Shown: positions 1-19,117, numbered from the stretch's first letter. The stretch is DNA of 19,117 nt from an uncultured Spirochaetota bacterium (GCA_963745235.1 CAVUXE010000032.1:1-19117), one strand, 5' to 3'. Notes: generated by a model not told the origin, from the sequence alone. A program made the numbers and translations.

Positions 1-60
1 ATGTGTATTCCCCTTTCGGAAAGTTGTCATCACGGCAATATGCCTTCACTTCAGTGTTGG

Positions 61-95
61 CACAAAGAGACTAAAGTATTGTTCGGGGTATTGTT
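61..95 (-). promoter_or_regulatory. Motif copy 1 (putative MalT-like regulator site) joined to a leftward promoter
   Basis: Reverse complement reads AACAATAC-CCCG-AACAATAC-TTTAGTCTC-TTTGTG, matching the other three copies. On the minus strand TTGTGC (65-60) is followed by 17 bp and CATATT (42-37), then an SD-like AAAGGGGA and 'AT' at positions 2-1. Confidence 0.7.
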
Positions 96-113
96 CGGAA
101 CGCGGCCTTGGGC

Positions 114-178
114 AGCCCAAAACGATACCCGGAACAGTACTTTGGTATCTTTGCGTCACTCGTCAGCCCGCCTAGAGT
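114..178 (+). promoter_or_regulatory. Motif copy 2 plus rightward promoter
   Basis: 114-155 matches 7828-7869 at 39 of 42 nt. It ends in the -35-like TTGCGT (151-156), then 16 bp, then the -10-like TAGAGT (173-178). Confidence 0.75.
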
Positions 179-185
179 GGCTCAT

Positions 186-452
186 GTGAGCTGCGACGAC
201 TTGCCCAACACGGAAACCGATCCGGATCAACCCATAGGCTACCAGATCAGGATCAAGGGTCTTCTAGGACGCGAATGGTCAGACTGGTTCGAGGGTCTGA
301 CCATCACCTGGGAGGACAACGGGGACACCCTCCTGACGGGGCTAATTGTCGACCAGGCTTTGCTGCATGGGTTGCTCAGAAAGATCCGTGACCTGGGAAT
401 GCCGTTGCTCTCCGTCACTCGACTTCAGACGCCCAAGGAGGAAGAGAAATGA
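186..452 (+). CDS. Small conserved hypothetical protein (88 aa, possibly ACT-like), typical neighbour of MalT-like LuxR regulators
   Basis: YQIRIKGLLGREWSDWFEGLTIT...GDTLLTGLIVDQALLHGLLRKIRDLGMPLLSV is a recognisable conserved small-protein signature. GTG at 186 chosen because the longer ORF start (108) lies upstream of the promoter motif. Confidence 0.8.
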   Translation: MSCDDLPNTETDPDQPIGYQIRIKGLLGREWSDWFEGLTITWEDNGDTLLTGLIVDQALLHGLLRKIRDLGMPLLSVTRLQTPKEEEK

Positions 453-729
453 CAAACGAAGAGGCTACCGGTGTGGACATGAAGGTAAGACCTGATGGCG
501 GGATACGCGGGGCCCATGTCCATCACGCCGGGATTTCTGTTGGGCAAGAATTATTGCGGGCACGATCATGACTGTGATTCAATTCTCGTCACTTTTCATT
601 GGGAAGATGCCGACGCCCTTCTACCTCTTTTTCAGCGTCATGGAAATCCCTTGCACGGTATTCATTGTCTGGAGTGCAGTGAGGTGGCATGCGCCGTCAA
701 GCATCCGGATCAGTGAGCAGAGGCCCTGA
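449..729 (+). pseudogene. DUF6326-family membrane protein pseudogene with two internal frame-shifting deletions
   Basis: ATG at 449 overlaps the upstream stop and has an SD. Three frames each give a family-like segment: MTNEEATGVDMKVR, LMAGYAGPMSITPGFLLG, and WARIIAGTIMTVIQFSSLFIGKMPTPFYLFFSVMEIPCTVFIVWSAVRW ending at TGA 727-729. Family assignment is from memory. Confidence 0.7.
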
Positions 730-739
730 AATGAGCTCT

Positions 740-765
740 GCTTGCCCGGAGCTCACTGGGCAAGC
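740..765 (+). terminator. Stem-loop, possible terminator
   Basis: GCTTGCCCGG-agctca-CTGGGCAAGC is a 10-bp stem with one G-U pair just after the DUF6326 stop. The U-tract is weak. Confidence 0.4.
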
Positions 766-800
766 GTAACTATTCAGCTGCCGCGCCATGCCTGCGCTGC

Positions 801-829
801 TTGAGAAGTTTTTCCCAGTCAGTTACCAT
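801..829 (+). promoter_or_regulatory. Sigma70-like promoter for the Fe-S oxidoreductase gene
   Basis: TTGAGA (801-806), 17 bp, TACCAT (824-829). SD GAAAGGA precedes ATG 850. Confidence 0.5.
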
Positions 830-849
830 GAGGTGGAAAGGATCCCGCG

Positions 850-2118
850 ATGGCACAGACTCTCGCAACGTATTTTGAGAATGAAAGAAAGAGAGTCGTG
901 AGCCGGTGTACGCAGTGCGGAACATGCATCGAGGAGTGTCCCGTCATCAGGCATACGGATCTGAAGGACACGCCCCCACGGGAAATCCAGGAGAAAGTCA
1001 TCGGTTTCCTGAACGATGGAGCGGGTGACAACGCAGTCTATACGAAGGCGTTTGCCTGCATGGAATGCTATCAGTGCGTTCGCGGGCGGTGTCCTGAAGG
1101 TCTCAATCCCCTGACGATCAACGAAATTATCAAGTATGACTACAGGCGCCGGAACCTCGCCCCAATTCCTTACACCGATCCCTGGGACCCTTTGGCTAAG
1201 CAACGCGTTCTCTCCAGCATCCAGGTTTCCGGCAGGGATTACGCGAGGATCTTCGCTCCGCCTGAGAAAACGGCGGCACGGTATGTCTTCTTTCCCGGGT
1301 GCAATGTCTACCTTCAGCCGGAAAAGATTCTCAGCGCTCTGGATATCATGAGCTTGATTACGGACGACTATGTCTTCCTGCCGGGGATGGACAATTGCTG
1401 CGGGAACGCTTCCATCGAGGCAGGAGATGTGGACAAAGGCTATCGGGCAGCGCAGGAACTTGTTGCAACTATCAGCTCATACGTGCCGGAGGCGGTGATC
1501 CTGTGGTGTCCCACCTGCTACTGCAGGTTCCTGACGACCATCGCAGAGACGATGGAGGTGCCATTCCAGTTTGTCTCCTTTCCCCAATACCTTGCGCAGA
1601 ATATCGAAAAGCTTCCTTTCAAGGTCACGTGGAGCAAGACCGTGACTTTGCACGAAGCGTGCAAGATGGCGTCTGCAGGCAACGATTGCACCTCTCCGCG
1701 AAGGCTCCTGCAGGGAATACCAGGCGTCACGCTGGTAGAAATGACTCGTCATGGGACTGGTACGGCGTGCTGTGGCAGCTCCGCAATGGATTTTTTTCCG
1801 GGCAGCATGGAAGCCATGCGGGATGAACGCCTTCAGGAAGCTGCGCAAACCGGCGCAGACATTCTGGTTGATATCTGCCAGACGTGTCATAACATATTCG
1901 CCGCTGAAGAACCGAGGTACCCGTACCGGATCATGAGCTATGTATCGGTCATTGCAGCCGCGTTGGGCATGGAGCGGGAAGACAAATTCAAGAAGTACAA
2001 GCAGTGGGGCAGCCTGAGCAGAATCATGGAGGATGCCGGCGAGCTGGTTGGATCTTCCCCCTATTCACGAGAAGAGATCATCATGACTCTCAGGAGCTCA
2101 ATAGCCCCGAACGAGTAG
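850..2118 (+). CDS. (Fe-S)-binding oxidoreductase, HdrD/GlpC-like (4Fe-4S dicluster plus two CCG domains)
   Basis: 422 aa. Ferredoxin motifs CTQCGTCIEECP and CMECYQCVRGRCP. Two CCG domains: PGC...NCCG...CPTC and HEAC...CCG...CQTC. Confidence 0.9.
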   Translation: MAQTLATYFENERKRVVSRCTQCGTCIEECPVIRHTDLKDTPPREIQEKVIGFLNDGAGDNAVYTKAFACMECYQCVRGRCPEGLNPLTINEIIKYDYRRRNLAPIPYTDPWDPLAKQRVLSSIQVSGRDYARIFAPPEKTAARYVFFPGCNVYLQPEKILSALDIMSLITDDYVFLPGMDNCCGNASIEAGDVDKGYRAAQELVATISSYVPEAVILWCPTCYCRFLTTIAETMEVPFQFVSFPQYLAQNIEKLPFKVTWSKTVTLHEACKMASAGNDCTSPRRLLQGIPGVTLVEMTRHGTGTACCGSSAMDFFPGSMEAMRDERLQEAAQTGADILVDICQTCHNIFAAEEPRYPYRIMSYVSVIAAALGMEREDKFKKYKQWGSLSRIMEDAGELVGSSPYSREEIIMTLRSSIAPNE

Positions 2119-2209
2119 TTGCGGACAAGAGCACCAGGGCGGATTCCACTGACCATAGCAATCGCTGGATCCTCGTGTTGCCGATCGTCCAGCGAGGTTC
2201 CCATTATTC

Positions 2210-2239
2210 TTGACGTAACGTAACGTTTCGTGATACTCT
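2210..2239 (+). promoter_or_regulatory. MerR-type promoter/operator
   Basis: TTGACG (2210-2215), 18-bp spacer, TG-a-TACTCT extended -10 (2231-2239). The spacer holds the perfect dyad AACGT-A-ACGTT (2217-2227), resembling TipA/Mta-type operators. Confidence 0.75.
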
Positions 2240-2248
2240 CCTCTCCTG

Positions 2249-2713
2249 ATGATGACCGTGACCCAGCTCGCGCGAGAGGCGCGCGTCTCCATACGCACGG
2301 TCCGCTTCTACGAGGAGAAGGGCATTGTGGGCGCCGCTGCGCGGACCCCGGGGGGGCAGAAGCGCTATGACCAAGCCGCACTACTCACGCTGGCGAAAGC
2401 GAGGCTTCTCAAGGAAGCTGGAATGAGCGTGGAGGAAATCCGGCGCACGTTGCAGGCCCTGTCCGAGCACCGGACCGAGCACAAGGCACGTCAGCAAGCT
2501 CACCTTCGGCTGCTCAGCACCGTCACCGAGAGGATCCAGGAGCGCAGGCGCGAACTGCAGGAAATGGAAGAAGCGCTGCATGAGGCGTTGAAGCAGAACG
2601 AGACGTGCGTGCCGTGTACGGCCGGCGATTGTGCCGGGTGCCGGGTACTGGACACCTGGACCCGTTTTGGAATCAAGCCTACGGGACAGGAGCTGCCTGA
2701 CCGGGGCGGATGA
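2249..2713 (+). CDS. MerR-family transcriptional regulator with C-terminal 4-Cys motif
   Basis: N-terminal MerR HTH (TVTQLAREARVSIRTVRFYEEKGIV...RTPGGQKRY), coiled coil, then CVPCTAGDCAGC. Confidence 0.9.
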   Translation: MMTVTQLAREARVSIRTVRFYEEKGIVGAAARTPGGQKRYDQAALLTLAKARLLKEAGMSVEEIRRTLQALSEHRTEHKARQQAHLRLLSTVTERIQERRRELQEMEEALHEALKQNETCVPCTAGDCAGCRVLDTWTRFGIKPTGQELPDRGG

Positions 2714-2731
2714 GGGATAGGAGGCGTTGGA

Positions 2732-3193
2732 ATGGGCAAGGTCTTGGTAATTTACCAGAGCTTCTCAGGAAGCACTCAGAAGATGGCGGAAGCCGTCGCC
2801 GCGGGCGCCAGAGAGGTCCGCGACGTCGAGGTAGTCTTGAAGAGGGTCTCGGAGGCGGGATCGGACGATCTGAGCTCTGCCTCCGCGGTCGCCTTCGGAG
2901 CCCCAAACACGTTCGGCGGCATGTCGGGCGCGCTTCGAGACTTCTTCGATCGGGCCTGGAGCGCGCACGAAGCCGTGGCGGGGAGACCCGCGGTCGCGTT
3001 CAGCTCGGAGAATGCCGATGTTACCTCGGCTCGGCAGGAGATCGAGAAGTTCTTCACGTTCTACAAGCTGAGAAAGCTGTCCGAAGGCGTGACGGCCGTT
3101 CAGTCGCCTGGACCAAAGGAGCTTGAAGCTTGCAAGGTTCTCGGTCGAGAGCTGGCGAAGGCGGCGCTCCACTACACAGGGCAGGCGCGCTAA
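2732..3193 (+). CDS. Flavodoxin-family protein (WrbA-like fold, short)
   Basis: 153 aa. KVLVIYQSFSGSTQKMAEAVA FMN phosphate loop and GAPNTFGGMS. SD AGGAGG. Confidence 0.9.
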   Translation: MGKVLVIYQSFSGSTQKMAEAVAAGAREVRDVEVVLKRVSEAGSDDLSSASAVAFGAPNTFGGMSGALRDFFDRAWSAHEAVAGRPAVAFSSENADVTSARQEIEKFFTFYKLRKLSEGVTAVQSPGPKELEACKVLGRELAKAALHYTGQAR

Positions 3194-3225
3194 GGGCACC
3201 GGCGACGGTTTCCAGGAGGTTTCCC

Positions 3226-5124
3226 ATGTTCCCGGTTCAGACAGCAATCAAGGCACTTCTATCAGCATTGCCCGAAAGGGCGGAGCCTTTTTCCGGCAGC
3301 GAATACCCGCTGCCGGTTCACGCCGCGTACCTGGCGGATGTGCCGTCGGACATGACCGCCCTGTCCGGAAGGCTGTCTGCTTTTTCCGGAACGGACGTCA
3401 AACCGCTTGTTGATCCGATTCTTATCTGTGCAGAGGCCATAGAGTCTGCCCAGCCAGACCGAGGAAAATACTTTATTCCGGACCGCAAAGTGCAGGATTA
3501 CGTTTTCATGGGCAGCAAATGGAGGGCGGGCTGGGCACTCGTGCTGGGTGGAAACGGTTCCGAGCAGCTCATCCAGGATCTGCAGGAGCGGGAGTTCATG
3601 GTTTTCACGGATCTGCCGGGGCTTCCCGACACGTGGGACATCGGCTCCCGGGAGACATCGCCCGTTTACTTCCTTCAGATGATGGTGCGCTTCGGCCTTA
3701 CCTGGGGCCGCATCAAGCCAGGGGACGATCACCAGCTTGGCCATTACCTGGAAAAGGACATGCCGGGCGTGGTAATTATCCGGAAAGACCTCACGCCGCT
3801 GAAGTACCTTGTCGCCCTGGGCCTCATGAAACTGGGCGCGCCCGCGCTCGTTCCTTCCACCTTTCCCTTTCCCTACGGCAACCGGGTCGTTGCGGACACG
3901 GATCGGGAAATCCTGGAGCGGATCAACGGGTTCGAGAACCTGCGTACCAAGAGGTACGGCGATGAGACTATCTCTCTTCCCGAGTACGCCAATACCGCCT
4001 ACGCGCACCAGGAGTTTCCGGTTGCAGGACGCCTGGGCGGACCCATCTCCTTTCTGTGCATGCGGCCGGCCGGAACGGAAGAGCGCGTTTCAAGAGACTT
4101 TCGCGGGCGGGAAGACTGCCATGACATCGGGATCCTGATCGAAGTGCGCGAAAAGGACTTCTCAATTGATATTTCCGCCACCATGGAACGCGCCGCCTAT
4201 CGTGCCCTGAACTTCGTGGACAACTGGCGCGCCCGGGACAGCACGGAGGGTTTTGTCATTGAGTGGGCGGACACCGCTCCCTTCAGCGTTGAAAAGGCGG
4301 AGGAGGCTCTGCGGGCCGGAATCCGGATGCAGTTTCCGGCGCTCGAAGACTTCGACATCTCGATAATCCGGGAGAAGGACCGCCTCGCAACTCTTGCTCC
4401 GGTTATTGCGCGCTTCAAACGGGAACGCACGCTCATCATCGATTCCATGACAGAGGAGAATACAGAACAATTCTGCGTCTGCACCGAATGCCGCCCCTTT
4501 TCGCTCGTCCATACCTGCATCATCACCCCGGACAGGACTCCCATGTGCGCGGCGCGAAGCTATTTTTCGGTCAAGGCCTCCGCGTACTTCGGGTCGGATC
4601 AGAAACCCTACAAGCGCCGCTCGGAAACGACCGTCCCCCTCCGGCATGTGTTCAAAAGGGGAAAGGTCATCGACCTGGCTCGCGGCGAATATGAGGGAGT
4701 GAACGAAGTCTACCGTGCCATGACCGCCGGTGCGCTCACCCGTGTCCGGCTTCATTCTCTGGACGAGGTGCCCCACACATCGTGCGGCTGTTTCCAGAAC
4801 CTCGCTTTCCGGATCAGGGGTCAGGGCGGCATCGGCATCATGAAGCGGGGAAGCTCCGCTGTCACTCCCGACGGCCGTACCTGGGAGATGCTCGCCAATT
4901 ACGCGGGGGGGAAGCAGAGCGACGGCATCATGGGTGTCTCCAACCAGTACATCGCTTCACCCAATTTTCTCCGGGGGGACGGCGGGCTGAAGAGCCTGGT
5001 CTGGGCCGATTCAGAAGTGTACAACTGGGTCAGGAGCCAGTTGCCGCCCAACCAGAGGGTCGCCACGGAGAATGTCAAAACCGTGGCGGAGCTGAAGGCT
5101 TTTCTTGTCAGCGTTGATACGTAG
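3226..5124 (+). CDS. acsB: Divergent acetyl-CoA synthase (CODH/ACS complex beta subunit, AcsB/CdhC-like)
   Basis: 632 aa from ATG 3226 (SD AGGAGG). CTECRPFSLVHTCIITPDRTPMC and PHTSCGCF carry the A-cluster ligands. Also TPDGRTW..LA...GGKQSDGIMG and FLRGDGGLKSLVW. N-terminal and middle domains are only weakly similar to canonical AcsB, so the gene symbol denotes homology, not proven function. Confidence 0.85.
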   Translation: MFPVQTAIKALLSALPERAEPFSGSEYPLPVHAAYLADVPSDMTALSGRLSAFSGTDVKPLVDPILICAEAIESAQPDRGKYFIPDRKVQDYVFMGSKWRAGWALVLGGNGSEQLIQDLQEREFMVFTDLPGLPDTWDIGSRETSPVYFLQMMVRFGLTWGRIKPGDDHQLGHYLEKDMPGVVIIRKDLTPLKYLVALGLMKLGAPALVPSTFPFPYGNRVVADTDREILERINGFENLRTKRYGDETISLPEYANTAYAHQEFPVAGRLGGPISFLCMRPAGTEERVSRDFRGREDCHDIGILIEVREKDFSIDISATMERAAYRALNFVDNWRARDSTEGFVIEWADTAPFSVEKAEEALRAGIRMQFPALEDFDISIIREKDRLATLAPVIARFKRERTLIIDSMTEENTEQFCVCTECRPFSLVHTCIITPDRTPMCAARSYFSVKASAYFGSDQKPYKRRSETTVPLRHVFKRGKVIDLARGEYEGVNEVYRAMTAGALTRVRLHSLDEVPHTSCGCFQNLAFRIRGQGGIGIMKRGSSAVTPDGRTWEMLANYAGGKQSDGIMGVSNQYIASPNFLRGDGGLKSLVWADSEVYNWVRSQLPPNQRVATENVKTVAELKAFLVSVDT

Positions 5125-5136
5125 CCCCGGAACCAT

Positions 5137-5186
5137 CGCACGGATACCAAAGTATCGTTTGTTGTATTGTTCACAAGCAGTATAAT
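5137..5186. promoter_or_regulatory. Motif copy 3 (inverted) overlapping the promoter of the MalT-like regulator
   Basis: Reverse complement of 5137-5171 is AACAATAC-AACA-AACGATAC-TTTGGTATC-CGTGCG. A perfect TATAAT at 5181-5186 lies 6 nt before ATG 5193. Confidence 0.75.
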
Positions 5187-5192
5187 CTGGCC

Positions 5193-7829
5193 ATGCCGGT
5201 GTCGATCCTGGCGACAAAAATCTATGTCCCCCTGCCTCGGCCGAAAGCAATCCTCCGCTCCCGCCTGACTGACCGCCTGGACGATGTCCTGCATCGGAAG
5301 CTGACTCTCGTCTCCGCGCCTGCAGGCTTCGGAAAGTCGACGTTGGTCAGTGAGTGGCTCGCCTCCCGCAAACAGCCGGCGGCATGGTTGTCGCTGGACA
5401 AAGAGGATGGCGACCGCATCCGTTTCCTGACCTATTTCGCTTCTGCAATACAAGCGGTTGCGGCGGCCATTGGATCAGACGTGGTGCGCGTGCTCCAGTC
5501 CCCGCAGCCCCCGTCAACGGAATCGGTTCTGGCACACCTGCTCAATGACATAGCCGCTGCCGCGCAGCCTTTGGTCTTTGTCCTTGACGACTACCACGTC
5601 ACTGAATCCCCGCCGGTCGACCAGGCCGTGACGTACCTGCTTGAGCACATGCCGCCGCACATGCACCTGATCATCGCCACCCGCGAGGATCCCCAGTTGC
5701 CTCTTGCCCGGTTGCGCGCCAGGGGCCAATTGGCCGAGCTCCGTGCCCTTGACCTGCGTTTTTCGCCAGTCGAAGCTTCTGAGTTCCTCAACGAGGTGAT
5801 GGGCCTTGGTCTCTCTCCGGGAGATGTCTCGGCGCTGGAAACCCGCACCGAAGGTTGGATCGCCGGCCTGCAACTGGCGGCCATTTCTGTGAAGGGACAT
5901 GAAGACGCGGCAGGCTTCATCAAGTCTTTCACGGGCAGCCACTCTTTTGTGACGGACTACCTTCTCCAAGAGGTCCTGCAACGGCAGCCCGAACACGTCC
6001 AGGCTTTCCTGCTGCGCACCTCGATCCTGGGCCGTCTGTGTGGTCCCCTTTGCGATGCCGTCCTGGGGGACCCCTCTGCTTCAGGACAACAGACCCTGGA
6101 ATACCTCGAGCGCGCCAACCTCTTCATCGTCCCCCTGGACAACGAACGTCGGTGGTACCGCTATCACCATCTCTTCGCGGAACTGCTGAGACAGCGACTG
6201 CAGCAGAGCACGGCCTTCTCAAGCGGGGATGCAGGGAATGGCTTGGCCGTCTACCACATCCGCGCCTCCGAGTGGTACGAGCACAACGGTCTTGAGCTCG
6301 AAGCCTTTCACCACGCGGCTGCGGCGCATGACCTGGAGCGAGCCGAGCGGCTGATCGACGGCGGCGGGATCCCCCTTCACTTTCGTGGCGCGGTGGCGGC
6401 CGTGCGAGACTGGCTGGCGTCGCTGCCGGCGGCCGTGCTGAGCTCACGGCCCTCGCTGTGGGCGACGTATGCCTCGACGTCGTTGATGATGGGCCAGACG
6501 ACCGGGGTGGAGGAAAAGCTGCAGGCCGCCGAATCAGCAATGCGGAACGCCGCTTCAGATGACAAGGCTCGAAACCTTGTCGGACGAATTGCCGCCGCAA
6601 GGGCCACGCTGGCCCTCACCCAGTACCGGGTGGAGGGCATCGTCGCCCAGTCGCGTCGCGCCTTGGAATACCTGCGCGCCGACGACCTTGCATTCCGCTT
6701 TGTCGCCATCTGGACGCTTGCGTTTGCCCATCTTCTCCAAGGGGACCGAGCCGCGGCGGGAAAAGCCTATGCCGAAGCCCTGTCGATCAGCCATTCGACA
6801 GGGGACGTCTTCTCCGCCCTGCTGGCCATGGGCGGCGTGGCGCTGGTACAGGAGCTGGAAAACCACCTGGCGCAGGCGGCGGAGACCAACAGGCAAGTCC
6901 TGGAGATGGTCGGGGACCTGCCGCTGCCGAACGCCAGCGAACCGCATCTTGGCCTGGCCCGCATACTCTATGAATGGAACGACCTGGATGCCGCCGAGCA
7001 GCACGCGCAGCAAAGCATCCAGCTGGCGCGACAGTATGATGCGGTCATCGACAGGTTCATCATCAGCGAGGTATTTCTTGCCCGCCTGAGGCTGGGCCGC
7101 GGAGATGTGACCGGCGCGGCCGCCATTTTGGCCCGGGCCGATCAATCTGCGCGCCAGCATGAGTTTGTGCATCGCATCCCTGAAATAGCTGCCGCGCAGG
7201 TGCTCGCGCTGCTTCGCCAGGGCAATCTGGCGGCAGCCGCCCGCCTGGCACAGATGCACAAGCTTCCCATGAGCCAGGCCCGCGTGCACCTGGCGCAGGG
7301 GAACCCGTCAGGAGCCCGGGAGGTGTTGAAGCCCTGGCGTCAACAGGTCGAGGCCAGAGGCTGGGTCGACGAACAGCTCAAGGTGCTGGTTCTGGAGTCG
7401 GTCGTTGTCCATGCCCTTGGTGAAAAGGACAAGGCCGTGAACCTGCTGGGTGACGCGCTGGCATTGGCACAGCCCGGCGGCTTTGTCCGTCTGTTTGTCG
7501 ACGAAGGCGCTCCAATGGCTCAACTGTTGTCCGACGCAGAGGCGCGCGGGATGATGCCGGACTATGCACGGCTTTTGCTGGCTGCCCTTGGAAAAGAGTC
7601 AGTGCCGCCATCAGCAAAGACCGCCCAACCGTTGATCGAGGCGTTGAGCCCACGCGAATTGGAAGTGTTGAAGCTCATTGCCCAGGGACTCTCGAACAAG
7701 GAAATAGGCGACCGACTTTTTGTCAGCTTGAGCACCGTGAAAGGGCATAACCTGAGAATCTTTGGCAAGCTCCAGGTTCAAAGGCGGACCGAAGCCCTGG
7801 CCCGCGCCCGGGAGCTGGGCCTCTTGTAG
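5193..7829 (+). CDS. MalT-like LuxR-family regulator (STAND ATPase, TPR sensor, LuxR HTH)
   Basis: 878 aa. ILATKIYVP N-terminus, Walker A APAGFGKST, Walker B VFVLDDYH, RTEGWIAGLQLA, YRYHHLFAE, C-terminal LSPRELEVLKLIAQGLSNKEIGDRLFVSLSTVK. Confidence 0.95.
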   Translation: MPVSILATKIYVPLPRPKAILRSRLTDRLDDVLHRKLTLVSAPAGFGKSTLVSEWLASRKQPAAWLSLDKEDGDRIRFLTYFASAIQAVAAAIGSDVVRVLQSPQPPSTESVLAHLLNDIAAAAQPLVFVLDDYHVTESPPVDQAVTYLLEHMPPHMHLIIATREDPQLPLARLRARGQLAELRALDLRFSPVEASEFLNEVMGLGLSPGDVSALETRTEGWIAGLQLAAISVKGHEDAAGFIKSFTGSHSFVTDYLLQEVLQRQPEHVQAFLLRTSILGRLCGPLCDAVLGDPSASGQQTLEYLERANLFIVPLDNERRWYRYHHLFAELLRQRLQQSTAFSSGDAGNGLAVYHIRASEWYEHNGLELEAFHHAAAAHDLERAERLIDGGGIPLHFRGAVAAVRDWLASLPAAVLSSRPSLWATYASTSLMMGQTTGVEEKLQAAESAMRNAASDDKARNLVGRIAAARATLALTQYRVEGIVAQSRRALEYLRADDLAFRFVAIWTLAFAHLLQGDRAAAGKAYAEALSISHSTGDVFSALLAMGGVALVQELENHLAQAAETNRQVLEMVGDLPLPNASEPHLGLARILYEWNDLDAAEQHAQQSIQLARQYDAVIDRFIISEVFLARLRLGRGDVTGAAAILARADQSARQHEFVHRIPEIAAAQVLALLRQGNLAAAARLAQMHKLPMSQARVHLAQGNPSGAREVLKPWRQQVEARGWVDEQLKVLVLESVVVHALGEKDKAVNLLGDALALAQPGGFVRLFVDEGAPMAQLLSDAEARGMMPDYARLLLAALGKESVPPSAKTAQPLIEALSPRELEVLKLIAQGLSNKEIGDRLFVSLSTVKGHNLRIFGKLQVQRRTEALARARELGLL

Positions 7830-7893
7830 CCCAAAACGATACCTCCAACAGTACTTTGGTATCTTTGCGCTGTTCACCCCCTGTGGCTATGTA
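7828..7893 (+). promoter_or_regulatory. Motif copy 4 plus promoter of the DUF4386 gene
   Basis: AACGATAC-CTCC-AACAGTAC-TTTGGTATC-TTTGCG directly after the regulator stop. TTGCGC (7865-7870), 17 bp, TATGTA (7888-7893). SD AAGGAGG at 7899-7905. Confidence 0.75.
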
Positions 7894-7912
7894 GCCTCAA
7901 GGAGGAAATGAA

Positions 7913-8621
7913 ATGACTGACCGTTTTTCGGATCAATCCCCGCGAAGCACCGCACGGATCGCGGGGTTCCTGTATTTCATGTATATCGCTGCGTCGGTGG
8001 TTGCGGATCTGCTCGGTCATTTCGCGTTCGGAGATTCGGCGGCAATCATCTCCACGATCGCGGCCCATCCGGCGCTGTTCCGTGCTGGTCTCGTGATCGG
8101 TCTGCTCTCGTCTGCTTTCTTTCTCCTGGCGGCCTGGGCTCTGTACGTCCTGCTGAAGCCGGTCAACAAGAACCTCTCGCTGCTGTTCCTGCTGTTGAAT
8201 GCCGTGGGCGTGGCGATCCAGTCTCTCAGCATGCTGGGTCTGATTGCCCGGCCTGTTGCTGCAGAGCGGGACCGGCTACGGGAGCGCGTTTCCGGCGGAT
8301 CAATTGCGGGCGCAAGCGACGCTGTACATCGACCTGTACAAGAACGGGAATTTGATCGCCCAGGTTTTTTACGGCGTCTGGGTCCTCCCCCTTGGCTACC
8401 TGGTCTTCAGGTCGGGTTTCCTTCCTAGGTTCCTGGGAATCCTGTTGATGATCGATTGTCTTGCCATTCTGACGTGGTTCATTCAGTTCTTTCTGTTCCC
8501 GGCAAATCAGGCAATAGCCTACCCCTGCTGGGTGATCAGCGCCCTTGCCGAGTTTTCACTCACGTTGTGGCTTCTGATCATGGGGGTGAAGGATCAGAAA
8601 GCCACGACTCAACCCGCTTGA
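7913..8621 (+). pseudogene. DUF4386 membrane protein, frameshifted (+1) near 8247-8249
   Basis: The N-half (ARIAGFLYFM...LYVLLKPVNKNLSLL) and C-half (IAQVFYGVWVLPLGYLVFRSGFLPRFLGILL...AEFSLTLWLLIMG) are in different frames. Removing one C from GCCCGGC gives one 235-aa ORF colinear with the paralogue at 10191. Confidence 0.85.
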
Positions 8622-8786
8622 TGTTATGCCCCCGGTGTCTGGCGCTGGAGTCGTGGGGCGAACGCTTCTTGACACGCTTCTGGACGCGTATTGACTTCCT
8701 ACCTCTGAATCGCAGAGATTCTAGCGTGGTTTCTGTGGTTCTCTGAGTTTCTACAGTTGGCTCCATGACCTCGACAGGAGATCAGT

Positions 8787-9179
8787 ATGAAACCCCTTTT
8801 CAAGGGTGTAGATTGCATCAGTCTTAAAGTAGATGACTTGCCAAAAGCAGTTACCTTTTATGCTGGAAAGCTTGGCCATAAGCTCAAGTGGAAGACCCGA
8901 ACATCGGCCGGTTTGGAATTTCCTGACGGCAACTCAGAGATAGTACTTCACACTGAGCAGCGCCCTCCAGGAACCGACCTGCTGGTTGAATCGGTCCCAG
9001 ATGCGATCGAAGGATTCACAAAGGCCGGTGGCAAGCTGATATCTGGACCAATCAATATTCCGGTTGGACTATTTGCAATTGTGTCTGACCCTTGGGGCAA
9101 CAGATTGACAATCCTAGATCTTTCAAAAGGACTCTACAAGGTTGATAAGAACAAGAATGTCATAGGGGTTGGGAAGTAG
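8787..9179 (+). CDS. VOC-family (glyoxalase/bleomycin-resistance-like) protein
   Basis: 130 aa. SLKVDDLPKAVTFYAGKLG and AGGKLISGPINIPVGLFAIVSDPWGNRL. SD AGGAG. Confidence 0.88.
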   Translation: MKPLFKGVDCISLKVDDLPKAVTFYAGKLGHKLKWKTRTSAGLEFPDGNSEIVLHTEQRPPGTDLLVESVPDAIEGFTKAGGKLISGPINIPVGLFAIVSDPWGNRLTILDLSKGLYKVDKNKNVIGVGK

Positions 9180-9400
9180 CATACTGCTGAAGTTGGCGCC
9201 TTACGTCAGCTCGCACTCAAAAGAGATCGCTCAGCAGCCGGAAGGTCGTATCGGGCTGGGGCATCATTGCAGCCATGTCAGCCATGTTCCGCCTCGTCGA
9301 GCCCAAGTCGACGATCCGGGTTGCTGCGATGCTTCCCCTCGCCTTGCAGGAAATAGTCCTTCCAGTGGAGCCCCCACGATGAAGCCTCTCTCATCGTCCA

Positions 9401-10075
9401 TCAGGCAAGGGCTCGCAGCCTGTCAAGGCCGTCGAGGATCAGATCCAGCCCGAACTCGAACTCGTCCCCATAATCGTAGCCGGGCTTCAAGGCGTGCTCA
9501 ACGATCATCTCGGTGAAATGCGGGTACTCGGCGGCGGGGAGCTCCCGGAGGATGTTCTCCGCGATCCTTGCGACGTCCTCTGAAGTGTGGAACGGCAAGC
9601 TCCTCTGCTGCAGCGCAAAGCCGTAGATGTAACCGTCCATGACTGAGATCGCGTGGGCGGCCATGTCGATCGTGAAGCCTGCCTCCCGAAGGCTTCCGAT
9701 CACCGAGTCGTGGTGCCGCAAGGTAGCGGGCCCGGGTTTGGCTCGCGACTGCATCAGGCTGGTCGCCCAGGGATGGCGCAGAAGAGCCTCGCGCGTCGAC
9801 ATGGCTCGCTGACGCATGGCAATCTTCCACCTCATCTTGTTGGACGGCAATGCGATCTCGCTGAAGACCAGGTCGACGATGCCGTCCAGGATGTCGTCCT
9901 TGTTGGCGACGTGGTTGTAGAGCGACATCGCCTCCACCTGCAGCTCCTGTCCGAGCTTGCGCATGGTGAGTGACTCGATCCCGCCCAGGTCGGCAAGAAC
10001 GATTGCGGCGCGCAGCACACGGTCCCTGCTCAATGGGAGTCGGGGCTTGACGATCTGGTTGCTTTGGGCAGCCAC
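9401..10075 (-). CDS. TetR/AcrR-family regulator with TetR C-terminal domain
   Basis: [47 protein letters not shown] and [15 protein letters not shown] start at 10075 with SD GGAGG. Confidence 0.93.
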
Positions 10076-10102
10076 TTGAATCCTCCGTAACCTCAATGCC
10101 TC

Positions 10103-10154
10103 TTGACAAACTTACATTGTAAGTATAACTTACAGTATAAGCTTACAACGTATG
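10103..10154. promoter_or_regulatory. Divergent promoter with three TetR-type operators
   Basis: TTGACA (10103-10108), 17 bp, TAACTT (10126-10131). Dyads CTTACATTGTAAG (10111-10123, perfect), CTTACAGTATAAG (10129-10141) and CTTACAACGTATG (10142-10154). Confidence 0.8.
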
Positions 10155-10190
10155 TTGAAAGCTTGCAACCTGGGATTCAAGGAGAGACAT

Positions 10191-10895
10191 ATGAACGAAC
10201 AGAAGCATCTTGCGAGAATCGGAGGCGTCCTCTACCTGCTTATCGCTATCTTAGGCGGCTTTGCGGAAGGGTATATGGAACCCAAGATGTACGTTGCCGG
10301 CAACGCAGTGGCGACTGCTTTGAACGTTGTCACGAACTCCGCACTTGTCCGCATGGGTGTCGTCGCCGACCTGTTGGATGGAACGATCTTTATCTTCCTG
10401 GCAATGGTACTCTATGTCCTGCTGAAGCAGGTGCACAAAAGCGTCGCGCGGGCAATGCTGGTCCTCGTTGCCCTCGCGACCAGCATCACGTGCCTGGTTG
10501 CTGTCTTCGAGTTTGCGGGCTTGCGCGTAGCAACCGACAATACTTATGCAGCCGCCATGGGCACCGCTGGTTCGAATGCCCTCGTGCTGCTCTTGCTCGA
10601 CATGCAGCACTATGGATTGCTCGTCGCCCAGATCTTCTTCGGGCTGTGGCTGGCGCCACTGGGGTATCTGGCCTACAAATCAGGACTGTTCCCCAAGGCG
10701 CTGGGCGTTGCGCTCGTGGTCGGGTGCGTCTGCTACCTCGTTGACCTGTTCGCGGCTTTCCTGGTTCCCGGCTTTGGCGCAGCGATTCATGGCTACGTCA
10801 CCATCCCGTCAGCAATCGCGGAGCTCTGGATGGTAGGATACCTGCTTTTGATCGGCGTGAAGACGGCAAAGCCAAGCACCCCCGCTGCAGCGTGA
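10191..10895 (+). CDS. DUF4386 membrane protein
   Basis: 234 aa from ATG 10191 (SD AAGGAG). ARIGGVLYL, LYVLLKQV, IFFGLWLAPLGYLAYKSGLFPKALG, AELWMVGYLLLIG; multiple hydrophobic helices. Confidence 0.88.
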   Translation: MNEQKHLARIGGVLYLLIAILGGFAEGYMEPKMYVAGNAVATALNVVTNSALVRMGVVADLLDGTIFIFLAMVLYVLLKQVHKSVARAMLVLVALATSITCLVAVFEFAGLRVATDNTYAAAMGTAGSNALVLLLLDMQHYGLLVAQIFFGLWLAPLGYLAYKSGLFPKALGVALVVGCVCYLVDLFAAFLVPGFGAAIHGYVTIPSAIAELWMVGYLLLIGVKTAKPSTPAAA

Positions 10896-10966
10896 ACTCG
10901 GCTGCACATCGACGACAGGAGCCGCGTAGCCGCGCTGCGTCAGCGCTCTTGACCGGCGCGCGTGGA

Positions 10967-11471
10967 CTACGGGGCTTCTCTCGCTGTCAAACCGAGCCGG
11001 CCGAAAGATATCCGGTAAAGGAGCCAGTCCAGGGTATTTCCCATCAGGTTTCCAGCCCGGATCATTCTCAAGACGACATTGATCATGGCCGCACGGTCAT
11101 CGGAGTACGCCTCGGCCAGGCTGCGCGCGGCTTCTGGATCAGGCATCGCATTTGTCTGGGCCCAATGCCGCGCATACACCAGGGCGGCTATCTCTTCCGC
11201 TGGCGTGCCGTCCGGTATTTGTCCAGCGAGGAGGAAGCGGAGCTCACCGTCAGACAAGCCTGCCTTGATTGACTGCGCGGAGTGGTACCAGCTGCAATAC
11301 CTGCAGCCGTTGACCTCGGTGACAACCATCATCAGTCGTTCCCTGAAACCAAAGCTTATCGCGCCGCTGCTGCATGGCGGCCTTTATGAGCGAACGGCTG
11401 CCGATCAGAAACAGCACGTCTCGAAGGAAGTCTGCCGGCCCGCTGTATGTCCTGCGTCTGAATGCGCGCAC
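10967..11471 (-). pseudogene. AhpD/carboxymuconolactone-decarboxylase-family protein, frameshifted near 11370
   Basis: C-part has FRERLMMVVTEVNGCRYCSWYH (AhpD CxxC). N-part VRAFRRRTYSGPADFLRD...IKAAM, with SD GGAGG and GTG 11471, is in another frame. One extra base at ATG-C-AGC-AGC separates them. Confidence 0.78.
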
Positions 11472-11586
11472 GCGCCCTCCCGTGGATCGAAACAGCCGCA
11501 CCGAACGTCGATCCCAGGGGAAGGATAGGGGCAGGACGCGAGCGCATCAGTGACTTTCGTCACACCGCGTGCAAAGGCGAAGGGCC

Positions 11587-12375
11587 TTACAGCATAAACT
11601 CGCCGCCATTGACGGGCAGATAGACGCCGGTAATAAATCCGGCGGCATCCGACACCATCATCAGGATCGCCCCTGCGATGTCTTCGGGCAACGCAATGCG
11701 ACCCAAGGGATTCATCGATTGGGGTGGCGGGGCGGGGGTCGTTTGGCGGTTCAGATAGCTTTCGGTCTGCACCATCCAGGGCGCAATCGCGTTGACCCGG
11801 ATGCCATACGGGCCCAACTCAACGGCCAAGGAGCGGGTGAGGGCATCCACCGCCGCTTTGCCCGAGCTCGGTGCGGCCCTGCCAGGGCGCGCAGTGCGCG
11901 AGAGGCCACTGCTGATCGTGACGATACACCCGCGTTGCTGCTGCATCATGGAAGGCAGCGCGGCCTTGGTGGAGATGAAGATGGCCCGGGTCTCCCGCAC
12001 GAGTACATCCTCATATTGTTCCCAAGTCATCTCGGTGATCGGGGCGCCCGTGAAATTCCGGATGACGGTGGCGTTGAGGACGAGGGTATCGATGGTGCCA
12101 AGCGCTTTGGCGACATGGGTCATCATGCGGTCCACCTGCGCGGCGTCGCCGACATCCGCCTGCACCGCGACGGCTTTTTCGCCTGAGGCGGTGATGTCCT
12201 GGACAACTTGATTGGCGGCGTTTTGATTGCTGATGTAATTTACGCCAACCGCCGCGCCATGCTGCGCTAAGAGGCGCGCCGCCGCCGCGCCAATCCCGCG
12301 GCTGGCACCGGTCACCAAGACCACCCGGCCCTTCAGCAGAGGGGTTGGGATTTCAAATGGGTTGTTCGATTTCAT
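11587..12375 (-). CDS. SDR-family NAD(P)-dependent oxidoreductase (FabG-like) with atypical active site
   Basis: 262 aa. TGASRGIG, VQADV, ELGPYGIRVNAIAP, PLGRIALPED, ITGVYLPVNGG. The YxxxK position reads PSSGK. Confidence 0.92.
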   Translation of the reverse strand: MKSNNPFEIPTPLLKGRVVLVTGASRGIGAAAARLLAQHGAAVGVNYISNQNAANQVVQDITASGEKAVAVQADVGDAAQVDRMMTHVAKALGTIDTLVLNATVIRNFTGAPITEMTWEQYEDVLVRETRAIFISTKAALPSMMQQQRGCIVTISSGLSRTARPGRAAPSSGKAAVDALTRSLAVELGPYGIRVNAIAPWMVQTESYLNRQTTPAPPPQSMNPLGRIALPEDIAGAILMMVSDAAGFITGVYLPVNGGEFML

Positions 12376-12389
12376 GTCGTCTTCCTTCT

Positions 12390-13877
12390 TTATCGACGAC
12401 GTCGATCATAGCGCTCTTCAACGGACGAAGTTGCCTGGCCTTTGGTGAGGTGCCGCGTACGGACGATCCCCCAGCCGACGAGCGCTGCAGCCACAATTGT
12501 GAGCGCGAGGCCCGCCGTCGTTACTGCCTCCCGGAACTCCGCCGTCTGCTGCGCGCTCCAACTCGATGTGGCAATTTCGCCGGTGAACAGCGCTGCGAGG
12601 ATCGTGCCGGCGACGACGATGCCGATGCCGGAGGTGACCTCCGTGGCAGTTTCAATGAGCGCCACGCCGATGGTGGTCCGATTCTTTGGCATACCACGGA
12701 GCACGTTGACCCCGGCGACAACGCCGACTACACGCATTCCCGCTGCCTCGATCACGAGTGCGATGGCGACCCACACGTATCCAAAACTGCTCAGCAGACC
12801 GTAGACGGCGAGCCCCAAAACGACCGCTGCGGCGCTGAGCCATGCGGCCCGGTCGAGGCCAACCCGTTGCACGAACGGATCGATGAACGCGCCGCCCGCC
12901 ACGAGGACAACGACCTGCGGAAGCATCCCGATGGCAGCGAGTGCGGGCGTCCATCCCCAGTCGAGCTGCAGCTGCAACGTCACCATGTAGCCGAGGCCGG
13001 CGGTCGCCAGCCCGGCCGCGGCCTTGTAGGCCAGGCCGCTTGAAACCAGCGGGCGGGCAACGACTTTGAGGTCGAGGAGCGGGTAACGCGCCGAACCCTC
13101 GCGGTGGAAGAAGAAAACCGCCCCCACGACGGCTGCAGCCGCGGCCGCCCACGGCACCCACGATCCGACGCCCTCGTTTACGAACAGCGTCGGCGCAACG
13201 AGCGCGAGCACGATCGTTGCCGTGCCCAGCACCGCACCTGCAATATCCACCGGATCACGGTGAAGGTCGGCCGCGATGTCCGCGGCGATGCCGAACCGCA
13301 CCCCGATGATCGCGAGCACGGCGATCGGCACGTTCACCAGCATCAGGACCTGCCATGGCGCGATTGCAAGCACGAAGCCGCCCACCGGCGGGCCGATCGC
13401 AAGCCCGACCAAGCCCACCGTCGATATGAGAGTCATCGCCCGGACACGCAGGCCGTCCTTCTCGAACAGTCGGAACGCCAGCGCCATCGATCCCGGAGTC
13501 GTCATCGCGGCCGCGACCCCCATCCCCACCCGGACAGCGATGAGTTGCTCCGCAGTGAAGACAAGAGCGGTCGCCAGGCTCGCGACGCCGAGCAGGACCA
13601 GCCCGATGAGCATGATCCGTCGCCGTCCGAACCGGTCGGCAATGGCGCCAAACGCCAGCATCAACCCGCCGAACACGACCGCGTATGCGCCCGTCACCCA
13701 CTGCAACGCGGTCGTCGAAGCGTGCAGTTCGCGTCCGATGGTGGGCAACGCGACGTTCAAGAGCGAGTTGTCCAGCATCTCGAAAAGAAACACCGCGGAC
13801 AGTCCTGCCAGGGCCATCCACGCCTCCCGCAACGATCGGGGTGAGCCCGGAGACAGACCTGCAACTTTCTCAGGCAT
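12390..13877 (-). CDS. MFS transporter, DHA2 (EmrB/QacA-like) efflux family
   Basis: LDNSLLNVALPTI, LQWVTGAY, GAIADRFGRRRIM, IGPPVGG, LVNVPI; many hydrophobic helices. Start placed at ATG 13877 (SD AAGGA); the ORF is open up to 14042. Confidence 0.92.
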   Translation of the reverse strand: MPEKVAGLSPGSPRSLREAWMALAGLSAVFLFEMLDNSLLNVALPTIGRELHASTTALQWVTGAYAVVFGGLMLAFGAIADRFGRRRIMLIGLVLLGVASLATALVFTAEQLIAVRVGMGVAAAMTTPGSMALAFRLFEKDGLRVRAMTLISTVGLVGLAIGPPVGGFVLAIAPWQVLMLVNVPIAVLAIIGVRFGIAADIAADLHRDPVDIAGAVLGTATIVLALVAPTLFVNEGVGSWVPWAAAAAAVVGAVFFFHREGSARYPLLDLKVVARPLVSSGLAYKAAAGLATAGLGYMVTLQLQLDWGWTPALAAIGMLPQVVVLVAGGAFIDPFVQRVGLDRAAWLSAAAVVLGLAVYGLLSSFGYVWVAIALVIEAAGMRVVGVVAGVNVLRGMPKNRTTIGVALIETATEVTSGIGIVVAGTILAALFTGEIATSSWSAQQTAEFREAVTTAGLALTIVAAALVGWGIVRTRHLTKGQATSSVEERYDRRRR

Positions 13878-13888
13878 TAAGAAATCCT

Positions 13889-14065
13889 TCACGCAGTGAT
13901 CCCGGTAAGGACCCTGGCCGAATGGCCGCGAGGAAGATGTGGCTGGCGCTGCTGCGATTTCTCGCTTTGTTTGGCGGTCCCAGTCTCGGATGACCCGGCT
14001 GATCTCCTTTCCGCCCCGTACGTCTGGTTTACTACCTTCCATGCAAGTGTCCTTGTTTCTGCCAT
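13889..14065 (-). CDS. Putative 58-aa small ORF ahead of the MFS gene
   Basis: SD GAGGTG precedes ATG 14065. It is the first ORF after the promoter and stops 11 nt before the MFS ATG. No recognisable family. Confidence 0.3.
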   Translation of the reverse strand: MAETRTLAWKVVNQTYGAERRSAGSSETGTAKQSEKSQQRQPHLPRGHSARVLTGITA

Positions 14066-14099
14066 AATCACCTCATTTCTTGGCTGGATAGAGCATGTT

Positions 14100-14168
14100 T
14101 ACTTACCGGCCAGTCAGATATATTCTGTCGACAGTGAGCATAGCACAATACTTACCGGCCGACAAGTA
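14100..14168. promoter_or_regulatory. TetR operator pair and minus-strand promoter of the MFS-SDR operon
   Basis: TACTTACCGGCC occurs at 14100-14111 and 14149-14160; the second extends to the imperfect dyad TACTTACCGGCCGACAAGTA. Minus strand: TTGTCG (14165-14160), 17 bp, TATGCT (14142-14137) preceded by TGc. Confidence 0.72.
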
Positions 14169-14203
14169 AGATTATTCGGAATGATCCGCGGATGGGTAGA
14201 AAC

Positions 14204-14800
14204 ATGAACAAACGTCCAAAGGACATGAGAAATCGAATCCTGCAGGTAGCCCTCGAGCTCTTTACAAAGCAAGGCTACGACAAGACATCGTTGCGCGAGA
14301 TTGCAGAACGCCTTGAAGTGAGCAAGGCGGCACTCTACTACCACTTCATGTCAAAGGAAGACATGCTGCGCGCGCTCGTCGCGGGAATACCGCAGGCGTT
14401 CGATGAGCTCATTGCCTGGGGCGAAAGCTTGCCGAGATCAGTAGAGTCGCGGAAAGGAATTCTGCGACGCCTTGCCGCGTTGACCTCCGAGAAACTGAAT
14501 CCGGTTCTGCGTTTCGTTCAGGCCAACAGCACCGCAATCGAAGCAGTCAGTGGCGACAGAGAGTCAATGCATGAGGTATTTACTCCCGGACTCCGCAGAA
14601 TAGGCAAAATCCTTGTCGAACCGGGGGCGGATCTGACGGATCAAATCCGCGCCATTATTGCTGTGAATCTGATTATGATGGGGTCGCGCCCTATTCTGCC
14701 CGACGTCGGGCCGGAGGCGACTCCAGAGCTCGTATCGGAAGCCGTGCTTGACCTGGCCCTGGAGCTTGTCTCCAAACGCCAGGAGCCGCCCGGCTCCTGA
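14204..14800 (+). CDS. TetR/AcrR-family regulator
   Basis: RNRILQVALELFTKQGYDKTSLREIAERLEVSKAALYYHFMSKEDML. Start could be 14192, 14204 or 14225. Confidence 0.93.
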   Translation: MNKRPKDMRNRILQVALELFTKQGYDKTSLREIAERLEVSKAALYYHFMSKEDMLRALVAGIPQAFDELIAWGESLPRSVESRKGILRRLAALTSEKLNPVLRFVQANSTAIEAVSGDRESMHEVFTPGLRRIGKILVEPGADLTDQIRAIIAVNLIMMGSRPILPDVGPEATPELVSEAVLDLALELVSKRQEPPGS

Positions 14801-14892
14801 TTGATCGGCGGGCTCACAATGCTCCGTCCAAATGTTCCAGTCGGTTGGCCTGATTGCCGAGTCGCGGCGCAGCAGGTAGGATCGTTTGCACC

Positions 14893-15939
14893 GTGGGCCG
14901 ACCTCTGCGTCTTCTCTTCCTGTCCGACACCCATCTCGGTTTTGATGAGCCGCTGAGGCCGCGGTCTCGAAGGCCGCACCGGGGCGCGGATTTCTTCGCG
15001 ACCTATCATCGGGCGCTGGACGTCGCCCGCGTCGAGAGGGTAGATGCGGTTATCCACGGGGGTGACCTCTTGTACAGGAGCCGCGTGCCGGACTCTTTGG
15101 TCGACCGGGTGATGGCGCCACTCGTAGAGTTGGCAGAGGCGGGCATACCCGTGTTCGTGGTCCCTGGCAACCACGAGCGATCGTCCATACCGCGAACACT
15201 TTTCTCCCTGCACCACCGCCTCCACGTCTTCACCGAGCCGCGGACGTTCACCCTGACGATTGGCGACAGCCGGATTGCCATCGGTGGATTCCCCTTTGTC
15301 CGCGACGGAGTGCGCGAACGGTTCTCCCAGCTGGTGGCGGCTACCGGCCTGATGACCCAATCGTCGGACGCGCGGTTCCTCTGCATCCACCAGCTGGTCG
15401 AAGGGGCGCGCGTCGGTCCCTCTGGCCATGCGTTCCGCGACGGTGAAGACGTTGTGCGGGCTTCCGACTTGCCTCGCGGAGTGACGGCGGTCCTCTGCGG
15501 TCACGTGCATCGTTACCAGGTGTTGCGGGGGGATCTCTCGGGCAAGCCGCTTCCGGCTCCCGTCGTCTACGCCGGATCCACCGAACGGACCAGCTTTGCC
15601 GAGGTGGACGAGGCCAAAGGTTTCGTTTCCCTCGTGACCGGTCGGTCGAGCGGTCCCGCCAGGGACCAGCTGTCGATTGTCTTCCGCGCCCTTCCGGCGC
15701 GCCCTATGTATTGTCGGACACTTGGTTCCAGTCCGCTCTCAACGGCGCTTGCCCGATTCCGCTCCTCGCTCGCGCACGTAGATCCAGTCGGAATCCTGCG
15801 GATTCGCATCCCTGCGGATCTCGTCCCCGATTCCGCCCGGGTCATCGCAGCCGTCAAGGCAATGGTAGCGTCGACAATGATCCTGAGCTTCCGTCTGCCC
15901 CTGGAATCCAAACGCTTTTCCGGCTCGAACCGGTGTTGA
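14893..15939 (+). CDS. Metallophosphoesterase, SbcD/Mre11-like DNA repair exonuclease
   Basis: Motifs SDTHLG, GGDLL, PGNHE, CIH, CGHVH and YAGSTERTSFAE..EAKG. Start uncertain (14854 or GTG 14893). Confidence 0.88.
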   Translation: MGRPLRLLFLSDTHLGFDEPLRPRSRRPHRGADFFATYHRALDVARVERVDAVIHGGDLLYRSRVPDSLVDRVMAPLVELAEAGIPVFVVPGNHERSSIPRTLFSLHHRLHVFTEPRTFTLTIGDSRIAIGGFPFVRDGVRERFSQLVAATGLMTQSSDARFLCIHQLVEGARVGPSGHAFRDGEDVVRASDLPRGVTAVLCGHVHRYQVLRGDLSGKPLPAPVVYAGSTERTSFAEVDEAKGFVSLVTGRSSGPARDQLSIVFRALPARPMYCRTLGSSPLSTALARFRSSLAHVDPVGILRIRIPADLVPDSARVIAAVKAMVASTMILSFRLPLESKRFSGSNRC

Positions 15940-16819
15940 GCCACGTGTAGACGACGAGGGCCCGCTCGAACAGGAGCCACTGCGGCTCAGGAGGGCCGGG
16001 GTCCGGGCAGCCGGCCTTGCCTGCCCACCATTCGGGAACCACGCGGTTCGACCGTGCGACCAGCCGGCCTCGCTCAAAGAGGTAGTGCTCGATCTTCGGC
16101 GGCCGCGATTCGCTGACCACGAGCGTTCCGATGGTGAACGAGCGAACGAACGCCTGCCTGCGCAAGAAACTTCCGCAGAAGGAGAGCTGATCTCTGATCC
16201 TTGCGGCCCGTTCGAACTCCAGGTCGGCCGCCAGCCGCTTGATCTCTTCCCGGAGGGCAACGGTCAGGCCGTCATCGTGACCCAGCAGAAACCGCTCCGC
16301 TCCGGCCACGTCGGGTGCTTTTCCCCGGAGCCCTCCTCCAGCAGGCGGCCAGATGCCGAACCGCTCATCGAGAACCGCGACCAGCCGCTGCGCGTAGTAC
16401 CTGTCGAAGAACGGCCCATACGAATGAGAAGCCGCGGGATGATCCGTGATGCGTGCCGTGTGCGATCCGCCGTCGGACGACAGGTTCAGGTACACCTGGC
16501 ACGCGAGCTTGTTTTGCTTCCGGTTGTACGAGGGACGATGGGTCTTGATGAGATTGTCCTCGAGGAGCAGGGCCTCGAGCTCGGTGCCTGCGGCCAGCCA
16601 CGTCACATCCTGAGTCGCCGCCATCAGGGTCCGCTCCCGTTGGGTTTGCTCAGCATTCCTCGCGGCGTCTCCGCGCCCTTGCCGGACATGCTGGGCAACA
16701 CGGCGTCGCAGATCGTTCGCCTTTCCGACGTACAGGACGTTGCCGTGCCGGTCGCTGAACAGGTAGACCCCGGTGCGTGGGGGCAAGAGCGAAGCCTCTC
16801 CAATAGGTATCTTTCTCAT
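15854..16819 (-). CDS. GIY-YIG nuclease, UvrC N-terminal/Cho-like, with UVR domain
   Basis: GVYLFSDRHGNVLYVGKANDLRRRV, ELEALLLEDNLIKTHRPSYN, and UVR motif LAADLEFERAARIRDQL. Start placed at ATG 16819. Confidence 0.85.
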   Translation of the reverse strand: MRKIPIGEASLLPPRTGVYLFSDRHGNVLYVGKANDLRRRVAQHVRQGRGDAARNAEQTQRERTLMAATQDVTWLAAGTELEALLLEDNLIKTHRPSYNRKQNKLACQVYLNLSSDGGSHTARITDHPAASHSYGPFFDRYYAQRLVAVLDERFGIWPPAGGGLRGKAPDVAGAERFLLGHDDGLTVALREEIKRLAADLEFERAARIRDQLSFCGSFLRRQAFVRSFTIGTLVVSESRPPKIEHYLFERGRLVARSNRVVPEWWAGKAGCPDPGPPEPQWLLFERALVVYTWLNTGSSRKSVWIPGADGSSGSLSTLPLP

Positions 16820-16877
16820 GTGGTGGGTCGCATCCCCTGTCCCTCTGCAAGGAGCCGCTTGCTCAACCTGACTGTGG

Positions 16878-17726
16878 TCATGTGCCGGCGGACCACCCTG
16901 CGTCGAAGGGCCGCCCCGGCTCGTCCAGGTCCATGACAAGGGGCGCGTGGTCCGATGGAGTCGGCTTCCCCTTTCGCGCTTCACGATCGATCTCGGTCCA
17001 GACGACCCGCGGCACCAAGGGGTCGGAGATCAGAAGGTGATCGATCCTCATACCGATGTTCTTGTGGAAATTGCCGCTTCGGTAGTCCCACCACGTGTAG
17101 CGACCTGGCTCGGAGTGCCGAAGCCGATACGCGTCGGTCAGTCTCAGCGCAAGGAGTCTGCCGAACGCCTGGCGTTCCGGTGGTGAGACGTGGGTGCCGG
17201 CCGCGCAGGCCACCGGGTCCCAGACGTCCTTGTCCGCCGGCGCGACGTTCAAGTCCCCGCCGAGCACCAGCGGCTCGCTCATGTCAGCCGCCTCTCGAAG
17301 CCAGCCCTCAAGGAGCTCGAACCAGTCCAGCTTGGCGGCGTAGTGCGGCGAACCCACCGACCGGCCGTTTGGTGCGTAGAGCGAGACAACTCGCACGCCG
17401 CCGCAGATCGCGGCGATCATCCGCGCTTCCGCAAGCGGATTCACCTCCAGGCTGTCAGGGTCCCGGACGGCTTCCAGGGGCCGGCCGAAGTTCGTGACCA
17501 CCGCCTCCAGCCCGACGCGGCTCAGCACGGCCACCCCGTTCCACTGTCCCTGCCCATGGTGGGCGATCTCATAGCCGGCATCGCGGAAGACCTCCCGCGG
17601 GACGCTGCCGTCCTGGACCTTGGTCTCTTGCATCAGAAGAACGTCAGGGCGCGCCCGTTCCAGCCAGGCCAGAACCCGGTCCATCCGCGCCCTGAGAGAG
17701 TTGACGTTCCACGTTGCGATCCTCAT
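16878..17726 (-). CDS. xth: Exodeoxyribonuclease III (AP endonuclease)
   Basis: MRIATWNVNSLRAR, QETK, WNGVA, YAPNG, GDLNVAP, YTWWDYR, GMRIDH, PSDHAP. Confidence 0.95.
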   Translation of the reverse strand: MRIATWNVNSLRARMDRVLAWLERARPDVLLMQETKVQDGSVPREVFRDAGYEIAHHGQGQWNGVAVLSRVGLEAVVTNFGRPLEAVRDPDSLEVNPLAEARMIAAICGGVRVVSLYAPNGRSVGSPHYAAKLDWFELLEGWLREAADMSEPLVLGGDLNVAPADKDVWDPVACAAGTHVSPPERQAFGRLLALRLTDAYRLRHSEPGRYTWWDYRSGNFHKNIGMRIDHLLISDPLVPRVVWTEIDREARKGKPTPSDHAPLVMDLDEPGRPFDAGWSAGT

Positions 17727-17864
17727 TGCCAGACACACTCGCAGACGCCCGGCTCAGCGCGGGCAGCGTCGGCTCAGCTGCCACTGTAGCCGTTGCTCGA
17801 AGCCGCGGCAAGGCAACGGGATTAGCACCGAGACATACTGGCCATGTCGAAGCGGCTCCCTGGC

Positions 17865-19117
17865 TCATGCAAGTTGATACACCTGGATGGCCTCGTCATG
17901 GCCCTTGACGCGAACTGATCCAAGGGGCCGCGCCATTGGCGCGGCGTCACCCAGACCTTCCCATACCGCATGGGAAACGAGCAACCGAGAGCCGAAATCC
18001 TTGTTCAACTGCTCGATGCGCGAAGCGCAGTTCACCACATCTCCAATGATAGTGTACTCCTTCCGCTGGGCCGAGCCGACAGTGCCGGTGACGGCGTCTC
18101 CCGCGTCAAGGCCGATGCCAATCCGCGTGGAAGGGATCCGCCCCGCAGCAGTTAGCTCATCAAGGCGCGAAAGGATCTCCAGGGACGCGTCCACCGCATG
18201 CCTGCTGTCACTGGCGTCATCCAGTGGCGCTCCGAAAACCGCCATGAAGCCGTCACCCAAGAACTTGTTTACAATGCCGTGATGTCGATTGACGCTCTCT
18301 ATCATGAAGCCGAAGAGCGCGTTCAGGTAGCTGACCACTTCTCCTGGAGGCCGCTTTTCTGCGTAGGTGGTGAACCCGCGTATGTCCAGGAACATGAGCG
18401 TGACGCGCCGCACGTCACCACCCAATTCTCTGTGCTGCTTCAGCAGGCTTTCTGCCACGGCCGGCGACACGTGCTGGCCGAAGACTGCCATGACGCGGTT
18501 TCGCTCCTGCAAGGCACGAAAGGAACCGGCGAGCTGCCGTTTCACCCTCTCCGCGACAAACCCCACGGCGAATCCGGCCAGAAGGATAACAGGGGCGCGT
18601 GTCAGCGCGAGAGGAATGGCGGCAAACGTGGACGCAGAGACGTTCCGGGCAAAAAACAAGGCAAGCGTGCCGTACTCCAGAGCGGCTACGGCGGCCGTGA
18701 AGAGGGACAACCGGAAATCCAGCCTTAGCGTCGCAAGAACGATGAACAGGAAATAGAACAGAAACGGCGGCGACGAGAGCGCGGTCGCAGGGTCAAGGAG
18801 GCGGGCAGCGAGGATGATGGCCAGCGTCGGGAGACTCGCTTCCACAAAAGCATTCACGTAGCGTGCGATGAACGGGATCTCCCGGTCTTTCTTGAAGAAG
18901 CGTCCCGTGACGACGCGAGATAGAAGCTCGTAAGCCGTTGCGAGGCCCAACCCCACTGCCGGGAGAGCGGGGTTGTTGTGGAATAGAGGCGCATGAAGGC
19001 TCGGAAAGAGAAGCATCAACACCAGGTAGGTTATCAGCAGACTACCAAAAAGCACCGCAAGAATTGAAGTACGCGTCTTTTCGCTGGAAAGGGTTTCCCG
19101 GATCAGGGTTTGTTCGA
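17865..19117 (-). CDS. Membrane-anchored class III adenylate/guanylate cyclase (5' end outside the window)
   Basis: Hydrophobic N-terminal helices then FLDIRGFT, VNKFLGDG, RIGIG and EYTIIGDVVNCASRIE; the Lys/Thr pair suggests an ATP-specific class IIIb enzyme. The frame stays open from 19055 to the window edge. Confidence 0.92.
   Translation of the reverse strand, partial: EQTLIRETLSSEKTRTSILAVLFGSLLITYLVLMLLFPSLHAPLFHNNPALPAVGLGLATAYELLSRVVTGRFFKKDREIPFIARYVNAFVEASLPTLAIILAARLLDPATALSSPPFLFYFLFIVLATLRLDFRLSLFTAAVAALEYGTLALFFARNVSASTFAAIPLALTRAPVILLAGFAVGFVAERVKRQLAGSFRALQERNRVMAVFGQHVSPAVAESLLKQHRELGGDVRRVTLMFLDIRGFTTYAEKRPPGEVVSYLNALFGFMIESVNRHHGIVNKFLGDGFMAVFGAPLDDASDSRHAVDASLEILSRLDELTAAGRIPSTRIGIGLDAGDAVTGTVGSAQRKEYTIIGDVVNCASRIEQLNKDFGSRLLVSHAVWEGLGDAAPMARPLGSVRVKGHDEAIQVYQLA

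Follow-up and report, generated by a model that had tools for sequence, protein, structure and literature searches.

A divergent acetyl-CoA synthase-like gene in a MerR-flavodoxin operon of a Spirochaetota bacterium without linked CODH genes

Results

Organization of the locus

The window analyzed here is a stretch of 19,117 nucleotides (19 kb) that makes up one whole assembly contig (G000:C32) of an uncultured Spirochaetota bacterium from soil or peat. It contains three adjacent genes encoding a MerR-type regulator, a flavodoxin-like protein and a protein related to acetyl-CoA synthase (ACS), henceforth AcsB-like (AcsBL), and the assignment of all three to their families was confirmed by Pfam and NCBIfam. 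The features of the locus are the following:

2210..2239, + strand: promoter with predicted MerR-type operator (consensus scan)
2249-2713, + strand: merR, 154 aa (ORF call)
2732-3193, + strand: flavodoxin-like gene, 153 aa (ORF call)
3226-5124, + strand: AcsB-like gene, AcsBL, 632 aa (ORF call and translation)
3502..3516, + strand: alcove codons V93, F94 and S97, aligned to M. thermoacetica G145, I146 and V149
3703..3753, + strand: codons W160 to E176, with the alcove Trp W160 (aligned to F229), then the motif D167-D168-H169...H173...E176, confined to the family
4480..4791, + strand: A-cluster ligand region, with C419, C422, C431, C441, F425 and C520-G521-C522

The original prediction had described three co-oriented genes separated by 18 and 32 nt behind one promoter, in a 19-kb stretch devoid of CODH, CoFeSP and AcsE genes. 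The ORF coordinates agree with this layout: the gaps lie at 2714-2731 between merR and the flavodoxin-like gene (18 nt) and at 3194-3225 between the latter and the AcsB-like gene (32 nt), and each contains a GGAGG-type ribosome-binding site. The lack of partners was likewise upheld, as a scan of the 19 ORFs in the 19 kb detected no CODH, CoFeSP, AcsE or canonical AcsB gene, and tblastn searches with CooS, AcsV, AcsD and AcsE of a verified acs cluster returned zero matches on this contig. Together, the three genes make up an operon-like unit served by a dedicated operator. The MalT/LuxR gene that follows (5193-7829) was excluded from the module; it is missing downstream of the paralog in a close relative (G001). 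Metatranscriptome coverage consists of five short contigs (three runs, two studies) that overlap merR, the flavodoxin-like gene and the AcsB-like paralog; none of them spans any gene junction by at least 31 nt, and the greater part of the stretch has no coverage. These RNA-library contigs could stem from contaminating DNA, and they provide thin support for expression.

The promoter and its MerR-type regulator

The consensus scan placed a -35 element (TTGACG) at 2210-2215 and, after a 16-nt spacer, a -10 element (GATACT) at 2232-2237; an alternative -10 element of the form TG-n-TACTCT, at 2234-2239, gives a spacer of 18 nt. Overlapping the -35 element and the spacer lies a near-palindrome, ACGTAACGTAACGT, at 2213-2226. 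MerR activators typically have a dyad operator inside an over-long promoter spacer of 19-20 nt, whereas the spacer of the promoter reported here is 16 to 18 nt long. The operator is the sole such site in the 5.85-Mb host genome when up to two mismatches are allowed for the 18-mer and up to one for the 14-mers. The sequence TTGACGTwACGTAACGT is found again ahead of the MerR gene in nine of the ten MerR-linked loci and is degenerate in one (L058), the operator of two loci (L051 and L118) having been deduced from LTLRNV residues at the called ORF start and not from DNA. The DNA of another three (L061, L064 and L077) carries a perfect 7+7 palindrome at the operator.

The regulator matches Pfam MerR_1 with 61.2 bits (cut-off 21.6 bits) and scores 42.7 bits with MerR and 25.4 bits with MerR-DNA-bind, neither below the respective cut-off; it displays the N-terminal wHTH and dimerisation helix of the MerR family. 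Its C-terminal motif, C-x2-C-x5-C-x2-C, retains the four cysteines in all ten aligned orthologues. NCBIfam places it nearest to SoxR, but its 57.6 bits fall short of the 116.9-bit cut-off, and the protein is not an equivalog. It resembles SoxR and metal-sensing MerR proteins in having a MerR wHTH followed by a coiled coil and a palindromic operator overlapping the promoter, and SoxR in particular in the location of its cysteine cluster, at the C-terminal position where SoxR binds [2Fe-2S]. The [2Fe-2S]-binding motif of SoxR is, however, CX2CXCX5C, and neither the cysteine spacing nor the score of the present regulator is that of SoxR. It further differs from SoxR and metal-sensing MerR proteins in falling below every equivalog cut-off and in being the first gene of an operon that is presumably under its own control.

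The flavodoxin-like protein

The second gene product scores above the Pfam cut-offs for Flavodoxin_5 (33.5 against 27 bits), FMN_red (28.6 against 24) and Flavodoxin_1 (25.8 against 25), and below that of the NCBIfam flavodoxin equivalog (50.2 against 206 bits). Ten of 86 loci have a flavodoxin-like gene next to the AcsB-like gene, and one natural fusion (P0207, a single case) joins a nitroreductase-type FMN domain to an AcsB-like paralog. Among fused forms of the paralog (1107 to 3160 aa), none was found at an E-value of 1e-30 or better, and this line of evidence is weak.

An ACS fold with a predicted A-cluster and a rebuilt alcove

PF19436 is the sole Pfam match of the AcsB-like protein, which scores 197.7 bits against the NCBIfam AcsB model NF040764 (cut-off 800) and 177.4 bits against TIGR00316 (cut-off 355.95); the canonical AcsB of a Brocadiaceae genome (G003) passes the NCBIfam cut-off with 982 bits. 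Judging from its AlphaFold model (pLDDT 93.2, pTM 0.89), the protein is predicted to fold as a full three-domain ACS. Foldseek aligned the model with the full-length ACS 7nyp_A (E 1.9e-39, TM-score 0.66 on query length, 708 columns) and its N-terminal domain with 6yua_A (291 columns). An ESM Atlas search yielded generic ACS clusters only, with scores of at most 0.88, and no DNA-binding or signalling domain was detected by Pfam.

The protein keeps a complete predicted Ni-Ni-[4Fe-4S] A-cluster ligand set. Its residues C419, C422, C431, C441, C520, G521 and C522 align to C506, C509, C518, C528, C595, G596 and C597 of 1mjg_M, with the first four cysteines spaced as C-x2-C-x8-C-x9-C. Those four are conserved in 64/64 family rows, C520 and C522 in 63/64 and G521 in 58/64.

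The conserved hydrophobic alcove of ACS consists of G145, I146, V149, F229 and F512, and the engineered substitution F229W raises CO affinity 80-fold (PMC11321310). A profile alignment to 1mjg_M indicates that four of these five positions are changed in the AcsB-like protein (V93, F94, S97 and W160, the mapping of V149 varying with the alignment method), so that only the F512 equivalent, F425, is kept and the alcove is not the canonical one. Three of the replacements introduce bulkier residues (G145 to V93, I146 to F94 and F229 to W160). V93 is found in 57/64 family rows and F94 in 58/64, and position 160 is occupied by Trp in 54/64 and by Tyr in 9/64, against Phe in 13/19 canonical rows. Shortly after W160 comes an HxxxHxxE motif (H169 in 63/64, H173 in 62/64 and E176 in 61/64 rows) that was found only in the AcsB-like family, the canonical rows being without the His residues. 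W103 is another residue that all family members share and canonical ACS lacks. Together, the motif and W103 may point to a chemistry other than acetyl-CoA synthesis.

Phylogeny of the AcsB-like family

In trees with rows from only the best 150 of 389 library hits (LG+G4, short search), the AcsB-like protein belongs to a 32-row clade that is split from all 46 canonical AcsB/CdhC rows with an SH-aLRT of 100. The split was recovered, again with an SH-aLRT of 100, against 53 rows after the addition of a cut-off-passing AcsB and six canonical AcsB of the host's phylum. The protein hence lies outside the AcsB/CdhC clade, and the trees show its family as an apparent old sister clade of all AcsB/CdhC proteins, not as a recently repurposed AcsB. 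We found no description of this clade in print, and on present alignments it is an uncharacterized group, separate from every canonical AcsB and CdhC. The four [4Fe-4S] cysteines and another 18 positions are each kept by at least 85% of the rows in either clade. The Cys-Gly-Cys nickel site and the F512 equivalent fall below this 85% bar across the wide 32-row clade, the former having been lost in some of its subclades (P0037, P0049, P0053, P0054, P0099 and P0130); both are kept in the family of the window, which retains all ligands and whose 64 sequences, drawn from many phyla, average 45% identity per column.

Genomic context and partner genes

CooS, canonical AcsB, AcsC and AcsD were not found in the host genome, absences that are not proof because the assembly is 85.7% complete with 5.9% contamination. 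The only Prismane match of the host is Hcp, and its CdhD matches are two HgcA proteins plus a weak, sub-cut-off match in an AcsE-like Pterin_bind gene on contig C9. A RACo activase and an AcsE-like methyltransferase are encoded elsewhere in the host, which also has FolD and HgcA-type corrinoid proteins. CooS, canonical AcsB, AcsC and AcsD were likewise not found in the close relative G001, where the locus resides on a 622-kb contig and a second copy of the paralog is frameshifted. Two Brocadiaceae genomes (G003 and G004) possess a complete canonical cluster with CooS and AcsB, and carry the paralog at a separate locus. A link with mercury methylation was considered and rejected: the host has two hgcA genes, but HgcA passes its cut-off in just one of five other paralog-bearing genomes, and SAM reportedly serves as the HgcAB methyl donor (PMC11588087), which was also counted against it.

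Loci were compared by all-ORF clustering together with HMM and tblastn searches. CODH and CFeSP genes were detected in none of the 86 paralog loci, none of which has a gene for a corrinoid protein or a methyltransferase next to the paralog. When ORFs of at least 150 aa from the verified 20-kb acs cluster were compared with these loci, only AcsB and an ORF antisense to it matched, and the matches fall on the paralog gene itself. The linkage to, or co-occurrence with, CODH and CFeSP that characterizes canonical AcsB/CdhC was therefore seen neither in the window nor in the 85.7%-complete host, G001 or the 86 loci. A MerR orthologue lies upstream of the AcsB-like gene in 10 of the 63 loci with at least 500 nt of upstream sequence (the other 53 have none), and these ten loci are scattered across the family tree, in five or more separate branches. 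Other family loci have ThiF and JAB genes upstream (a pair found directly upstream of the paralog in 6 to 7 loci), MFS transporters beside the gene, or unrelated contexts.

These results bear on the original prediction of an orphan, divergent and separately regulated A-cluster module, which the tree, the synteny and the gene absences in host and relative all support. The protein branches outside canonical AcsB, the cooS, acsC/D and canonical acsB genes sought in the 85.7%-complete genome are missing there and in its relative, and the merR-(fld)-acsB order does recur in divergent relatives. The proposed MerR-flavodoxin-acsB linkage thus stands as a recurrent arrangement and fails as a general one, given that MerR is present in 10/63 and flavodoxin in 10/86 loci. 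The divergence of the protein holds, and the old sister clade in the tree argues against a recent repurposing.

Discussion

The AcsB-like protein can be set against three known systems. With AcsB (M. thermoacetica 1MJG/1OAO and C. hydrogenoformans 1RU3/7NYP) it shares the predicted A1-A2-A3 fold, the A-cluster ligands and the F512 equivalent. The C. hydrogenoformans ACS, a monomer, is likewise without bound CODH, as per the PDB entry titles. It differs from AcsB in its low identity (~20%), in being 70 to 100 aa shorter, in lying across a fully supported split and below the NCBIfam cut-offs, in its altered alcove, in the additional HxxxHxxE motif and W103, and in the absence of CODH, CFeSP and AcsE genes nearby. 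CdhC, the ACDS beta subunit (M. thermophila 9C0S), provides the best PDB sequence match over A2 and A3 (E 7.4e-37 when the protein alone is the query, 1.4e-85 when the family profile is), and the AcsB-like protein agrees with archaeal rows in having His at position 510. CdhC, on the other hand, is devoid of the N-terminal A1/prismane domain that the AcsB-like protein has (10.64898/2026.07.07.736967). It also differs in residing in cdh clusters and in the canonical clade. Dehalococcoides offers a third point of comparison, since its incomplete Wood-Ljungdahl pathway includes a CODH-less ACS that reportedly cleaves acetyl-CoA into methyl and CO. The likeness consists in an ACS operating without CODH, but the Dehalococcoides enzyme is a canonical AcsB encoded with CFeSP genes, whereas the gene described here has no linked CFeSP gene and belongs to another clade.

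We consider it very probable that the operon constitutes a CODH-independent A-cluster enzyme module. One objection is that the protein is an ordinary Wood-Ljungdahl ACS whose CODH and CFeSP genes lie on contigs missing from an assembly that is incomplete; the full A-cluster ligand set, the ACS fold and the presence in the host of an AcsE-like methyltransferase, FolD and RACo would fit such a reading. Nonetheless, G001 also lacks CooS and canonical AcsB while holding the locus on a long contig, G003 and G004 keep canonical cluster and paralog apart, and both the SH-aLRT of 100 and the shortfall with respect to the 800-bit cut-off set the protein aside from canonical enzymes, making this objection highly improbable. 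It is also improbable, if to a lesser degree, that the protein is no catalyst at all, and serves instead as a sensor or storage protein binding CO, redox equivalents or metal, or persists as a decaying relic. A Trp-lined alcove would favor very tight CO binding (PMC11321310), some subclades have lost Cys-Gly-Cys and the second G001 copy is frameshifted; yet the retention of every ligand at the observed identity, among 64 sequences of many phyla, suggests purifying selection on the active site, the protein has no DNA-binding or signalling domain, and the operon already possesses a dedicated regulator.

A weightier alternative, though still an unlikely one, is that the A-cluster has been put to some other reaction, such as the (de)carbonylation of a different thioester or alkyl donor, or C-S chemistry, with HxxxHxxE acting as a second catalytic or metal site. 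This would account for the near-invariant to invariant H169, H173, E176 and W103, absent from canonical ACS, for the rebuilt alcove and for scores far under the AcsB/CdhC equivalog cut-offs. The lack of a corrinoid or methyltransferase neighbor in all 86 loci, and the occurrence upstream of some of them of ThiF and JAB, a pair typical of sulfur-carrier systems, point in the same direction. Against it, the four [4Fe-4S] cysteines, the 18 shared positions and the three-domain fold suggest the same core organometallic chemistry, and no conserved neighbor points to an alternative substrate. A stand-alone ACS-paralog operon functioning by the mechanism outlined below is, overall, the best explanation at hand, one to which we grant an even chance of being correct.

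In this stand-alone operon, we infer that the flavodoxin acts as reductant and the MerR protein as a metal or redox switch, and we propose the following reactions on the same footing; nickel binding, CO binding and every substrate of the enzyme are putative, as deduced from its sequence. The AcsB-like enzyme would work without a CODH tunnel and would therefore draw its one-carbon substrate from solution. Bulked by V93, F94 and W160, its alcove would close into a pocket that binds free CO with high affinity at the proximal nickel, and the flavodoxin would deliver a low-potential electron, activating Ni(II) to Ni(I). An unlinked corrinoid system would supply a methyl group, which would then be joined with CO and CoA into a thioester, or the reverse reaction would take place, with CO scavenging or detoxification as the net role; that CO, methyl and CoA are indeed the substrates is a doubtful proposition, at roughly one chance in three. 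The MerR protein, through a metal or Fe-S site at its four cysteines, would turn on the operon when a redox, metal or gas cue is present.

ACS is among the very few enzymes with organometallic Ni-methyl, Ni-CO and Ni-acetyl chemistry, and is central to ideas on the earliest carbon fixation. To our knowledge, all characterized ACS enzymes are members of the AcsB/CdhC clade that operate alongside CODH and a corrinoid protein. The AcsB-like clade keeps the A-cluster and has lost, or never had, these partners, thus providing a natural experiment on the A-cluster alone, and it supplies an outgroup for rooting the ACS tree, whose root is an open question (10.64898/2026.07.07.736967). Its members could be natural high-affinity CO-binding ACS enzymes, of interest for gas biocatalysis, and the conserved pair of MerR and operator gives a handle for finding the inducing signal. 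With slightly less than even confidence, we put forward the notion that soil, peat and sediment anaerobes harbor a new class of A-cluster Ni-Fe-S enzymes, without CODH or a dedicated corrinoid protein, in which a Trp-lined gas pocket and a His-His-Glu site would serve to capture sub-micromolar CO in a thioester, or to carry out novel organometallic C-C or C-S chemistry, under an undescribed Cys4 MerR switch. More generally, the AcsB-like operon points to an unstudied branch of the ancient ACS family.

Organization of the locus

The original prediction of three co-oriented genes separated by 18 and 32 nt, behind a promoter starting at position 2210, was borne out by ORF and promoter scans, which place a sigma-70-like site from 2210 onwards and a GGAGG-type ribosome-binding site in both intergenic gaps:

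2249-2713 (+), MerR gene (Pfam MerR_1, 61.2 bits)
2732-3193 (+), flavodoxin-like gene (Pfam Flavodoxin_5, FMN_red and Flavodoxin_1, each above cut-off)
3226-5124 (+), AcsB-like gene, encoding the 632-aa paralog P0001 (sole Pfam match PF19436, the ACS/CODH beta C-terminal domain)

The window makes up a complete contig (G000:C32, 19,117 b) of the host assembly. The rest of the window was confirmed to hold no Wood-Ljungdahl gene among the 16 other ORFs scanned, which comprise a CCG/4Fe-4S oxidoreductase, a MalT/LuxR regulator, two DUF4386 proteins, a glyoxalase, two TetR regulators, an SDR, an MFS transporter, a GIY-YIG/UVR protein, an Exo_endo_phos nuclease, a nucleotide cyclase and four ORFs without match. 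The MalT/LuxR-type regulator (5193-7829, 878 aa; AAA_16, TPR_MalT and GerE) lies 69 nt 3' of the paralog, with no terminator-like site in the gap, and is missing at the corresponding position in the close Spirochaetota relative G001. The DUF4386 genes are located at 7913-8428 and 10152-10895; the first ORF (171 aa), which may be truncated or carry a frameshift, aligns with only positions 1-100 of a 210-position profile. An antisense ORF opposite the flavodoxin gene, at 2765-3247 (-), misled longest-ORF gene calling in the window.

Wood-Ljungdahl partners in the host and its relatives

The absence of cooS and canonical acsB partners held up in profile and tblastn searches of the host assembly (5.85 Mb in 104 contigs, rated 85.7% complete and 5.9% contaminated). 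The host genome gave no match to CdhC (PF03598), and its single Prismane match is the hybrid-cluster protein Hcp (781.9 bits), not CooS. Both CdhD matches above cut-off proved to be HgcA proteins, and a third, weak and below cut-off, falls inside an AcsE-like Pterin_bind gene on contig C9. When CooS, AcsB, AcsV, AcsD and AcsE from a verified cluster were used as tblastn queries, only three matches were obtained: the paralog, a RACo-type activase (C15) and the AcsE-like pterin-binding gene (C9). A 622-kb contig of G001, a public Spirochaetota MAG, carries the same locus (95% nucleotide identity); neither CooS nor canonical AcsB was found in this MAG. Paralogs 40-46% identical are present in three Brocadiaceae genomes; in G002 CooS and canonical AcsB were both not found, and G003 and G004 each carry CooS and canonical AcsB, with the paralog on another contig (in G003 the canonical cluster was verified as CooS-AcsB-AcsV-AcsD-AcsE). 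The paralog is independent of CODH and of the corrinoid iron-sulfur protein (CFeSP).

Several further features of these genomes deserve mention. In the host, an SHMT-like gene, the AcsE-like pterin-binding methyltransferase and FolD are grouped together on C9 (L168, G000:C9:90277-93445) and, with the RACo-type corrinoid reductive activase on C15 (L169, G000:C15:58738-60624), make up methyl-transfer components without CFeSP. The two host genes for HgcA, the mercury-methylation corrinoid protein (L042 and L043; G000:C97:18351-19406 and G000:C49:12508-14544), score 401 and 382 bits against an NCBIfam cut-off of 275, and one encodes a 678-aa protein extended by an additional N-terminal half of ~345 aa. 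G001 has a second paralog copy (loci L006/L007) 9.8 kb downstream, 97.7% identical to the first across 2015 nt; its start falls in the final 100 nt of the flavodoxin gene, and it appears frameshifted near codon 355, with an open frame of 301 aa versus 662. Short repeats of 59-138 nt flank both copies, and the CCG gene and merR are set apart by a 3.1-kb insert. In G003 the strand opposite the canonical cooS and acsB contains fully open frames of 682 and 790 aa (L166:7694-9742 (-) and L166:12073-14445 (-)).

Phylogeny and distribution

HMMER was run exhaustively against 1.84 billion cluster representatives and returned 389 relatives at E <= 0.001. A maximum likelihood tree (LG+G4, short search) was built from those of the best 150 relatives that span residues 330-590 and from named archaeal CdhC of public MAGs. 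It splits into 32 rows including P0001 and 46 rows that take in every archaeal CdhC and the bacterial AcsB of 700-750 aa, with SH-aLRT 100 on both sides. The split was unchanged (32 versus 53 rows, support 100) after the addition of an AcsB scoring above the curated cut-off and of six canonical AcsB from the phylum of the host. Since the 32-row group splits off at this support, P0001 does not nest among canonical AcsB, and the proposal of a divergent AcsB stands. The nickel-binding tripeptide is retained in the window's own subfamily; in some subclades of the wider 32-row clade it reads Cys-Ser-Cys or Cys-Ala-Cys, or has been lost altogether. In one subclade (P0037, P0049, P0053, P0054, P0099 and P0130) the four [4Fe-4S] cysteines are kept but the Cys-Gly-Cys nickel site is gone.

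Sampled genomes rarely contain the paralog. In the host's phylum 1 of 251 has it; 35 of these genomes carry a full match to canonical AcsB and one more a short fragment. On the Planctomycetota side it occurs in 2 of 401 sampled genomes, against ~69 for canonical AcsB, with three candidates scored per genome. In metagenomes it is widespread, with 152 clusters at 90% identity (E <= 1e-10), mostly of ~627 aa and annotated as hypothetical or as ACS beta subunit, whose source labels include Poribacteria, Planctomycetota, Bacillota, Nitrospirae, Anaerolineales and Coriobacteriia. Locus DNA was detected in metagenome runs of six studies (soil, peat, freshwater sediment and other), and short metatranscriptome contigs from two further studies (three runs, with the labels peat and wetland) match merR, the flavodoxin gene and the paralog at 90-100% identity; these contigs leave the gene junctions unbridged and may reflect DNA carry-over.

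Architecture, A-cluster and alcove

P0001 scores weakly on the NCBIfam AcsB/CdhC models (197.7 bits where the cut-off is 800, and 177.4 where it is 355.95), a canonical AcsB of one Brocadiaceae genome reaching 982 bits on the former. Despite these scores, P0001 has the architecture of a complete ACS; its AlphaFold2 model, computed from an alignment of 64 family sequences, has a mean pLDDT of 93.2 and a pTM of 0.89. Foldseek aligned ~710 columns of the model to full-length bacterial ACS, the best match being 7nyp_A, a monomeric ACS in closed conformation (E 1.9e-39, TM-score 0.66 by query length, 20% identity), and also matched the isolated N-terminal ACS domain 6yua_A. The family profile and M. 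thermoacetica ACS (1mjg_M) align over their full length (E 5e-80), pairing C419, C422, C431 and C441 of P0001, each kept in 64/64 family sequences, with the A-cluster ligands C506, C509, C518 and C528, and C520, G521 and C522 (63, 58 and 63 of 64) with C595, G596 and C597.

The gas pocket, or alcove, of ACS is made up of G145, I146, V149, F229 and F512 in M. thermoacetica numbering; F229A is reported to abolish autotrophy and F229W to raise CO affinity 80-fold (PMC11321310). In the profile alignment these positions correspond to V93 (57/64), F94 (58/64), S97 (51/64), W160 (54/64; Y in 9/64) and F425 (62/64) of P0001, whereas, of 19 canonical rows, 16 have G at the first position, 15 have L/I/V at the second and 13 have F at the fourth. 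A separate MAFFT alignment gave the same result for 4/5 positions, the mapping of V149 shifting between methods. Three alcove walls are hence bulkier in the paralog, one by the CO-tightening Phe-to-Trp change, and because of these substitutions the pocket is probably closed, as would suit an enzyme without a CODH tunnel feeding it. W103, invariant in the family (64/64), is missing from canonical ACS, and a helix-face motif of D167, D168, H169 (63/64), H173 (62/64) and E176 (61/64) likewise lacks a canonical counterpart.

Gene order, regulator and operator

Conservation of gene order was analyzed in 86 paralog loci (the window, five from genomes and 80 from metagenomes), with at least 500 nt of upstream DNA in 63/86 and at least 1000 nt in 47/86, by clustering all flanking ORFs and by iterative HMM searches. 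Three neighbours recur. A single MerR orthologue group lies upstream in 10 loci, always co-oriented and either abutting the paralog or with the flavodoxin gene in between; a single flavodoxin-like group, likewise in 10 loci, is co-oriented and immediately upstream in seven, 771 nt away in one and divergent in two; and a ThiF (E1-like) and Prok-JAB pair lies directly upstream in 6-7. In a tree of 63 near-complete paralogs, the loci with a linked MerR gene are spread over at least five separate branches of a 46-row core group, and none belongs to the 15-row deeper group. The predicted synteny thus recurs across divergent members, but only in a minority of loci, the others having varied neighbours. 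The ThiF-type E1 and Prok-JAB (JAMM) genes belong to one subclade (L048, L049, L050, L059, L102, L111 and L117), with gaps of 2-18 nt; such gene pairs are typical of sulfur-carrier protein systems.

A Pfam tally of 261 flanking ORFs from 82 loci, which left out the window, its near-identical relatives L006 and L044, and L007 (the second-copy locus of G001), is led by MerR, FMN_red/flavodoxin, Prok-JAB, ThiF and MFS_1, with no CODH or CFeSP family among the 25 most frequent listed per half. In the more divergent half (L080-L123, alignment A3), MFS_1 is the commonest neighbour family (7/122 flanking ORFs). Among all ORFs of 150 aa or longer in the verified 20-kb acs cluster, only AcsB and its antisense ORF matched any of the 86 loci, and both matches fall on the paralog gene. 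A further flavin link is seen in P0207 (801 aa, 51% identical), where a nitroreductase-type FMN domain (residues 3-170) is fused N-terminal to the paralog in a single cluster from one source, possibly a gene-calling artefact.

A C-terminal C-x2-C-x(5-9)-C-x2-C motif (x5 in nine, x9 in one) is invariant among the 10 MerR orthologues, suggestive of a Cys4 metal or Fe-S site, and the best NCBIfam match of the regulator in the window is SoxR, far below cut-off. Upstream of 9/10 MerR loci lies TTGACGTwACGTAACGT, overlapping the -35, as read in two loci from the residues LTLRNV at the called ORF start and not from DNA; the motif is degenerate in L058, and in three loci it forms the perfect palindrome ACGTTACGTAACGT. 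The site occurs once in the host genome, before the merR-flavodoxin-paralog operon, and the regulator is probably a dedicated, autoregulatory sensor. The promoter spacer in the host is 16-18 nt; MerR-type activator promoters have longer spacers of 19-20 nt.

Proposed mechanism and alternatives

The locus encodes a stand-alone ACS paralog whose A-cluster site is intact and whose alcove is rebuilt, together with a flavin protein and a regulator that has its dedicated operator. In the mechanism we propose, MerR would switch the operon on upon a redox, metal or gas cue, the flavodoxin would reductively activate the proximal nickel, the Trp-lined pocket would hold free CO tightly, and the paralog would make or cleave a thioester, with the methyl group coming from an unlinked corrinoid system. 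The main competing explanation is that the paralog's A-cluster carries out a different reaction, as the His-His-Glu site of the family and the lack of a corrinoid neighbour would suggest. A non-catalytic role is possible but disfavoured, because the A-cluster ligands are conserved. That the paralog is an ordinary ACS with partners left unassembled is unlikely.

No description of the clade or of the merR-flavodoxin-acsB module was found in full-text searches of the literature, including that on ACS and HgcA, although subscription-only papers or supplements could mention either. The ACS phylogeny of a recent preprint (10.64898/2026.07.07.736967) distinguishes, in its accessible text, AcsB, CdhC, prismane-fused CdhC and two clades without prismane domain, all in clusters with CODH; a CODH-less sister clade, such as the one reported here, is not described in that text. 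The stand-alone paralog is of clear interest to specialists in nickel enzymes and early metabolism.
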